Origin: Obrimoposthia wandeli
Lineage: Eukaryota
Length of the DNA stretch: 64,000 nt
NCBI GenBank assembly: GCA_977020255.1
Contig: CDROCS010000506.1
Coordinates: forward strand, 1,674,001 to 1,738,000
Direction of reading: 5' to 3'
Made by a program: the position numbers and the translations under genes
Part shown: positions 1 to 64,000 of the stretch, piece after piece
How the letters are laid out: every line of letters begins with the position of its first letter
How positions within the stretch are numbered: position 1 is the first letter of the stretch
Notes under the pieces: model-generated
Told to the model about the DNA's origin: nothing
Seen by the model: the letters and a program-made list of their open reading frames with translations, nothing else
The model's database searches: none

Positions 1-801
1 TTTATTCGGTGCATATTTCGCTAATACCATACCAGAAACATTCACGTGCGCGCCGTGGTTTTCTTGGTTAGGGAAGTTAATGTTAACCGCTTCAGCCCAA
101 GCAACTTGCTTTGGATCACTCAGCATTTTGCCTAAGTAGTAGCTGTTACCAAGTGCAATGCTACAAACGCCTTCTTTAATTGCTTTAACTTGCGCACGAT
201 CGTTACCTTGTGGTTTACGTGCTAAGTTAGCTTTAAGACCTTCTAACCATACTTTAGCTTCTGCTTCACCGTGATGCGAAATCATTGATGAAATAAGTGC
301 TACATTGTATGGATGTTTACCTGAACGAGTACAGATTTGACCTTTATATTTAGGGTCTGCAAGTTCTTCATAAGTGATGTTAGCAACGTCGCCATATACT
401 TCACGTGATGTGTAAATATTACGAACACGTGATGTAAGTGCAAACCATTCGCCATCAGGGTCACGGTATTGCGCTGGAATGTTATCTTCTAATACGTCGC
501 TTGATACAGGCTGTGTAACACCGAAATCAACAGCTTCAACTAAGCGGCTAATGTCTGTTGTTAGTAATAGATCGGCTTTTGATAAGCGACCTTCACGTTT
601 CATTCTATCTGCAAGTCCTTTCTTAGCAAATACAATATTGACCTTTACACCAGTATCTTTAGTGTATTGTTCAAGGATCGGATTAAGCAAATTCGCTTGG
701 CGATTTGAATAAATATTAACTTCTTCACTAGCAAAAGCCGTTGCGCTCATTAGTGACGTTGTTAGTGCCAAAGCAGATAAACCAAATATTCCCTTTTTCA
801 T
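1..801 (-). CDS. fbpA: Fe(III) ABC transporter periplasmic binding protein (FbpA/FutA/AfuA family), 3' end runs off the window
   Basis: Hand translation from ATG at 801 (RBS GAGGTAAGG): MKKGIFGLSALALTTSLMSATAFASEEVNIYSNRQ...ICTRSGKHPYN...PQGNDRAQVKAI...GNSYYLGKM. Signal peptide plus typical FbpA motifs including the tandem YY iron ligands. Not in the ORF track because it is truncated. Confidence 0.9.
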   Translation of the reverse strand, partial: MKKGIFGLSALALTTSLMSATAFASEEVNIYSNRQANLLNPILEQYTKDTGVKVNIVFAKKGLADRMKREGRLSKADLLLTTDISRLVEAVDFGVTQPVSSDVLEDNIPAQYRDPDGEWFALTSRVRNIYTSREVYGDVANITYEELADPKYKGQICTRSGKHPYNVALISSMISHHGEAEAKVWLEGLKANLARKPQGNDRAQVKAIKEGVCSIALGNSYYLGKMLSDPKQVAWAEAVNINFPNQENHGAHVNVSGMVLAKYAPNK

Positions 802-871
802 CCTTACCTCTAAATACGAATTGTTTACATTATGGAATGGAGTCTATAAGAATCTCTCAATGAGCACAAGT

Positions 872-890
872 GTGAATGATAATAATTATC
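872..890. promoter_or_regulatory. Fur box upstream of fbpA
   Basis: GTGAATGATAATAATTATC matches the Fur consensus GATAATGATAATCATTATC at 16/19, 70 bp upstream of an iron-uptake gene. Confidence 0.8.
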
Positions 891-914
891 AAAAAGATTA
901 ACCCAGATCATTAA

Positions 915-951
915 GCCAGTTGGTTTTTATATTGAAGTAAAACCAACTGGC
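915..951 (-). terminator. Hairpin, likely terminator of the RND operon
   Basis: GCCAGTTGGTTTT...AAAACCAACTGGC, 13-bp inverted repeat just past the RND stop codon. Confidence 0.6.
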
Positions 952-974
952 CAAGATGACAATCATAACCTGAC

Positions 975-3900
975 TTACAATTCTCGATTATGACGCACTT
1001 TCCACTCTAAAACGTATGCATATAATGCTGGAATAATAATTAACGTAACCAACATCGAAATGATGCAGCCCCATCCGACAACTAACGCCATTGGTGACAT
1101 ATAATTATCATAACCACCCAAGCCATACGCTAAAGGTACTAAACCCACCACAGTAGTGATAGTCGTTAATAAGATAGGTCGAACACGACTCTTGGTTCCT
1201 GTGATGACGAAATCCATGACGTTATCGCGATCTAAAGTGCTAATGGTTGAACGAAAATGCCAAATCAACACTAAGCTGTTATTCACCATAATACCAATTA
1301 AGGCAATCATACCGATAATAGAGAAAAAGCTAAGTACCTGACTATGTAAGAATAAAATAAACAGCGCGCCAGCAATACCAAATGGCACGACAGTCAGAAC
1401 GATTAATGTTTCAATTATGCGGTCAAACAATAATAATAACAGAATGCTGATACCTACAAATGCCATCAATATCGCAATAGTAAAACCTTGCTGCGCTTCA
1501 GCAGTTTCTAATATTTGTCCTGCTGCGACTAATCTAGCCCCCTCATAATCTTGTCCAAAATAATCTTGAGCTGAATCAGCTTGCCCAGAAAACGAGGTCA
1601 TCACACCATCAAATACCGTAATTGGATCTGTCAGAGTTGGGTCTATACCAGAAGACACACGGATCACCCGCTCACCATTATAGTGGCTGATCTGCGATGC
1701 CGACGTTGTATCAACCCAACGAATCAACTTGCTCAGAGGCACTAAACTACCGTCCTTTGCACGAACATTCAGGTTATTCAACTCTGCGAGCGTTTTATCA
1801 TTTTCTTCTAAGCTAATGCGGAAAAACACTTCTTCTTCACCATTGAAAATACGTGATATACGCTCACCTTCGACTGCGTATTTAATTAAATCACCGACTT
1901 GTTGCGCACTAATACCGTAATAATTAAGCCATTGATATTGTAACTGTGCTTCCACACGAGGTTGGCTATCTTGCAAGTCACGGCTAACACGGCTAGTGCC
2001 TTCGAGCGATTCTAAAAATGAAACAAGGTCATTGGCTAATTTGTCCCGACCTAGATCGGTACCACCCACCACTTTAATATCAACAGGGCGACCAACAGGC
2101 GGGCCGCCGCCATCAACATCAAATTCAACTTGCGCAAACCCTGCTATTTGTTCTGCAACCTCTTCCCATTCAGTAACAATATCTTCAGCACTGCGTTCTC
2201 GACTATTTACAGGCGTTAATGAAATAACCCAATAACTACTTGGCGTACCGACTTCGCCATACCAAGTACTCACCTCGTTAGTATTTTCAAATAATGCCTC
2301 TAGTTTTTGCGTGCGTTGCCACACTTCATCCAATGATAATTCTGGGTCAGTTTCGACACCGACTTCAATTAAGTATGCGCCGTCAGTCGGAAAGAATAAA
2401 AAGCTCAATTGTTTATACGAAAAAGTACCTAGGCCAATACAAAGTACAACTGAAATACTAATCACCCATTTACGCTTATTGAGCATCCAGCTAATCGCAT
2501 TATTAATGATCTTAAATTGATTTTCATTTGTTGGCTTTATGCGTTTACTTTTCTGTAGTACACCTTGTAAATGCGCAGGAATAAAAAATAACGCATCAAT
2601 AAACGAAAAGCACAATGCGACGATCACCGTTAATGGGATCACATACATCATTTGACCGCTATTGCCCGGCAGGAATAACAACGGAATAAAGGCAATCATG
2701 GTACTTAAGATACTGGCACTAATCGCGGGGAATACCGCTTTAACACCGTTACTGACGGCTTTATTAATAGGCTGACCTTCTTCAACCAGACTAATGATTT
2801 TGTCACTGACCACCACTGCATCATCAACAATAATACCAATAATCAAAATAAGCGCTGATAAGGTATAAGCATCCAGAATTTGTCCCAATGCGGGTAATAA
2901 CGCTAACGTGCCCAATAGACAAACAGGGATTGAAACCGCCACCCAAAAAGCAATACGCTTATCTAAGAATAACGCTAATACCACCAGCACCAGAATTAAA
3001 CCAACCAAACCATTGTTGCGGACAATGTCTGATTTGGCTTTAATCTCATTAGCTAAATCAAAACCAACATCCAATTTATATTCATCACCAAACTGTAATT
3101 CCAGTGAAGATAATAGCGATCTAACTTGTGCCGACGTCGCGATAACATCCGCACTTTCGTCCGTGCGTAAATCAAATAAAATACTTTTTTGACCATTGAG
3201 AGAACCAAAGGCCTCGGCTTTTTGGAAGGTGTTACTTATATCTCCAGCCACATCTTTTAATTGGATATTGGGCATGAAACCAATAAACATATCGCCCAAT
3301 TTATCAATGTCATCGAGTTCTGCAACCGTGATTAGCTCTGGATTATTTTGCAATAACTCTAAACGCCCACCACTAATAAGCACATTACGCTCGGCAATTA
3401 ACTGAGAGATCTCACCAATTGTTAACCCATAACGCTTTAGTTGTGCAGGCTCCAAGGCGATTAAAAATTCAGGATCACGTAAATCAATCGGATGTACCTG
3501 ACCGATACCTTCCACACGGCGTAATGCCAACTCTAAGGTTTTAGCTCGCTCTCTTAATTCGCTATAAGGTAATTCACTGCTCACACCAACAACCATGAAA
3601 TCCAAACTATAAGATTTTTTAATGGCCAAGGTCGGCGCATCGGTCACACCGGTTGGCAGATCCGATACTCTAGAAATAGCATCACGAATGTCTTGATAAA
3701 CAATATTAGGATCTGACACATCACTGTTCAATGCAAAATCAATCGAAGATACGCCGACTTCAGACGTCGAGTTAAATTCTTTGATACCAGAAATAGATAA
3801 CAATTCTTTCTCTAGTTTACTGGTGACATTGCTTTCAATATCCGAGGCTGACGCACCAGGGTAAACGGTAGTGATCGTGCCATCGCCCATATCAAAACGG

Positions 3901-4016
3901 GGTTTTTCCGCTAACGGTAATTGCGTCAGTGAAAATAAACCCAACACAATTAATACCAAGGTCAGTATTTTTGCCGCGAGCCTGCGCTGACTTAATAAGG
4001 TTAATAAAAACTGCAT
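975..4016 (-). CDS. RND efflux permease, AcrB/AcrD/AcrF family
   Basis: 1013 aa with two large periplasmic loops; TM4 GIIVDDAVVV, TM10 GIMVNNSLVL, TM11 RVRPILLTT. Confidence 0.92.
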   Translation of the reverse strand: MQFLLTLLSQRRLAAKILTLVLIVLGLFSLTQLPLAEKPRFDMGDGTITTVYPGASASDIESNVTSKLEKELLSISGIKEFNSTSEVGVSSIDFALNSDVSDPNIVYQDIRDAISRVSDLPTGVTDAPTLAIKKSYSLDFMVVGVSSELPYSELRERAKTLELALRRVEGIGQVHPIDLRDPEFLIALEPAQLKRYGLTIGEISQLIAERNVLISGGRLELLQNNPELITVAELDDIDKLGDMFIGFMPNIQLKDVAGDISNTFQKAEAFGSLNGQKSILFDLRTDESADVIATSAQVRSLLSSLELQFGDEYKLDVGFDLANEIKAKSDIVRNNGLVGLILVLVVLALFLDKRIAFWVAVSIPVCLLGTLALLPALGQILDAYTLSALILIIGIIVDDAVVVSDKIISLVEEGQPINKAVSNGVKAVFPAISASILSTMIAFIPLLFLPGNSGQMMYVIPLTVIVALCFSFIDALFFIPAHLQGVLQKSKRIKPTNENQFKIINNAISWMLNKRKWVISISVVLCIGLGTFSYKQLSFLFFPTDGAYLIEVGVETDPELSLDEVWQRTQKLEALFENTNEVSTWYGEVGTPSSYWVISLTPVNSRERSAEDIVTEWEEVAEQIAGFAQVEFDVDGGGPPVGRPVDIKVVGGTDLGRDKLANDLVSFLESLEGTSRVSRDLQDSQPRVEAQLQYQWLNYYGISAQQVGDLIKYAVEGERISRIFNGEEEVFFRISLEENDKTLAELNNLNVRAKDGSLVPLSKLIRWVDTTSASQISHYNGERVIRVSSGIDPTLTDPITVFDGVMTSFSGQADSAQDYFGQDYEGARLVAAGQILETAEAQQGFTIAILMAFVGISILLLLLFDRIIETLIVLTVVPFGIAGALFILFLHSQVLSFFSIIGMIALIGIMVNNSLVLIWHFRSTISTLDRDNVMDFVITGTKSRVRPILLTTITTVVGLVPLAYGLGGYDNYMSPMALVVGWGCIISMLVTLIIIPALYAYVLEWKVRHNREL

Positions 4017-4018
4017 GA

Positions 4019-4855
4019 TTATGCTCCCTGCTCGGCTAATTCAACACGCGCTTGCATACCCGGTTTTAGATCTTGCAGATTATTTTCAATTAACACTTCA
4101 ACTAAAAAACCCGGTTCATTAGTTTGAAAAGCGGGCGCGAGAATAACCACTTTCCCCGTTAAAATTTGATGCTTTAAAGCAGGAATAGTGACACGAACGC
4201 TATCACCAACATTCATGGTAATAATATCTGATTCAAGTAAGTAAAAACGTACTTTAATCTGGCTCATATCAACTAAAGTATAAAGAGGTTCGCCCGTTGC
4301 GATGAACTGACCAAGTTCCACATTACGCGTCAGAATAACACCAGAAAAAGGCGCTTTAACGGCTGATTTTTCTTGCTGGCGTTGCGCCATGGCCAGTTTG
4401 ATTTTATCCACTTCAACTTGCGATTTATTGCTATTGGTTATGCGGCGTTGCTCATCAAATTCACTCGCTGAGATACCATTCTTTTTATATAGCGCTTGAT
4501 AACGTTCTAATTGCTTTTGTTGTATTTGTAATTCACTGGCACTTACAGCCAACTCAGCTTTCGCTAGCTGCACATTCAATAAATTATCTGCAATTGATAA
4601 TTTAACTAACGAATCACCGGCATTAACAGGGTCGCCAATATCTTTGCTAAATTCATCAACGACACCGGTGATCTCGTTACTAATGACGACACTCCGCACA
4701 GCAACAAGTTGCCCTGTCACATAATTGTTCGTCAATTTAGTACCAAATAAAGCAGATGGTGTAGCAGGTTGAATCGCTGTTTCAGCAAAAGAATTCGTGA
4801 CAGTCAAAGATAACAGCAAGTAAGTAAGGTATTTACATAATTTATAAGTGGTCAT
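4019..4855 (-). CDS. RND periplasmic adaptor (membrane fusion protein)
   Basis: Lipoyl-like motifs (ISNEITGVV..., VKAPFSGVI..GQFI..GEPLYTL), helical hairpin, C-terminal LKPGMQARV; adjacent to the RND gene. Start uncertain: ATG 4855 versus the track start at 4921. Confidence 0.88.
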   Translation of the reverse strand: MTTYKLCKYLTYLLLSLTVTNSFAETAIQPATPSALFGTKLTNNYVTGQLVAVRSVVISNEITGVVDEFSKDIGDPVNAGDSLVKLSIADNLLNVQLAKAELAVSASELQIQQKQLERYQALYKKNGISASEFDEQRRITNSNKSQVEVDKIKLAMAQRQQEKSAVKAPFSGVILTRNVELGQFIATGEPLYTLVDMSQIKVRFYLLESDIITMNVGDSVRVTIPALKHQILTGKVVILAPAFQTNEPGFLVEVLIENNLQDLKPGMQARVELAEQGA

Positions 4856-5000
4856 TGCAGCGTTGAACTTCCATATTGATAAAGGGTTTAGCAAACTCAA
4901 CGCGCTAGCGCTCTTGTCCACTCATTATCAGTAGGATACAAAAGTCGATATGAATAAAAGATGAATGAATAGGAATAATTCTTACTTACGATAAATACAT

Positions 5001-5032
5001 AAAAAAATAGCCGCAAAATTGCAGCTATTTTT
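5001..5032 (-). terminator. Intrinsic terminator after parE
   Basis: AAAAAAATAGCCGCAAAATTGCAGCTATTTTT, hairpin with A/T tracts. Confidence 0.65.
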
Positions 5033-5063
5033 AAATGGGATATCAACATGACTGAAAATCACG

Positions 5064-6947
5064 TTATCTAGGCATATCGCCTTTATCTTCTAACCAAGTA
5101 CGACGATCTGCAGAACGTTTTTTCGCTAACAGCATATCCATCATGGCTAAGGTTTCATCGGCGTCATCAACCGTTAATCGCACGAGGCGACGAGTATTCG
5201 GATCCATCGTCGTTTCACGCAATTGCAGCGGGTTCATTTCACCCAATCCTTTAAAGCGCTGTACGTTAACTTTACCGCGTTTTTTCTCGGCTTCAATGCG
5301 ATCAAGAATACCGTTTTTCTCGGATTCATCTAATGCATAAAATACTTCTTTACCGATATCAATTCGGTATAACGGCGGCATAGCAACAAATGCATGACCC
5401 GCATCAACCATTGCTCTGAAGTGCTTATAAAATAAAGCGCACAACAGGGTCGCAATATGCAGACCATCGGAATCGGCATCCGCTAAGATACAAATCTTGC
5501 CATAGCGTAATCCAGAAATATCATCCGAGTCAGGGTCAATACCCAGCGCCACAGAAATATCATGTACCTCTTGTGATGCCAATACTTGCGAAGAATCCAC
5601 TTCCCAGGTATTTAAGATCTTACCACGCAGTGGCATTACCGCCTGAAACTCACGATCACGGGCTTGTTTTGCAGAGCCACCAGCAGAGTCACCTTCCACT
5701 AAAAACAGTTCAGAGCGCATTGGATCTTGGCCAGAACAATCGGTTAGCTTACCCGGTAATGCAGGACCACTGGTCACACGTTTACGCGCTACTTTCTTGC
5801 TGGCTTTTAAGCGTTTCTGGGCATTATTAATACACAAATCAGCCAGTAATTCAGCCAAATCGGTATGCGAGTTTAACCATAATGAAAACGAATCTTTAAC
5901 CACACCAGACACAAAGGCCGCGCATTGACGTGATGACAAACGTTCTTTAGTTTGTCCGGCAAATTGTGGGTCTTGCATCTTCACCGATAAGATATAAGAA
6001 CAACGTTCCCAAATATCATCCGGGGTTAACTTCACGCCACGGGGTAATAAATTACGGAATTCACAAAACTCACGCATGGCATCCAGCAAACCTTGGCGTA
6101 AGCCATTTACATGGGTACCGCCAAGCGCAGTTGGGATCAAGTTAACATAACTTTCTGTTACTGATTCGCCACCCTCAGGTAACCAGATAACCGCCCAGTC
6201 TGCCGCTTCATTATTCGCCGAGAAACTGCCAACAAAAGGTACTTCAGGTAATGTTGGCCACTTATCTAGCGACTCCATTAAGTAATCTTCTAGACCTTTT
6301 TCAAAGCACCAAACATGTTTTTCTTTATTAACTTTATCGTCAAACTTAATATTTAAACCAGGGCACAATACCGCTTTAGCGCGTAAATTATGCATCAAAC
6401 GTTTAGACGAGAAATTACCCGAGTCAAAATAACTCGCATCCGGCCAGAAATGTACCTTCGTACCCGTAGTACGAATACCAATAGTACCAATCACTTCTAA
6501 CTCAGAAACCTTTTCACCGTGTTCAAAAGCGATTTGATAGATTTGACCACCCCGTCGAATGGTAATTTCAACGCGTTTAGATAAGGCATTTACAACTGAA
6601 ATACCAACACCGTGGAGACCACCGGAAAATTGATAGCTGTCGTTCGAGAATTTACCACCCGCATGTAACTTAGATAAAATCAGCTCAACACCACTCACAC
6701 CTTCTACAGGGTGGATATCAACCGGCATACCACGACCATCATCGCTCACTTCTAACGATTGGTCAGCATGCAAGGTAACGGTAATGTTCTGAGCATGACC
6801 AGCTAACGCTTCATCGACACTGTTATCGATAACTTCTTGGCCAAGGTGGTTAGGACGTACTGTATCGGTATACATACCGGGTCTGCGGCGTACTGGTTCG
6901 AGACCATTTAGGACTTCAATCGAGCCCGCGTTATATTCTTGAGTCAT
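5064..6947 (-). CDS. parE: DNA topoisomerase IV subunit B
   Basis: 627 aa; EVLNGLEPVRRRPGMY, GGLHGVGISVVNALS, VEGDSAGG, ADADSDG, RFKGLGEM. Confidence 0.98.
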   Translation of the reverse strand: MTQEYNAGSIEVLNGLEPVRRRPGMYTDTVRPNHLGQEVIDNSVDEALAGHAQNITVTLHADQSLEVSDDGRGMPVDIHPVEGVSGVELILSKLHAGGKFSNDSYQFSGGLHGVGISVVNALSKRVEITIRRGGQIYQIAFEHGEKVSELEVIGTIGIRTTGTKVHFWPDASYFDSGNFSSKRLMHNLRAKAVLCPGLNIKFDDKVNKEKHVWCFEKGLEDYLMESLDKWPTLPEVPFVGSFSANNEAADWAVIWLPEGGESVTESYVNLIPTALGGTHVNGLRQGLLDAMREFCEFRNLLPRGVKLTPDDIWERCSYILSVKMQDPQFAGQTKERLSSRQCAAFVSGVVKDSFSLWLNSHTDLAELLADLCINNAQKRLKASKKVARKRVTSGPALPGKLTDCSGQDPMRSELFLVEGDSAGGSAKQARDREFQAVMPLRGKILNTWEVDSSQVLASQEVHDISVALGIDPDSDDISGLRYGKICILADADSDGLHIATLLCALFYKHFRAMVDAGHAFVAMPPLYRIDIGKEVFYALDESEKNGILDRIEAEKKRGKVNVQRFKGLGEMNPLQLRETTMDPNTRRLVRLTVDDADETLAMMDMLLAKKRSADRRTWLEDKGDMPR

Positions 6948-6974
6948 GAGTTTCTTTTATGCTGTTCGTTACAT

Positions 6975-7556
6975 CTACTTGAATGCAAGAAAGGTTAAAA
7001 TATCGCTAAGATAACGTTCAAATCCGATAAAGGCATGATCACCGCCCTGCTCTATCGTTAATTTTGCCGCATTATATTTTGCTGTTGCTTGTTTATAGTC
7101 TAACACTTCATCGTCGGTCTGTAACAGTGCCCAGATCGTTTCAGGCTTAACTAATACCGGGCAATCCAGTGCGCGCAGTTCATCAATGTGCTCTTCGCCA
7201 AGGATAAATGTGTTTTGAGTATACGGATTTGTGTTTTCACCTAAAAAATCCACCAGCAATTCATACGGCTTCACCGCAGGGTTGATAATAACTGCCGGAC
7301 AGTGAAATGTTTGGTTCACTTTCGTCGCATAATAACCACCCAATGAACTGCCCACTACACCTAACTGATGCCCAGGATAACGCGCAACGATAGCTTGGAT
7401 CTGTAACCACGCCTGCTGTGGATAAACGGATAAATCCGGTATCTCAATCTTAATATCAGGATAATGTAATGCGAGGAAATCCGCCATTTGTTGGGCTTTG
7501 AACGAATTTGGCGAGCTATTAAAGCCGTGTAAATAGAGCAGTAGCATAGGAGCCAT
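6975..7556 (-). CDS. yqiA: Esterase YqiA (UPF0227)
   Basis: LYLHGFNSSP, GSSLGGYYA nucleophile elbow, GGDH; conserved position upstream of parE. Confidence 0.93.
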   Translation of the reverse strand: MAPMLLLYLHGFNSSPNSFKAQQMADFLALHYPDIKIEIPDLSVYPQQAWLQIQAIVARYPGHQLGVVGSSLGGYYATKVNQTFHCPAVIINPAVKPYELLVDFLGENTNPYTQNTFILGEEHIDELRALDCPVLVKPETIWALLQTDDEVLDYKQATAKYNAAKLTIEQGGDHAFIGFERYLSDILTFLAFK

Positions 7557-7708
7557 TTGTTAACCTCTAATATAATAGATAAAGCGAAATGAATACGGGA
7601 TTGGACGTGATGTACGAGCGCATCAATAAATAAAGCAATAAATCAGGACCAGATAGTCCTGAATATCAGACATTTTACAGCCAAGGTTAATCACCTTCAG
7701 AATCGAGG

Positions 7709-8533
7709 TTAATAACCTTTAGAGTCAAGATCAGGGTTAAAATCATTACTCGACAAACGCCAAACCTGACTGTTGATCGAGCCATCACTGTGTAATTGTA
7801 AATAACGCCAGCCCGGTGCGCGGGAGTCTAGCGTGAATTCATCACAATGTGGTTTGAATTGGAAACAAGTTGAAGGCGATGCCATAAAATGGATACCGTC
7901 ATAAGTCTTGTCAATTTGCTGATGAACGTGACCAAATAACACATGTTTAGCTTGTGGGTGTTTCGCCAATACCGCTAAAAACTCATCTGCATTACGCAAC
8001 AAATGTTGGTCTAACCATTTACAACCGACCGGATAGGTATTGTGATGTAATACTATCAAGGCGTGTTTATCGGCGTGTGTGCTAAGTTGTTCATCAAGAC
8101 TTGCAAGTTGCTCAGCTGATAAGTAACCCGCTGGAGAACCAGCTAACTGTGAGTCGAGTAAAATTATTTGCCAGTCACCAACCACTTTCGACTTATCAGG
8201 TAATACACCTTCGGCTTTAAGCGCCTCGGCCATTAACGGAATATTATCGTGATTACCAGGTAGCCAGTAGCAGGGTTTATCTAGACGTTTAATATGATGT
8301 GCAAAGTACTGATAAGAAGCAGGGGTATTGTCTTGAGAAATGTCACCCGTGGCAAGTACAGCATCAAACGCTTGTTGATTCTGTAAAATAGCATCGATGA
8401 CATGACGATAACTTAATTGCGTTTTCACCCCGAGCAGATCTTTCTCAGCCGTGGCAAACAAGTGAGTATCTGTCACTTGCAATAAATTAATCACGTCGTG
8501 CTTTACTGTTAACTTAGAAATGTCCGCACCCAC
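7709..8533 (-). CDS. cpdA: 3',5'-cyclic-AMP phosphodiesterase
   Basis: Metallophosphoesterase motifs DTHL, TGDISQD, PGNHD, GHVHQ; synteny. Confidence 0.95.
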   Translation of the reverse strand: MGADISKLTVKHDVINLLQVTDTHLFATAEKDLLGVKTQLSYRHVIDAILQNQQAFDAVLATGDISQDNTPASYQYFAHHIKRLDKPCYWLPGNHDNIPLMAEALKAEGVLPDKSKVVGDWQIILLDSQLAGSPAGYLSAEQLASLDEQLSTHADKHALIVLHHNTYPVGCKWLDQHLLRNADEFLAVLAKHPQAKHVLFGHVHQQIDKTYDGIHFMASPSTCFQFKPHCDEFTLDSRAPGWRYLQLHSDGSINSQVWRLSSNDFNPDLDSKGY

Positions 8534-8757
8534 AATAATCTTTAACCCTTATCCTTATATGTTGTCTAGTCATGACGAATAATAAATAGTGTCTGCCACT
8601 ATAACGTCAATCGACACACTGATTGCAAGATTACTTAGCTATTATCATACCGCAATAAACACGCATAAATCTGTTGACCAGCACACATTTCCATAAATCT
8701 AATCATCATATATTCAAATGACTTAGCGATGGAAACGCCCGACTGACCATTGTAGCG

Positions 8758-9393
8758 CTACAGCCAAGACTTTTGCAATGTTTGAAAATTCAATTGTAAC
8801 CACTGGATACCAATAATAGTCGATGCGTTATTTATTCGCCCAGTTTGCACCATATTATAAGCAGTTTCGCGACTGACCACATGCACGCGTATATCTTCAC
8901 CTTCACTTTCTAGGCCATGAACGCCATGTGCGGTACTACTATCGACCTCGCCCACATACAAATCAAGCGCTTCACTGGTGCCACCTGGACTCGCTAGAAA
9001 CTGCATAATAAAATCACAACGACCGATTTCAACACCCGCCTCTTCCATTGCCTCACGTTTCACGACTTCGGCAGAATCTTCACCTTGCTTATCGATCATA
9101 CCGGCGACTAATTCTAGTAACCAAGGTTGCGAGCTTGATTCTATCGCGGGAATACGGATCTGTTCAATTAACACCACTTCATCACGACCAGCATCATAAG
9201 GAATAACCGCTGCCGCGTTACCGCGCTCAAATACTTCACGGGTAATCTCATTGCTCCAACCACCCGAAAAAAGTCTATGTTTAAAGGTATAAGTATTAAT
9301 TTTAAAGAAACCATTAAAAACCTGTTTTTTGTTTATGATCTCAATATCGGCAATATCATACTCAGATTCTATTTCTAACTTTCGACTTTTCAT
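8758..9393 (-). CDS. nudF: ADP-ribose pyrophosphatase
   Basis: Nudix box GMIDKQGEDSAEVVKREAMEEAG, SPGG; divergent from tolC. Confidence 0.95.
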   Translation of the reverse strand: MKSRKLEIESEYDIADIEIINKKQVFNGFFKINTYTFKHRLFSGGWSNEITREVFERGNAAAVIPYDAGRDEVVLIEQIRIPAIESSSQPWLLELVAGMIDKQGEDSAEVVKREAMEEAGVEIGRCDFIMQFLASPGGTSEALDLYVGEVDSSTAHGVHGLESEGEDIRVHVVSRETAYNMVQTGRINNASTIIGIQWLQLNFQTLQKSWL

Positions 9394-9673
9394 TTACATC
9401 TCCTCAAATATACTGATAATAAAGGGTTACGGTGAATACCATGTGGACAGCTAGGATTGAAGGATAATCCCTAGTAATTGTACTAATTATGTCATATCGC
9501 TATTGATCCAACGTTTAAAACTCGAGCTTTGAGTTAACGCCTAGTATAAGATGAACATCTTCTATTAATCTAACTATCCTTTTTTGGATAATTATTAATT
9601 TGACTAAGCAGTTATCATTACATATGTTATGCGAGCTCATAACGGCAACTATTTATACTTAAGGTAACCACTA

Positions 9674-11014
9674 ATGAAGTTTAATAAAATTCTTCTAGCC
9701 TGCGGTCTGGCATTTTTTGCTCATTCAGCAAGTGCTGATAATTTACAGCAAATATTTGAACAAGCTTTGACCAAAGATCCTCTTTACTTAGAAGCACAAG
9801 CAAACCGTGATGCAGCACTAGAGAAGATTACTGAACAAGAAGCGTCAAACTTACCACAAATTGGCCTAACTGCTGATTTTGGCTATGGTATTACAAGTGA
9901 CTACAAAACTAACTCAACTGCAAATGGCAATGCATTAACTGGCACAGTTGGTATTGGTCTAACGCAGTCATTATATGAAGAAACGAACTTCATCAATGTT
10001 AGCCAAGCAGCGAAACAAGCTGAACAAAGTGAATTAGCTGTTCAAGCAGAGTTACAAAGCCTTATTTTACGTGTATCGAATGCTTACTTTAGCGTATTAA
10101 CCGCTAACGATACCCTAGAATTCTCTAACCGTAATAAAGAAGCGGTAGAGCGTCAACTAGAGCAAACAACACAGCGCTACAATGTAGGTCTAACCGATAA
10201 AACCGACGTATTAGAAGCACAATCAACGTTTGATTTATCAGTAGCAGAAGTAATTAATGCTGAAAATACCCTGGCGAACAGCTATGAGTCACTGACTGAA
10301 ATCACCGGTTTAACGCATACCGATATTTCACCATTGAATACTGACCGCTTTAGCCCTACAGCGCCAAACGGCCAACGTGATAACTGGTTAGACACAGCCA
10401 ACAACCAAAACTTATCAATTCAGATCCAACGTATTGCTAAGCAAATTGCTGAAGGCAATGTTGAGTTAGCGGGTTCTGCGGATAACATGTCATTAAACCT
10501 AGTGGCAAATGCAGGCGCAGCTTACACTGGTTATGGCGATGATTATAATAATGGCGGTGATGGTCTCGAAAGCACTGTTTCTTCTGCTAATGTTGGTATC
10601 GAATTTAACATGCCGCTATACACAGGTGGCGCAGTAACGTCGACAGAGAAACAAGCTGTTTATCAAGTTACCGCAAGCCAAGAGCAATTAACCAAAGCGA
10701 GTCGTGAAGTACAAACGCAAATTCGTACTTATTACAACAATGTAACGGCTGGATTAAGCTCGATTAAAGCGTATGAACAAACAGTTAAATCGTCTGAAAG
10801 TGCACTAGAAGCAACTGAAGCTGGTTTCGGTGTGGGTACGCGTACAATTATCGATGTATTGAATGCAACGAAAACCTTATACCAATCGAAGCAATCATTG
10901 TCAGCATCACGTTATAACTACATCATTAGTATGTTACAGTTAAAACAAGCCGCTGGTACGTTGAACGCTGAAGATATTAATTTAGTGAATGCTGGATTAA
11001 AAGACAACATCTAA
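9674..11014 (+). CDS. tolC: Outer membrane channel TolC
   Basis: 446 aa; signal peptide ...ASA-DNLQQIF, NLPQIGL, GTRTIIDVLNA. Confidence 0.95.
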   Translation: MKFNKILLACGLAFFAHSASADNLQQIFEQALTKDPLYLEAQANRDAALEKITEQEASNLPQIGLTADFGYGITSDYKTNSTANGNALTGTVGIGLTQSLYEETNFINVSQAAKQAEQSELAVQAELQSLILRVSNAYFSVLTANDTLEFSNRNKEAVERQLEQTTQRYNVGLTDKTDVLEAQSTFDLSVAEVINAENTLANSYESLTEITGLTHTDISPLNTDRFSPTAPNGQRDNWLDTANNQNLSIQIQRIAKQIAEGNVELAGSADNMSLNLVANAGAAYTGYGDDYNNGGDGLESTVSSANVGIEFNMPLYTGGAVTSTEKQAVYQVTASQEQLTKASREVQTQIRTYYNNVTAGLSSIKAYEQTVKSSESALEATEAGFGVGTRTIIDVLNATKTLYQSKQSLSASRYNYIISMLQLKQAAGTLNAEDINLVNAGLKDNI

Positions 11015-11033
11015 GCAAAACGTAATACAGAAT

Positions 11034-11063
11034 AAAAAGGCGACCATTTGAGTCGCTTTTTTT
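11034..11063 (+). terminator. Intrinsic terminator after tolC
   Basis: AAAAAGGCGAC-CATTTGA-GTCGCTTTTTTT. Confidence 0.7.
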
Positions 11064-11174
11064 ATAACTGTAATTTGTTATAACGGTCACTTTTATAACA
11101 ATCACAGTCTGTAACAGCAAAGCATCAACCCGTTGAATATAAACTGTATTAATTCGAGCGAACGAGATCTATCC

Positions 11175-12131
11175 ATGTCTGAAAAAAGTAAAAAAGCTAT
11201 CCCCATGGTCACCAAAGAAAGTACTAAATTTCAAGGGCAGTTCCTGCATCCGAGACACTGGCCATTGCTATTTGCCGCCACTTTGCTGTGGTTTATCTCT
11301 TTGTTACCGAACAAGGTGCAAAATGTACTAGGCCGTGGATTAGGCCGCTTGGTAATGAAAATTATCCCTAAGCGCCTGAAAACAGCACAACAGAATTTGG
11401 CTCTGAGTTTTCCAGATAAATCAGCCGATGAGATCAAAGCGCTAGCCAAAGAAAATTTTGAATATACTGGTTTAGCCGTGATTGATACTGCTAATGCTTG
11501 GTTCTGGCCAGATTGGCGTATTAAACAAAATATGGTCATTGAAGGCCAAGAGCATATCGACCAAGCTAAAGCCGATGGTAACGGCATGCTGATCTTAGGA
11601 TCGCATTTTTTATCGCTAGAAATATCAGCACGTATCTTTGGTTTATTACGCCCTGCTTATGCTATCTATCGCCCGAACAAAAATCCATTGATGGAATATT
11701 TACAATGCCGTGGCCGTACCCTGTCAAATAAAGCCTTAATTAACCGCCGAGATATCAAAGGCATGTTACGTGTACTCGATGAAGGTGAGCCATTATGGTA
11801 TGCACCTGATCATGACTACGGCCCACGTCGTAGCGTATTCGTGCCATTTTTTGCGGTAGAGAAAGCCTGCACGATCACAGGCACCACAGTATTTGCCTCG
11901 GGTAAAAATACCAAAACTTACCCGGCATCGTCTTGTCGTTTACCCGATGGTCGTTATAAGTTAACGATCCGTGCGCCAATGGAAAATTTCCCTACTGGTG
12001 ATGAAGTTGAAGATGCTAAACGCTGCAATAAAGAATGTGAGCAATCAATTTTAGAGCAAGTACCGCAATATATGTGGTTGCACCGCCGTTTTAAAACCCG
12101 CCCAGAAGGTGAGCCAAGCTTGTATAAATAA
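11175..12131 (+). CDS. lpxL: Lipid A late acyltransferase (LpxL/LpxP family)
   Basis: FLHPRHWP, catalytic HFLSLE (HX4E), DHDYG, VFVPFF, QYMWLHRRFKTRP; start placed at ATG 11175. Confidence 0.9.
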   Translation: MSEKSKKAIPMVTKESTKFQGQFLHPRHWPLLFAATLLWFISLLPNKVQNVLGRGLGRLVMKIIPKRLKTAQQNLALSFPDKSADEIKALAKENFEYTGLAVIDTANAWFWPDWRIKQNMVIEGQEHIDQAKADGNGMLILGSHFLSLEISARIFGLLRPAYAIYRPNKNPLMEYLQCRGRTLSNKALINRRDIKGMLRVLDEGEPLWYAPDHDYGPRRSVFVPFFAVEKACTITGTTVFASGKNTKTYPASSCRLPDGRYKLTIRAPMENFPTGDEVEDAKRCNKECEQSILEQVPQYMWLHRRFKTRPEGEPSLYK

Positions 12132-12152
12132 GCTGATTAGAGGCTGTTAACC

Positions 12153-12203
12153 AAAAAAGCGCTTGATAAAGGGAACATAATCCCTGCATCAGCGCTTTTT
12201 TTT
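12153..12203. terminator. Bidirectional terminator between lpxL and glnE
   Basis: AAAAAAGCGCT...AGCGCTTTTTTTT between convergent genes. Confidence 0.75.
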
Positions 12204-12229
12204 GTATTTTTTATTATAAAAAGGGAGGA

Positions 12230-15106
12230 TTACTCCACAGCAAATAACTGCTGCCAATAGTCTGTCACGATTTTGCGCTGGGCAGTAAATGCAGTATTTG
12301 CGACGATACCCTTTTTACCAAGTAAATTAAGGCGGTGTATCTCATCACGCATTTGGCAATAACTAGCCGTTAAGTTTGACCCCAACTCTTCGCTAATAAG
12401 TCCCTCAGATACACAACGGCTAATAATACGGACATTATCCGGCCACAGCTGGATCTTAGGCATCTCAGCCGCATGATTTAAGACGATATACTGCATCATG
12501 AATTCAATATCAGTAATACCGCCCGCAGACTGTTTAATATCAAATTCATCGGCAGTGGTTTTTAACAAATGATTACGCATTTTCAAACGCATTTCGACCA
12601 CTTGTTTTTGTAATTCAGCGGTATCACGCGGAGTGGCAATAATACTGCGTCTTACCTCACTAAAACGTTTTTGGATCAACTTATCACCATAAACCAAACG
12701 CGTGCGGACAAGTGATTGATGCTCCCACGTCCAAGCCTCTTTGCTCTGATAATCCAAGAATCGCGATACCGGACAAGCCAGCACACCCGAGCTACCAGAC
12801 GGACGTAAGCGCATATCCACTTCATATAAAATACCAGTACTGGTACGGGTACTAAATATATGAATAATACGTTGCGCAAGACGCAGGTAGAACTGACGAC
12901 TATCAATCTGTTTAACGCCATTGGTCATGCCTGCTGTTTCGCAATTATGAATGAACACCAGATCCAAGTCCGAGCCATAACCTAATTCGATACCGCCAAG
13001 TTTACCGTAAGCAACCACAGCAAAGCCTTTCTCACCGGTTTCGACAACGTTGTGTGGCACACCATGTTTCTCTTCCAGTTGTTGCCATGCCAGGTTAACC
13101 ACGTTATCAATCACCGCTTCCGCTAACCAAGTCAGGTGATCACTTACTTTCATTAACGCTAATTCACCAGCAATGTCCGTCGCTGCAATACGCAGTAACT
13201 GAGTTTGCTTAAATTGACGCAAGGCCTCTAATTGCTGTTCATGGTCTTCTTCGGGAATACGCAGCATAAACTGACGCAATTCACTGCGATATTGATGCAG
13301 CGGTGTTGGGTGGTAAAGATGCGATGGTACCAACAATTCATCGAGTAAGATCGGATGCGTCGATAACTGTTTCGCCACCATCGAACTGGCACCACATAAA
13401 CGTAATAATTGCGTTAAGGCTAACTCATTTTCAGCTAACAATTCTAAATACGCAGTACGATTTAAAATCTTCAATAACAGCGCGATAATACGCGGGAGCA
13501 AGGCCACGGGATCATCAGCTTTAAGAATAGAAAATAACAGTTTAGGTAATAACTTTTCGATAGTTTGGCGACCACGTGGTCCCACCGTTTTGCGTTCACA
13601 ATCACTTTTAAAATGAATTAAATCACGCGCAAAAGTTTGTGCGTCTTGCTGGGTTAAACCATATTCTGCAAGTAAGGCTACTGCTTCATCGGCAGATAAC
13701 TCTAAATGCCATAAATCTAACGCTGGCAAAGACTCTTCATGATCATCGTCATCACTACCAATAACCAAGCTAAACTCGGCATTAATCTTGGCCATCACCT
13801 GATTAACCTCAACGTAGAAACTCTCCCAATCAGGATAATCTAATACGCTAATTAAACGGCTACGATCTAAGTCTGACTGCGGCAAGGTTTGCGTTTGTGC
13901 ATCATTAATCTGTTGGAGAATATTTTCTACTTTACGTAAATAACAGTAACTCTCGGTCAGTATCGTATAACTCTCGTTTGAAAGTTCGCCAATTTCCAGC
14001 AATACCTTAAGGGTCGCTAATAACGACTTGATTTGTAACACCGGTTCACGGCCACCACGAATAAGCTGGAAGGTTTGTGCTATAAACTCAACTTCACGAA
14101 TACCACCACTGCCAAGTTTGATATTATCCTTTAAACCTTTGCGGCGTACTTCAGCTTTGATCATGGCTTTCATATTACGCAGTGCATCAATCGCACTAAA
14201 ATCCACATAACGACGATAAATAAACGGACGTAACATCTGCTCTAGTTCAACCCGAGTTTCGGCATTACCACCGAGCGCACGGGCTTTCACCATCGCATAG
14301 CGTTCCCAGTCACGACCTTGGTTCTGGTAATATTCTTCAAACGCATTAAAGCTCATCACTAAGGGGCCTGAATCACCAAATGGGCGCAGACGCATATCAA
14401 CACGATAAGCAAAACCATCAGCAGTGAATTGATGCAAGGCGGCAATTAAACGCTGGCCTAAACGCTGGAAGAATTTTTGATTAGCGACGCTACGGCTTGC
14501 CCCCACAGTCTCACCCGTTTCAGGATAAGTAAAAATCAGGTCAATGTCAGATGAGAAATTCAGCTCTCTACCGCCAAGTTTGCCCATGGCTAAGATCACG
14601 AGTTCTTGCTTGACGCCTTCCTCGTTAACCGGTGTGCCCTGCTCTTTACACTGTAATTGATACAACCAATCTAATGCACCTTCAATCAGGCTATCAGCCA
14701 AATGCGAAGTATGAGCTAAACTTTCTGTTAGTTCGGCAACTTGTAATAACTCTCGCCACGCGATAATACACATATGAAAACGGCGGAATTGTCGCACAGT
14801 ACGTAATAAGCTTGATTCAGAATCACAGGCCGTTAATTGTGCTTTTAAATGACGCGAAACTTCCGCGGTACGTGATGCCTGTAAAAGTAAACCAGACTGC
14901 CAAATATCGGTAAGTAAGCCGGTGTTGTTGATACAACTTTCAGCAATGAAATCACTTAACGAAAATACCCGTTGAGTTTGGGCTATTTGTTCGGTTGATA
15001 ATAATGCTAAATCAGCGCTATTGCGGTCGCACCAACGTTGCCAATACATACTTCCTGTATCCGCTAACACATCAACAATTTGACATTCTGTACTCATAAA
15101 CGACAT
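12230..15106 (-). CDS. glnE: Glutamine synthetase adenylyltransferase/adenylyl-removing enzyme
   Basis: 958 aa; two nucleotidyltransferase domains (MGKLGGRELNFSSDIDL; YGKLGGIELGYGSDLDL), NIKLGSGGIREVEF. Confidence 0.97.
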   Translation of the reverse strand: MSFMSTECQIVDVLADTGSMYWQRWCDRNSADLALLSTEQIAQTQRVFSLSDFIAESCINNTGLLTDIWQSGLLLQASRTAEVSRHLKAQLTACDSESSLLRTVRQFRRFHMCIIAWRELLQVAELTESLAHTSHLADSLIEGALDWLYQLQCKEQGTPVNEEGVKQELVILAMGKLGGRELNFSSDIDLIFTYPETGETVGASRSVANQKFFQRLGQRLIAALHQFTADGFAYRVDMRLRPFGDSGPLVMSFNAFEEYYQNQGRDWERYAMVKARALGGNAETRVELEQMLRPFIYRRYVDFSAIDALRNMKAMIKAEVRRKGLKDNIKLGSGGIREVEFIAQTFQLIRGGREPVLQIKSLLATLKVLLEIGELSNESYTILTESYCYLRKVENILQQINDAQTQTLPQSDLDRSRLISVLDYPDWESFYVEVNQVMAKINAEFSLVIGSDDDDHEESLPALDLWHLELSADEAVALLAEYGLTQQDAQTFARDLIHFKSDCERKTVGPRGRQTIEKLLPKLLFSILKADDPVALLPRIIALLLKILNRTAYLELLAENELALTQLLRLCGASSMVAKQLSTHPILLDELLVPSHLYHPTPLHQYRSELRQFMLRIPEEDHEQQLEALRQFKQTQLLRIAATDIAGELALMKVSDHLTWLAEAVIDNVVNLAWQQLEEKHGVPHNVVETGEKGFAVVAYGKLGGIELGYGSDLDLVFIHNCETAGMTNGVKQIDSRQFYLRLAQRIIHIFSTRTSTGILYEVDMRLRPSGSSGVLACPVSRFLDYQSKEAWTWEHQSLVRTRLVYGDKLIQKRFSEVRRSIIATPRDTAELQKQVVEMRLKMRNHLLKTTADEFDIKQSAGGITDIEFMMQYIVLNHAAEMPKIQLWPDNVRIISRCVSEGLISEELGSNLTASYCQMRDEIHRLNLLGKKGIVANTAFTAQRKIVTDYWQQLFAVE

Positions 15107-15288
15107 CCATATAATTAAGGCGTAAGATCCAATTAATTTAACAATTTATATCAACTGTTTATATCAACAAGGCACATCTAGACAGGCTATGCCTTACATG
15201 CTATTAATTAGCGATATTAATTTATTTAGTAAACTTATCATTAGTAAGCGATTATGGCAGCTAAAATCGTAAAAGAAGGTAACCTTTA

Positions 15289-16185
15289 ATGTCAGTTTTT
15301 GAAACTATCCTATCGTCAGACCTACTGTTGTTTTTAGCAGTCGATCTCATCATCGCCTTAGTACTTTTATCCGCCATGCGATTCTTTACCGGCGCAGTCG
15401 ACAAAATAGATACCATCAATGAATTAGCCACCCGCGACAACTTTGCTTTTGGCATTAGTTTAGCTGGCGCTATTTTTGGCTTAGGCATCGTGCTTTCTGG
15501 GGCGATTTCCGGTGAAAAAGCAGCCACACTGCCCCTCGAAATATTAGGCATTAGTCTGTATGGTCTCGCCGGATTGGTATTAATCAAACTAGGTCGCTGG
15601 TTCCATGATCGGGTATCACTCAATAGACTCGATAAAAATACCGAAATTGCCGAACGTAATGTCGCCGTCGCCATTGTTGATGCTTGCGCCTCTATTGCTA
15701 CGGCTATTATTATTCGCTCAACATTAGTTTGGGCTGAAGACTTAGAATTAATGACCTTTATTGCGATCTTCAGCGGTTTTATCGTTTCCCAAACCATTAT
15801 GCTACTGATGACACGTTACCGTGAACACCGCTATTCACGCGGTAATCTAGGCACCACGATGCAACAAGCGTTTAAAGACAACAATATTGCTGTTGCATTA
15901 CGCCATGGTGGTTATCTTATTGGTGTTGCGATATCCGTAACAATTGCCAGTAACTATATCTATTATGATAGTGCCAATCTGATGATAACATTAGGATCAT
16001 GGATGCTGTTTAGCATGGTCATGCTGACGACCTTTACCGTGCTGGCAATTATTGCTAAAAAAATAATCCTTACTGGCGTGAATATTAATAAAGAAGTAGA
16101 TTTACAAAATAACGTCGGCATCGCAGCGATGGATATGGCCATTAATTTATCAATCGCCTTTATTCTAACTGCATTATTAATTTAA
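15289..16185 (+). CDS. DUF350 family membrane protein (tandem YjfL-like domains)
   Basis: 298 aa, ~8 hydrophobic segments; repeated NFAFGISLAG / NVAVAIV / NIAVALRHGG / NVGIAAM motifs; next to yjfI-like and pspA-like genes. Confidence 0.8.
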   Translation: MSVFETILSSDLLLFLAVDLIIALVLLSAMRFFTGAVDKIDTINELATRDNFAFGISLAGAIFGLGIVLSGAISGEKAATLPLEILGISLYGLAGLVLIKLGRWFHDRVSLNRLDKNTEIAERNVAVAIVDACASIATAIIIRSTLVWAEDLELMTFIAIFSGFIVSQTIMLLMTRYREHRYSRGNLGTTMQQAFKDNNIAVALRHGGYLIGVAISVTIASNYIYYDSANLMITLGSWMLFSMVMLTTFTVLAIIAKKIILTGVNINKEVDLQNNVGIAAMDMAINLSIAFILTALLI

Positions 16186-16321
16186 CCCCTTGCACCTACT
16201 TAAAGGACGCTAAGGTGTTACTTCATTGATGATAATGAACTTTCATGCCGTTTACAGATCAAATAAAGTAACCGGATTGTATATAAGTATTATAAAATAA
16301 TATAAATTAAGCGCTAGCCAC

Positions 16322-16377
16322 TTGACATATTATGTCCTGGGGCTTAAAGTTAATATCACTTAGACATAATATGTCAA
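16322..16377 (+). promoter_or_regulatory. sigma70 promoter TTGACA-17-TAAAGT with two palindromic operators GACATA-W-TATGTC
   Basis: -35 at 16322-16327, -10 at 16345-16350; palindromes at 16324-16336 and 16363-16375. Confidence 0.8.
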
Positions 16378-16388
16378 AAAGGAACAAG

Positions 16389-16802
16389 ATGAACATACAT
16401 AAAATTGCAAATTATCTTAATGATCTTGGCGACAAGTCTGATACTGGTTACAAGTTTGACTGCACCCCTATTTCGGGTGATGTTGATGTACTGCGTGTTG
16501 ACGTTGAAGGTCGTGAAGAAATTCCAATTTTTGTTTCTGTCACTGATGAGCAAATTCTTTGTATTGCTTATTTATGGGGCGAAAACGAAGTTAAAACAGA
16601 AAATCGTGTAGAAATGTTAGAAGCAATGTTAGAGCTTAACATTCCAATGCCATTGTCATCATTCGCTAAAATTGGCGACATGTATGTGGTATACGGCGCA
16701 TTATCAGTGCAATCAACTATTGCCGATGTCGAACACGAATTAGTTGTATTAAGTGATAACAGCCTTGAAGTTATTACTGAATTATCAGATTATTTAGTTT
16801 AG
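16389..16802 (+). CDS. YjfI family protein (DUF2170)
   Basis: EIPIFVSVTDEQILCIAYLW, LNIPMPLSSF, YVVYGALS; start placed at ATG 16389 behind AGGAAC. Confidence 0.82.
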   Translation: MNIHKIANYLNDLGDKSDTGYKFDCTPISGDVDVLRVDVEGREEIPIFVSVTDEQILCIAYLWGENEVKTENRVEMLEAMLELNIPMPLSSFAKIGDMYVVYGALSVQSTIADVEHELVVLSDNSLEVITELSDYLV

Positions 16803-16824
16803 CCCTACTTCTTAGGAGAAGTTT

Positions 16825-17517
16825 ATGAGCATTTTTAAGAAAATAATGACCGCTATCCGCGGCGGCGCCCGTGAAGTAGGCGAAGGTATTGTTGATGCAA
16901 ACTCAATGCGTATCTTTGAACAAGAAATTCGCGATGCAGAAACACACTTAACCAACGCTAAGCGTAATTTAACTGACGTAATGGCGAAGCAAATGCAATC
17001 AAGCCGCGAGCTTGAACGTGTTAAAGCTAACTTAACTGAACACGAAGGTTATGCAGTACAAGCCTTAAATGCCGGTAACGAATCATTGGCATTAGAAGTA
17101 GCTGAAAAAATCGCCCAACTCGAACAAGAAGTTATCGAACAGCAACAAAACCTAGATAGCTTTACTAGCAGCGCAACAAAACTAAAAGATTTAGTGAAGA
17201 AAAGTGAGCGTCAACTAGCTGAACACCAACGTCAATTAACCATGGTTAAGACAACGGACAGTGTACAAAAAGCGACATCAGCAATCACAGATAACTTTAG
17301 CGCAAGCAATTCAAAACTGCTAAGTGCAAAAGATTCACTTGAGCGTATTAAGCAAAAACAACAAGACTTTGATGATCGTATGGTTGCCGCAGATGAACTA
17401 CATGCTGAAGGCAGTGATCAATCACTTAAAGCGAAACTCGCTGAAGCCGGTATTGGCCAACAGCAAAGCAACGCAAACTCAGTACTAGAGCGTTTGAAAG
17501 CCAAGCAAAATAGCTAA
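16825..17517 (+). CDS. PspA/IM30 family protein (YjfJ-like)
   Basis: 230 aa coiled coil; KKIMTAIRGGAREVGEGIVDAN, EQEIRDAE..L, C-terminal SVLERLK. Confidence 0.9.
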   Translation: MSIFKKIMTAIRGGAREVGEGIVDANSMRIFEQEIRDAETHLTNAKRNLTDVMAKQMQSSRELERVKANLTEHEGYAVQALNAGNESLALEVAEKIAQLEQEVIEQQQNLDSFTSSATKLKDLVKKSERQLAEHQRQLTMVKTTDSVQKATSAITDNFSASNSKLLSAKDSLERIKQKQQDFDDRMVAADELHAEGSDQSLKAKLAEAGIGQQQSNANSVLERLKAKQNS

Positions 17518-17563
17518 GTTTAACGACTAATCGCTTTATAAATTAGTTAGTCAGTTAATCCCC

Positions 17564-17603
17564 AATAGGAGCAGTCATCGTGGTAACACGTGCTGTTCCT
17601 ATT
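17564..17603 (+). terminator. Hairpin after the pspA-like gene
   Basis: AATAGGAGCAG...CGTG-GTAA-CACG...CTGTTCCTATT followed by T. Confidence 0.5.
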
Positions 17604-17668
17604 TGTCATTCTGCTAAACCATAATCTTTAATGGTTTAACACTTAAATGGTTTAATACTTTAGGAGCC

Positions 17669-18313
17669 ATGATGAGTTTCTTCAAAAACTTATTTAAAAA
17701 ATCTGCACCAGCAACTCCAACCCGCGAACTCAATCACGTCAGCAAATTAATTCTCGGTGATATTATCGAATTTAGCGACAGTTTCACTTTACCAAGTGAA
17801 GTACGTCAGCAAAAATTTGAAGTGATCGCGATTGAAACATTTGAGTTTGAACACCAACATTACCCACGCTTTAAACTACAAGGCGAGCAACAGACTTATG
17901 TTTGGTTAACATTGCCAGGTCACGACCACAACAATTTCCAACTTAGCCTAGAACTAACCCGTGAAGAAGTATCACAGTTATTCGATTTAGCCTTGTTCGG
18001 TGACGTATTTGAAGCAGGTTTCACGGAATTACCTAGCCAACAGCCGGTTTCATTAGGTGATTGGCATGCTGAGCATTATTACCAGCAGGATATTGCCACG
18101 GTCGGTTATCATCATAGAACAGACTTTAGAACCTCAGCACCTTCGCAATATGCCGATGAAAATCCAGGCCGCCAATTTGAGTTCTATCATTTGCATGATG
18201 CTAAAGAAAATAAACTAATCGATATTATGGTTTATAACACTGGCGATACCGATGTGTACTTGACCGTACAGCTTGGTAATGACAGTATTACAGGATACTG
18301 GCCAATAGCATAA
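17669..18313 (+). CDS. YjfK-like protein (DUF2491/DUF4178-type)
   Basis: 214 aa, MSFFKNLFKK start; position after yjfI/yjfJ-like genes as in the enterobacterial yjfIJK order. Family call rests mainly on context. Confidence 0.6.
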   Translation: MMSFFKNLFKKSAPATPTRELNHVSKLILGDIIEFSDSFTLPSEVRQQKFEVIAIETFEFEHQHYPRFKLQGEQQTYVWLTLPGHDHNNFQLSLELTREEVSQLFDLALFGDVFEAGFTELPSQQPVSLGDWHAEHYYQQDIATVGYHHRTDFRTSAPSQYADENPGRQFEFYHLHDAKENKLIDIMVYNTGDTDVYLTVQLGNDSITGYWPIA

Positions 18314-18336
18314 ACACAGTACAAGGCAGATTGAAG

Positions 18337-18657
18337 ATGGTTAAATCACGTGAATTACCGGAAAAATGGCAGTCATCCCAGAAAGCGATGAAAGCAGTGC
18401 AAGTCGCATTTGATATGGATGAAAAAATCCAATACAAGATCCGTAAAGCGGCACTCGATCATAACTTAAGCCCCTCAGAACAGATCCGAGACATTCTCGG
18501 TTTAAGTGTCAATAAAAGACCTAAAAGACCACGCCTAACAGTTTCATTAAATAATCAAGACTACGTTGAACTCGCTGAAAAATATGGTTTAAAACCAGAA
18601 CAGCAATTAGAAATTAAGAAGTTAGTTATTGAGGACTTGGTTAAGTTCTCTGAATAG
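18337..18657 (+). CDS. Small basic protein, predicted tandem ribbon-helix-helix DNA-binding protein
   Basis: AVQVAFDM-DEKIQYKIRKAALDH-NLS-PSEQIRDIL and RLTVSL-NNQDYVELAEKYGL resemble strand-helix-helix units; CDS supported by codon context, fold is inferred. Confidence 0.6.
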   Translation: MVKSRELPEKWQSSQKAMKAVQVAFDMDEKIQYKIRKAALDHNLSPSEQIRDILGLSVNKRPKRPRLTVSLNNQDYVELAEKYGLKPEQQLEIKKLVIEDLVKFSE

Positions 18658-18666
18658 CCAAGAGCT

Positions 18667-18701
18667 CAGCAATCAGTGACATCACATGCCCCTGATTGCT
18701 G
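18667..18701. terminator. Hairpin between convergent RHH-like gene and ygiF
   Basis: CAGCAATCAG...CTGATTGCTG, 10-bp inverted repeat. Confidence 0.55.
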
Positions 18702-18736
18702 CGTTCTAAGATTCTATCCTCTAAAAGTACTACTTT

Positions 18737-20245
18737 TTAATCTTCTAGCCAATATGGTCGCATGGTTAACGCTTGCAGACGCGTCTGTTCCAGCGCTTCC
18801 AATAGTGACCGCTGTTTACGTGCTAATATCTTTTCAATTTGCACAGCGATCGTTGGCGGCTGCTGCTTTGCAACGTCCGTAAGCACCTCTAGGATCGCGA
18901 GATCATCGATACCCTGTAAAATATCTTGCCAAGGCAGTCTAAACTTATCACGACGTTCAGGTCGATAATGATGGCTAAAACAATGGCCAATTAATAAATT
19001 TTTCTTCAGCTTTTCTTGCAAGCCTAAATAGTCGCTCAACGTCAGTTCGGGAGCAGACAATGACGAATCCAGCACACTCTGCCAGCTTTTTTGTAAATGA
19101 GCATTGGCGAACGATAATACGTTGGCGGTATCGAGTTTCACACTCGTTAAACCTTCGCTTAATAACTTACTCACTGACAGCATAATGCGGGCATATCTTG
19201 GGCTATTAAATAACGTTTCAATATCAGTAAAATCAACATAACGAGTTTGCAGTGCTTCTACCTCTTTGCTAATACGCTTATATTCTGGCAATTTACGCAT
19301 AAATTGACCGTTCGTCAGCATGACCTGATGTAATTGCGAGGCACTACTAACCGCTGATAATTGCTGTTGTAGCCAAGCCAATTCTGTTTTACTTAAATCT
19401 ATATCAGGCAGTATCACGGCATAACTTTGCATCGTTTGTAAGATCAAAGCCACTGCAACATCAACTTCAGCAAGCGCATTAATGTCCTGCGTTTCTAAAT
19501 ACTGCTGCTCATGGTGCTGCCAATGCGCATAACTTTGCGTTAATGTCGCCATAAAAATATCCGTTAAACGCTCTGTTTTTAATCCTTTGCTTGCCACTGC
19601 TGGCATCTTCAAGGTCAGGGGTTTAATCTTCGGCGTATACAGACCTGCAAGTTGATAACCACGCTTAGCTTTGCTGACATTGCCCAAGCGTACGTTGCCT
19701 AATTGGGTAATTTGTTGTGCAAGGGTAAATAGATCGGTGATATCACCGCGTACCAACTCTAATTCAATCTCACAGATAGGGTAACTTTGTGTGCCACTAC
19801 GAGCCATGCCTTGATCGAATACCACTTCAATTTCAGCATCATTAGCTAATTTAATATGCCACATAGTACGCTCGAAATCTGTGGTAAATAGATCCACTAA
19901 GTCCGTTTGTAATTGCATAATATCAGTACCAACAGGCCAAATTTCAACGGGAAAATCAGCTAATGTAGGCACATCACCAAGTAACGGTAAGTTATATTCT
20001 GGGCGTTGGTGTAAGCCACCACGGACAATACCTGCGGTTTTAATTGTTTGCTCGGCAAAGTTTAAACTCTTGCGCGTACGTAAACCAAAGTCGAACTGAC
20101 GAAATTGGGACGTAGTTGTATCAAAATAAGTATTCGATAGCGGCTTTACCGCCTGTTCGATAATCACATAGTCCGCTAGTAGCATGGCTAATTGTGATTT
20201 CACTTGTGGTTTCACAACAAACTTTATTTCAACTTCCGTACTCAT
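18737..20245 (-). CDS. ygiF: CYTH + CHAD domain protein (inorganic triphosphatase)
   Basis: EVEIKF, NTYFDT, GLRTR, EQTIK, RPEYN, ICEIELEL, SKAKRGY; helical C-terminal CHAD region. Confidence 0.9.
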   Translation of the reverse strand: MSTEVEIKFVVKPQVKSQLAMLLADYVIIEQAVKPLSNTYFDTTTSQFRQFDFGLRTRKSLNFAEQTIKTAGIVRGGLHQRPEYNLPLLGDVPTLADFPVEIWPVGTDIMQLQTDLVDLFTTDFERTMWHIKLANDAEIEVVFDQGMARSGTQSYPICEIELELVRGDITDLFTLAQQITQLGNVRLGNVSKAKRGYQLAGLYTPKIKPLTLKMPAVASKGLKTERLTDIFMATLTQSYAHWQHHEQQYLETQDINALAEVDVAVALILQTMQSYAVILPDIDLSKTELAWLQQQLSAVSSASQLHQVMLTNGQFMRKLPEYKRISKEVEALQTRYVDFTDIETLFNSPRYARIMLSVSKLLSEGLTSVKLDTANVLSFANAHLQKSWQSVLDSSLSAPELTLSDYLGLQEKLKKNLLIGHCFSHHYRPERRDKFRLPWQDILQGIDDLAILEVLTDVAKQQPPTIAVQIEKILARKQRSLLEALEQTRLQALTMRPYWLED

Positions 20246-20486
20246 CCAGCCTCACTCGACTCATTAGGATAAAAACAATACGATAATAAACCAAACTATC
20301 TCGTACCTTAAGAAACAAAATTTACCAATTATTTTAAAAGCTGTCTAAGGTTAAATCTTCAATTCGTGAATAATATTTATAGTAAAAACCAAAATATATT
20401 GATTATGGTCTAATTCAATCACGAATAAGGCAATTTTTATATTGCAAACTCCTGAGAGTTGTTTAACATTCCCGACATCTTCAAAA

Positions 20487-20504
20487 GTGTCATCTTATTG
20501 TCAC
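20487..20504 (+). promoter_or_regulatory. Putative Pho box in the DUF47-pit leader
   Basis: GTGTCAT-CTTA-TTGTCAC, 11-bp-spaced direct repeat resembling CTGTCAT-N4-CTGTCAY. Confidence 0.55.
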
Positions 20505-20515
20505 ATACATGGATT

Positions 20516-21202
20516 ATGGCTATGCCAGTAAATACTATTTTAGGACTTTTTGCTAAGTCACCGATTACACCGTTACAAGAACACATCACGAAAGTGCATG
20601 AGACTTGTGAATTGTTAGTGCCATTCTTTGCTGCAACAACAGAACAAGATTGGGATAAAGCGGAAAAAATTCGTCAGGAAATTTCTCAATGCGAGAGAGA
20701 TGCAGACGTATTAAAGCGTGAAATTCGCCTTAAGTTACCACGTGGTATCTTCATGCCTGTTGATCGTACCGATTTACTAGACCTACTTACACAACAAGAT
20801 AAAATTGCCAATCGTGCAAAAGATATTGCTGGTCGTGTGATCGGTCGTAACTTACAACTTCCTGCTGAAATTGCTGAAGACTTCACAACTTATCTAAAAC
20901 GTTGCATTGACGCGACGGCACTGGCTAAGAAAGCCATTAATGAATTAGATGAGTTGATTGAAACAGGCTTTAAAGGTCGCGAAGTCGATCTTGTTGAAAA
21001 TATGATCAATGAACTTGATTGTATCGAAGATGATACCGATGCAATGCAAATTGTACTTCGCCAAAAATTACTTTCAATTGAAAATAACTATAATCCAATT
21101 GATGTTATGTTCCTTTACAAAATCTTAGAGTGGGTTGGCGGATTAGCTGACCAAGCTGAAACTGTTGGCGCTCGTCTTGAGCTAATGCTAGCGCGTAATT
21201 AA
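20516..21202 (+). CDS. TIGR00153/DUF47 phosphate transport regulator
   Basis: LFAKSPITPLQEH, ADVLKREIRL.LP.GIFMPVDRTDLL, QDKIANRAKDIAG; precedes pit. Start at 20516 or 20522. Confidence 0.92.
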   Translation: MAMPVNTILGLFAKSPITPLQEHITKVHETCELLVPFFAATTEQDWDKAEKIRQEISQCERDADVLKREIRLKLPRGIFMPVDRTDLLDLLTQQDKIANRAKDIAGRVIGRNLQLPAEIAEDFTTYLKRCIDATALAKKAINELDELIETGFKGREVDLVENMINELDCIEDDTDAMQIVLRQKLLSIENNYNPIDVMFLYKILEWVGGLADQAETVGARLELMLARN

Positions 21203-21224
21203 GATCATTACAGGTATATAAATA

Positions 21225-22499
21225 ATGGAAATCATTCAAGCATACGGCCCTTATCTATTGATGATGGCAGCAGTCTTTGGCCTTTACATGGCGTGGGGCA
21301 TCGGTGCAAATGACGTTGCAAATGCAATGGGCACATCAGTTGGTACTAAATCACTTACAGTAAAACAAGCAATTCTTATTGCAATGGTTTTTGAATTTGC
21401 CGGGGCTTACTTAGCCGGTGGTGAAGTGACAGATACTGTGCGTAAAGGTATTGTTGACCTTGCGGTCTTTAAAGAAACTAACCGTCCTGATGCGCTAGCA
21501 TTTGGTATGATCTCAGCGCTACTTGCTGCAGGTACTTGGTTAATGATCGCCTCAATCTTTGGCTGGCCGGTATCAACAACGCACTCTATTGTTGGTGCGA
21601 TTGTTGGTTTTGCCTTAGTAAGTGTTGGTCCTGAAGCAGTACAATGGGGTAAAGCAGGTGGTATCGTAGGGAGCTGGGTGGTCACACCGATACTCTCCGG
21701 TGTCATAGCCTATGTCACCTTTATGAGTATTCAAAAACTTATTTTTGATACCAAAGATCCACTCGCTAACGCAAAACGTTATGTGCCTTTTTACATGGCA
21801 TTAACGACGTTCGTGATCGCAATGGTAACGATTAAGAAAGGTCTGAAACACGTTGGTTTACACCTAACAACAACGGAAGGTATTATTGCTTCAGCGGCTA
21901 TCAGCTTACTTGTTGCAATCGCCGGTGCCGTGTATATCAGCAGACAGAAATACAGCCCAAGCAATGATAAAGACATGCATTTCTCGAACGTAGAGAAAGT
22001 GTTTGGTATCTTAATGATCATCACAGCTTGTGCAATGGCATTTGCCCACGGTTCAAATGACGTAGCTAACGCGATCGGTCCACTGGCCGCAGTTGTTTCT
22101 ATCGTTGAACACGGTGGTGAAATTGCCGAGAAAGCTGAAATCACATGGTGGATCTTACCGCTAGGTGGTTTAGGTATCGTGATTGGTCTAGCGACTATGG
22201 GTCATAAAGTAATGTCTACCGTTGGTACTGGCATTACCGAACTAACACCAAGTCGTGGTTTTGCAGCGCAATTAGCAACAGCTACAACCGTTGTTATTGC
22301 CTCAGGCTCAGGTTTACCTATCTCAACAACGCAAACCCTTGTGGGTGGCGTGCTGGGTGTGGGTATGGCGCGTGGTATCGCGGCCTTGAACCTTAATGTA
22401 GTAAGAACAATCGTGGTATCTTGGATTGTAACCTTACCTGCGGGTGCAATCTTATCAATTATCTTCTACAAGATCTTAGAAGCTATCTTTGTAGTGTAA
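21225..22499 (+). CDS. pit: Inorganic phosphate transporter, PiT family
   Basis: GIGANDVANAMGTSVG and HGSNDVANAIGP signature repeats, PVSTTH, PISTTQ. Confidence 0.95.
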   Translation: MEIIQAYGPYLLMMAAVFGLYMAWGIGANDVANAMGTSVGTKSLTVKQAILIAMVFEFAGAYLAGGEVTDTVRKGIVDLAVFKETNRPDALAFGMISALLAAGTWLMIASIFGWPVSTTHSIVGAIVGFALVSVGPEAVQWGKAGGIVGSWVVTPILSGVIAYVTFMSIQKLIFDTKDPLANAKRYVPFYMALTTFVIAMVTIKKGLKHVGLHLTTTEGIIASAAISLLVAIAGAVYISRQKYSPSNDKDMHFSNVEKVFGILMIITACAMAFAHGSNDVANAIGPLAAVVSIVEHGGEIAEKAEITWWILPLGGLGIVIGLATMGHKVMSTVGTGITELTPSRGFAAQLATATTVVIASGSGLPISTTQTLVGGVLGVGMARGIAALNLNVVRTIVVSWIVTLPAGAILSIIFYKILEAIFVV

Positions 22500-22517
22500 T
22501 TGGTTACATTGTTTTGG

Positions 22518-22548
22518 AAAGGCCATCAATTTATTGATGGCCTTTTTT
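22518..22548 (+). terminator. Intrinsic terminator after pit
   Basis: AAAGGCCATCAAT-TT-ATTGATGGCCTTTTTT. Confidence 0.8.
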
Positions 22549-22660
22549 GTAAATCCAATAAATTTCTATTTTTATGACGGTAAAATAGCATCTGAGGCTT
22601 GTCGAAATTCGATTTTATACTTATTATGCTTATCAGAATATTTCGTCTACAGGACATCTT

Positions 22661-23308
22661 GTGAAGATCAAAAAACTCATTATAGCAACACTGCTAACAC
22701 TCGTTAGTTTATCGAGCTTTGCGAAAGAAACACGTTACATCAGTGACGACGTGTCTATTTTTATGCATTCTGGCCCGGGGACTCAATATCGCATCATCGG
22801 TACAATTAAAGCCGGTGAAGCCGTCACCTATTTACAGACTAATGCTGGCACTAACTATGTGCAGATAACCACAAGCAAGAACAAGACAGCTTGGATTGAT
22901 GGTGCATCACTATCACGCCAAGTCAGTTTGAAAATTCGCGCGCCTAAGCTACAAGCAGAACTGGCAAAAACCAAAGACGCATTAGCAAAAATCAACAGTA
23001 AAAACTCAGCCGCTATGGCCGAGTTAACGGCTGCGAATAGTAATGAACTAGCAGAAAAACAAGCAGGTATCGCAGCGCAATCGAATAACATTGCCTCTTT
23101 AACAGCTGAAAACACAGCTTTAACAGATGAAGCTGTACGCTTACGTGACGAAAATGAGCAACTATCTGCACGTTTAGACACCAAAGAAGAAGATGAACAA
23201 CATCGCTTTATTCTGCTTGGTGCATTAATTCTTGCTGCAGGTTTAATTGCTGGATTAATCATTCCATCAATTCGTTTCCGTCGTAAGAAAAATAACGGTT
23301 GGGACTAG
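22661..23308 (+). CDS. ygiM: TIGR04211 SH3-domain protein
   Basis: Signal peptide, RYISDD..FMHSGPGTQYRIIG, coiled coil, C-terminal TM plus RRKK; promoter-like TTGTCG-17-TATTAT at 22599-22627. Confidence 0.88.
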   Translation: MKIKKLIIATLLTLVSLSSFAKETRYISDDVSIFMHSGPGTQYRIIGTIKAGEAVTYLQTNAGTNYVQITTSKNKTAWIDGASLSRQVSLKIRAPKLQAELAKTKDALAKINSKNSAAMAELTAANSNELAEKQAGIAAQSNNIASLTAENTALTDEAVRLRDENEQLSARLDTKEEDEQHRFILLGALILAAGLIAGLIIPSIRFRRKKNNGWD

Positions 23309-23362
23309 TCACCTAGTAACTGAATCGTAAAATAATGCCATTAAGTCACCTTAATCGCAGAT

Positions 23363-23398
23363 AAAAAAAAGGATATTCAGCAATGAATATCCTTTTTT
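23363..23398. terminator. Bidirectional terminator between ygiM and yaaA
   Basis: A8-GGATATTCA-GCAA-TGAATATCC-T6. Confidence 0.85.
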
Positions 23399-23447
23399 AT
23401 TAACGCGATTTTATAGCAATCATTTATCGCAGCAAAGCCAGCGCTCA

Positions 23448-24227
23448 CTACTTAAATATTTCATCTCGTTTAAACACCAATTCAATATCGGTTGATTCCG
23501 CTTCACAATAGTAATAACCATCAGTATCAAATGCTGTTAGCTGCTCGATATCCGTTAACTGATTTTCAATAATGTAACGCGCCATCAGACCACGTGCTTT
23601 TTTGGCGTAAAAACTAATAATTTTGAATTTACCCGCTTTGCAGTCTTTAAATACCGGTGTAATAACACGGCCTTTTAAACGTTTCTTTTGTACCGCTTTA
23701 AAATATTCATTTGATGCTAAGTTAATTAATACTTTATCGCCTTGCGCTACCAGCGTTTCGTTCACTTTATCAGTCACGATATCGCCCCAGAACTGATACA
23801 AGTTAGTACCACGACCATTGGCTAGCTTAGTACCCATTTCTAGGCGGTAGGCTTTAATCAAATCAAGCGGTCGTAATAAACCATATAACCCAGATAAAAT
23901 ACGGAAGTGTTGCTGGGCAAATGCCATATCATCAGCAGTAAACGTTTCTGCATCTAAGCCAGTGTATACGTCACCTTTAAAAGCAAATACCGCTTGTTTG
24001 GCATTAGCAGGTGTGAATTCGCTCGACCATTCAGTAAAGCGAGCCGCATTTAATCCAGCTAATTTATCACTTATTTTCATCAGTGAAGATAAATCTACTG
24101 GCGTTAATTGACGGCAAACATCAATCAACTCAGCCGAATCAACCGTTAAGTCAGCTTGGCTATATTGCTCAACAACAGGCGGCGTTTCAAAATCGAGTGT
24201 CTTAGCCGGTGATACCACTATTAACAT
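23448..24227 (-). CDS. yaaA: Peroxide stress protein YaaA (UPF0246)
   Basis: [55 protein letters not shown]. Confidence 0.96.
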
Positions 24228-24257
24228 AACTCTTCCTTATCTCTCTTAAACTGAACT

Positions 24258-24353
24258 TCAACTACAATAGCCCTAAACTAAAATAGTTCTAAACTACAGT
24301 AGTCTTAAACTGAAATAGTTCTAAACTGAAATAGTCTTAAACTAAAATGTGCT
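24258..24353. repeat. Six tandem 16-bp units, consensus TAAACTRMAATAGTYY
   Basis: Units start at 24258, 24274, 24290, 24306, 24322 and 24338. Confidence 0.9.
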
Positions 24354-24368
24354 CATAAACGCTAACGA

Positions 24369-25484
24369 TTACAAGGCTTCAATTGTTATGCCATCAAGCA
24401 TACCATCACTACTCGTTTGACCTTGATTTAACTTAATCATTAAGCGTAAATCGTTGGGTGAGTCTGCATAATGCAGGGCTTCGGTATAACTGATCATACT
24501 GTTATCATAAAGCGCTAATAACGCTTGATCATAAGTTTGCATGCCCAACTCTACTGACTTAGCCATTATTTCTTTAATTTTATGTAGCTCATTTTTACGA
24601 ATTAATTCACTTACTAATGGGCTGTTCAATAATATTTCAAATACACCGCGACGACTAGTGCCCCCTTGTACGGGTATTAATTGCTGCGCAACGATCGCTT
24701 TCAGGTTAAGTGACAAGTCATATAACAATTGCGCATGTTTCTCTTTTGGCACTAGATGCAAAATACGGTCAATAGCTTGATTGGCATTGGTTGCATGTAA
24801 CGTCGCCATACATAAGTGCCCTGTTTCAGCAAACGCCAAGGCAAATTCCATCGTTTCTTGCGAACGTATTTCACCAATTAAGATCACATCAGGTGCCTGA
24901 CGTAATGAACTCTTCAAGGCATCTTCAAACGATTCGGTATCAATACCCACTTCACGTTGAGTGACGATACAGCTTTGATGTTCGTGGACAAACTCAATCG
25001 GATCTTCAATCGTTAAAATATGTCCTGATGAATTTTGATTACGGTAACCCACCATAGCCGCTTGCGTGGTCGATTTACCCGAGCCTGTCGCACCAACAAC
25101 CAGTACTAAACCACGTTTTTCTAATGCAGTCTGCTTTAATATTGCTGGTAGATATAGGTCATCCATCGCCGGGATCTCTGTTTCAATCCGGCGGATCACC
25201 ATACCGGCTTTTTCGAGTTGCCAAAATGCGCTAACACGGAAACGCCCTATATCGGGGAAAAACAAACCAAAATTAGACTCTTTAGTCTTACAAAAAGAGG
25301 CGTACTCATCATCCGACATTGCCTCTTTAACCAAGGCTAGCGACTGCTCTGATGTTAATTTATGCTCTGATATCGCCCGCAATGAGCCATGTACTTTCAC
25401 TGTCGGCGCAATACCCGCAGAAATATACATATCAGAACCTTCGAGCTTTTTCATCGCACTAAAGAGCTGTGGTAGCATTCCCAT
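24369..25484 (-). CDS. pilU: Type IV pilus retraction ATPase PilU
   Basis: GATGSGKST, EDPIE, LRQAPDVILIGE, TLHATNANQAIDRI; follows pilT; start placed at 25484 from RBS spacing. Confidence 0.93.
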   Translation of the reverse strand: MGMLPQLFSAMKKLEGSDMYISAGIAPTVKVHGSLRAISEHKLTSEQSLALVKEAMSDDEYASFCKTKESNFGLFFPDIGRFRVSAFWQLEKAGMVIRRIETEIPAMDDLYLPAILKQTALEKRGLVLVVGATGSGKSTTQAAMVGYRNQNSSGHILTIEDPIEFVHEHQSCIVTQREVGIDTESFEDALKSSLRQAPDVILIGEIRSQETMEFALAFAETGHLCMATLHATNANQAIDRILHLVPKEKHAQLLYDLSLNLKAIVAQQLIPVQGGTSRRGVFEILLNSPLVSELIRKNELHKIKEIMAKSVELGMQTYDQALLALYDNSMISYTEALHYADSPNDLRLMIKLNQGQTSSDGMLDGITIEAL

Positions 25485-25536
25485 GTTATTCATCCTTAAA
25501 AACTGTTCATTTATTTTCAAACACTTTTATTCATGT

Positions 25537-26571
25537 TTAAAAACTTTGTTGATCAACCGCTCTGATGCGTGCTTCTTCCGTCGAGACAATACCCATATTA
25601 ACCAATTCACGTAACGATTGATCTAATGTTTGCATGCCGTGCATCATACCTGTTTGGATCACCGAATACATCTGCGCGACTTTATCTTCACGGATCAAGT
25701 TACGGATCGCAGGGGTACCAAGCATGATCTCATGGGCTGCAACACGACCACCACCAGTACGTTTTAATAACGTTTGCGAAATTACCGCACGCAGTGATTC
25801 AGACAACATAGATCGCACCATGTCTTTTTCTTGTCCAGGGAATACATCGACAATACGGTCAATGGTTTTTGCGGCAGAGGTTGTATGCAAGGTGCCAAAT
25901 ACCAAGTGTCCGGTTTCAGCCGCTGTTAATGCCAAACGGATGGTTTCTAAATCACGCATTTCACCCACTAAGATAACATCCGGATCTTCACGTAATGAAG
26001 AACGTAATGCGGCATTAAAGCTCTTGGTATCACGGAATACTTCACGCTGATTAATCAAACTTTTCTTATTTTGGTGCACAAATTCAATCGGATCTTCGAT
26101 GGTCAAAATGTGCTTATGCTGATGTTCATTAATATGATCGACCATCGCCGCCAATGTTGTCGATTTACCAGAACCAGTCGGCCCGGTTACCAAGACTAAA
26201 CCACGTGGCAAGTTAACTAAATCATGCAGAATATCTGGTACGCTTAACTCGGCCATGGTTTTTATTTCACTGGGAATAGTACGAAACGTTGCAGCTGGAC
26301 CACGGTGTTGGTTGAATGCATTCACACGAAAACGGGCAACGTTATTAATTTCAAAAGAAAAATCGACTTCCAAATGTTCTTCATAGTCTTTGCGTTGTTT
26401 ATCATCCATAATGTCATAAATCAGCGCATGAACTTGTTTAGCATCAAAAGCGGGTAAGTTTATTTTACGTACATCACCATCCACGCGGATCATCGGTGGC
26501 ACACCCGAAGAAAGGTGTAGATCTGATGCGTTATGCTTTACACTAAATGTAAGTAACTCTGTAACATCCAT
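25537..26571 (-). CDS. pilT: Type IV pilus retraction ATPase PilT
   Basis: ASDLHLSSG, GPTGSGKST, LREDPDVILVGE, AIRNLIRE; start placed at 26571. Confidence 0.97.
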   Translation of the reverse strand: MDVTELLTFSVKHNASDLHLSSGVPPMIRVDGDVRKINLPAFDAKQVHALIYDIMDDKQRKDYEEHLEVDFSFEINNVARFRVNAFNQHRGPAATFRTIPSEIKTMAELSVPDILHDLVNLPRGLVLVTGPTGSGKSTTLAAMVDHINEHQHKHILTIEDPIEFVHQNKKSLINQREVFRDTKSFNAALRSSLREDPDVILVGEMRDLETIRLALTAAETGHLVFGTLHTTSAAKTIDRIVDVFPGQEKDMVRSMLSESLRAVISQTLLKRTGGGRVAAHEIMLGTPAIRNLIREDKVAQMYSVIQTGMMHGMQTLDQSLRELVNMGIVSTEEARIRAVDQQSF

Positions 26572-26602
26572 ATTCTTTTTAACCTCATTTGCAAGTAACA
26601 TC

Positions 26603-27298
26603 ATGAATAGTATATCAACACGATTACAACAGGTTCTGACTCAAATTGACAACGCGGCAAGCACATCTTGCAAAAAAAGGTCTGAAATTAACCTGCTTGC
26701 AGTAAGTAAAACCAAACCCGTCGAACAAGTGATGGCGGTTTACGCACTCGGGCAACGTAAATTTGGTGAAAACTACCTGCAAGAGGCAGTAGAAAAGATC
26801 ATTTACCTGCAGCAAGACGGTCATTACGACGATATTGAGTGGCATTTCATTGGTCCTATCCAATCAAATAAGACCCGTCCAATCGCCGAGCATTTCGATT
26901 GGGTACAAAGTATCGACCGTTTAAAAGTAGCGCAGCGACTTAATGATCAACGCCCTGCTGAGATGGCTAAATTGAACGTCTGTATTCAAGTCAACATCAG
27001 TGCTGAAGACAGTAAATCAGGTGCAGACTTGGCACAAGCACGACAGCTAGCAGAGCAAGTAACTCTATTACCTAATTTGGTATTACGTGGGATCATGGCC
27101 ATCCCAGAAAAAACAGCTGACCTCGACAAGCTTAAATCGCAATTTAACCAGCTTGAATCCTTGTATTTATCACTTCAGCACCAATATAACCAAATAGATA
27201 CACTATCGATGGGCATGACCAACGATATGGAACTTGCTATTGCGCAAGGCAGCAACATGGTACGTGTAGGCACTGCCATTTTTGGTGCGCGCGGCTGA
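26603..27298 (+). CDS. yggS: PLP homeostasis protein YggS
   Basis: LLAVSKT, FGENYLQE, WHFIGPIQSNK, LSMGMTND, VRVGTAIFG. Confidence 0.97.
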   Translation: MNSISTRLQQVLTQIDNAASTSCKKRSEINLLAVSKTKPVEQVMAVYALGQRKFGENYLQEAVEKIIYLQQDGHYDDIEWHFIGPIQSNKTRPIAEHFDWVQSIDRLKVAQRLNDQRPAEMAKLNVCIQVNISAEDSKSGADLAQARQLAEQVTLLPNLVLRGIMAIPEKTADLDKLKSQFNQLESLYLSLQHQYNQIDTLSMGMTNDMELAIAQGSNMVRVGTAIFGARG

Positions 27299-27354
27299 CA
27301 CCCCCTGTCTATGGAATTAGACAGTAATAATCACGTATAAGGAATTAAACAGTC

Positions 27355-28182
27355 ATGATCACGAATAAAAAAATCGCCTTTATCGGTGCAGGAAATATGG
27401 CGAGCAGCCTTATCGGCGGTATGATCACAGATGGTTATCCTGCTGAGTTAATTTATGCAGCAAGTCCGACACGAACACGCTTAGATGTACTTGAAGAAAA
27501 ATTTGCGATTAATACTACGCAAGATAATCATTTTGCTGTCGCTGAAGCCGATATTATTATTCTGGCCGTCAAGCCCCAGCTGATGGGTGACGTATGTTCT
27601 CACTTGGCTGAGCAGAGTAGCGATTATCGTGGTAAGTTATTTGTTTCCGTTGCCGCAGGTGTCACGGTTGAGCGTTTACAGAGTCTACTCGCTGACAATC
27701 AACCCATCGTTCGTACTATGCCAAATACACCAGCATTAGTACAAAAAGGCATGACGGGTTTATTCCCATCACCAGAAGTGTCAGATGAAGATATCAAAAC
27801 TATCGACCAAATTATGATGGCAGTGGGAAAAACTTGCTGGGTTGATAATGAAGCGGATTTAAATACCATTATTGCTGCTACAGGTAGTTCACCTGCGTAT
27901 TTCTTCTTGTTTATGGAAGCCATGCAAGAAAGCATTATTGGCATGGGTTTCAGTCAACAACAAGCAAGAGAGTTAGTGCAACAGGCTGCGGCAGGGTCGG
28001 CTGAATTAGTCATTCAAAATCCGCACATAGATTTAGCGACATTACGCCAAAATGTCACCTCAAAAGGTGGCACGACAGCTGAAGCGATCCGTACTTTCGA
28101 AGAACAAGGCTTACGTGAAACAGTGAATACTGCCATGCAAGCTGCGGTTTCTCGTGCTGAAGAAATGCAAAAACTATTTTAA
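27355..28182 (+). CDS. proC: Pyrroline-5-carboxylate reductase
   Basis: FIGAGNMA, LAVKPQ, RTMPNTP, GSSPAY, VTSKGGTT. Confidence 0.97.
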   Translation: MITNKKIAFIGAGNMASSLIGGMITDGYPAELIYAASPTRTRLDVLEEKFAINTTQDNHFAVAEADIIILAVKPQLMGDVCSHLAEQSSDYRGKLFVSVAAGVTVERLQSLLADNQPIVRTMPNTPALVQKGMTGLFPSPEVSDEDIKTIDQIMMAVGKTCWVDNEADLNTIIAATGSSPAYFFLFMEAMQESIIGMGFSQQQARELVQQAAAGSAELVIQNPHIDLATLRQNVTSKGGTTAEAIRTFEEQGLRETVNTAMQAAVSRAEEMQKLF

Positions 28183-28292
28183 TAAATCGATTTAATGAAC
28201 AGACACAACGGCATCATGCTGTTGCGTCTCTAATCTGACTAGGAACTGCTTAATTAAAATAAGCAGTTCACAATTAACTTAAAGGGTAATTT

Positions 28293-28838
28293 ATGAACGC
28301 GGCTAACTTTTTGGTCAGTATCTTATTTGAAACATACATCCTCATCATCCTGCTACGCGTATGGTTACAACTAGCTCGTGCTGATTTTTATAATCCAATG
28401 AGCCAATTTATTGTCAAAGCAACGCAGCCTGTTGTGCGACCATTACGTCGCGTGATCCCAAGCCTGGGTAGCTTAGATCTAGCATCGGTGGTCTTTGCTT
28501 ATGTTGTAGCATGTGCGATGATTTATACTTTATTTGGAATACAAACAGGCGCAGTAGCACCAATCCAAGATGTACTTCTTTTCGCGGCAATTAAATTACT
28601 TAAACAATGCTTTAGCTTAGTATTCTACGTATTAATTTTACGTGCAATTTTAAGCTGGGTTAGCCAAGGTAACAGCCCAGTTGAGAATGTATTATCACAA
28701 CTAAGTGAACCGATTTTATCACCAATTCGCCGTATTATTCCGGCAATTGGCGGTCTAGACTTATCAATGCTAGTTGCGATCTTAGGTCTACAGTTTTTAC
28801 AAATTTTAATCGGTGATCTAACCGGTATTCCATTCTAG
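28293..28838 (+). CDS. yggT: YggT family membrane protein
   Basis: RADFYNPMSQFIVKATQP, two YGGT repeats, IGGLDLS. Confidence 0.95.
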   Translation: MNAANFLVSILFETYILIILLRVWLQLARADFYNPMSQFIVKATQPVVRPLRRVIPSLGSLDLASVVFAYVVACAMIYTLFGIQTGAVAPIQDVLLFAAIKLLKQCFSLVFYVLILRAILSWVSQGNSPVENVLSQLSEPILSPIRRIIPAIGGLDLSMLVAILGLQFLQILIGDLTGIPF

Positions 28839-28928
28839 TATCGCGATACTATTTTAGTACTATCATTTAATTAGTAACGCGAAATTAATGCAGAGCCAGT
28901 CTCTGCATTAATCTTTTAAGGAGCTCAC

Positions 28929-29357
28929 ATGTCAGTATTCTTCAAATCTTTATTACTCTCAATTACCTTACTTATTTCAGCAACAGCCAGTGCAGAACAA
29001 ATGCAAAAACTCGGTGATTGGGATGTCCATTACATTGCTTTCCCAAGCACCTTCTTGACCGCTGACGTTGCCTCTGAATATGATATCAACCGCAGTAAAT
29101 ACTTGGGCATTATTAATATTTCAGTACTCGATAGCGATTCGCTAAAAGCACAATCAGTTAAAATGACGGTTACTGCGCGTAATTTACTGGGCAATATTCG
29201 TGAACTAGATGTGCGTGAAATTCGTGAACAAGATGCGATTTATTACATTGCAGAAGTACCACACCGTAACGAAGAAACTTACCGAATCAAGGTAACGTTA
29301 AACAGCGGTAATCAAACTCAAGAGCTAAAATTCCAACAGAAGTTTTATGTTGATTAG
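28929..29357 (+). CDS. DUF4426 family periplasmic protein
   Basis: Signal peptide, VHYIAFPSTFLTADVA, ARNLLG, EQDAIYY; usual position before rdgB. Confidence 0.85.
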   Translation: MSVFFKSLLLSITLLISATASAEQMQKLGDWDVHYIAFPSTFLTADVASEYDINRSKYLGIINISVLDSDSLKAQSVKMTVTARNLLGNIRELDVREIREQDAIYYIAEVPHRNEETYRIKVTLNSGNQTQELKFQQKFYVD

Positions 29358-29518
29358 GCTTTATCCATGATTGGCAATCCTGTATAACCTGACTGCAAAT
29401 AAGAATACGATGATTAAATGATAGCGCGACGCCAGCGTTCGTTTAATCAATCGTTTTTAACGCTGTTTAATAAGTCATCATTTTTAACTGTTTTTAAATA
29501 AATCATATAAGGCCCACC

Positions 29519-30145
29519 ATGTCTAAAGTTGTTCTCGCTACTGGTAATCCAGGCAAAGTTCGTGAAATGTCAGCACTGCTTGCTGAATTTGGTCTTGAAG
29601 TACTTCCACAAAGTGATTTCAATATTGTCGAAGCCGATGAGACTGGCACCACCTTTATTGAAAATGCCATTATCAAAGCTAAACACGCGGCAACACTTAC
29701 AGGGTTACCAGCAATTGCTGACGATTCAGGTTTAGCGGTTGATGCCCTACAAGGTGTACCTGGTATTTACTCGGCACGTTATGCCGGTGTTGATGCTAGC
29801 GATCGTGATAATTTATTAAAGTTATTAGATGCACTTAAAGGTGTACCGACAGCACAACGTACAGCGCGATTCCACTGTGTATTGGTCTATATGACTCATG
29901 CAGAAGATCCAACGCCACTCGTTTGTCACGGCACTTGGGATGGCGTGATCACCGAGCAACCAAGTGGTGAAGACGGCTTTGGTTATGATCCTATTTTCTT
30001 TGTTGAATCAGAAGGCTGCACATCAGCAGAACTGACTAAACAACGTAAGAGTGAATTGAGTCATCGTGGCCAAGCACTGACTAAATTGTTAGCGGCAATG
30101 CACGAGCAACAAACTCGATTAGCTACACGATCAACCGCACTATAA
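29519..30145 (+). CDS. rdgB: dITP/XTP pyrophosphatase
   Basis: [32 protein letters not shown]. Confidence 0.97.
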
Positions 30146-31323
30146 TGGTTACTCCGCTAATGACAGCAACAGATTCAGTATTACCGATGCGTTTACCGCC
30201 GTTGAGCTTATACGTACATATTCCTTGGTGTGTACAAAAATGCCCGTACTGTGACTTCAACTCACACACTCAAAAGGGCAAGATCCCTGAAGCTGAATAC
30301 ATCGCCGATCTACTTGCCGATCTACGCAGTGAGTTACCACGGGTATTCCAGCGATCGTTACATTCGATCTTTATTGGTGGCGGTACACCAAGTTTAATCA
30401 GCGCCGAAGGGATCGGTAAGATACTTGATGGTGTTGAAGCGATGATCCCGTTTAGTGACAATATCGAGATCACCATGGAAGCCAACCCTGGTACGGTTGA
30501 AGCAGATCGTTTTCACGGTTATGTCGCCGCAGGTGTTAATCGTATTTCCATTGGCGTGCAAAGTTTACAAGCTGAAAAGCTCAATTTACTAGGCCGTATT
30601 CACGATCCTGATGAAGCGATCCGCGCAGCAAATATTGCGACAGAGTCTGCACTCAACTCATTCAATTTAGATTTGATGCATGGCTTGCCACATCAAGATC
30701 TTAGCGATGCGTTATATGACTTAAACAAAGCGGTTGAACTTGCACCTCCACATTTGTCTTGGTATCAATTAACCATTGAACAGAACACCCAATTTCACTC
30801 TAAGCCGCCAACCTTGCCGGATGAAGATATTCTCTGGGATATTTTTGAGCAAGGCCATGCACTGCTCAGTGAAGCCGGTTATGAACAATATGAAATATCG
30901 GGATATGCCAAAGCCGGTAAGCAATGTCAGCATAACTTAAACTATTGGCGTTTTGGTGACTATATCGGTATTGGCTGTGGCGCGCACGGTAAGCTAACTG
31001 AACCAGAGACTGGTCAGATAGTTCGTCGTAGCAAAGTAAAGCACCCACGCGGGTATATGGACGCTGATAAATCATTTTTAGACAATGAACACTTTGTTCC
31101 GCAAGACGAACTGCCCTTTGAGTTCTTCATGAATCGTTTTCGCTTAATCGAAGCGACACCGAAACAAGATTTTTGTGACTTTACCGGTTTACCATTATCC
31201 ACGGTCAGTGCACAAATTAAGGCCGCGATACAGAAAGGTTTATTAACTGAAACCGCAACACATTGGCAAGTAACCCAACTCGGTCATCGTTACCTGAATA
31301 GCTTATTCGATCTGTTTCTTTAG
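30145..31323 (+). CDS. hemW: Radical SAM heme chaperone HemW (YggW)
   Basis: LYVHIPWCVQKCPYCDFNSH, GGGTPS, HNLNYW, YIGIGCGAHG; true start may be slightly downstream. Confidence 0.93.
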   Translation: MVTPLMTATDSVLPMRLPPLSLYVHIPWCVQKCPYCDFNSHTQKGKIPEAEYIADLLADLRSELPRVFQRSLHSIFIGGGTPSLISAEGIGKILDGVEAMIPFSDNIEITMEANPGTVEADRFHGYVAAGVNRISIGVQSLQAEKLNLLGRIHDPDEAIRAANIATESALNSFNLDLMHGLPHQDLSDALYDLNKAVELAPPHLSWYQLTIEQNTQFHSKPPTLPDEDILWDIFEQGHALLSEAGYEQYEISGYAKAGKQCQHNLNYWRFGDYIGIGCGAHGKLTEPETGQIVRRSKVKHPRGYMDADKSFLDNEHFVPQDELPFEFFMNRFRLIEATPKQDFCDFTGLPLSTVSAQIKAAIQKGLLTETATHWQVTQLGHRYLNSLFDLFL

Positions 31324-31381
31324 TTAACGACTCTCGATTAAGAATCGAGACTAAAATTAAAGGAAATAAGAAATAAGAAAT

Positions 31382-31419
31382 AAAAAGGGGCGCAATAATC
31401 AATTATTGCGCCCCTTTTT
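31382..31419. terminator. Bidirectional terminator between hemW and glutaminase
   Basis: AAAAAGGGGCGCAATAAT-CA-ATTATTGCGCCCCTTTTT. Confidence 0.85.
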
Positions 31420-31474
31420 CTATCTGAATTACATAGATAAAATCAATAACAGCCGCTCTCTGCTGCCATTAATG

Positions 31475-32392
31475 TTAAAATATCGAATGGCCAAAACGTT
31501 CACTAAACAGCTCTAACGCTGCCGTACCAACCAGTGAATTACCTGATTCATTCAGTTCTGGTGACCACACGCAAACCGTTAATTCACCTGGAATAACGGC
31601 AACAATACCGCCACCGACACCACTTTTCGCTGGCATGCCAACACGGAAAGCAAAATCACCGGATTCATCATACAAACCACACGTCGCCAATAAGGCATTC
31701 AAGCGCCTTGTACAACGTTCATTCACCAAACTTTTATTACGATGGCAAGGCAAGCCTCTTTTCGCTAAGAATGAGAATGCAGTCGCCAGTTCGACACAAT
31801 TCATGTTGATCGCACAATAGCTAAAATAACTCTGTAATACGGTTTCAACATCGTTATTAAAATTACCGTGAGACTTCATCAGATAAGCAATCGCCGCATT
31901 ACGCGCCATGTGTTCAAATTCAGAATTAGCTACATCATGATCGATATAAATATCGGTAGAGTTCGCCAACTTACGTAACAGTTCCAACATACGTTGCTTA
32001 GGTGCCGATAAACGGCTTTGCAACATATCAGCCACCACTAATGCACCGGCATTAATAAACGGATTACGCGGTTTACCTTTTTCAAATTCTAACTGGATCA
32101 GCGAGTTGAATGCTTGACCAGAGGGTTCTCGTCCCACACGAGTCCACAGTTCATCTTCTGAAAATCGCGTTAATGCGGCCGTTAAGGCAAAGACTTTCGA
32201 GATACTTTGAATCGAAAAACGCTCGGTAGCATCACCCGCAGTGAACACGTCACCATTGGCCATACACACAGCAATACCCAATTGGTTGGGATTTACGTTC
32301 GCTAACGCAGGAATATAATCGGCTACATGACCTTCACCAATTAATGGACGAACAACGTCGAGCAATTCTTCTAGAGATGCGTTAGAAAGCAT
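31475..32392 (-). CDS. glsA: Glutaminase
   Basis: [20 protein letters not shown] (SxxK), [20 protein letters not shown]; start placed at 32392. Confidence 0.95.
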
Positions 32393-32551
32393 AAATACCT
32401 GTCTTAAATGAGGTGTTCGGTGTGCTATAGAAAGCGGGAACAAAGTGGAAAAAGAGTAAGTTATCAGCGTGTAGTAGTAAGATAACAAATAACCGACTGC
32501 GTCAGTAATGGTACTTAACGAACAGTCGGTTGTAGGGATTAATGAAGTAGC

Positions 32552-32890
32552 TTATGCGCCTTCTTCACCGTACCATAAATCGAATAACGGACTAACAATA
32601 AGGTTTTGAACACCTTTTGCTTCTAACCAAGTTTTAACTTGTTCACGTTGCTCTTCAGTACACTTACCATGAGTTTCAGTACAAATCATACCGTCCCATT
32701 GTAAGTTGCCATCTGCAGCAAACGCCAGTTTATTTGGATCAATAACTTCAGCAATTAAGCCATCTAAGATAGCGTCAATTTGGTCTTCAGTTGTACCTTC
32801 AACAAAATCCCAAGACAGATCAAAACCTAGCTCTTGGAATTCATCTACACGTAGTTTCTTACGTAGACGACGATTACGATTTGTAGCCAT
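32552..32890 (-). CDS. yggL: YggL family protein (DUF469)
   Basis: NRNRRLRKKLRVDEFQELGF, LFDLWY. Confidence 0.93.
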   Translation of the reverse strand: MATNRNRRLRKKLRVDEFQELGFDLSWDFVEGTTEDQIDAILDGLIAEVIDPNKLAFAADGNLQWDGMICTETHGKCTEEQREQVKTWLEAKGVQNLIVSPLFDLWYGEEGA

Positions 32891-32902
32891 TATTACCTCG
32901 AA

Positions 32903-33643
32903 TTATTTAGTACGTTTATAAATAATATCCCAAACGCCGTGACCTAAACGGTGACCACGCTGTTCGAATTTTGTTAATGGACGCCAGTCTGGACGTGGAA
33001 CAAAGTTCCCTTCTGCAGCAGTATTTTCATAACCTGGTGCAACAACCATTACTTCAATCATATGCTCGGCATAGTTTTCCCAGTCCGTAGCCATATGGAA
33101 GATACCACCTAAGGTAAGTTTTTGGCGAATACTTTCTGCAAAACTAGCTTGTACGATACGACGTTTGTGATGACGCGTCTTGTGCCACGGATCAGGGAAG
33201 AACAATTGCATGCCACCTAAACTACCATCAGCAATACAATCAGCTAATACTTCAACAGCATCATGGCAGAATACACGTAAGTTAGTTACACCACGTTCGC
33301 CAGCAGCCATTAGACATGCGCCAACACCTGGTGAATGTACTTCGATACCGATAAAGTTTTTCTCTGGTGAAGCAGCAGCCATTTCAACTAAAGATGCGCC
33401 CATACCAAAACCAATTTCTAATGTTACTGGGTTATCGTTACCAAAAACCTCAGCAAAATCGAGCATGCCCATGTCATGATCTAGACCCATCGTTGGCCAA
33501 AAATCTTTCATAGCGGCTTCCTGGCCTTTGGTTAAACGTCCTTCACGTAAAACAAAACTTCTCACTTTACGGATGCGTTGACCATCTTCTGTTAATTCAG
33601 GATCTGCTATTCTTTTATGCTCAGTTATTTTATGTTCAGTCAT
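32903..33643 (-). CDS. trmB: tRNA (guanine-N7)-methyltransferase
   Basis: [45 protein letters not shown]. Confidence 0.97.
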
Positions 33644-33794
33644 TTTTTATCCAGTCGCCGTTATGACAGGTTAATCGCCATAAACTATATAAATTTATCT
33701 GTTAATTTGGGCATTATCCAAAGATAGCTGAATTTGGCAAGTTTTGTGTGGCATAATTTCCGCCTAATTTCCCCATAATTGCTAAAAATACCCG

Positions 33795-34868
33795 ATGACA
33801 TCGCTATTAGAAAATAATAAAGACACATTTGCCCCGCGGGTACTTGCTTGGTTTAAAGACTTTGGCCGTAAAGATTTACCTTGGCAACGATACCACGAAC
33901 CTTACCCAACATGGTTAAGTGAAGTGATGTTACAACAAACTCAAGTCAGCACCGTGATCCCTTATTTCACCACGTTCATGGAAAAATTCCCTACCGTGAC
34001 TGATTTAGCGAATGCCCACATCGATGAGGTTTTGCATTTATGGACAGGTTTAGGTTATTACGCTCGCGGCCGTAATTTACATAAAGCCGCACAACTTATT
34101 CGAGATGAACATCAAGGCATATTCCCAACCGAATTTGAACAAGTATTAGCCCTGCCCGGGGTTGGTCGTTCAACGGCTGGCGCAGTCTTGTCATTATCAT
34201 TAAATCAACCACACCCGATTTTAGATGGTAACGTCAAACGGGTATTAACTCGTTGGGGTGCGATTGAAGGTTGGTATGGGGTCAAAGCAGTCGAGAATAA
34301 GTTATGGGCGCTATCTGAAGAGCTGACACCATTACAACAAACTGCCAATTATAATCAGGTGATGATGGATCTCGGTGCAACCGTTTGTACCCGCAGTCGA
34401 CCAGATTGTGACATTTGCCCGGTTAATGATGATTGTAAAGCCCGTGCTATGGGCACACCAACTGCATTCCCGACGCCGAAACCGAAAAAAACTATTCCGG
34501 TACGTACAGTACAAATGCTGTTATTAAAGCAAGGTTCAAGCCTATGCTTACAACAACGACCACCGACAGGGATCTGGGGCGGACTTTGGTGTTTCCCTGA
34601 ACGTGATGACAACTTATCACTCGAAGAACAACTGGCACAATTTGGCATCAGCGAGTTTAGCACCCAAGAGTTAGCTGGATTTAGACATACCTTTAGCCAC
34701 TTCCATCTGGATATCAGTCCTTTGTTAGTCGAAATAAAAGCCACAACAAGTACGCAAATAATGGAATCTGAAGGGACTCTTTGGTATAACATAGAGCAAC
34801 CGGCAACTGTGGGATTAGCAGCTGCAACTAAAAAATTATTAACATCTCAAGCATTGAGAGAGGCATAA
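33795..34868 (+). CDS. mutY: A/G-specific adenine glycosylase
   Basis: [24 protein letters not shown], Hh[18 protein letters not shown]6-C-X2-C-X5-C. Confidence 0.97.
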
Positions 34869-34869
34869 C

Positions 34870-35139
34870 ATGGCTAGAATGGTTTTCTGCACACGCTTAC
34901 AAAAAGAAGCGGAAGGTTTACGTTTTCAACTTTATCCAGGTGAAGTAGGCAAACGTATTTTTGATCATATTTCCCAAGAAGCATGGTCTGAATGGCAGCA
35001 AAAACAAACTATGCTGCTAAACGAAAAAAAATTAAACATGATGGATGAAAATGATCGCATATTTCTTGAACAAGAAATGGTCAAGTACCTGTTCGAAGGT
35101 CAAGACGTAATCATTGAAGGCTTTACCCCAAAAGCTTAA
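34870..35139 (+). CDS. yggX: Fe(II)-trafficking / oxidative damage protection protein
   Basis: [23 protein letters not shown]. Confidence 0.95.
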
Positions 35140-35204
35140 TTCCGATTGCCTAGCGCGGACTCCTCACGCTAGGCAAATTTCCAACCCAAAGAACCAATCA
35201 CCTT

Positions 35205-36362
35205 ATGGCTATATTCCGCACACTATTAATTGCTGTCAGTTGCAGTGTTTTAGCTGCTTGCTCGATGAGTGACTATCAGCACTCTGTCGAACTCGCCGCG
35301 CTCAATAACAACAGCCAAGCTTTAGAGCGCCTTGCTTACCAGCAACCGAATTACCGCGCGAAAACAGCACAATCAAACGACAAAGATAATACCGCACTTA
35401 ACACCATACAAACTGATTACCGCAGCGAAGTAACCAACCTTTGGGGCGATAGCAATAATGCCTTCTCCAGTAATTACCGTTATATCAAATACACCAATGA
35501 CTACCGCAGCCGTGCCATCATCGATTTTAAACAAGGCAGCGTGCGTGTCGAGACCTTAGAACAACAAAATAGCCAGCAATACCTAAAACAAGCGATTGAA
35601 TATACGCTACTCGCACCACAACAGCCTAAATACACAGATTTCTATAACAGCTACACATCTGAAATTAAAGGCACGCCTTTTCTATATCAACAAGTAAAAG
35701 ACAACGACGGTAAAACCATGAAATGGCATTGGCGCGCGTCTCGCTATGCAAACTACTTAATTAAACATAAGCGTAAACAAGTAATCGTTAATGGTAATCA
35801 GATCACCAGCGTATCTTTTGCACTCACCAGCAATCATACTCAAATCCGTCAGCTACGTTACCAAGCCCAAATTGCCCAAGCAGCATCGCACTATAAAATC
35901 GATAAAAATGTCATCACGGCGATGATCCAAGTGGACAGCTTATTTAATCCCTATGCCCTCAACAGCAATGGCCGTATTGGCTTAATGCAAATTTCTAGCT
36001 CGATAGGCGAAGATGTTTTCCGCCAGCAAAAGCAATATCCCTTTAAACCACAACCAAACTGGCTATTTAATAACACCAACAACCTCGATATTGGCGTCAG
36101 TTATTTAGCTTTATTAGATAAACAGTACCTTAAAGAGATTAAAAACCCGCGTTCTCGCTACTATGCCATGCTGGCAAGCTACATTGCCGGGCCCCAAAAT
36201 ATGCTGCAAACATTCTCAAAGAACAAAAAAGAGGCATTTAGTATCATAAATGACTTATCATCTTACGAGGTGTACCAAAGTTTCACCAATGCCCAGGCCC
36301 GTCGCGATATAAAAAACTATGTGTCCACGGTAAACAGCCATTTTCGTCGACTCAGTAATTAA
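35205..36362 (+). CDS. mltC: MltC-like membrane-bound lytic transglycosylase with atypical active site
   Basis: Lipobox LAAC, DUF3393-like N-domain (YIKYTNDYRSRA.IDF..G.V.VET), SLT domain with GLMQ; mutY-yggX-mltC synteny; catalytic E appears as D. Confidence 0.82.
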   Translation: MAIFRTLLIAVSCSVLAACSMSDYQHSVELAALNNNSQALERLAYQQPNYRAKTAQSNDKDNTALNTIQTDYRSEVTNLWGDSNNAFSSNYRYIKYTNDYRSRAIIDFKQGSVRVETLEQQNSQQYLKQAIEYTLLAPQQPKYTDFYNSYTSEIKGTPFLYQQVKDNDGKTMKWHWRASRYANYLIKHKRKQVIVNGNQITSVSFALTSNHTQIRQLRYQAQIAQAASHYKIDKNVITAMIQVDSLFNPYALNSNGRIGLMQISSSIGEDVFRQQKQYPFKPQPNWLFNNTNNLDIGVSYLALLDKQYLKEIKNPRSRYYAMLASYIAGPQNMLQTFSKNKKEAFSIINDLSSYEVYQSFTNAQARRDIKNYVSTVNSHFRRLSN

Positions 36363-36466
36363 ACATAAACTTAGCCATTAAACGTCAACAAAACACACGT
36401 ATTGCTGTTTAATCAGACAACGCCTAGGCTTAAGGGGTATTTTTTTGATTAAACAGGGTGAAACAG

Positions 36467-36495
36467 TTGACGAGTCGGCCTAAATTCTATTTAAT
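36467..36495 (+). promoter_or_regulatory. sigma70 promoter of the tRNA array
   Basis: TTGACG-17-TTTAAT followed by the GC-rich discriminator GACGCTCC. Confidence 0.7.
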
Positions 36496-36506
36496 GACGC
36501 TCCATT

Positions 36507-36582
36507 GCCCGAATAGCTCAGTTGGTAGAGCAGAGGATTGAAAATCCTCGTGTCCCTGGTTCAATTCCGGGTTCGGGCACCA
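36507..36582 (+). tRNA. tRNA-Phe(GAA)
   Basis: 76-nt cloverleaf GCCCGAA...TTCGGGC-ACCA, anticodon loop TTGAAAA. Confidence 0.98.
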
Positions 36583-36660
36583 AAATTTGGAAAGAATAAA
36601 AAAGTGTAATATTGACTTGTTTTTTAAAATGAAGATGATATTATGCGACACGCATTTAGT

Positions 36661-36709
<49 letters not shown>

Positions 36710-36736
36710 CCAGTTCGACTCCGGCAGTCGGCACCA
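36661..36736 (+). tRNA. tRNA-Thr(TGT)
   Basis: GCCGACT...AGTCGGC-ACCA, anticodon TGT. Confidence 0.98.
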
Positions 36737-36739
36737 TTT

Positions 36740-36815
36740 GCCCGAATAGCTCAGTTGGTAGAGCAGAGGATTGAAAATCCTCGTGTCCCTGGTTCAATTC
36801 CGGGTTCGGGCACCA
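36740..36815 (+). tRNA. tRNA-Phe(GAA)
   Basis: Identical to the first copy. Confidence 0.98.
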
Positions 36816-36872
36816 TATTTAAACGGTAAAGATATTTCGTTAATAGGTATCTTTATTGAAAACGCATTTAGT

Positions 36873-36921
<49 letters not shown>

Positions 36922-36948
36922 CCAGTTCGACTCCGGCAGTCGGCACCA
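36873..36948 (+). tRNA. tRNA-Thr(TGT)
   Basis: Identical copy. Confidence 0.98.
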
Positions 36949-36951
36949 TTT

Positions 36952-37027
36952 GCCCGAATAGCTCAGTTGGTAGAGCAGAGGATTGAAAATCCTCGTGTCC
37001 CTGGTTCAATTCCGGGTTCGGGCACCA
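36952..37027 (+). tRNA. tRNA-Phe(GAA)
   Basis: Identical copy. Confidence 0.98.
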
Positions 37028-37080
37028 TATTAATAAGTAAAGATATTTTGATTGTAGATATTTTTATTAGCGCATTTAGT

Positions 37081-37129
<49 letters not shown>

Positions 37130-37156
37130 CCAGTTCGACTCCGGCAGTCGGCACCA
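37081..37156 (+). tRNA. tRNA-Thr(TGT)
   Basis: Identical copy. Confidence 0.98.
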
Positions 37157-37159
37157 TTT

Positions 37160-37235
37160 GCCCGAATAGCTCAGTTGGTAGAGCAGAGGATTGAAAATCC
37201 TCGTGTCCCTGGTTCAATTCCGGGTTCGGGCACCA
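37160..37235 (+). tRNA. tRNA-Phe(GAA)
   Basis: Identical copy. Confidence 0.98.
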
Positions 37236-37241
37236 TACAAT

Positions 37242-37317
37242 TCCCCTTTAGTTCAGTTGGTAGAACGGTGGACTGTTAATCCATATGTCGCTAGTTCGAG
37301 TCTAGCAAGGGGAGCCA
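37242..37317 (+). tRNA. tRNA-Asn(GTT)
   Basis: TCCCCTT...AAGGGGA-GCCA, anticodon GTT. Confidence 0.98.
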
Positions 37318-37326
37318 ATTAAGAAG

Positions 37327-37357
37327 ACCCAGTTATTTATTTAACTGGGTTTTTTTT
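37327..37357 (+). terminator. Terminator of the tRNA array
   Basis: ACCCAGTTA...TAACTGGGT-T7; a second hairpin AAACCGAAC...GTTCGGTTT at about 37382-37404 serves the opposing gene. Confidence 0.85.
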
Positions 37358-37433
37358 CGTCCAAAATTTATAGACATAAAAAAACCGAACACTAGGTTCG
37401 GTTTAATAAAAGTAAAAGCATTCGTTAGCAGAA

Positions 37434-38078
37434 TTAGTTCGCTGTAATGCTAATTTCTACACGACGGTTAGCTGAACGACCAGTGCTAGTCTCATTTGAC
37501 GCAATTGGACGACGTTCGCCATAGCCACGTGTTGATAAACGGCCTGATTTAACGCCACGTTTATTCAAGTAATCGCTCACCGATTCAGCTCTTTCTTCAG
37601 AAAGCGTTAAGTTTGATTCTGAACTGCCTACGCTGTCCGTGTGACCAATAATACGTAATGATGAGTCAGGGTATTCATTCAGCACTTTAGCCACGCTGTT
37701 CAAGCTTGAGTAGATATCAGAGCTCAAGTTATAACCTGCAGTTTGGAAGCCAATACCTTTCGCCATTACCAGCTGTAGTTCATTTTCGCCAACACGCTTA
37801 ACTTGTACACCTGAATCAGTTAATTCTTTACGTAAAGCTTCTTCTTGTTGATCGAAATAGTAACCAATACCACCACCAATTGCAGCGCCGCCAACAGCAC
37901 CAAATAATGCACCATTTTTCTTGCCTGTAGCAGCACCAGCTAATGCACCAGCGATTGCGCCGCCAATTGCAGATTTAGTTGCGGTATTCGTTTCACTTTC
38001 ACCCGTTGTTGCGTTTTGGCGAGCACAACCAGTAAGTGCAGCAACAATTATTACTGCTGTCATTGTTTTTTTCATCAT
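37434..38078 (-). CDS. OmpA-family lipoprotein (YiaD-like)
   Basis: Lipobox LTGC, glycine zipper, IIGHTDS.GS..NL.LSEERA.SV, GYGERRPIASN....GRSANRRVEI. Confidence 0.92.
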   Translation of the reverse strand: MMKKTMTAVIIVAALTGCARQNATTGESETNTATKSAIGGAIAGALAGAATGKKNGALFGAVGGAAIGGGIGYYFDQQEEALRKELTDSGVQVKRVGENELQLVMAKGIGFQTAGYNLSSDIYSSLNSVAKVLNEYPDSSLRIIGHTDSVGSSESNLTLSEERAESVSDYLNKRGVKSGRLSTRGYGERRPIASNETSTGRSANRRVEISITAN

Positions 38079-38154
38079 TGGATAAACCTTAAATATAGAA
38101 ACGATATTGGGAATGAGTGATCGCGAACACTGTAACTTAAATAAACTACAATCG

Positions 38155-38222
38155 CATCGGTATATTTACTAGTAAATTAGCCGATGACCCATAAAATAGT
38201 GATATCCCTCTCACTATTTTAT
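38155..38222. other. Two adjacent inverted repeats in the ompA/relV divergent region
   Basis: CATCGG...ATTTACTAGTAAAT...CCGATG (38155-38186) and ATAAAATAGTGA-N8-TCACTATTTTAT (38191-38222). Confidence 0.6.
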
Positions 38223-38344
38223 CAGTCTAGCTACTTCTTACACAGCTTTACAATGCCCTACCTTGAATTGTGACTGTGCGCACTCATCTATTAGTAAGTA
38301 TCAGCATACAATGATGCGAATGCGTTTTCTCAAAAAGGATACCT

Positions 38345-39136
38345 ATGTATAGCTTTCTAAGAACATCACTAATTTTAGTACTAATGCTAGCCGGCAAAGC
38401 GCCGCTTGAAGCAGCTACAATGCTTAGCCTTAGTCAAGTATCAAATAATGGCAATGCGACGAACAGAGTACGAACACAGCTAAGTAAAGACTTAGCGGGA
38501 CTTTATCAACTCCCAGATATTAACAACACCAACATCATTCAACCTTACACCGACTTTGACGCTCTTTATGCCTTAGCAGGATCAGCGCAAGATGAGCTTG
38601 CGACACTGACTAAACAAATTGCCTTAATGTCACAAACCAGCGCCGTGATTCCGGCGATTAAAAGTGCAGAACGTGCACAAGCTAAAATTGCGAATAAATA
38701 TGACGGTGCAGTAGAAAAAATTACCGATTTAGCCCGCAGTTCAATTATTGCTAAAAATAGCCAAGAATTAATTACTGCTTATGAATTGCTTGAACAAGAA
38801 ACCGATATCATCCAAGTAAAGAATCGCTTTAACAGCCCGAAACAAAATGGTTACCGCGATATCAATTTATTAGTGCGCTTACCAAAAACTCAAATGGTGG
38901 TAGAAGTGCAATTACATTTAGATCGTATTGAAGCGATTAAGAATGGTCCAGAGCATGATAATTATGCCAAGATCCAACAAATCAACCACAATGCCAAACA
39001 GCAACAACGTGAAGTTTCAGAAATTGAAGCCTTTAAAGTTACGCAGTTAAAAGAAGAATCAACCAGTCTGTACCAAGTAGCTTGGCAACAACAGTTAATG
39101 ACTGAACTAAAAACCAGTTTTAAACAAATGGCATAA
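38345..39136 (+). CDS. relV: Small alarmone ((p)ppGpp) synthetase, RelV type
   Basis: 263 aa; IKSAERAQAKI, ITDLAR, VKNRF, NGYRDINL, VEVQLH synthetase motifs; no hydrolase domain; overall layout recalls Vibrio RelV. Confidence 0.85.
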   Translation: MYSFLRTSLILVLMLAGKAPLEAATMLSLSQVSNNGNATNRVRTQLSKDLAGLYQLPDINNTNIIQPYTDFDALYALAGSAQDELATLTKQIALMSQTSAVIPAIKSAERAQAKIANKYDGAVEKITDLARSSIIAKNSQELITAYELLEQETDIIQVKNRFNSPKQNGYRDINLLVRLPKTQMVVEVQLHLDRIEAIKNGPEHDNYAKIQQINHNAKQQQREVSEIEAFKVTQLKEESTSLYQVAWQQQLMTELKTSFKQMA

Positions 39137-39158
39137 GCCTTTATTTAACCATAATAAC

Positions 39159-39189
39159 AGGCCCAATCATTGCAGTAATGATTGGGCCT
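39159..39189. terminator. Hairpin between convergent relV and hypothetical gene
   Basis: AGGCCCAATCATT-GCAGT-AATGATTGGGCCT, 13-bp perfect stem. Confidence 0.7.
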
Positions 39190-39227
39190 ATTCTCTTCTA
39201 CATCTCTAAACTTTAAAACGCCAAGAA

Positions 39228-39566
39228 TTAAGCGTAACCCCATTTCCAGTTAAAACGGATTTGGTCTTGCAACCCAAAACGCGCCATCAACCAAGGCACC
39301 ATAGGTAATACTTTATAGTGTGCAGCTTTCTTCAATACACTCTTACCTGTTCGAAAGAAAGTAACTTCTTCATCACTATTTAAGAGTCGCACAACAATCC
39401 GTTTTTGCTTACCCTCTTCAGGTATTACAACTTGCGCTAGGTTATATTCATGTGTCATCCCAGACCCGTTATAAACCAAAATAATTTGCTCTTCAGTTAA
39501 CTTATTACGCTCTAAATAACTCTTTAACTCACTGCCCTGAAAACCAAATAAGGGATCTCTATTCAT
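39228..39566 (-). CDS. Hypothetical protein (~112 aa)
   Basis: Only long ORF in the gap, flanked by terminators, with RBS-like GGAAAG before ATG 39566; no family recognised. Confidence 0.6.
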   Translation of the reverse strand: MNRDPLFGFQGSELKSYLERNKLTEEQIILVYNGSGMTHEYNLAQVVIPEEGKQKRIVVRLLNSDEEVTFFRTGKSVLKKAAHYKVLPMVPWLMARFGLQDQIRFNWKWGYA

Positions 39567-39619
39567 GCTTCTTTCCATCTATCATCAAATACAATTAAAC
39601 GTTTATTTATTTTCTTGCC

Positions 39620-39656
39620 AAAAAAAATGAGGCCTCCAATGGAGACCTCATTTTTT
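39620..39656 (-). terminator. Terminator after rpoH
   Basis: A8-TGAGG-CCTCCAATGGAGA-CCTCA-T6. Confidence 0.75.
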
Positions 39657-39674
39657 AACAATTCTGTGTATTGG

Positions 39675-40538
39675 TTATTCTGCAATAAACTCGCGAAGTT
39701 TCTTCATTGCATTTTTTTCTAACTGACGTACACGTTCAGCAGAAACACCATAACGGTCAGCTAATTCTTGTAGCGTAGCTTTATCTTCCGCTAACCAACG
39801 AGAATTAACGATATCTTGACTACGGTCATCTAATTCTGAAATTGCGCTAGTTAAACGTCGAGATGCACTTTTATCCCAGTTTTCACGCTCTACTTGCTGT
39901 GCAACATCTGACGCGTTGTCTTCTAAATACTGCGCTGGCGAAAAGCTCATTGAACCAGAATCTTTATCACTATCATCATCAGCATATAAATCAAATGCTT
40001 GATCTGAATAAGACATTCTTGATTCCATTTCCACTACATCTTTAGTAGAAACACCCAAGTTTTCAGCAACAGTTTGCACTTCAGCATGGGTAAACCAGCC
40101 TAAGCGTTTTTTTGATTTACGTAGATTAAAGAATAGTTTACGTTGCGCTTTAGTTGTCGCAACTTTCACTACACGCCAATTACGTAGCACAAATTCATGA
40201 ATCTCGGCTTTCACCCAATGCACAGCAAAAGAAACTAATCTTACACCGACAGCAGGGTTGAAACGTTTCACGGCTTTCATTAAGCCAATGTTACCTTCCT
40301 GGATTAAATCTGCTTGAGACAATCCATAACCAGCGTAACCACGGGCAACGTGAACAACAAAGCGTAGATGTGACATGATCAACTGACGTGCAGCATCAAC
40401 ATCACCTTCATTCTGCAAGCTTTCGCCTAGTCCCTTTTCTTGTTCAGCAGTCAACATTGGAATACTATTCACGCCTTGGATATAGGCTTCAATGCTACCC
40501 TGAGGAACTAATGCCATACTTTGCATATCTTTGCTCAT
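39675..40538 (-). CDS. rpoH: RNA polymerase sigma-32
   Basis: [23 protein letters not shown], RpoH box [25 protein letters not shown]; start placed at 40538. Confidence 0.98.
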
Positions 40539-40574
40539 CAACAATTCTCCCATTATTACAAATTAATCGGCGAG

Positions 40575-40603
40575 ATCTTACCACGACTAGCGCCTGTCGA
40601 CAA
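40575..40603 (-). promoter_or_regulatory. Putative sigma70 promoter of rpoH
   Basis: Minus strand TTGTCG-17-TAAGAT with TG extension. Confidence 0.55.
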
Positions 40604-40642
40604 ATTCGACAATCCGTGTGACCGCACAAATAAACTATATTC

Positions 40643-40703
40643 TCTTAAATATTAAATATACTTGTCTTAAATATTAAATATAGTGCTCTTAAATACTTAA
40701 AAC
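40643..40703. repeat. Three direct repeats with 22-bp period (TCTTAAATATTAAATATA)
   Basis: Copies start at 40643, 40665 (identical 18-mers) and 40687 (degenerate). Confidence 0.8.
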
Positions 40704-40981
40704 AAATAATTCAATCTACTGATAAATAACTAAAAAGCTATCGACCTGAACATTTACTGTACTTTTTATGTACAATCTAGTTTAACGCCAGATTAGAAAA
40801 GCTCTAGTTTAATTACAGAAGATTACATTAACATGACAAATAAAAATAAACCCATCGGCTAATGCATACCCTTTAGTATGACTTTCGTTACTCGATAAGA
40901 TTCAATACTTTTATAAAATCAACATTAGTTTACAAATACCAAAGGATAGCAAACGCTACCCTTTGATACTTTTTTTAAACA

Positions 40982-42898
40982 CTAGTGCAAGTCAGGTATA
41001 ACACCTACTTGCGGCATATCAGCTAAACCAACATCACGAGCATGTTGTTCAAAACCTTTATTTTTCCAAAAGAAGGCGCCAGGCATAGTCGTCGGAATAA
41101 CCAGCACATAAAACAGTGCACGGCTGACTGTAGACGCTAAAGCAATTGATACCACGGGCAATAACCATAACAAGCTTAAATAACCTGCAGGGGCTAATAG
41201 AGCAAGTAAGGTTAACGCAAGCACGTTAATCGCCACTGTCACGTTACGTAAGTAGTAGGTTTTACCAAAAGTAGTACATTGCACATAATGCGACGCAGCA
41301 CCTTCGCCCTGCTCTACATTGAGATGTTTCGCGTGCATGTATAAACCAAACGCTTCGATCACTAAACCTGTAATAGCAATCGGCGTAAGCTCGAGTAGTA
41401 AAGGATACAATCCAACACCCTCATTACCCGCGGTACCAATCACAGCAACTAACGCCGTTAATATCGTGCCCAGTGCAATCGCAGAACCAAGGAAAGCACA
41501 AGCCGTTTGCCAATGATCCCAGAACGGACGTGCTTTGATACGATAACTGCGGTACATGTAATACAAACCACCAGCACTACCGATTAAGGCCAGAACACCA
41601 AAGGCATTAGCAATATAGCTAAACAAACTTAATTCAAACAGCCAAGCAACACCTTGGAAAAAAGTAAATGCCCCCATGAATCCAAAGAACAAGGCAACCC
41701 CTAACCCTTCTCGGCTTACAGGCGAGTGCGCTAAGTTATTAAAGCCACGATAGAAACGTTTAGGTTTACCCAGATGCAATGTCGACATTAATAAACCAAT
41801 CGCCTGCATAACCATTAATAATACCAACAGTGATAAGCCGGTACCTGATACCGAAAACCCTTTTAGACTCTCAACACCCAATAATGGGCCAAGGAAGATA
41901 AGTGCAAATGCACCCATCGCCGCTTGCGAGAACAAGGTAAAAATAACTAATGGATTCTCACGCGAGCTTAAGCGCCCTAAATTCCATGATTGTTCTTTAC
42001 CGTCTTTTTCATCCACAACAGAACGGAATGAGCCGTCTTCTTGTTTGTGATATTTAAGCGGCATATTATCAGTACGCGTCATTTCTCGCTGGGTACTGGT
42101 TGTTTGTTGAAAACGAATATTTGGATTGGTGATACTTGGATCTGGGAAACCGGGCATTGAAGTTTTTGCCTGAACACGGTTCTCAGGGGTATTTTCCACC
42201 ACACCAAAGTTCAGCGCATTACCTAAACAGGCCGAGACACAGGCTGGTTTTAATCCCACCTCTAAACGGTCCACACACATATTACATTTTGATACCTGAC
42301 CTTTAATCGGATCAAGCTGTGGCGCATTGTATGGGCAAACCCAAGTACAATAACCACAACCAAAACAGGTATCCGGATCTTGTAATACCGCACCGTATTC
42401 AACGTGCTTAGTATAGGCTTTAGTTGGACAACCTTTTAAACAAACCGGATCATCACAATGGTTACACGCCATGGAAATATTAATCCGTTTGTAATCAGGG
42501 TAGCTGCCACTCTCGACATAACCAACACTACGAAAGGCTATGTGTGCCGGGTTATCATTCTTTTCACTACACGCAGCTTCACAGGCGTGACAACCAATAC
42601 AGTTATCGGCGGTAAAATGAAAGGCATGTTGTTTATTCCGATTGGGGTTATCACCCACGGCTTTATTTTCATTAATGTTCATTGAACGGCCAACCGGTAA
42701 CTTACCTTCTGTGCGTTCAATTAAATCAATTTTTTTACCATAGGTATTCACATCAAATATTTCTACATCGGCTAATTTTGCATAACCTTGCTCACCTCTA
42801 CGCTGTTCAAAGATAGGCGTTCCTTCTTTAACAACAGGTTTTTCTGCCGCACCAATTTGATCAAGGCGGTCTCTAAATTGTTCTAACTTGTCTAACAT
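40982..42898 (-). CDS. Fused 4x[4Fe-4S] ferredoxin (DmsB-like) + DmsC/YnfH-type membrane anchor
   Basis: CIGCHACEAAC, CNHCDDPVCLKGCP, CFGCGYCTWVCP, CNMC...PACVSAC; then PLVIFTLFSQ, STLHLGKP.R, SPVSRE and ~8 TM helices. Confidence 0.9.
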   Translation of the reverse strand: MLDKLEQFRDRLDQIGAAEKPVVKEGTPIFEQRRGEQGYAKLADVEIFDVNTYGKKIDLIERTEGKLPVGRSMNINENKAVGDNPNRNKQHAFHFTADNCIGCHACEAACSEKNDNPAHIAFRSVGYVESGSYPDYKRINISMACNHCDDPVCLKGCPTKAYTKHVEYGAVLQDPDTCFGCGYCTWVCPYNAPQLDPIKGQVSKCNMCVDRLEVGLKPACVSACLGNALNFGVVENTPENRVQAKTSMPGFPDPSITNPNIRFQQTTSTQREMTRTDNMPLKYHKQEDGSFRSVVDEKDGKEQSWNLGRLSSRENPLVIFTLFSQAAMGAFALIFLGPLLGVESLKGFSVSGTGLSLLVLLMVMQAIGLLMSTLHLGKPKRFYRGFNNLAHSPVSREGLGVALFFGFMGAFTFFQGVAWLFELSLFSYIANAFGVLALIGSAGGLYYMYRSYRIKARPFWDHWQTACAFLGSAIALGTILTALVAVIGTAGNEGVGLYPLLLELTPIAITGLVIEAFGLYMHAKHLNVEQGEGAASHYVQCTTFGKTYYLRNVTVAINVLALTLLALLAPAGYLSLLWLLPVVSIALASTVSRALFYVLVIPTTMPGAFFWKNKGFEQHARDVGLADMPQVGVIPDLH

Positions 42899-42973
42899 AA
42901 TTTATCCCTGTTATGTTATCGCATGGGGCTTAACTCAATACGTCCGGGTATCTTTTGGCATTCAACATATGAC

Positions 42974-45163
42974 TTAGTACGTACGTCTTTCGCGGTTCAT
43001 TTTCGCCGCCAATTTTTGGTCTATATGCTCAATACGCAATGAACTCTGCTTAAAGGCAGGTTGACGAGAATGCGGATCAAGTAACCCAAGACACAAACGA
43101 TTTACACAATCATGGAAATGGAATGGAATAAATACAGAATTTGGCGCGACACGCTGCGTTAATTGCACCATGACCACGGCATCTCCACGACGAGAAGCTA
43201 TACGCACATAACTTTGATGTTTAACACCCAATTTGGCTGCAGCATCTGGGTTCATTTCCATATACGGAGTGGGACTATATTTGTTTAAGTTACCCATTTT
43301 ACCGGTACGCGTACGGGTATGAAAATGTTCAACTACACGGCCACTGTTAAGCCAGAACGGATATTCTTCACAAGGGTGTTCGTTATTATCAACCCAAGGT
43401 AATGGGATCAGATTCGCTTTACCGGTTGGCGTAGCAAACTTACCGTCAGTATAAAGGCGTGCGCCTTCGTCATTGTCCGTCGCACCTTCACGGTACGGCC
43501 ATTGTAGTCCACGGGCTTTTTCAATCTTCTCGTAAGTCATACCGGAAATATCAAGATTACGATCGGCACCTTTCGACAAGGTTTTCATTTCTTCAAAGGC
43601 TTCTTCAGTGGTTAGCGGAAAAGTGATTTTTTGGCCGTTTTCAAAACGCTTAGATAATTCTGAGAAGATCCAAAAGTCAGATTTAGAATTACCCTTCGGT
43701 GCTTGCACATTGGTCACGCGGTTAACTCGGCGCTCGGTATTCGTAAATACCCCCTCTTTCTCGGCCCATACAGCGGCAGGTAAGAACATATGTGCATACT
43801 GGGTTGTTTCTACATCTTGATACGCATCTTGCACCACTAAGAAATCTAACTTCTCTAATGTTTTACGAATACGTGAAGTATTCGGCATCGACGTCATTGG
43901 GTTTGTCGCCACCAGCCACAGACCTTTAATTTGCCCAGTTTCAATGGCAGGGAAAATATCCGTTTGTGCTAAACCACGTTTTTTAGGGAAGAACTCAGGA
44001 TCAATACCCCAGAACTTAGCAATATCATTACGGTCTTGTTCTTTCTCTAGCGCGCGGTAACCCGGTAAGCCAGAACAAGAAGACCATTCACGTGTGCCCA
44101 TGGCATTACATTGACCGGTAATCGATAAGCTAGTACCACCCGGCACACCAATATTACCGGTGATAAGCGAGAGTGAATTACAACCGGTGATCGCATCACT
44201 ACCGTGGGTACTTTGATTCAGTCCCATGGTCCAGATGCTCATGGCTTTGCCTGCTTTAGCAAACAAACGCGCTACGTGACGAATAGTATCTTCATCGATA
44301 CCGCAAATTTTCGCTGCTGAGGTTGGGTCAAAATCTTCGACACAGGCTCTTAATTCTTCAATACCATTGGTGTATTTTTCGATATAGTCTTTATCTTCTA
44401 GACCTTCTTTTAAGATCACGTGCATTAACGCATTCTGTAAAACAATATCGGTGCCCGGACTAATAGGTAAATGAATATCCGCAAACTGCGCCAACATAGT
44501 CACACGCGGATCGACCACGATAAGTGGGAAGTTACGCTTTTCTTTAGCTTCTTTTAAGCGCCAGTAAATAACCGGATGCTGCTCTGGCAGGTTTGAACCC
44601 CAAGCAATCAAACAATCGGTATGGGAGAAATCATCGTAACAGCCAGGTGGGCCATCAGAGCCAAATGAGCGCTTATAACCTGAAACCGCAGAAGCCATAC
44701 ATAAGGTGGTGTTACCATCGTAGTTGTTGGTACCAATACAGCCACGGGCTAATTTACCTAAAGTATAAAACTCTTCTGTAAGCAATTGACCAGTTGATAC
44801 GATGGCAAATGCATCTTTACCGTACTGATCTTGAATCGCTTTAATTTTGTCCCCCATGGTATCAAGTGCAGAGTCCCAGTTAGTCTCTGTATAATTGTCA
44901 TGAATGTGATCGCGAATAAGCGGGTTGTTACCACGCCCAGCCGCATCAAATAACTCATGTTCAAAGATGCCCTTGATACATAATTTACCTCTATTCACAT
45001 CGGCGTCAGCAACACCTCGACTCGCAACAGCATTCCCTTGCTCATTCATACCGATCTCGATAGAACAACCTGTAGAACAATATCCACACGTTGTATATTT
45101 CCATTCTTTAACCTGTTTATCCGCAATGCGAATAGGCTTTTGATCCTTGCGTCCGAAAATCAT
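42974..45163 (-). CDS. Molybdopterin nitrate reductase catalytic subunit, NarB/NasA type, no Tat signal
   Basis: 729 aa; CGYCSTGC...GKLC Fe-S motif, Mo-ligand NTTLCMAS, GQCNAMGTRE, EKEGVFTNTERR, FHTRTRTG; no C-terminal BFD 2Fe-2S domain. Confidence 0.88.
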   Translation of the reverse strand: MIFGRKDQKPIRIADKQVKEWKYTTCGYCSTGCSIEIGMNEQGNAVASRGVADADVNRGKLCIKGIFEHELFDAAGRGNNPLIRDHIHDNYTETNWDSALDTMGDKIKAIQDQYGKDAFAIVSTGQLLTEEFYTLGKLARGCIGTNNYDGNTTLCMASAVSGYKRSFGSDGPPGCYDDFSHTDCLIAWGSNLPEQHPVIYWRLKEAKEKRNFPLIVVDPRVTMLAQFADIHLPISPGTDIVLQNALMHVILKEGLEDKDYIEKYTNGIEELRACVEDFDPTSAAKICGIDEDTIRHVARLFAKAGKAMSIWTMGLNQSTHGSDAITGCNSLSLITGNIGVPGGTSLSITGQCNAMGTREWSSCSGLPGYRALEKEQDRNDIAKFWGIDPEFFPKKRGLAQTDIFPAIETGQIKGLWLVATNPMTSMPNTSRIRKTLEKLDFLVVQDAYQDVETTQYAHMFLPAAVWAEKEGVFTNTERRVNRVTNVQAPKGNSKSDFWIFSELSKRFENGQKITFPLTTEEAFEEMKTLSKGADRNLDISGMTYEKIEKARGLQWPYREGATDNDEGARLYTDGKFATPTGKANLIPLPWVDNNEHPCEEYPFWLNSGRVVEHFHTRTRTGKMGNLNKYSPTPYMEMNPDAAAKLGVKHQSYVRIASRRGDAVVMVQLTQRVAPNSVFIPFHFHDCVNRLCLGLLDPHSRQPAFKQSSLRIEHIDQKLAAKMNRERRTY

Positions 45164-45245
45164 AAGACGTCTCCATTGAATTGCTCAACACATTGTTTAT
45201 TGGTTTTATCTCTATTCTTTAGAGAGTTTCTTTATAAACAGATAG

Positions 45246-45261
45246 AGCAATAACCAAGCCA
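45246..45261 (-). promoter_or_regulatory. sigma54 promoter of the nitrate reductase operon
   Basis: Minus strand TGGCTT-GGTTA-TTGCT with correct -24/-12 spacing. Confidence 0.75.
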
Positions 45262-45388
45262 GCTTACTTTAAACACGCACAAAAAGGATGATGTTCTTCT
45301 TTAACCTGATAAACACAGACGTTTTCCTGCTATTTATCCACACGTTCATGCATTTTAACCACATCTATGACAATGCACTCCTCTAAAT

Positions 45389-45405
45389 TGCACCATGGCT
45401 GTGCG
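45389..45405. promoter_or_regulatory. NtrC binding site
   Basis: TGCACCATGGCTGTGCG = GCAC-N7-GTGC; half-sites TGCACT (45374) and TGGTGCA (45419). Confidence 0.7.
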
Positions 45406-45520
45406 ATAAAGGAAAAACTGGTGCAACATCACAGTGGTTAATCCCCCAAAAAACCTTACAAAAAAAAAGACTCAATAACAAAACCTTAAATATCAACAAC
45501 TAAAGCTTTAATTAAAGAGT

Positions 45521-45536
45521 TGGCATTGTCTTTGCG
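45521..45536 (+). promoter_or_regulatory. sigma54 promoter of the cobA-nirB-nirD-kinase operon
   Basis: TGGCAT-TGTCT-TTGCG; IHF-like TATCAACAACTAA at 45491-45503. Confidence 0.8.
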
Positions 45537-45594
45537 TTAGTGAGTCTGTCAGTAATTAAGTAAAGAACAGAGCAGTACTACAGGGATGTGAGTC

Positions 45595-46413
45595 ATGACA
45601 GTTGAATTAATTACCAAAGCGCAATCAAAAAATAACAATAGCCAAGGTCAAGTTGCATTAGTAGGAGCAGGTCCGGGGGATCCAGAATTGCTCACACTAA
45701 AGGCATTAAAAGCGATTGAAAGTGCCGACCTTATCTTATTTGATAACTTAGTTAGCCAAGACATTAGAGCTTTATTCCCACTCCACACTAAAGCAATTTA
45801 TGTGGGCAAGAAAAAAGCTGACCATTGTATTCCACAAGACCAATTGAATTTATTCATGGTTGATAAAGCAAAACAGGGTCTGAATATTTGCCGTCTAAAA
45901 GGCGGTGACCCTTTTGTATTTGGCCGCGGTAGTGAAGAACAACTGGTGCTCCATGCCAATAATATAAAAACAATCGTCGTTCCCGGCGTAACAGCTGCAT
46001 CTGGGTGCACTGCTTACGCTGGTATCCCGTTAACCCATAGAGGGCTATCAACGGGCTGCACCTTTATTACTGGTCACCTAAAGAATGGTCAGCTAGATCT
46101 AAATTGGTCGCAGCTCGCGCACCTTGAACACACTTTAGTGTTCTACATGGGATTAGGTAAATTAGCGGAAATCTCTGCGCAACTGATCAGTCATGGTCTG
46201 GACAGCAATACGCCAGCAGCCTTGATTGAGAACGGTTCAACACCGCAGCAAAGAGAGTTTGTTGGCACAGTAGCAACATTGCCAACACTCGCGATTGAAC
46301 ACCAATTACAAAGTCCTAGCCTGATCGTGATCGGCAAAGTTGTCTCTCTTGCAGAACAACTTAGCTGGCGAGATCTAGAGCAAGCGGCAAAAAATCAAGA
46401 ATTAAGCGCATAA
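45595..46413 (+). CDS. cobA: Uroporphyrinogen-III C-methyltransferase (siroheme synthesis)
   Basis: LVGAGPGDPELLTLKA, RLKGGDPFVFGRG.EE, VPGVTAA, GIPLTHR; methyltransferase module only. Confidence 0.95.
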   Translation: MTVELITKAQSKNNNSQGQVALVGAGPGDPELLTLKALKAIESADLILFDNLVSQDIRALFPLHTKAIYVGKKKADHCIPQDQLNLFMVDKAKQGLNICRLKGGDPFVFGRGSEEQLVLHANNIKTIVVPGVTAASGCTAYAGIPLTHRGLSTGCTFITGHLKNGQLDLNWSQLAHLEHTLVFYMGLGKLAEISAQLISHGLDSNTPAALIENGSTPQQREFVGTVATLPTLAIEHQLQSPSLIVIGKVVSLAEQLSWRDLEQAAKNQELSA

Positions 46414-46424
46414 CGGAGCATGTC

Positions 46425-48959
46425 ATGAAAAGAATTATAGTTGTCGGTAACGGCATGGTAGGTCACCATTTCATTGACCAATTTATTCAACAAGAAAAGA
46501 TGGGTGAAGTACAAATCACCACATTCAGTGAAGAATCACGTCTTGCTTACGATCGCGTTCAATTAAGTGCTTATTTCAGTGGTAAAACAGCTGATGACTT
46601 AATGATGACATCACCAGAATATTATGATGACAACGGCGTACAATATTTTGTAAACGATAAAGTTGTTGGCATCGATAAAGACGCTAAAACAGTTACGACG
46701 GCACAAGGCCGTGTAGAGAGTTACGACAAATTAGTGCTAGCGACGGGTTCATTCCCATTCGTGCCACCCATTCCAGGTAAAGACCAAGACCATTGTTTGG
46801 TTTACCGTACCATTGACGATTTAGAAGACATCACTGCATCAGCCAAAGAAAGTAAGGTCGGTGTCGTTATCGGTGGTGGTCTACTGGGTCTTGAAGCGGC
46901 TAACGCAATCAAACAGCTTGGTCTTGAAACGCACGTTGTTGAATTTGCACCACGCCTGATGGCAGTGCAAGTAGATGACGGTGGCGGCAAAATTCTGCGT
47001 AACAAGATTGAAGAGTTAGGCGTAACGGTACACACAGAAAAAAATACCAAAGAAATTGTTAAAGGTGAAACAAGCCGTTACCGCATGAACTTTGCTGACG
47101 GCTCGCACGTTGAAACAGACATGATTATCTTCTCTGCCGGTATTCGCCCACAAGATGAATTAGCCCGTTCATTCGACCTTACGCTAGGCGAACGTGGTGG
47201 TATTCAAGTTGATGATAACTGTTTAACGTCTGACGAAAATATTTTCGCTATTGGTGAATGTGCATTATGGCAGGGCCGTATCTTCGGTCTTGTTGCACCA
47301 GGTTACCAAATGGCAAAAGTCGCCGTCGACCATATCGTTGGTGAAGGTAAGTTAGCCTTTACCGGAGCCGATATGAGTACCAAGCTGAAATTGCTCGGTG
47401 TTGACGTGGCCAGTATCGGTGACGCCCATGGTAATGCCGAAGGCGCTCAAAACTATGTGTTCACCAACGAAGCAGACCAAGTTTATAAAAAATTAGTGAT
47501 TAGCGCATGTGGTAAGAAACTACTTGGTGCAGTCATGGTTGGTGAAGCCGAAGATTACGGTACTTGGTTACAAATTTACTTAAACGACATGGATATTCCG
47601 GGCTCACCTGAAAATATGTTAGTACCACCAGCAGAAGGTGGCGCGGTAACGATGGGTGTTGATGCCCTGCCTGATTCTGCTGTTATTTGTTCATGTCTGG
47701 ATGTAACCAAAGGTCAAATCTGCGCCGCAGTACAAGCGGGAGCAACCAGCATAGGTGATATTAAAACCATCACTAAAGCCGGTACCGGTTGTGGTGGTTG
47801 TAGCGCGCTAGTGACTCAAGTCCTCAATGCAGAGCTTGAAAGTATGGGTGTTGAAGTGAACACCGACCTGTGTGAGCATTTTGCTTACTCACGTGCAGAA
47901 CTGGCTGACATAATACGCGTTAAACGCATTAAAACCTTTGAAGCATTAATCACCGAGTTTGGTGCGGGTCATGGTTGTGAAGTTTGTCGTCCGACTGTCG
48001 CTAATATTCTGGCGTCATTTTGGAATGATTACATTCTCGAAGACGATCATCTTGGTCTGCAAGACGTCAATGATGTTTACCTGGGTAATATGCAAAAAGA
48101 TGGTACTTACTCTGTTGTACCACGTATCCCAGCAGGTGAGATCACCCCTGACAAATTAATCGTACTTGGTGAAGTAGCTAAAAAATATGGTTTATACACC
48201 AAGATAACCGGTGGTCTACGTATCGATTTATTTGGTGCGCAACTACATCAACTACCTGATATATGGGCATGGTTGATCCGAGAAGGCTTCGAAACAGGCC
48301 ATGCTTACGGTAAATCACTGCGTACCGTAAAATCGTGTGTGGGTAGTACTTGGTGTCGTTATGGTGTGCAAGACAGCATGTCTCTGGCGATTGATCTTGA
48401 GAACCGCTACAAAGGGCTACGCTCACCACATAAAATTAAGTTTGGCGTGTCAGGTTGTACACGTGAATGTGCTGAAGCCCAAGGTAAAGACATCGGCGTG
48501 ATTGCGACGGAAGGTGGCTGGGGTCTTTATGTCTGTGGTAATGGTGGTATGCGTCCGCGTCATGCCGATTTATTCGCAACCGACCTAGATACTGACACGC
48601 TGTACAAATATATTGACCGTGTATTGATGTTCTATATCCGCACTGCAGACCGTCTACAACGTACATCGGTTTGGTTAGAAAATCTTGACGGTGGTTTAGA
48701 TTACCTTAAAGACGTGGTTATGAATGACAAACTGGGTCTTAACGCAGAGCTTGAATCGGCAATGGCCGCAAACATTGCTAACTACCAATGTGAGTGGAAA
48801 ACCACGATTGAAAGCCCTGAAAAACTACTGCGCTTTAAGCACTTCATTAACTCTGAAGAAAGCGATACCGCAGTGCAGTTTGTTGAAGTGCGTGATCAAA
48901 TCCGCCCTGCGACCCCCGCAGAGCGAGCAGGTCAAATTGCCGTTCTTGAAGTGAGCTAA
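46425..48959 (+). CDS. nirB: NADH-dependent nitrite reductase, large subunit
   Basis: 844 aa; GNGMVG, GGGLLGLE, CSC...CGGC, CEHF...CEVC, siroheme ligands CVGSTWC and GCTREC. Confidence 0.97.
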   Translation: MKRIIVVGNGMVGHHFIDQFIQQEKMGEVQITTFSEESRLAYDRVQLSAYFSGKTADDLMMTSPEYYDDNGVQYFVNDKVVGIDKDAKTVTTAQGRVESYDKLVLATGSFPFVPPIPGKDQDHCLVYRTIDDLEDITASAKESKVGVVIGGGLLGLEAANAIKQLGLETHVVEFAPRLMAVQVDDGGGKILRNKIEELGVTVHTEKNTKEIVKGETSRYRMNFADGSHVETDMIIFSAGIRPQDELARSFDLTLGERGGIQVDDNCLTSDENIFAIGECALWQGRIFGLVAPGYQMAKVAVDHIVGEGKLAFTGADMSTKLKLLGVDVASIGDAHGNAEGAQNYVFTNEADQVYKKLVISACGKKLLGAVMVGEAEDYGTWLQIYLNDMDIPGSPENMLVPPAEGGAVTMGVDALPDSAVICSCLDVTKGQICAAVQAGATSIGDIKTITKAGTGCGGCSALVTQVLNAELESMGVEVNTDLCEHFAYSRAELADIIRVKRIKTFEALITEFGAGHGCEVCRPTVANILASFWNDYILEDDHLGLQDVNDVYLGNMQKDGTYSVVPRIPAGEITPDKLIVLGEVAKKYGLYTKITGGLRIDLFGAQLHQLPDIWAWLIREGFETGHAYGKSLRTVKSCVGSTWCRYGVQDSMSLAIDLENRYKGLRSPHKIKFGVSGCTRECAEAQGKDIGVIATEGGWGLYVCGNGGMRPRHADLFATDLDTDTLYKYIDRVLMFYIRTADRLQRTSVWLENLDGGLDYLKDVVMNDKLGLNAELESAMAANIANYQCEWKTTIESPEKLLRFKHFINSEESDTAVQFVEVRDQIRPATPAERAGQIAVLEVS

Positions 48960-49009
48960 TGATTAGCTAACGACAATTATAAATATCACGACATCGACCA
49001 TAACAACCA

Positions 49010-49033
49010 TTAGCAGGTGCTCGCACCTGCTAA
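49010..49033 (+). other. Perfect 11-bp intercistronic inverted repeat between nirB and nirD
   Basis: TTAGCAGGTGC-TC-GCACCTGCTAA. Confidence 0.7.
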
Positions 49034-49054
49034 AACAAGATTTAAGGATTTATT

Positions 49055-49381
49055 ATGATTACTTGGACTCCAATTATTGCCAAAGAACAACTCACGCCAG
49101 ACGCTGGTGTCTGTGCATTAGTGAACGGTAAGCAAGTTGCTATTTTCTTTGACCGTAAAACCGACAAATTATTTGCGATTGATAACTACTGCCCGGCAAG
49201 TAAAGCCAATGTGTTATCGCGTGGCTTAATCACCTCGGTGAAAGATGTATTAACGGTTTCATCACCACTGTATAAAGAACATTTCAGCCTAACCACAGGT
49301 GAATGTCTCGAAGATGAAACTTTATCAGTCCCTGTTTATGCGGTACGTGTCACTGATGGCATGGTCGAAGTAACGGCATAA
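49055..49381 (+). CDS. nirD: Nitrite reductase small subunit
   Basis: AGVCALVNGKQVAIF, NVLSRG, SPLYK.HF.L.TG.CLED; Rieske fold without cluster ligands (E. coli type). Confidence 0.95.
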   Translation: MITWTPIIAKEQLTPDAGVCALVNGKQVAIFFDRKTDKLFAIDNYCPASKANVLSRGLITSVKDVLTVSSPLYKEHFSLTTGECLEDETLSVPVYAVRVTDGMVEVTA

Positions 49382-49441
49382 TGAATTACGCTGGCTGAGT
49401 ATTATGATTACTACCACGACAATTAATTGCAGGGAGTTGCT

Positions 49442-51193
49442 ATGTCGCCATGGCATTTACAGGGCGGCGCCACCTTTACCATAGGTCAGCGCTCGGTCGA
49501 AGGGATCAAAGCCCAAAATGAAGATGCCATTGGTATTCGTATCCCTGATGATTTATTGCTGACAACGAAAGGTGCAGTGGCGATTATCGCCGATGGAGTA
49601 AGTGCGTCAGAGGCCGGTAAAGAGGCCAGTGAAACCTGCGTACATAATTTTTTATCTGATTATTACTCTACCCCTGAAACCTGGTCTGTCGGTAAATCTA
49701 CAGGTCAGGTGCTCACCGCATTAAACCGTTGGTTATATAGCCAAGGTCGACAGTTTGCCGATGCACAAAAAGGTTACTTAACCACGCTCAGTACCATTGT
49801 ATTTAAATCCCATTCTGCGCATTTATTGCATGTCGGTGATTCGCGTATTTATCGCTTACGCAACAACAGTCTTGAACAATTAACTCGTGACCACACCACT
49901 GTCGTGAATAATAAACAATCCTATCTCGCCAGAGCAATGGGCTTAGACGTGACCCTTGAGGTCGATTATAAAGAAGTGGAATTACAAGTTGGGGATGTAT
50001 TTTTACTGTCCACCGATGGCTTGCATGATTTCGTCAACGATAAACAGTTACGTGAAATATTACGTGACAGGCTGCAGCAAACTAATAATAGCGAAAATAG
50101 TGATTTTGAAGCTTGCTGTGAGCAATTAATCCAGCAAGCACTGACCAATAACAGTAATGATAATATCAGCTGCCAGTTATTGCGCATTGATAGTCTACCC
50201 AAGCAAAGCGCTGAAGATGTACATGTACACCTTGCTTCAATGCCTTTTCCGCCCGCACTGCGCAAGGGATTATCCATTGATGGCTTAAAAGTCATTAAAG
50301 AAATACACGCCAGCAGTAGCAGTCATCTGTATTTAGTCGAAGACAAAGAAACCAAACAGCAATACTGCATGAAAGCGCCTTCCGTCAATTATATTGATGA
50401 TCATGCCTATATCGAACGTTTCACCATGGAAACTTGGATTGGTACACGCTTAAACAATCCACATATATTAAAAATTGTCGAAACCAACAGGCAAAAAAGT
50501 AACCTTTATTACCTTATGGAAGTGATTGAGGGTATTACCTTAGAGCAGTGGATTAATCAGCACCCTAACCCGCCAGTGCAAGATGTATTAAATATCGTCG
50601 AGCAAGTAATTAAAGGGCTACGAGCATTTCACCGTAAGGAAACCCTGCATCAAGATTTGAAACCTGGCAATATTATGATCGATAATAACGGCCAAGTTAA
50701 GATTATTGATTTTGGTTCTTGTTTCGTCAAAGGTATTGCAGAAATTGCCACGCCACTACAGCGCGATAAGATCCTTGGCACAGCCTCCTACTCAGCCCCA
50801 GAGACGGTCATCAATGGTGACAGCACAGCACAATCAGATATCTTCGCGATGTCTGTGATCATCTTTGAAATGCTCACAGGTAAGCAGCCTTTTAACGGTA
50901 AACTAGCAACCTGCCGCACGCAAAAAGCCTATCTCAATACCAAGTATATTCCTGCTTATGAGCTTAACCCTTTAGTACCATTTTGGTTAGACGGCGCTAT
51001 AAAGAAAGGCTTACGTTTCGATCCCAGCAAGCGTCACGCCGATGTATCTGAACTCTTGCATGAGTTACAACACCCGAACCCTAAATATAAAAACAACCGC
51101 AAGCAGACCCTAGTTGAAAAAAACCCCGAACGTTTCTGGCAAGTTATCTCACTCTTACTACTATTGGCGCTGTGTATTTCGTTGTTTAGTTAA
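49442..51193 (+). CDS. Bifunctional PP2C phosphatase / Ser-Thr kinase with C-terminal TM helix
   Basis: PP2C: NEDA, IADGVS, HVGDSRIY, LSTDGLHD, NDNIS; kinase: MK, HQDLKPGN, IIDFG, GTASYSAPE, DIFAM; start placed at ATG 49442 behind AGGGAG. Confidence 0.92.
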   Translation: MSPWHLQGGATFTIGQRSVEGIKAQNEDAIGIRIPDDLLLTTKGAVAIIADGVSASEAGKEASETCVHNFLSDYYSTPETWSVGKSTGQVLTALNRWLYSQGRQFADAQKGYLTTLSTIVFKSHSAHLLHVGDSRIYRLRNNSLEQLTRDHTTVVNNKQSYLARAMGLDVTLEVDYKEVELQVGDVFLLSTDGLHDFVNDKQLREILRDRLQQTNNSENSDFEACCEQLIQQALTNNSNDNISCQLLRIDSLPKQSAEDVHVHLASMPFPPALRKGLSIDGLKVIKEIHASSSSHLYLVEDKETKQQYCMKAPSVNYIDDHAYIERFTMETWIGTRLNNPHILKIVETNRQKSNLYYLMEVIEGITLEQWINQHPNPPVQDVLNIVEQVIKGLRAFHRKETLHQDLKPGNIMIDNNGQVKIIDFGSCFVKGIAEIATPLQRDKILGTASYSAPETVINGDSTAQSDIFAMSVIIFEMLTGKQPFNGKLATCRTQKAYLNTKYIPAYELNPLVPFWLDGAIKKGLRFDPSKRHADVSELLHELQHPNPKYKNNRKQTLVEKNPERFWQVISLLLLLALCISLFS

Positions 51194-51230
51194 TTGTTTA
51201 GTTAATTGTTTAGTTCACTGTTTAGTTAAC
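51183..51230. repeat. Four tandem 12-bp units TGTTTAGTTMAY spanning the kinase stop codon
   Basis: Units start at 51183, 51195, 51207 and 51219. Confidence 0.85.
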
Positions 51231-51515
51231 AATCGTCAGCATAAATCAGACTCTGTATGTAAACATACGTAAAACACCTGCATATTCGCGTTTATTAAAT
51301 AAAAGCGTAATTTATACAAGGTATGATATTGTCTTATATCGTTTATTAAATAAAGCTCACAGGTTTTTAGCAACTATAATTAAACCTCACACCTCAGTAG
51401 TACGACAGGAGCCCCTTACCAATGAATAATGTGTTAACACTCATTATAAAAACTACCACGCCAGCATTACACACCCTATTCCCTCACAATCAATATTCAC
51501 GAATAGGAAAAAACT

Positions 51516-52124
51516 ATGATTGATTACATATCGGTATTTATATTTTTCTTTGCAGTAATAGATCCCGTGGGCACTGTCCCCGTATTTATCGCCGCAACCA
51601 GTCAGTTTGATGAAAAAGAAAAACGTAAAATAGCGCTACAAGCAGCCGGTGCTGCGGCACTTATTTTGCTGTTTTTTATTGTTGCTGGAGAGCTAATCTT
51701 AACGGCGATAGATATTCCGCTACCGGCATTTGAAATTGCGGGCGGCATTATATTGTTTTTGTTTGCGCTAACTATGATATTTGGTGATAGCAAACCTGAT
51801 ACCGAAATGCAGATGGTCAAAGACAGTACTGAGACGGCCATTTTCCCATTGGCAGTGCCTTCACTCGCTAGCCCAGGGGCAATGCTAGCAGCTGTACTAC
51901 TCACTGAAAACTCGAGTTTCAGTCTGTTCCAGCAAGTGCAAACCGCAGGCGTGATGCTGTCGGTGCTATTTATCGCGTTTATCTTGATGTTAGCAGCGAG
52001 TTGGATCCATCGCTTTATTGGTAACAGCGGCGCGAGTATTATCAGTAAAGTAATGGGGATGATCTTAGCCAGCGTAGCAACAAATAGCGTATTGTCAGGT
52101 ATTAAGGTGTATTTCTTACTTTAA
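51516..52124 (+). CDS. MarC family membrane protein
   Basis: FAVIDPVGTVPVF, FEIAGGIILF, AIFPLAVP.LA.PGA, KVMGMILA. Confidence 0.93.
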   Translation: MIDYISVFIFFFAVIDPVGTVPVFIAATSQFDEKEKRKIALQAAGAAALILLFFIVAGELILTAIDIPLPAFEIAGGIILFLFALTMIFGDSKPDTEMQMVKDSTETAIFPLAVPSLASPGAMLAAVLLTENSSFSLFQQVQTAGVMLSVLFIAFILMLAASWIHRFIGNSGASIISKVMGMILASVATNSVLSGIKVYFLL

Positions 52125-52133
52125 TTTCAGACA

Positions 52134-52165
52134 CAAAAAAGCCCTATACCGTTAGATATAGGGCT
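52134..52165. terminator. Terminator between marC and trpS
   Basis: A-tract, AGCCCTATA...TATAGGGCT. Confidence 0.65.
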
Positions 52166-52196
52166 CTAATTATTCGTCTATTACTGCAGTAATAAA

Positions 52197-53198
52197 CTAT
52201 TTATTCGAGATAAAACCAACTGCTTCATAGGCTTTCGCTAATGTCGGTGCAGCGCGCTCAGAAGCTTTCTCAGCGCCGATACGCATAATGCGGTTCAGTT
52301 CTGTCTCATCTGCACGTAACTCGTGGTAACGCGCTTGAATAGGCTCAATCATAGCCACGACTGCGTCTGCTGTATCACCTTTCAGGTGGCCATACATTTT
52401 ATCTTCGTATTCAGGCACAAGATCAGCAACTGGACGTTTAGTCGCAACAGAAAGCAATGTCAGTAAGTTAGATACACCCGGCTTTTCTTTGTTATCAAAG
52501 TAAATACGTGCTTTTTCATCACTGTCTGTTACTGCACTTTTCAGTTTCTTAGCAATCTGCTTTGGCGGATCTAATAATTTGATGAACGCTTTTGGATTGT
52601 CGTCTGACTTAGACATTTTCTTCAGCGGATCTTGCAAGCTCATAATACGCGCGCCCAGTGTTGGGATCATCGGTTCTGGCACTTTAAATACATCACCATA
52701 GAGATTATTAAAACGCGTCGCGATAGTACGTGCTAATTCTAAATGCTGCTTTTGATCATCGCCTACTGGCACTGCATCGGCTTGATAAAGCAAAATGTCT
52801 GCTGCCATCAATACTGGGTAAGTATATAAACCTGAATTACTGCTGCTTGAGTTATTCGATTTATCTTTAAACTGCGTCATACGGTTTAGTTCACCCATCT
52901 GCGTATAGCAGTTAAGTAACCAACTCAATTGAGCATGTTCAGGCACTTGAGATTGTAAAAAGATAGTCGACTTTTCAGGGTTTAAACCACATGCAACATA
53001 CATTGCTAGGCCTTCAAGCACTTGTGATTTGAACTCTTTCGGGTCTTGACGTACCGTGATGGTATGTAAGTCCGCAAGCATGAAATGACAGTCGCTGTGT
53101 TCCTGCATGTCCAGCCATTGGTTGATTGCACCAATATAGTTACCAATCGTCATACTACCAGAAGGCTGAATACCACTTAATACCACAGGTTTTGTCAT
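52197..53198 (-). CDS. trpS: Tryptophan--tRNA ligase
   Basis: [38 protein letters not shown]; start placed at 53198. Confidence 0.98.
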
Positions 53199-53320
53199 AA
53201 ATATATTTCCCAATCTCTTAATTTTTCAATTGTGGGTAAGCGCATAGGTCTACCCAATCATGTTTATTTCGTTACGTTTGATGTCATTACACAAGGTAAA
53301 TCGATTACATCAACTTACGG

Positions 53321-53992
53321 TTATTTCAGTTTAACTGCAGAGAGTAATTCACTGATATCATCGGCAACAAAATCAGGATTACTGTCGCTAATTGGAATAC
53401 CGTAGTTGTAACCATAAGTTAAACCAAAGCTAGTAAAGTTCGCCGCTTGTGCTGCAATAATATCATTTTTAGAATCACCAACCATCAACGCATCTGCTGG
53501 CGTTAATTTATAATGTGCTAAACAATGTAATAACGGTAATGGATTAGGTTTTTTCTCAGCCAGAGAATCGCCACCCAATACCACTTCAAAGAACTCACTA
53601 ATACCCGATAATTCAAGTACTGGTGTAGTCTGAATCATAGGTTTGTTGGTAACGATTGCCAGTTTGAAACCAGCATCGCGTAATGCTGTTAAAGTTTCTT
53701 TCACATTTGGGTACAACACGCTGTGTGTGTAAACATTTGCAGAATAGTGCTTTAAGAATGACGCCAGTGCATCATTAAACAATGCAGGGTCAATATCATC
53801 GGCAATATTGACACTGCCAGATAATGCACGTTGTACTAATACTTGAGCGCCATTGCCAACCCAACCACGTACTTCATCTTCAGAAAAATGAGCACGGTCA
53901 AAATCACTCAGCATACAATTAACTGCTGCGGCTAAATCAGGTACGCTATCAACAAGGGTACCGTCTAAATCAAAACAAATAAGCTTAAACAT
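53321..53992 (-). CDS. gph: Phosphoglycolate phosphatase
   Basis: HAD motifs [23 protein letters not shown]. Confidence 0.95.
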
Positions 53993-54659
53993 TGGCTTTT
54001 TCTAACTCCGAACGCATTTCATCAATGACTTTTTTATAGTCTGCTTGGCCGTAAATCGCAGAGCCCGCAACAAACATGTCAGCGCCCGCTTCTGCAATTT
54101 CACGAATATTATCTACTTTAACGCCACCATCAATTTCGAGAATAATGTCGCGACCACTGGCATCAATTAATTTTCGTACATCGCGTAATTTTTGTAATGT
54201 TGAAGGAATAAAACTTTGACCACCAAAACCAGGGTTAACTGACATCAACAAGATCATATCTAACTTATCCATCACATAATCTAAGTGATGCAGCGGTGTT
54301 GCTGGGTTAAATACCAGGCCTGCTTTTAAACCGTGTTCTTTGATAAGTTGCAAAGAGCGGTCGACATGATCAGATGCTTCTGCATGAAAAGTGATCATGG
54401 TTGCGCCCGCTTTGGCAAATTCATTAATCATGTGGTCAACAGGACGCACCATTAAATGCACATCAATAGGCGCGGTAACACCGTGATCACGTAACGCTTT
54501 ACAGATCATTGGACCGATAGTGAGGTTTGGCACATAGTGGTTATCCATCACGTCAAAATGGATGACGTCTGCACCAGCGGCCAGTACTGCATCGACTTCT
54601 TGGCCTAAGTTAGCAAAATTTGCCGATAAAATAGAAGGGGCAATCAGAAAGTTTTTCAT
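53985..54659 (-). CDS. rpe: Ribulose-phosphate 3-epimerase
   Basis: [44 protein letters not shown]. Confidence 0.98.
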
Positions 54660-54805
54660 TTGGCATGCTCTCAGTTGTTGTTATTCCATTACTCTGCGTA
54701 AATCTTACCCTAAGTTAGCCCCTAGGGTAAAATAATAAAACCAGATTAATACTGACAACTGAGGATTGAGCGAAGTATATAGACAGATTTTTGTAAATAG
54801 TGCGC

Positions 54806-55618
54806 TTAACAATAAAGTGCGAGTAGCTCGTCAACTTTGTTACGTTTACCAGCATTGCGGCTAATTGTACGTTTTACCTGTACCACTTCAAATGTAGAGC
54901 CATGATAAAGTTCACGTGTTAACGGAATATCATGATTCGAAATCAATACCGGAATGTTTCGCTGTTGTGAGGTTTCTCGTGACACTTTAGCCAATAAAGC
55001 CTGATCATCAAGACTAAAACCGTTCGCCGCATACGAGGTAAAACTGGCAGTCGTGCTTAATGGTGCATACGGAGGATCACAATAAACCACATCATCGCTG
55101 TTTAAACGCTCATAAACATCTGAATATGACTCACAAATAAACGTCGCTTTTTTAGATTTTTCAGCAAAGAAGCGTAACTCTTTCAAAGGGAAATACGGTT
55201 TTTTGTAAGAACCAAAAGGCACATTAAAGCCGCCTGATTTGTTATAACGGCATAAACCATTAAAACCATGACGATTCATATACAAGAACATCAATGATCG
55301 CTGATAAGGATTAGTGGTTTTGTTAAATTTTTCACGAATTTTATAATAACGTTCTTTATCATTAAATTCAGGGGTAAAGAAACGCTGCGCATCGGCAATA
55401 AACTGTTCAGGCTTTTGCTGCAGGATCTTATACATATTAATCAAATCAGGATTAATATCATTTAACAGGTATTCGTCATAGTCAGTATTTAAAAATACTG
55501 ACGCAGCACCCACAAACGGTTCAACTAAACGCTTACCTTTTGGTAATTTTTCACGTAGATGATCAACCAGAGAATACTTACCTCCGGCCCACTTTAAGAA
55601 GGCTCGCGTTTTCTGCAT
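54806..55618 (-). CDS. dam: DNA adenine methylase Dam
   Basis: FLKWAGGK, EPFVG, DIN, NRHGFNGLCRYN, YCDPPY. Confidence 0.97.
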   Translation of the reverse strand: MQKTRAFLKWAGGKYSLVDHLREKLPKGKRLVEPFVGAASVFLNTDYDEYLLNDINPDLINMYKILQQKPEQFIADAQRFFTPEFNDKERYYKIREKFNKTTNPYQRSLMFLYMNRHGFNGLCRYNKSGGFNVPFGSYKKPYFPLKELRFFAEKSKKATFICESYSDVYERLNSDDVVYCDPPYAPLSTTASFTSYAANGFSLDDQALLAKVSRETSQQRNIPVLISNHDIPLTRELYHGSTFEVVQVKRTISRNAGKRNKVDELLALYC

Positions 55619-55687
55619 TTGTGACTTATACCGCTAAATAAAAGGGGGCCGATTGTACATGGATTACAGCTAAATTGCGCTGTTTTT

Positions 55688-57214
55688 TTATAAATCTCTT
55701 TGTATCTGGTTGAATCGCTTTAACCATGGTTTATCTTTTTGTACCGTCGCTGGTAATTTGAGCTTTGCTGCATTCGCCTGTTCAACACTGCTAAAACTAC
55801 CGTAAAGAACGACATACCAAGGTTTACTATTTCGCAGCGTTTCATAGGTCCAGATATTTTCAGGTAATTCATTCTCGTTTAAATACTGTTTTAGCTGTGT
55901 TTCACGGCTTAAACCAGCAATCTGAAACGTATAATTTTTCGCCGGTTGTGCCATCACCCAATCTTTACCAGCGATTAATGTTGGCGTACTTGCCACAGAT
56001 TTAATGACGTCATTATTAACCTCATTGATATCAGCTTTGCTATCTACTACAACACTTGAGCTTGCTTTATTTTGCTTCGCTAGCATCTTATTAACCGCAG
56101 CATCATCAATCACTACGCGCTGTTTCTGAGTCGTCACCGTCGACTTTTCAACATCAGGAGTGGTGAGAGTAATAGTTTGACCGATTTCAGTCGGCATCTC
56201 TTCATCCCAATCACTGGCAAAAATTTGCGGAGAACTCATATCGGTCGCATCACTGCTAGTATTGGCATTACTATCGGTATCTCCAGCATCAATAGCGGCA
56301 CGATTGCTCTCTATGTCGCTATCAGCCATCGCCACATCGGTTAAATCATCCTGCAGCAAACCATCGCTCATATTATCAGCCGCTTGCTGTTGCTCTGTCT
56401 GATAGGCGTCATATAAAAATGAGCCAGCACTACCAAGTATTAATAGCCCAGCAATAATACCGGCTAAATAGAAGGATTTATTCACTTTCTTCGTTGATTT
56501 ACTTGTCACAATAGTCGCTGCTGAATCAGTGTTATATATCTGGCCCTGCATAATCGCCTGCGCACATTTCGTTAACTCACCGGGATTGCCCCGACAAGCT
56601 TCAATTTGACGGTTAATCGCGTCCTGATTGACGAATGTAGGCTTATAACCTGCGTTATCAAACTGTTGTTGTACAAATTTTATAGCGGCTTGTGGATCGA
56701 GTTCGGTCATTTCCAACTCCAACACATTGGTTGCTGATTTTGCAAACTGCAGCATGGTTATATCAACCCACTTACTTTCTGCAAATAAAATGATATTTAC
56801 TTTAATACTAATTCTATTATTAAGGCTTAACTCAACGAGTTGTGCAAATTCAGCAACGCTAGCTGCCGACAATGCCATCGCATTATCAATACAGACCATC
56901 AACTCATATTCGAGTTCCTGAGCAAACAGCGGTAAGCTATCCACCAGTGGGATGTGGGCATTAAAACGACCATCATAACTAATCTGTTGTAATAATAACG
57001 TTCGCAATGCCGCATCATCATGACACTGTTGTGCATCAATAGTAATGGTTTTCTGATTAAAATCTGATTCTACATAATGCCGTAATACAGTTGATTTACC
57101 TGAACCTGATTCACCGCTTACGAGTAATAAATGTGAAGAGAACTGTGTGAGATGACGCAGCCGTTCACTCAGCTGCGTTTGAGAATATATTTCAGTTTGA
57201 ACTGAATAGTGCAC
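55688..57214 (-). CDS. damX: DamX-like protein: AAA-type N-domain, TM helix, acidic linker, SPOR domain
   Basis: [11 protein letters not shown] segment, YTFQIAG...WYVVLYGSF...PWLK; position between aroB and dam. Confidence 0.8.
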
Positions 57215-58301
57215 TAGAGTCCGCCTGATTATGGAAGTTCACCACATCACGTAATGTGTTTTCAGTTACTGTCGATAACACTTCAGCACTACCAATAGAA
57301 GTAGGTAGGATGAAACGTAATTGACCATTAAGTACTTTTTTGTCACGCTTCATGTGCTGCATGAACGCATCAAAGTCCATTTCTGCAGGTGCCAGTAACG
57401 GTAATTCCGCCGCTCTAATAAGCGCCGCGATACGGGTTACTTGCGCTGCAGTCAATAATCCCATTGCTGCCGATGTCTGTGCTGCCATAATCATACCCGC
57501 TGAAACCGCTTCACCGTGCAACCAAACGCCATAACCCATCTCAGCTTCAATAGCATGACCATAGGTGTGACCAAGGTTTAATAGCGCACGTAAGCCATGT
57601 TCTTTTTCATCGATAGCAACAATTTCAGCTTTAATTTCACAACAGCGATAAATTGCATACTCTAATGCAGTCGTATCAAGCGCCATCAGCGCTGTCATGT
57701 TGTCTTCTAGCCAAGTAAAAAAGTCTGCATCATAAATAATACCGTACTTAATCACTTCAGCCATACCAGCCGCCAGTTCGCGTCGAGGTAAGGTAGCTAA
57801 ACAAACCGTATCAATAAAAACAGCATTGGGCTGATAAAAAGCGCCAATCATGTTTTTACCTAATGGATGGTTAACTGCCGTTTTACCGCCAACCGAGGAA
57901 TCAACTTGACTCAACACAGTCGTCGGGATTTGGATAAAGGGGATACCGCGTTGGTAACAGGCGGCTGCAAAGCCAACCATGTCACCAATAACACCACCAC
58001 CGAGAGCAATCAACGTGGTATCACGTCCACAATTCTCACGCAGTAGCGCGGTAAATATTTCATTTAAAGTATCTAAGGTTTTAAATTGCTCACCGTCAGA
58101 AAGAATAATACTGTCAAATTCATAGTCATGTAACAATGCTTGAACGCGTTGTAAATACAACGGTGCAACCGTATCGTTGGATATCACGACGACTTTATTG
58201 GTGGTTATTGCAGACTTAAATTGCTCTGCTTGCGCTAATACGCCTTCACCAATATAAATAGGGTAGCTCCGCTCACCCAGTTCAACAGTTAACCTTTCCA
58301 T
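57192..58301 (-). CDS. aroB: 3-dehydroquinate synthase
   Basis: [41 protein letters not shown]. Confidence 0.98.
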
Positions 58302-58311
58302 GTGACCTCAA

Positions 58312-58827
58312 TTAAAAATCCAATAACTTTATGATCTGATTCGCAACAATTTTAGCGCTTTGCTCATCTGTTTTAACTGTAAAATCAGCAATCTCTTCAT
58401 ACAAAGGATTACGAGAATCAGCTAATGTTTCCAGAACATCACGTGGTTCTTCAGTTTGTAGTAAAGGACGACGCTTATCGCGTGACGTTCTTACCAACTG
58501 CTTATCAATAGTTGTTTCTAAATAAACAACTACGCCACGAGCAGAAAGGTAATTACGACTTTCTTTACTTAAAATTGAGCCACCGCCCGTTGCTAACACA
58601 ATACCTTGCTCTTGTGTTAGATCGTCAATAACTTCCGCCTCACGAACTCTAAAACCAGCTTCACCTTCAACATCGAATACCCAAGAAATGTCTGCGCCAG
58701 TACGACGTTCAATCTCATGGTCCGAATCGATAAAGTCTAAATGCAACTGGCTAGCTAGTTGACGACCAATTGTACTTTTACCTGCGCCCATTGGGCCTAT
58801 TAGGAATATATTACGTTTTTCAGCCAT
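58312..58827 (-). CDS. aroK: Shikimate kinase I
   Basis: [31 protein letters not shown]. Confidence 0.98.
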
Positions 58828-59005
58828 TTTAACTCTTCAATAAATCTAAAGTAATAACACCCTTTTTCTTAGGGGCACCAGACCTACCTATAAAATGTCC
58901 TCTTGATTATTACAATCAGTGATGAGACATTTTGGCAATAGCCAAAATCAGCAACACCCGGTAAAAAAACCAGGTGATGACATTTCAGGCAGAAAAAGAC
59001 CGCTA

Positions 59006-59034
59006 TTTATATAGTTTTTACGGCCTTTTGTCAA
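59006..59034 (-). promoter_or_regulatory. Near-consensus sigma70 promoter upstream of aroK
   Basis: Minus strand TTGACA-17-TATAAA, immediately after the pilQ stop. Confidence 0.75.
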
Positions 59035-59041
59035 AGGTAGG

Positions 59042-61312
59042 TTACAACGTATCCACTACCACTTTTGGTGTAACGAAGATTAACAGCTCTCGTTTTTGAT
59101 TGATATTCTTAGTACTGCGGAACAATACGCCTAACCAAGGGATATCACCGAGAACCGGAACTTTCGTTACAATCTTTTTAATTTCATGCTTAAAGATACC
59201 ACCTAACACCACAGTTTCGCCATTTTCAACCAAGACTTGAGTGCTAATAACTTGGGTGTCGATAGATACAGCTTCGCCACCCACTGTCTTAACATCCTCA
59301 CCACGGGTATCTTGATTTATTTTCAAATCTAAGATGATTTTATTGTCTGGAGTAATATGTGGTGTCACTTGTAAACCCAATACCGCTTTTTTAAAGGCGA
59401 TAGAAGTAGCACCACTTGAACTTGATTCAACGTACGGAATTTCCGTACCTTGCTCAATATACGCTGACTTTTGGTCTGTGGTGGTAATTCTTGGACTTGC
59501 GATCACTTCTGCTTTTTGCTCTGCTTCTAACGCAGATAGCTCTAAATCTAGTATTTGACCATTGGCTAAATCTGCAATTTGAAACGCAATCGAACCCGCA
59601 GGTGATGCGACAGGTAGATTCACATTCAGGCGATCACCAATAGCTGGCATACTGCCACCAGCCAAAGAATCGTTACCTTCAATAGAGCCTGATGTTAAAC
59701 CAAAGCCACTACCGATATCAGTACTGCCACTTAAGCCCCAACGAATACCGAGCTCATCATCGAGGTTATCTACCACTGAAACCATTCTAGCTTCAATAAT
59801 AACTTGGCGTACAGGTACGTCAAGCACCTCAATAATACGCCTCACATTGGCAATGACCGTGGCCGTATCTTTAATTAATACTGTATTCGTACGCTCGTCA
59901 AAACTGACCGTACCGCGTGATGATAACAGACTAGAATCTTTTTGTGACAAAAGCTTTGTTATATCAGCCGCTTTAGCAAAGCTTATTTGCATAAATTCCG
60001 ACTGTAACTCGGCTAAATCTTCCACTTCTTTCTTGCTAACCAGGTCACGACGCTCTAATGCAGCTAGCTCATCAGCAGGTGCAACCATCAAAACATTACC
60101 ATCAAGCTGCTTACTCAAGCCCTTAACTTTCATTACAATATCAAGTGCTTGCTCCCATGGTACACTATCTAAACGCAGGGTGATATTACCATTCACGGAA
60201 TCGGTAGTAACTAAGTTAAACTCATTAAAATCAGCAATTAACTGTAGAACCGTACGCACAGGAATATCTTGGAAATTAAGTGATATTGCCTGCCCTTGAT
60301 ATTTACTGGTTTTTTCATCAGGGTCTTTTTTGGTAATTTCAATCACAAAAATATTATCCGCTTGATCATAGCGGTAATTAAAATCATCACTGATGTCTAA
60401 CTCAAACGACGTAATACCTTCATCATGGAAGGTTTCAATGGCCGTTACTGGCGTACCAAAATCTGCCACATCTAAAATATAGAGCAATTTTTTCAAAATC
60501 GCCGTACTATGAAATTCAGCGATTAACTTGTTGCCTTTACGCTGAATATCAACCGCCATCGAACTATTTTTCAGGGTTAAAATTAATTTACCACTACCAT
60601 CGTTACCGGTACGAAAATCTATCCCACGTACCTGGTTTACAAAACCACTAAAATCTTCTTCCTCGTCCTCAATTGGCACGATATCTTCTATCTTAGGAGA
60701 CTGTTCCGTAACTTGGAGACCATCTTTAGTCGCAAGTAATGACGGACTAACGGTTGCAGCAGATGCATCACTATCACTCATGTTACTGTCAATTGAAGAG
60801 ACCGAAGGCGGCACTGCACGATTACCAGCCGTTAGTTCAGGTTCCCCCGCAAGCACTAAACTATCACCATCGATGCTGCTAGCAGCCATTTCAGGCACGA
60901 TAACATCACTACTTAACAGCCCAAAAGTAGCGATCAAACTAGTGTTATTTTGCACAATTTGATACGGCACAAGTTCATCTAAAGCGATGGTGATTTTAAG
61001 GCCTAAATCGACGCGTTCTGCCGCCACATTTAATACATGACCTTGTTCGATAACCACAGGGTTAAGTAATAAAGTAGAGCTAGCATCTGGTACGAGGATC
61101 ACCAATTGATGCGGTGAATATTGTAGTTTATCTGCATATTCGACCACATTTTCACTAAATTCTAACTCCAGTTCGAGTTGCCCTTCAGCTAACGAATTTA
61201 AGTGAATCTGCTTTAGTTGTGGTTCCGCAAAACTAAAAGCAGAACAAAAAAGTGTGGTACATAAAACCAATATCTTCACGATATTGGTACATCTTATATA
61301 TGATTTAGTCAT
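59042..61312 (-). CDS. pilQ: Type IV pilus secretin PilQ
   Basis: AMIN domains, ISLNFQDIPVR, secretin core QVIIEAR, ASPRITT, GETVVLGG, KVPVLGDIP, ELLIFVTP. Confidence 0.96.
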   Translation of the reverse strand: MTKSYIRCTNIVKILVLCTTLFCSAFSFAEPQLKQIHLNSLAEGQLELELEFSENVVEYADKLQYSPHQLVILVPDASSTLLLNPVVIEQGHVLNVAAERVDLGLKITIALDELVPYQIVQNNTSLIATFGLLSSDVIVPEMAASSIDGDSLVLAGEPELTAGNRAVPPSVSSIDSNMSDSDASAATVSPSLLATKDGLQVTEQSPKIEDIVPIEDEEEDFSGFVNQVRGIDFRTGNDGSGKLILTLKNSSMAVDIQRKGNKLIAEFHSTAILKKLLYILDVADFGTPVTAIETFHDEGITSFELDISDDFNYRYDQADNIFVIEITKKDPDEKTSKYQGQAISLNFQDIPVRTVLQLIADFNEFNLVTTDSVNGNITLRLDSVPWEQALDIVMKVKGLSKQLDGNVLMVAPADELAALERRDLVSKKEVEDLAELQSEFMQISFAKAADITKLLSQKDSSLLSSRGTVSFDERTNTVLIKDTATVIANVRRIIEVLDVPVRQVIIEARMVSVVDNLDDELGIRWGLSGSTDIGSGFGLTSGSIEGNDSLAGGSMPAIGDRLNVNLPVASPAGSIAFQIADLANGQILDLELSALEAEQKAEVIASPRITTTDQKSAYIEQGTEIPYVESSSSGATSIAFKKAVLGLQVTPHITPDNKIILDLKINQDTRGEDVKTVGGEAVSIDTQVISTQVLVENGETVVLGGIFKHEIKKIVTKVPVLGDIPWLGVLFRSTKNINQKRELLIFVTPKVVVDTL

Positions 61313-61463
61313 TTCATCATCCCTGAAAATGGCTTAACTGTTTGTCTTGGTTACTATTAACGTTTATCTCGCTAATATTAATGATTACTTAGCTGTGGTT
61401 AACGATTCCCTATCTACTCATAGCCTTATCGACTAAGAGTTTTACCTGCTAAGAATTTCCCTG

Positions 61464-61988
61464 TTAAGTATCTTGGCTGCTAAGCGGTATTTGCGTTGTA
61501 CGCACTTGCCAGCAACCTTTACCCGTTAATATCAATTCCGATAATTCGATATAATTTTTGGTTATGTCGAGTATTTCACCGTGATTAAGTCCAATATAAT
61601 CACCCGGTGAAACTCGGAATATCTCTCCGGAACTGGCTTTGATTAACCCCCAAAGATGTTCCTCACTACCCAGAGTGCCATGCATATTTAAATTATCTAA
61701 TGAATAAGTTTCTAGCGGTCCTTTAATCCGCGCAAAATTTGGCTGCGGACAATTCTGTGGAAACGGTGTTTCTGCCTTTACCGATTCAGGGCGAGGATTA
61801 GAAAATGGGTTGCGTGCTCCCGTCTCCGAATAATGCAATGCCACAAAACTCTCCATATCGGGTACATTTTCAATTAAGGCTGTTTTACGCGCCTTTACAT
61901 CATTGATATAATTTACCAGGTCCTGATTATCCGCAGTGCAACCCGTTACCGTCAGAGATAAAAAAACTAAACTCGTCATTCGTTTCAT
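61464..61988 (-). CDS. pilP: Type IV pilus lipoprotein PilP
   Basis: Lipobox VTGC, RNPF, PLETYSLDNL...GT, G.YIGLNHG.I. Confidence 0.93.
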   Translation of the reverse strand: MKRMTSLVFLSLTVTGCTADNQDLVNYINDVKARKTALIENVPDMESFVALHYSETGARNPFSNPRPESVKAETPFPQNCPQPNFARIKGPLETYSLDNLNMHGTLGSEEHLWGLIKASSGEIFRVSPGDYIGLNHGEILDITKNYIELSELILTGKGCWQVRTTQIPLSSQDT

Positions 61989-62563
61989 TTTTCCCCCTTA
62001 TAACGATAGGTACGGGCAATCATATTCACTTTAAGTAATTCCCCTTGCAGTTTAGTGATCGTGAAATCTTCTAACGTTACGATCCGCGGTAATGCGGCAA
62101 TGTCGCTGGTGAATTGTCCAAGTTGATGAAAGGTGCCGATGACTTCCAAACTGACTGGTACTTCGTAAGAAAAATCTCGTTTTACTTCCTGCAACCATTT
62201 AAATTTGCGCAGTTGCAAACCGTTATGCTGACCAATATAACTCAAATCATCGAGCAATCCTGCAGTCTCACTTTTCGATGGCAACTGCCTCAACATGTGA
62301 TTAAATAAGCTTTCCATCTCGGACATCTGCTCGGTATATAAACCTAAGTTACCAGCAAGGCTGGCTTTGCCTTCAAACTGTAATTTTAAACTGGCTTCTT
62401 TCTTTTCAATATTTTCCAGCGTTTGTAACGACGACGCGATAACCATCCAATAGAATAACCCCGCAATTAATACGGAAAAAATGATATTGATGACTATCTT
62501 TGCTGGTTTCGGCCAATTTCCCAGATCTTCAAGATCCAGTTCATTAATTTCTTGTAGATTCAT
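61985..62563 (-). CDS. pilO: Type IV pilus protein PilO
   Basis: GNWP, LRQLPSKSE, G.FHQLGQF..IA.LPRIV. Confidence 0.93.
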   Translation of the reverse strand: MNLQEINELDLEDLGNWPKPAKIVINIIFSVLIAGLFYWMVIASSLQTLENIEKKEASLKLQFEGKASLAGNLGLYTEQMSEMESLFNHMLRQLPSKSETAGLLDDLSYIGQHNGLQLRKFKWLQEVKRDFSYEVPVSLEVIGTFHQLGQFTSDIAALPRIVTLEDFTITKLQGELLKVNMIARTYRYKGEK

Positions 62564-62564
62564 C

Positions 62565-63119
62565 TTAGTTGCCCCCGTCCTTAACCATAGGAGTTACCGA
62601 GAACCGCATTTCAAAGCGATTACCCTCTCCTTCCGACAAAGCAACAATAGAGTCTAAATTACCGTCTCTAAGCCAATTTGATTCCTCAATATTACGCAGC
62701 AATACCGCAAGACGCGTATTCGAATCACTGGTGCCATTAATCTTAATAATGTCATTTTTAAAGGTTAATTTAGCCAGGTTTACACCTGCAGGAACAAGTT
62801 GTGGCAAGGTATTCATCAGTTGCGTAGGTGTATTGCGACTGCGCTGTAAGCTTTGAATTAAATCAATACGCTCTTGCAGCTTATCTTTACGTCCACGTAA
62901 CTCTTTAATTTTACCCAACTTCACATCAATAACTTGCATCTCTTGCATCAGCAGTGCATTGCGTTGTTTTTGATTATCAATAAAGCCACCAATAACCATA
63001 TTCAGTATAATCATGACCAACAAGGTCGCACCAAGGCTAAGCCCTGTTAAGGTGTAAAATCGTTGTAGCCTCAGCTTTTTGTCGGCTTCGCGCCAGGGTA
63101 ATAAATTAATATTCGACAT
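62565..63119 (-). CDS. pilN: Type IV pilus protein PilN
   Basis: MSNINLLPWRE, TM, I..LQ..R. Confidence 0.93.
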   Translation of the reverse strand: MSNINLLPWREADKKLRLQRFYTLTGLSLGATLLVMIILNMVIGGFIDNQKQRNALLMQEMQVIDVKLGKIKELRGRKDKLQERIDLIQSLQRSRNTPTQLMNTLPQLVPAGVNLAKLTFKNDIIKINGTSDSNTRLAVLLRNIEESNWLRDGNLDSIVALSEGEGNRFEMRFSVTPMVKDGGN

Positions 63120-64000
63120 TATAACGCCCTCATCGCTAAACCAAGAGCAACCATATAACGCGGTCCATTGGCGATTAAACGTTCTTTATCTTCAACATTA
63201 TCAGCATAATCAAATTCGACGAATGGATTAGCCACACGCGTGGTGATGCCCAGTTCGTCTTCAACTTGCTGAGCCAGTTCCATGATTAATGCAGAACCAC
63301 CACTAAGCGTGATCATATCTATCTTCTGCAAAGTACCTGAGTTAGTAAACAGCTGCACATTACGGCGGATCTGTTGTATACACGCGGTAATATAAGGCGC
63401 TAATACATCAATATCGTAATCGAGCGGCAATTGCTGAGCGAGTTTCAACTTTTCAGCTTCATCTCGTTTCAAACTATAATGCTCACTAATGGTGCGCGTG
63501 TAGTTTTCGCCACCGAAATTTTGCACTCGAGAATAAATCGATTCTCCCTGATGCAGCATTGAAAAAATGGTCATGTTAGTACCAATATCAATCGCAGCCA
63601 CCACTTTGCTATCATCTTGTAAATCCGCTAAGCGTAAATACAGATCATGAGAACGCGCTAATGCATGTGCCGCCACATCAACAATTGTCGGGGTAAAATC
63701 ATTCTCTTCTAGGCAGCCAGCTAATGATGTCACGCTTTCCGTGCGAGTCGCGCTCAGTAACACATTGTGCTTGCCTGGATTGTTCTCATTAATACCTAAT
63801 ATTTCAAAATCGAGACTGATTTCATCCAGTGGGAAAGGAATTAAACTTTCCGCCTCCAATTCGATATGCATTTCCAGCTCAGGGCCAGAAAGGTCGGTAT
63901 CAACATAAATAATTTTCGTAATAACATTTGTGCCAGACACGGCAGTTGCAGCTTGTTTATAGCGGAAAGGAAAATCTTGACGCACTTGTTGCAAGACATT
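63119..64000 (-). CDS. pilM: Type IV pilus protein PilM, 5' end outside the window
   Basis: IPFPLDEISLDF, IDIG, FGG..YT, LSGG, ANPF, YMVALGLA.R. Confidence 0.93.
   Translation of the reverse strand, partial: NVLQQVRQDFPFRYKQAATAVSGTNVITKIIYVDTDLSGPELEMHIELEAESLIPFPLDEISLDFEILGINENNPGKHNVLLSATRTESVTSLAGCLEENDFTPTIVDVAAHALARSHDLYLRLADLQDDSKVVAAIDIGTNMTIFSMLHQGESIYSRVQNFGGENYTRTISEHYSLKRDEAEKLKLAQQLPLDYDIDVLAPYITACIQQIRRNVQLFTNSGTLQKIDMITLSGGSALIMELAQQVEDELGITTRVANPFVEFDYADNVEDKERLIANGPRYMVALGLAMRAL

Follow-up and report, generated by a model that had tools for sequence, protein, structure and literature searches.

Twin palindromes at the promoter of a DUF2170-PspA operon and a candidate ribbon-helix-helix autorepressor encoded by its last gene

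The promoter of a four-gene PspA operon in the Moritella DNA analysed here (a 64,000-nucleotide stretch, called the window below) carries two perfect 13-bp palindromes, and we consider it likely from comparative sequence evidence that these are operators and that the ribbon-helix-helix (RHH) protein encoded by the last gene of the operon, their candidate binder, is both its autorepressor and the regulator of a wider regulon. In the proposed mechanism a sigma-70 promoter would drive the DUF2170, YjfJ-type PspA, DUF4178-like and RHH genes, and the RHH protein would bind to each palindrome as an oligomer with two-fold symmetry. Since one site (O1) covers the -35 element and spacer and the other (O2) the predicted start site and early leader, occupancy would block RNA polymerase, and the operon, repressor gene included, would thus be negatively autoregulated. 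The same protein-operator pair would be used at other promoters, so that the RHH protein would probably shut off the operon and several other membrane-care genes until they are needed. We infer that this protein is the binder, that its binding represses, and that membrane stress relieves the repression; the sites themselves, the geometry of the promoter, their conservation, the co-occurrence and co-variation of motif and RHH gene, and the RHH fold of the first half of the protein are the observations on which the proposal is built.

YjfJ-type PspA proteins with DUF2170, DUF4178 and DUF350 partners are widespread, and to our knowledge nobody knows their trigger and control. Classical psp operons are activated by PspF and sigma-54, with PspA as the anti-activator. 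If confirmed, the present system would be a third wiring of the Psp-type response, in which an RHH repressor keeps a sigma-70 promoter silent, and would link PspA with SPFH/NfeD, HtpX, YidC, NhaA and YccA in one envelope-homeostasis programme, a link relevant to cold- and pressure-adapted marine bacteria. A letter-perfect operator together with a candidate repressor is also an experimental handle (a reporter promoter, a one-gene knockout and a regulon-predicting motif), and the motif can be used for regulon prediction in model strains that grow in culture, Shewanella oneidensis among them.

Genes and promoter of the operon

The first gene of the operon (16389..16802, + strand) encodes a DUF2170/YjfI-like protein (PF09938, E 8.9e-37, residues 5-136 of 137), for which the literature gives a CesT-type chaperone fold; its start at 16389 agrees with the homologues and with the position of the AGGA ribosome-binding site. 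The second (16825..17517, + strand) encodes a bacterial ESCRT-III-like PspA/IM30 protein of the YjfJ type (PF04012, E 1.3e-41, residues 2-229), which is not a canonical PspA, as it scores 17.1 bits against a cut-off of 243 with the canonical equivalog model TIGR02977, and which shares 38% identity with the PspA-family neighbour of DUF2170 in a genome of the E. coli type. The 151 nt that separate pspA from the next gene are strongly structured and contain a terminator-like hairpin (17564..17603, + strand); the RNA fold of 17515-17640 has an energy of -37.3 kcal/mol (z -6.4 versus shuffles), and the hairpin is possibly an attenuator by which the last two genes are expressed less. The third gene (17669..18313, + strand) encodes a 214-amino-acid acidic, weakly DUF4178-like protein and lies immediately upstream of the RHH gene (18337..18657, + strand), the last in the operon, whose product is, as first described, a basic protein of 106 amino acids (pI 9.33); it is the sole basic product of the operon.

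A preliminary description of this DNA had called the first three genes a yjfI-pspA-yjfK-like run. The YjfI (PF09938) and PspA (PF04012) assignments hold, but the third gene is weakly DUF4178-like and not YjfK-like: neither the window protein nor eight homologues matched DUF2491 (YjfK) at E values up to 1, and a tblastn comparison with the E. coli-type DUF2170-PspA locus gave no match for this gene, which rules out a YjfK-like identity. DUF4178 (PF13785) is matched by four of nine homologues (best E 2.9e-4), while the protein of the window itself has no Pfam match, PF13785 included; DUF4178 has been assigned to the third gene by profile methods (PMC11237479). In all loci seen, the DUF4178-like and RHH genes are adjacent or overlapping. 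A complex prediction for their two products reached 0.18 against a mark of 0.34, controls not having been run, and is counted neither for nor against an interaction.

The same genes in the same order constitute a published operon class, CesT/DUF2170-PspA-DUF4178 with an RHH transcription factor as optional last gene (PMC11237479, mSystems 2024), of which Shewanella oneidensis SO_3765 and SO_3766 are an example; no operator, promoter or regulon is given for the class in that paper. The regulator-operator pair had been thought undescribed, and this is right for the operator and the regulon, for which we found no published description, but not for the RHH gene, which that paper already includes. 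Unlike the published class, the Moritella operon is reduced: no K+ channel gene follows it, and lipoprotein-DUF350-spermine-synthase-like genes lie elsewhere without a site (in the relocated locus of M. dasanensis no operator was found at up to 3 mismatches). Just upstream of the operon in the window is a gene for a DUF350 (YjfL-like) membrane protein (15289..16185, + strand; PF03994, E 5.2e-35), which is a functionally linked neighbour of the operon; no operator for this gene was found at 3 or fewer mismatches in 15100-15300.

The best sigma-70-type promoter match in 15000-19500 (10/12) consists of a TTGACA -35 hexamer (16322..16327, + strand) and, 17 nt downstream, a TAAAGT -10 hexamer (16345..16350, + strand). 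O1 (GACATATTATGTC, 16324..16336, without strand) covers the -35 and spacer, its first four bases being the last four of TTGACA, and O2 (GACATAATATGTC, 16363..16375, without strand) lies between the -10 and the ribosome-binding site (AGGA, 16380-16383, followed by the ATG at 16389), a position predicted to be that of the transcription start and early leader. The two are perfect copies of GACATAWTATGTC that are 39 bp apart from centre to centre, so the two perfect palindromes, the overlap of one with a consensus -35 and the location of the other between the -10 and the ribosome-binding site of the yjfI-like gene are all as originally reported. None would be expected by chance (0 in 100 dinucleotide-preserving shuffles of the window), and on the bacterial contig (C506) O1 and O2 are the only exact copies among the matches listed. 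Since the source assembly is 1.35 Gb and mostly non-bacterial, a motif count over all of it would be uninformative, and counts were taken from this contig and from related complete genomes instead.

Conservation of the sites and their association with the RHH gene

The preliminary description had made its proposal depend on conservation of the motif in orthologous promoters. Exact twin sites are found in the same places of the promoter, some 2 kb ahead of the RHH gene, in 80 of 80 fetched loci from Moritella, Shewanella, Colwellia, Thalassotalea and others, all of which encode the RHH protein, and they are kept although the flanking sequences have diverged: mean information is 1.94 bits per column in O1 versus 0.87 and 1.14 in its flanks, and 1.96 bits per column in O2 versus 0.60 and 0.53. 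The TTGACA -35 is likewise kept in all 80 loci, and the -10 has the counterparts TATCTT in Shewanella and TAAATT in Colwellia and Thalassotalea, usually with TGn just before it. The operators thus fall on core elements of the predicted promoter of the regulator's own operon in every one of the 80 loci, and the comparison strongly supports the earlier suggestion of a sigma-70 promoter with twin operators and the RHH protein as likely autorepressor, as do the tracking of the RHH gene by the motif and the co-variation of the two (below).

The distance between O1 and O2 is less constant: it is 33 to 39 bp depending on the genus, and two distant loci have only 15 and 27 bp. This rules out a fixed helical phasing of the two sites, and no fixed cooperative geometry can be claimed for them; by these alignments the conserved unit is the 13-mer, not the 39-bp spacing or the 15-bp inverted repeat. 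The latter had been noted at the outset, and its arms (16322-16336 and 16363-16377, 15 nt each) are indeed 100% complementary, but with a spacing that varies between genera it is not the feature that has been conserved. These observations bear on a very different reading, in which the repeats act as nucleic-acid structure, either a translation-controlling hairpin in the leader or a terminator that serves the DUF350 gene upstream. The perfect 15-nt inverted repeat and the fact that O2 is probably transcribed and adjoins the ribosome-binding site would suit such a structure; however, arm 1 is on the -35 and would be outside the transcript, there is no T-run downstream, each 13-mer is kept as a palindrome in itself, with variable spacing of the arms and a variable sequence in between, and single copies recur at unrelated promoters. 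We regard it as very improbable, and return to the palindromes as operators.

If the RHH protein is the binder, motif and gene would be expected in the same genomes. Among 251 genomes of the order, a sample in which co-occurrence is confounded by phylogeny and operon type, the RHH protein was found in 77, all of which also have DUF2170; the exact motif is present in 63 of these 77 (at least two copies in 59), versus a motif copy in 10 of the 174 RHH-negative genomes and at least two copies in 3 of the 174, one of these three being a contig-end artefact. The expectation that the palindrome is limited to genomes with the RHH gene therefore holds in large part (a copy in only 10 of the 174 RHH-negative genomes) but not strictly, given the few isolated exact sites in genomes in which the RHH protein was not found. 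The 28 DUF2170-positive genomes that are RHH-negative have a distant dyad that lacks DUF4178, and no palindrome was seen in those of their dyads that were examined.

The 14 RHH-positive genomes without the exact motif have variants at the same positions. In 13 of them, of the Psychromonas type with a protein about 60% identical, site 1 is TTGACATATAATGnC and site 2 is GACATTWAATGTC; the remaining one has GACATACTATGTC and GACATGTTATGTC. More distant RHH relatives in the same operon have mostly altered palindromes; for example, two relatives of about 30% identity with changed strand residues (His in strand 1) go with GCCATTWAATGGC and GTCATAATATGAC. The co-variation is imperfect: a relative of about 40% identity with Asn in strand 1 has kept the exact motif, and in Psychromonas the inner operator bases are changed while the predicted strand residues are almost unchanged. 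On these sequence comparisons the presence of the motif and its variants track the RHH gene. A regulon-wide switch to the variant motif in Psychromonas was considered and rejected, as the perfect variant occurs once per genome, at the operon.

The same data weigh on the possibility that the palindromes are indeed operators but serve another transcription factor, with some other target or function for the RHH protein. Palindromes of 13 bp centred on A/T would also fit families such as Lrp/AsnC, and in six genomes a site separates nhaA from a divergently oriented gene of the Lrp/AsnC type. Many unlinked promoters carry a site, and isolated copies are present in genomes where the RHH protein was not found. 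Yet only 8 of the 251 sampled genomes have an orthologue of this Lrp-like gene, and none was found in the motif-carrying Shewanella and Moritella genomes of the sample, which led us to reject it as the true binder; the operon has no second conserved gene for a DNA-binding protein, and the presence and variants of the motif follow the RHH gene. Autoregulated RHH repressors encoded within the operon that they control, such as CopG, Arc, Mnt and antitoxins, are moreover the rule for this fold. We thus judge another reader of the sites to be unlikely and continue with the RHH protein as the candidate.

The 106-amino-acid protein

The protein consists of an RHH unit 1 (about residues 18-57), a basic linker and a strand-helix-helix-like unit 2 (about 64-105), and its AlphaFold model has a pLDDT of 86.5. 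In the model unit 1 is extended at 19-27, followed by helices 29-41 and 46-53, and Foldseek superposes 34 of its residues at 0.6-1.0 Å on Arc (1baz), CopG (2cpg, 1b01 and 1ea4) and PutA (2rbf), and 37 residues at 1.9 Å on NikA (2ba3), with match probabilities of 0.66-0.90 for the RHH structures. RHH proteins make up nearly all of the best 50 rows of an all-against-all structure search, with Z-scores of 2.3-4.1 that are low because the domain is tiny. Sequence searches were less telling: no RHH model in Pfam or NCBIfam matched at E values up to 1, and a profile search against PDB sequences gave nothing significant (NikA 0.42, AvtR 0.57, FitA 0.87). The suggested comparison with Arc and CopG is therefore borne out for unit 1 by fold and not by sequence profile. 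The monomer model has no beta-sheet by DSSP; judged by the model, unit 1 folds as a ribbon-helix-helix.

Unit 2, which had been described together with unit 1 as one of two strand-helix-helix units, also has the expected elements when folded alone (an extended segment and helices 16-26 and 33-48, pLDDT 87.8), but its fold matches are to mixed families with few RHH rows (Z 2.4-2.6), and the hhalign match of unit 1 to unit 2 has a probability of 15% and spans 13 columns at the helix-turn-helix junction, so that from the models a second RHH unit is only plausible. More than 1100 homologues of the protein were found, and 404 species genomes carry the gene; the turn N-L-S-P-S and an N-terminal P-x-x-W arm are conserved.

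CopG tetramers bind a 13-bp pseudosymmetric element on the -35 of their own promoter. The present protein resembles CopG of pMV158 and the Arc, Mnt and MetJ autorepressors as a small basic strand-helix-helix protein encoded in its putative target operon, CopG in the 13-bp palindrome on the -35 of a sigma-70 promoter, and Arc, CopG and PutA in the close superposition of unit 1. It differs from CopG, Arc, Mnt and MetJ by the lack of a Pfam RHH match, by the P-x-x-W arm, by a second half joined through a basic linker, and by its candidate targets, which are chromosomal membrane-homeostasis genes at several unlinked promoters and not plasmid copy-number or phage genes. TraY of the F plasmid and archaeal-virus AvtR likewise place one strand-helix-helix segment after another within about 100 residues, the second being only a plausible one in the present protein, and AvtR is among the weak sequence and fold matches of the protein; however, over the whole chain the protein superposes poorly on AvtR (rmsd about 17 Å), and unlike these tandem RHH proteins its unit 2 alone does not preferentially retrieve RHH folds.

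Related PspA systems and the candidate regulon

A PspA/IM30 operon under dedicated control, with a membrane-protective regulon (here a candidate one), is a feature shared with the classical Psp, LiaRS-LiaH and ClgR-PspA systems. Unlike classical Psp, the operon has a conserved predicted sigma-70 promoter with operators instead of sigma-54 and an enhancer-binding protein, its PspA is of the YjfJ type, and the partners are DUF2170 and DUF4178 instead of PspBC. The DUF2170-PspA dyad is shared with the Pseudomonas aeruginosa bac operon, in which BacA is the DUF2170 protein and BacB is PspA-like and in which loss of BacA raises the other Bac proteins (PMC10948618); this hints that the DUF2170 protein feeds back on expression of the operon. 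That study proposes a sigma-54 site and mentions neither an RHH gene nor a palindrome, in contrast to the RHH gene and the palindromes at a predicted sigma-70 promoter found here.

Outside the operon, about 30 extra exact sites were found in nine genomes, all 350 bp or less upstream of genes, and about 26 of them fall into five recurring membrane-related classes; the genes downstream include NfeD/band-7, a second PspA, HtpX, a short YidC and nhaA. Shewanella, Colwellia and Thalassotalea have exact sites at NfeD/band-7 (SPFH), second PspA operon, HtpX and short YidC-type insertase genes and also ahead of the lipoprotein-DUF350-spermine-synthase-like operon, and in the non-Moritella loci a third exact site lies over the -35 of this upstream lipoprotein operon. 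Several of the extra targets have their site 90-250 bp upstream of the start codon. Such positions, and the precedent of RHH proteins like AmrZ that both activate and repress, would fit a protein that binds the sites as an activator or dual regulator instead of a repressor. At the two best-defined promoters, however, the site is on the -35 and spacer, to which the operon promoter adds a site in the start region, a geometry that occludes RNA polymerase; and the operon promoter needs no activator, because its -35 is already consensus. Activation is thus quite improbable, and repression is the reading that we retain.

Candidate sites at several membrane-related promoters led us to propose a membrane-homeostasis regulon. 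A bolder version, possible but in our estimate doubtful, makes the RHH protein the master repressor of an unrecognised membrane-integrity regulon of marine gammaproteobacteria (Moritella, Shewanella, Colwellia, Thalassotalea, Psychromonas and relatives), which would couple YjfJ-type PspA/ESCRT-III, SPFH/NfeD scaffolds, HtpX, short YidC, NhaA and YccA, systems that are controlled in other bacteria by the separate circuits of PspF, Cpx and sigma-32. In this version an operon partner would capture the repressor under stress and so relieve repression. The capturing partner could be the DUF4178 protein or, in line with the early suggestion of YjfI or PspA as anti-repressor or sensor, the DUF2170 chaperone or PspA; the conserved P-x-x-W arm might mediate the capture, and the logic would be a repressor-based mirror of that of PspA and PspF. 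The Moritella genome studied here has 12-of-13 sites upstream of nhaA and of a YccA/Bax-inhibitor-like gene, and these near-perfect sites at nhaA and the Bax1-I gene are kept between this genome and M. dasanensis.

The DUF2170-PspA operon and its promoter

The top protein matches of the contig (C506) are M. dasanensis and Moritella sp. (93-95% identity), and this Moritella-type contig of >1.7 Mb sits within a 1.35-Gb, 6912-contig assembly (G000); it is a bacterial associate or contaminant in a large, presumably eukaryotic, genome project. A block of five plus-strand genes is bordered on the left by glnE (12230-15106, minus strand) and on the right by a ygiF-like CYTH-CHAD triphosphatase gene (18737-20245, minus strand), and encodes the following: a DUF350 membrane protein (15289-16185; PF03994), a DUF2170/YjfI-like protein (16389-16802; PF09938), a PspA/IM30 protein (16825-17517; PF04012, E 1.3e-41), an acidic 214-aa protein (17669-18313; no Pfam match) and a basic 106-aa protein of pI 9.33 (18337-18657; the small protein below). 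The PspA scores far under the canonical PspA equivalog and is therefore of the YjfJ type. The two bordering genes are neighbours in E. coli; the psp-like cluster (window 12230-20245) is inserted between them, and the insertion point is the same in Colwellia and Thalassotalea. The order in Shewanella, Colwellia and Thalassotalea is lipoprotein, DUF350, 7TM-spermine-synthase-like, DUF2170, PspA, 214-aa protein, small protein and K+ channel. Moritella carries the lipoprotein-DUF350-spermine-synthase-like triad at a separate locus (L168, M. dasanensis G002:C26:23500-31000), where no operator-like site was found, keeps a second DUF350 gene alongside its psp-like operon and lacks the K+ channel gene that follows the small gene in the other genera. 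Downstream of pspA, a gap of 151 nt before the next gene (17518-17668) is predicted to form three hairpins (-37.3 kcal/mol, z -6.4). The central hairpin (about 17564-17603) is terminator-like and may act as an attenuator, setting the PspA-to-regulator ratio.

Two exact copies of a 13-bp palindrome, O1 (GACATATTATGTC, 16324-16336) and O2 (GACATAATATGTC, 16363-16375), have their centres 39 bp apart. None is expected in shuffled windows, these are the sole exact copies among those listed on the contig, and, flanks included, the two make up a perfect 15-nt inverted repeat. The top sigma-70-type promoter match nearby is TTGACA (16322), 17 nt, TAAAGT; from this predicted position O1 therefore lies over the -35 and spacer, and O2 after the -10 but ahead of the AGGA/ATG of the DUF2170 gene. 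The preliminary description had reported this promoter geometry (two copies, one overlapping the -35 and the other ahead of the ribosome-binding site of the yjfI-like gene, joined in a 15-bp inverted repeat), and it is confirmed at the DNA level; the core of the accompanying interpretation is supported and its details are corrected below.

Conservation and co-variation of the sites

The small protein has >1100 homologues, with relatives in 404 species-representative genomes. Conservation in orthologous promoters, on which the operator reading had been staked, was observed: the exact motif GACATAWTATGTC is present twice, about 2 kb 5' of the small gene and ahead of DUF2170, in 80 of 80 loci fetched around that gene. 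In the site-aligned loci the information content averages 1.94 and 1.96 bits per column over the two 13-mers versus 0.5-1.1 in the flanks. The shared architecture is cTTGACATAWTATGTC and a brief variable segment, next (TG)n with a -10 (TATCTT, TAAATT or TAAAGT), and finally the second 13-mer. Site spacing is 33-36 bp in Shewanella (mostly 34), 34-37 bp in the Colwellia and Thalassotalea group (mostly 35-36), 38-39 bp in Moritella, and 15 and 27 bp at two distant loci (L102 and L145). Because the spacing varies, what is conserved is the 13-mer as a unit; neither the 15-bp inverted repeat nor any fixed phasing is. Outside Moritella the loci carry one more exact site ~3.9 kb farther upstream, ahead of the lipoprotein gene; this third site likewise overlaps a -35-like sequence, TCGACA or TAGACA, with TGnTATA after it. 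A Thalassotalea leader (L009:4055-4075) has a degenerate third palindrome, TTGACACTAAATGTCA, after the twin sites.

Does the motif accompany the gene? In a sample of 251 genomes from this order, the small protein is encoded by 77, each of which has DUF2170 as well. Of these 77, 63 contain the exact motif (at least two copies in 59), as do 10 of the 174 protein-negative genomes (at least two copies in three). In one of the three protein-negative, two-copy genomes the contig stops within the 214-aa gene. Another, the very fragmented genome G133, in which neither the RHH protein nor DUF2170 was found, has twin exact sites 34 bp apart (C715, L170:1501-1547) in a phage-like context near a DNA-binding or terminase-small-subunit-like ORF. 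DUF2170 without the small protein is found in 28 genomes as a distant DUF2170-PspA dyad (32-39% identity), and the 16 of these that were examined lack both the 214-aa gene and the palindrome. In RHH-less DUF2170-PspA loci L127-L133 and L135 (several from genomes of only 2.4-2.9 Mb), a reading frame immediately 5' of DUF2170 specifies a conserved motif of a small protein (approximately Y-R-Q-R-L-R-E-Q-G-L-V-K-K-E-V-W-I-L-P-E). The motif resembles the basic arm and the beginning of the strand in CopB- or RHH-like regulators; judged by this resemblance, the frame may encode an analogous regulator placed ahead of DUF2170.

The 14 genomes that encode the protein but lack the exact motif all have variants of it at the corresponding promoter positions. 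In the 13 of Psychromonas type (small protein about 60% identical), TTGACATATAATGnC covers the -35 and a perfect GACATTWAATGTC precedes the ribosome-binding site; the remaining one has GACATACTATGTC and GACATGTTATGTC. Upstream of DUF2170 in more distant relatives, L102 (protein 49% identical to the window's) has two exact motifs and L145 (about 40%) has exact motifs, while two relatives that are about 30% identical and have His in strand 1 carry GCCATTAAATGGC plus GTCATTTAATGGC (L106) or GTCATAATATGAC (L144). Distant relatives display a retained 6-1-6 palindromic architecture with a half-site that drifts with the protein, a pattern expected of a co-evolving regulator-operator pair. The co-variation is suggestive but not clean; in Psychromonas the inner operator bases are altered and the predicted strand residues almost unaltered.

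The candidate repressor

The AlphaFold model of the small protein (71-sequence alignment, pLDDT 86.5) has an extended segment (19-27) and helices 29-41 and 46-53 in its N-terminal half and, after a basic linker, an extended segment (64-71) followed by helices 73-83 and 90-105. No beta-sheet is present in this monomer model, and the ribbon may form either inside one chain or by pairing of two. Foldseek matched Arc, CopG and PutA over 34 residues at 0.6-1.0 A and NikA over 37 residues at 1.9 A. The top 50 rows of an all-against-all structure search consist almost entirely of RHH proteins (including NikA, Arc, AmrZ, ArtA, PutA, NikR, omega and Mnt) aligned on residues ~18-57, with Z values of only 2.3-4.1, in line with a 40-residue domain. 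Unit 1 (~18-57) is therefore, by its modelled fold, an RHH. Unit 2 (~64-105) folded separately retains a strand-helix-helix-like layout, but it retrieved assorted helical hairpins and aligned with unit 1 only at the helix-turn-helix junction (15% probability). Of the two strand-helix-helix units previously proposed, the first is upheld as an RHH, and a tandem RHH is plausible. Pro8 and Trp11 are invariant in 18 of 18 close homologues aligned, and the Trp is also found in most rows shown from the wider alignment, among them relatives of about 30% identity.

We consider it fairly likely that the small protein is the repressor of these operators. It would bind each palindrome as a dyad-symmetric assembly whose two ribbons read the outer GACA/TGTC around an A/T-rich centre, by analogy with the way CopG recognizes its 13-bp element, and would occlude RNA polymerase at the -35 and start site, thereby repressing its own operon and other targets. 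The structured 151-nt gap with its terminator-like hairpin may hold the regulator low relative to PspA. A Pseudomonas mutant lacking DUF2170 (BacA) accumulates its operon partners (PMC10948618), which is only a lead on what relieves repression.

Psp control known so far is by PspF/sigma-54, LiaRS or ClgR. In contrast, sigma-70/repressor control is predicted here for a YjfJ-type PspA and other membrane-homeostasis genes; the RHH autorepressor would be of a familiar kind but its role unfamiliar. The operon class has already been described (PMC11237479, mSystems 2024): the examples given are SO_3765 and SO_3766 of S. oneidensis, and the last gene is stated to encode an RHH transcription factor in some cases. 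Our search of published papers found none with the motif, the SO locus tags or such a regulon. The regulator-operator pair is therefore not undescribed as regards the regulator, but the operator, promoter logic, operator co-variation and predicted regulon appear to be new. The hypothesis is directly testable in model Shewanella strains.

Sites outside the operon

Exact sites outside the operon outnumber matches to a reversed-pattern control. With at most one mismatch, four genomes have 9-14 sites each, versus 2-3 for the control; with zero mismatches, counts reach 10 versus 0. About 30 exact off-operon sites from nine genomes were inspected; every one has a gene start within 350 bp downstream, and most fall into a few recurring classes as follows: NfeD and/or band-7 (SPFH) genes (10 loci), a secreted protein of roughly 100 aa with a second PspA after it (7), an nhaA/Lrp-type divergent region (6), the M48 protease HtpX (2) and a YidC-type insertase of 216-220 aa (2). 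The Lrp-type protein encoded beside nhaA is not credible as an alternative binder, with orthologues in just 8 of the 251 sampled genomes.

In M. dasanensis the exact copies are the two operon sites only, and two of its one-mismatch sites precede nhaA and a Bax1-I/YccA-like gene. The contig studied here shares both at orthologous places, with flanks 83-91% identical: the 12/13 site GACATAATATGAC ahead of nhaA (about 330.9 kb, L166:1757) and the 12/13 site GTCATAATATGTC ahead of the Bax1-I/YccA-like gene (about 936.6 kb, L167:1594).

Follow-up and report, generated by a model that had tools for sequence, protein, structure and literature searches.

A candidate quinol-dependent assimilatory nitrate reductase with a fused, predictedly inverted DmsBC-type membrane module

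How does a nitrate-reductase-like molybdenum enzyme without export signals obtain its electrons when the adjacent gene encodes an iron-sulfur protein fused to a membrane anchor? This question is raised by a gene pair in a 64,000-nucleotide stretch of contig CDROCS010000506.1 from the Obrimoposthia wandeli assembly (the window). The pair belongs to a Moritella-like bacterium, and the same pairing is present in hundreds of other species. A sequence-only reading had placed a two-gene operon at positions 40,982 to 45,163, and both open reading frames were found at exactly those positions, on the minus strand and 75 bp apart. We propose, with moderate confidence and from sequence comparisons, that the two proteins form a candidate cytoplasm-facing, membrane-bound quinol:nitrate oxidoreductase for nitrate assimilation. 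The genes and the parts of the fusion protein are as follows.

42974..45163, minus strand: catalytic subunit (gene 1), 729 aa, predicted cytoplasmic Mo-bisPGD protein, nitrate-reductase-like, with an FS0 4Fe-4S motif
40982..42898, minus strand: fusion protein (gene 2), 638 aa, consisting of an N-terminal extension, a DmsB-like four-cluster ferredoxin domain, a linker, and an 8-TM DmsC-type quinol-site anchor
42629..42898, minus strand: fusion residues 1-90, conserved soluble N-terminal extension without a signal peptide, missing from more distant fusions
42179..42628, minus strand: fusion residues 91-240, four [4Fe-4S] binding motifs (Cys 100/103/106/110, 145/148/153/157, 178/181/184/188, and 205/208/220/224)
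41954..42178, minus strand: fusion residues 241-315, conserved basic linker between the Fe-S domain and the beginning of TM1
41084..41953, minus strand: fusion residues 316-605, eight TM helices with a DmsC/NrfD-like fold
40985..41083, minus strand: fusion residues 606-638, basic C-terminal tail, almost invariant, located on the Fe-S side

The pairing itself was assessed in 80 loci from different species. A catalytic gene (70 to 97% identical) was directly upstream of the fusion gene on the same strand in 77 of them, and the pairing is thus not due to chance. Relatives of the fusion are encoded in at least 577 species genomes, which include marine and freshwater Gamma- and Betaproteobacteria as well as Nitrospirota; Acidobacteriota probably hold relatives also, according to automatic cluster taxonomy only. 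Metatranscriptome support for expression was thin, with DNA carry-over as a possible source.

Next, the catalytic subunit was characterized. A Pfam search identified the Molybdop_Fe4S4, Molybdopterin, and Molydop_binding domains in gene 1 and found no Fer2_BFD tail. Gene 1 contains the motifs CGYCSTGC...C62, NTTLCMASAV, and TGQCNAMGTRE; the four FS0 cysteines (C26, C29, C33, and C62) are invariant, and Cys155, inside the NTTLCMAS motif, is the Mo ligand. Domains and motifs thus agree with the earlier description of a Mo enzyme with nitrate reductase motifs that lacks the BFD tail. The best reviewed matches were the NarB proteins of Synechocystis and Synechococcus (35 to 37% identity, TM-score of about 0.9), and the identity of its clade to NarB, NasA, NasC, and NapA was 33 to 40%.

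Whether nitrate is the substrate was considered from motifs, family models, and phylogeny. Chlorate, selenate, formate, or another oxyanion could be reduced or oxidized instead, with the nitrogen-gene neighborhood being coincidental, but we regard this as very unlikely. In its favor, gene 1 reached no nitrate reductase equivalog cut-off in NCBIfam, all scores being far below (NasC, 518 versus 1100; NasA_Halo, 476 versus 1000; narG, 50 bits versus 1084; dmsA_ynfE, also short, at 150 versus 778). The highest raw NCBIfam score was to a formate dehydrogenase model (Fdh-alpha), and the top PDB sequence match was a formate dehydrogenase. Against it, when gene 1 was aligned with E. coli FdhF and with Nas and Nap homologues that are annotated but not individually characterized, CM(A/S)S and TGQxNAMGxRE proved common to gene 1 and the Nas/Nap homologues, while the Fdh motifs (Sec/Cys-His and the NVQG of FdhF) were absent from gene 1; the Cys-Met-Ala-Ser and TGQCNAMGTRE motifs therefore fit Nas and Nap and not FdhF. 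In the tree, gene 1 and the catalytic partners of distant fusions formed one clade (SH-aLRT of 97 to 99) inside the Nas/Nap group, and FdhF fell outside the branch that holds Nas, Nap, and the gene 1 clade (SH-aLRT of 90). The stem of the clade is long, and only moderate support was obtained for haloarchaeal NasA as its sister group; both points leave some room for another substrate. The recurrence of a nitrogen assimilation context in at least two phyla (Pseudomonadota and Nitrospirota) also opposes a coincidental neighborhood. The designation NarB-like in the sequence-only reading was therefore correct in part: gene 1 groups with nitrate reductases, but by its placement it is not simply a NarB, since it belongs to a separate clade that adjoins classical Nas without lying within it.

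The fusion protein matched Fer4_11 at residues 142 to 233 and DmsC (PF04976) at residues 314 to 599. Among 54 homologues, all of the 16 cluster cysteines are invariant except C220, whose conservation is 90% or higher. Eight hydrophobic helices align helix for helix with E. coli DmsC, and the anchor's best fold matches, which were weak, were ActC and PsrC; no haem-ligand pattern is present in this DmsC-type domain. Four [4Fe-4S] motifs and an approximately 8-TM anchor had been read from the letters alone, and both were borne out. AlphaFold modeled only the membrane domain of the fusion with confidence; pLDDT in the Fe-S domain was <30.

The side of the membrane on which the complex resides was examined through export signals and loop charges. 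As judged from motif and N-terminal hydrophobicity, neither protein carries a Tat or Sec signal: gene 1 has no RRxF motif, no hydrophobic N-terminus, and no hydrophobic segment in the whole protein, and gene 2 has no hydrophobic segment before residue 315. The loops on the Fe-S side of gene 2 contain 19 Lys and Arg residues versus 1 on the opposite side. This bias is conserved family-wide, with means of 18.7 versus 0.63 in 54 members and with 15 to 27 versus 0 to 2 in fusions of 32 to 46% identity. In E. coli DmsC, by its own loops, the bias is opposite (4 on the DmsB side versus 8). Because of the charge bias and the lack of export signals, the Fe-S side of the fusion is probably in the cytoplasm, with the anchor inverted relative to E. 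coli DmsC. Both the missing Tat peptides and the basic loops facing about one Lys had been pointed out in the sequence-only reading. Its proposal of a flipped anchor is supported by the conserved bias, but such an anchor is not unprecedented, as a similar arrangement has been hypothesized for SoeABC (PMC8076601). It is extremely unlikely that the complex faces the periplasm after export by an unrecognized route. DmsC/NrfD-type anchors almost always serve periplasmic partners, which is the case for such a route; yet a folded four-cluster domain needs Tat for export, signals and hydrophobic N-termini are missing from both proteins, and the conserved charge bias points the other way.

The anchor was then compared with DmsC at the quinol site. 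Residues H375, S392, E397, and R593 of gene 2 correspond to the quinol-site and gate residues H65, S82, E87, and R271 of E. coli DmsC and are invariant in the family, as are the LHLGKP and SPVSRE motifs; the roles of the DmsC residues in quinol oxidation have been summarized (PMC8076601). One ESM-Atlas cluster of related fusions has been named automatically "Nitrate reductase (Quinol-dependent), transmembrane subunit". Alternatively, the DmsC domain might be a mere tether or a degenerate relic, with ferredoxin, flavodoxin, or NirB/NirD serving as the soluble donor to the four-cluster domain, in the manner of NarB- and NasC-type systems. In Paracoccus-type systems, electrons pass via NirB/NirD homologues, the nearest reviewed enzymes (NarB) use ferredoxin, and a curation paper on A. 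macleodii proposes ferredoxin for a partnerless NasA. We nonetheless judge a tether or relic improbable: His65 and Glu87, on which quinol oxidation by E. coli DmsC depends, have invariant counterparts across the family, as do the Ser and the TM8 Arg; the membrane domain persists in fusions of as little as 32% identity and never occurs there without the Fe-S domain; and an eight-helix domain would be costly for tethering alone.

The assimilatory role in our proposal derives from the promoter region and the genomic context, for which the relevant features are as follows.

45246..45261, minus strand: sigma-54-type -24/-12 element (TGGC-N7-TTGCT), 83 to 98 nt 5' of the start codon of gene 1
45389..45405, no strand: NtrC-like inverted repeat between the divergent genes, differing from TGCACC-N5-GGTGCA at 2 positions
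45595..46413, plus strand: cobA (uroporphyrinogen-III C-methyltransferase, siroheme branch), divergently transcribed
46425..49381, plus strand: nirB (46425-48959) and nirD (49055-49381), NADH-dependent assimilatory nitrite reductase, above NCBIfam cut-offs
49427..51193, plus strand: PP2C phosphatase/Ser-Thr kinase fusion, which recurs in the nitrate assimilation clusters of relatives

The same strict sigma-54 pattern preceded the catalytic gene in 17 of 61 loci, an approximately 25-fold enrichment over a background of 0.011 per 380 nt. The NtrC-like repeat is weak alone, and its position is suggestive. In relatives, the genes repeatedly found near the pair encode NirBD, CobA, an MFS transporter, and the PP2C-kinase, and nitrate transporters are common among these neighbors. 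Distant fusions (32 to 37% identity, some from Nitrospirota) reside in the same kind of cluster, with the orders P-II/Mo enzyme/fusion, MFS/Mo enzyme/fusion/kinase/NirBD ... P-II/Amt, and CysG/NirA-like/fusion. The neighborhood survey thus upheld the nitrate assimilation setting anticipated earlier.

The same enzyme with the same topology could instead function in redox balancing or in cytoplasmic nitrate respiration, draining the quinol pool as periplasmic Nap does, with the nitrite then detoxified or assimilated by NirBD. Quinol-linked nitrate reductases (Nar and Nap) are normally dissimilatory, and nirBD was located within 10 kb in only about a third of loci, leaving two thirds without it. 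Moreover, in several loci the cluster also encodes a second system, a classical NADH-type NasA plus a dedicated reductase; the fusion-linked enzyme is therefore not just a redundant copy and may be specialized rather than generally assimilatory. We nevertheless consider a redox role unlikely, given the enrichment of sigma-54-type promoters, the presence of P-II, Amt, siroheme synthesis, and assimilatory nitrite reductases around even distant members, and the finding of no cytochrome or denitrification genes in the flanks examined. In addition, because both half-reactions would face the cytoplasm, the step itself is expected to be non-electrogenic and to yield no proton motive force.

In the proposed quinol:nitrate oxidoreductase, the DmsC-type domain would lie in the membrane with both termini cytoplasmic, the reverse of E. 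coli DmsC, and quinol would be oxidized close to the cytoplasmic face, at the conserved His/Ser/Glu site. From there, electrons would pass through the four [4Fe-4S] clusters of the attached DmsB-like domain to FS0 and on to Mo-bisPGD, where the NarB-like subunit would reduce nitrate to nitrite in the cytoplasm. NirBD (NADH and siroheme) would then convert nitrite to ammonium.

The system is built from known modules. A quinol-fed route for growth nitrate was not described in the literature searched, nor did any paper there describe the pair, which agrees with the earlier remark that no characterized enzyme of this architecture is known. The chances are about even that it represents an additional major type of prokaryotic nitrate reductase, separate from Nar, Nap, and the Nas enzymes that depend on NAD(P)H or ferredoxin, namely, a quinol-dependent assimilatory class with an inverted fused DmsBC module. 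If so, electrons would come from the quinol pool, and nitrate assimilation would therefore be fed via energy-conserving NADH dehydrogenases, with NAD(P)H or ferredoxin not spent directly on it. Coupling to ion movement via the conserved TM8 arginine and NrfD-type proton paths might also occur.

How does the pair compare with known systems? NarB (Synechocystis P73448 and Synechococcus elongatus P39458) is, like gene 1, a single cytoplasmic polypeptide of about 715 to 730 aa with an N-terminal 4Fe-4S cluster (FS0), Cys-ligated Mo-bisPGD, and no BFD tail. NarB, however, acts alone with soluble ferredoxin or flavodoxin, whereas the gene 1 clade is always accompanied by a dedicated membrane-anchored four-cluster partner. 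The NasA/NasC types (Klebsiella NasA-NasC, Bacillus NasBC, and Paracoccus NasC-NasG-NasB) are likewise cytoplasmic, share the active-site motifs, and are clustered with nirBD, cobA/cysG, and nitrate transporters; gene 1, 32 to 40% identical to them, differs in having neither the BFD [2Fe-2S] tail nor an adjacent FAD/NADH reductase gene. NapAB(C/GH) was rejected as an identity because gene 1 has no signal, whereas the E. coli and Selenomonas NapA sequences aligned with it do; no nap accessory genes were found within the window.

DmsABC and PsrABC resemble the pair in combining a Mo-bisPGD subunit bearing FS0, a four-cluster ferredoxin, and a haem-free 8-TM quinol subunit. Here, in contrast, there is no Tat signal, the predicted orientation is inverted, the B and C modules form one polypeptide, and the catalytic subunit belongs to the Nas/Nap/Fdh branch, a branch that has been stated not to be associated with such subunits (PMC7331816). 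For SoeABC, the sulfite:quinone oxidoreductase, a cytoplasm-facing orientation has been hypothesized, with inversion of the anchor and a quinone site on the N-side; it is so far the only NrfD-like complex for which this has been proposed (PMC8076601). N-side peripheral subunits are thus a prediction here and a hypothesis for Soe too. SoeABC differs in its SoeA/SreA-clade catalytic subunit, its substrate, its electron flow from substrate to quinone, and its unfused subunits; a SoeA-type identity for gene 1 was rejected on the basis of the Nas-type motifs and the clade placement. NarGHI shares quinol-dependent nitrate reduction, a cytoplasm-facing active site, and a four-cluster subunit, but NarG belongs to an unrelated branch with an Asp ligand. 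This identity was rejected on the narG score given above, a narH score of 50 versus 524, and the DmsC-type anchor. NarI is a di-haem b protein that oxidizes quinol at the periplasmic face and thereby builds a redox loop; such a loop would be impossible for the fusion anchor, because the anchor is haem-free and its predicted quinol site is on the cytoplasmic side.

The two-gene arrangement proposed from the sequence alone was recovered as two open reading frames on the minus strand, separated by 75 bp. The pair and a divergent neighbor are as follows.

42974-45163, minus strand: gene 1, catalytic subunit, open reading frame of 729 aa
40982-42898, minus strand: gene 2, the fusion, open reading frame of 638 aa
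49427-51193, plus strand: PP2C-phosphatase/Ser-Thr-kinase fusion gene, divergent from the pair

Gene 1 matches all three Pfam domains characteristic of a Mo-bisPGD oxidoreductase and has a 4Fe-4S motif at the N terminus; the Pfam scan detected no BFD-type [2Fe-2S] tail, as had been claimed. In gene 2, a DmsB-like ferredoxin domain with four clusters and a membrane domain of the DmsC family (PF04976) share one polypeptide. In an alignment of 54 family members, 15 of the 16 cluster cysteines were invariant and C220 was at least 90% conserved, as expected from the earlier description of four [4Fe-4S] motifs fused to a DmsC anchor; the LHLGKP and SPVSRE motifs were also invariant. The divergent neighbors include cobA, nirB, and nirD, each scoring above its NCBIfam cutoff, and no nitrate transporter was present among the annotated open reading frames within ∼15 kb of the pair. 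As the closest proteins belong to Moritella (92% identity, with loci L001 and L002 at 91 to 97%), the window is assigned by sequence to a Moritella-like gammaproteobacterium. Downstream of the fusion gene lies rpoH, across a 428-bp gap (window 40554-40981) in which a scan detected no intrinsic terminator. Separately, a perfect 14- to 16-bp GC-containing inverted repeat at 39156-39192 forms a hairpin that resembles a bidirectional terminator; the open reading frames converging on it are 38345-39136 (plus strand, RelA/SpoT-domain protein) and 39228-39578 (minus strand, 116 aa, no family match).

The identity of the catalytic subunit was examined by several approaches. NCBIfam scores of gene 1 (Fdh-alpha, 579; NasC, 518; haloarchaeal NasA, 476; NapA, 430) were all below cutoff, and its top PDB sequence matches were formate dehydrogenase and Desulfovibrio NapA; sequence scores by themselves do not decide the identity. 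Annotated plasmid-borne relatives were only 34 to 39% identical, the closest being assimilatory nitrate reductases adjoining nirBD. In the active-site alignment, gene 1 agrees with Nas/Nap at the Mo-ligand segment NTTLCMASAV and at TGQCNAMGTRE, two places where FdhF has Sec-His and NVQG. In a first tree, the fusion-linked enzymes grouped tightly together (SH-aLRT, 100) at the end of a long stem, in an unresolved polytomy with Nas, Nap, and FdhF. A second tree, to which catalytic genes adjoining distant fusions were added, broke the long stem: all fusion-linked enzymes fell in one clade (SH-aLRT, 97 to 99) inside the Nas/Nap group (SH-aLRT, 90), with FdhF outside, which places the catalytic subunit among nitrate enzymes, as the sequence-only reading had it. 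The clade was sister to haloarchaeal NasA with moderate support (90). The AlphaFold model of gene 1 was confident (pLDDT, 87.7), and its best reviewed matches were the ferredoxin-dependent NarB proteins of Synechocystis (37%) and Synechococcus (35%), full length and with a TM-score of ∼0.9; this likeness comes from Foldseek against Swiss-Prot, and the trees were built without cyanobacterial NarB. The next reviewed matches, at 31 to 33% identity, were Bacillus subtilis NasC, Desulfovibrio NapA, Haloferax NasA, and Klebsiella NasA. The earlier label "NarB-like" was therefore fair as to the best matches, but gene 1 belongs to a lineage of its own and is not orthologous to NarB.

Location and topology were judged by hydropathy and the positive-inside rule. 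A twin-arginine motif with a hydrophobic stretch was found in neither protein, and gene 1 and the part of gene 2 before residue 315 showed no hydrophobic segment in a hydropathy scan, in agreement with the claim that both lack a Tat peptide. The family-averaged profile of the fusion showed eight helices (316-340, 351-374, 398-418, 425-448, 464-491, 498-521, 552-570, and 575-605), so that the Fe-S domain shares its side of the membrane with the linker, the C-terminal tail, and loops 2-3, 4-5, and 6-7. These segments carry 19 Lys and Arg residues in the window fusion, versus 1 in the four opposite loops; the means over 54 homologues were 18.7 (minimum, 17) and 0.63 (maximum, 3), so that the contrast between basic and nearly uncharged loops noted earlier is a conserved one. 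Escherichia coli DmsC (K-12 record) aligned helix for helix with the fusion (76 identities), and its Lys-plus-Arg count was 4 on the DmsB side versus 8 on the opposite side by its own loops, or 4 versus 3 by the alignment columns shared with the fusion. This count is consistent with the published orientation of DmsC, with periplasmic termini (PMC8076601). Because the charge bias of the fusion is reversed relative to that of DmsC, the positive-inside rule predicts that the fusion is inserted the other way round, its two termini and its Fe-S domain being cytoplasmic, as in the flipped anchor originally suggested. An AlphaFold2 model from the 54-sequence alignment had a pLDDT of ∼90 in the membrane domain and below 30 in the Fe-S domain, and a PDB structure search with it returned only weak matches to ActC and PsrC.

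In textbook and review schemes, assimilatory nitrate reductases take soluble donors only: NAD(P)H via a flavoprotein, ferredoxin, or flavodoxin. One main rival explanation is that the pair, too, receives electrons from a soluble donor and that the DmsC domain is a tether. However, His65, Ser82, Glu87, and Arg271 of E. coli DmsC align with H375, S392, E397, and R593 of the fusion, all four invariant within the fusion family, and retention of such predicted quinol-site residues would not be expected of a plain tether. In DmsC, replacement of His65 abolishes quinol oxidation; in NrfD-like subunits, the quinone pocket opens at a conserved Ser, and the TM8 Arg is a conserved residue in the middle of the membrane (PMC8076601).

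Relatives of the fusion numbered more than 3,595 among 90%-identity clusters, under names that were all generic or wrong, and at least 577 species-representative genomes encode one; no full-length fusion was present in the plasmid collection. Homologues P0066, P0087, P0093, and P0290 are among those named "aspartate carbamoyltransferase" in public records, and one Atlas cluster inherited the name, which is a propagated misannotation. Eighty loci were fetched from Gamma- and Betaproteobacteria and a few metagenome-assembled genomes (MAGs) assigned elsewhere. The catalytic gene, 70 to 97% identical, was directly upstream of the fusion on the same strand in 77 of them, and 2 of the 3 exceptions were cut by contig ends. 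In about one-third of the loci, nirBD, cobA, an MFS transporter, or the PP2C-kinase lay within 10 kb; an MFS transporter is common in the clusters of relatives, in contrast to the ∼15 kb around the window pair.

When the membrane domain alone was used in an exhaustive search without profiles, further fusions came up at 32 to 46% identity, several of them from Nitrospirota or "Muproteobacteria." None had an N-terminal signal, and their Lys-plus-Arg bias (15 to 27 versus 0 to 2) had the same direction as that of the window fusion. ESM-Atlas clusters with the fusion architecture were commonest in Acidobacteriota. Gene orders on three contigs with distant fusions were as follows.

L090: P-II, Mo enzyme, fusion
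L093: MFS, Mo enzyme, fusion, PP2C-kinase, NirB, NirD ... P-II, Amt
L094: CysG, NirA-like reductase, fusion ... Mo enzyme

Since nitrogen genes occur on these contigs, the gene content indicates that the nitrogen-assimilation link of the fusion persists through deep divergence and that the catalytic subunit and the fusion co-evolved. The survey thus agrees with the assimilatory role first proposed. The other main rival explanation, which is less probable, gives the same machine a redox-balancing role.

Methylophaga, Motiliproteus, and a Ketobacteraceae MAG encode, in one cluster, both the pair and a classical 880- to 915-aa NasA with its own pyridine-nucleotide reductase. Because both occur in single clusters, the two routes appear not to be equivalent. 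The second, classical NasA (L013:13803-16445, L016:13571-16276, L036:1334-4081, and also in L017 and L024) is preceded by a Pyr_redox_2/Rubredoxin_C NADH reductase, so that nitrate reductases predicted to draw on two different electron sources are neighbors there.

Two further genes recur in these clusters. Directly 3' of the fusion gene in 29 of the 80 loci, in both Gamma- and Betaproteobacteria, is a conserved open reading frame of ∼125 aa (e.g., L072:11919-12317, L013:11994-12383, and L034:11906-12295) with the motifs NPDY(L/F)VTWD and QQWWEWxPRT and no Pfam match, which might act as a third subunit or in assembly of the system; it is absent at this position in Moritella, and tblastn of the window gave no match. 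The PP2C phosphatase/Ser-Thr kinase gene is present in 21 of the 80 loci and in the Nitrospirota contig (L093:6197-7960). It recurs in nitrate-assimilation clusters across phyla, adjoining nirBD or an MFS transporter, and is likely a regulator of nitrate assimilation; we know of no characterization of it.

Pattern scans upstream of gene 1 gave two elements.

45246-45261, minus (correct) strand: TGGC-N7-TTGCT element, 83 to 98 nt upstream of gene 1
45389-45405: NtrC-like repeat

The -24/-12 and NtrC-like patterns each occur only two to three times in the 64-kb window. Of 61 loci, 17 have the strict -24/-12 pattern in the 350 nt preceding the catalytic gene, where a background rate of 0.011 per 380 nt predicts less than one match. 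These findings fit nitrogen control of the Ntr type. In marine metatranscriptomes, contigs at ≥99% identity contained fragments of both genes at a depth of 3 to 6, versus 106 over rpoH; they weakly suggest expression of the pair, with DNA carryover possible, and this depth is too thin for a claim of cotranscription. The contig depth is ∼5 over the fusion gene and rises abruptly to ∼106 at 40700-40899, a step that would fit a strong promoter inside the gap serving rpoH separately.

The sequence-only reading held up in every computational test made, and on this basis we consider it fairly probable that the candidate pair is a quinol-driven, cytoplasm-facing assimilatory nitrate reductase. Quinol would be oxidized at the His/Ser/Glu site close to the cytoplasmic face, electrons would pass via the four [4Fe-4S] clusters to FS0 and the Mo center, and nitrate would be reduced in the cytoplasm to nitrite, which NirBD would convert to ammonium. 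The nitrate/nitrite couple lies at approximately +420 mV and ubiquinone/ubiquinol at approximately +100 mV, so the step from quinol to nitrate would be strongly exergonic. With both half-reactions on the cytoplasmic side and an anchor without hemes, a NarI-type redox loop would be impossible, and the step itself would be nonelectrogenic unless an NrfD-like proton path is in use. The benefit may be that reductant enters via energy-conserving NADH dehydrogenases and is not spent as NAD(P)H or ferredoxin.

If the pair works in this way, a large share of marine heterotrophs (Colwellia, Pseudoalteromonas, Moritella, Oleispira, Ketobacter, and Cellvibrionales), freshwater Burkholderiales, and Nitrospirota would reduce growth nitrate with respiratory-chain electrons, and the energy and reductant cost assumed for heterotrophic bacterial "new production" would change. 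It would also account for "partnerless" nasA genes in metabolic reconstructions. A practical gap is illustrated by Alteromonas macleodii, for which a nasA lacking its NasC partner was noted and ferredoxin was guessed as the donor (PMC12021255). Widespread misannotations of these genes as "DMSO reductase anchor subunit," "aspartate carbamoyltransferase," and generic "molybdopterin oxidoreductase" are corrected.

According to a 2020 phylogenomic study, canonical four-cluster or membrane-anchor subunits accompany no member of the Fdh/Nas/Aio/Nap clade (PMC7331816), and Nas has been treated as cytoplasmic with its usual partners (PMC10100899). The full texts searched, in which subscription journals have limited cover, contained no paper linking an assimilatory nitrate reductase to a DmsC/NrfD-type anchor or to quinol. 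One ESM-Atlas cluster of related fusions is auto-named [quoted passage not shown] so some annotation source made the same guess; no study behind the name was found in the literature searched. The novelty suggested by the sequence-only reading holds in that no paper describing the pair was found, but the inverted anchor has a hypothesized precedent in SoeC: a review of the NrfD family pairs DmsC only with periplasmic enzymes and names SoeC as the sole subunit expected to be inverted (PMC8076601). The pair is a new, very widespread variant built from known modules and not a categorically new system.

The closest stand-alone DmsC relatives were examined as candidate SoeC on short contigs. One, L098:618-4210, is an unfused, signal-less three-gene system comprising a 699-aa Mo enzyme (no Tat signal, unrelated to Nas), a 191-aa ferredoxin, and a 292-aa DmsC-like anchor with 14 Lys and Arg residues on the ferredoxin side versus 3. 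Other enzymes, too, may have DmsC-type anchors that face the cytoplasm. For SoeABC, an inverted anchor has been hypothesized, as is predicted here for the window fusion; the fusion would be a second, independent inverted NrfD/DmsC anchor, with which the SoeABC hypothesis could be directly compared.
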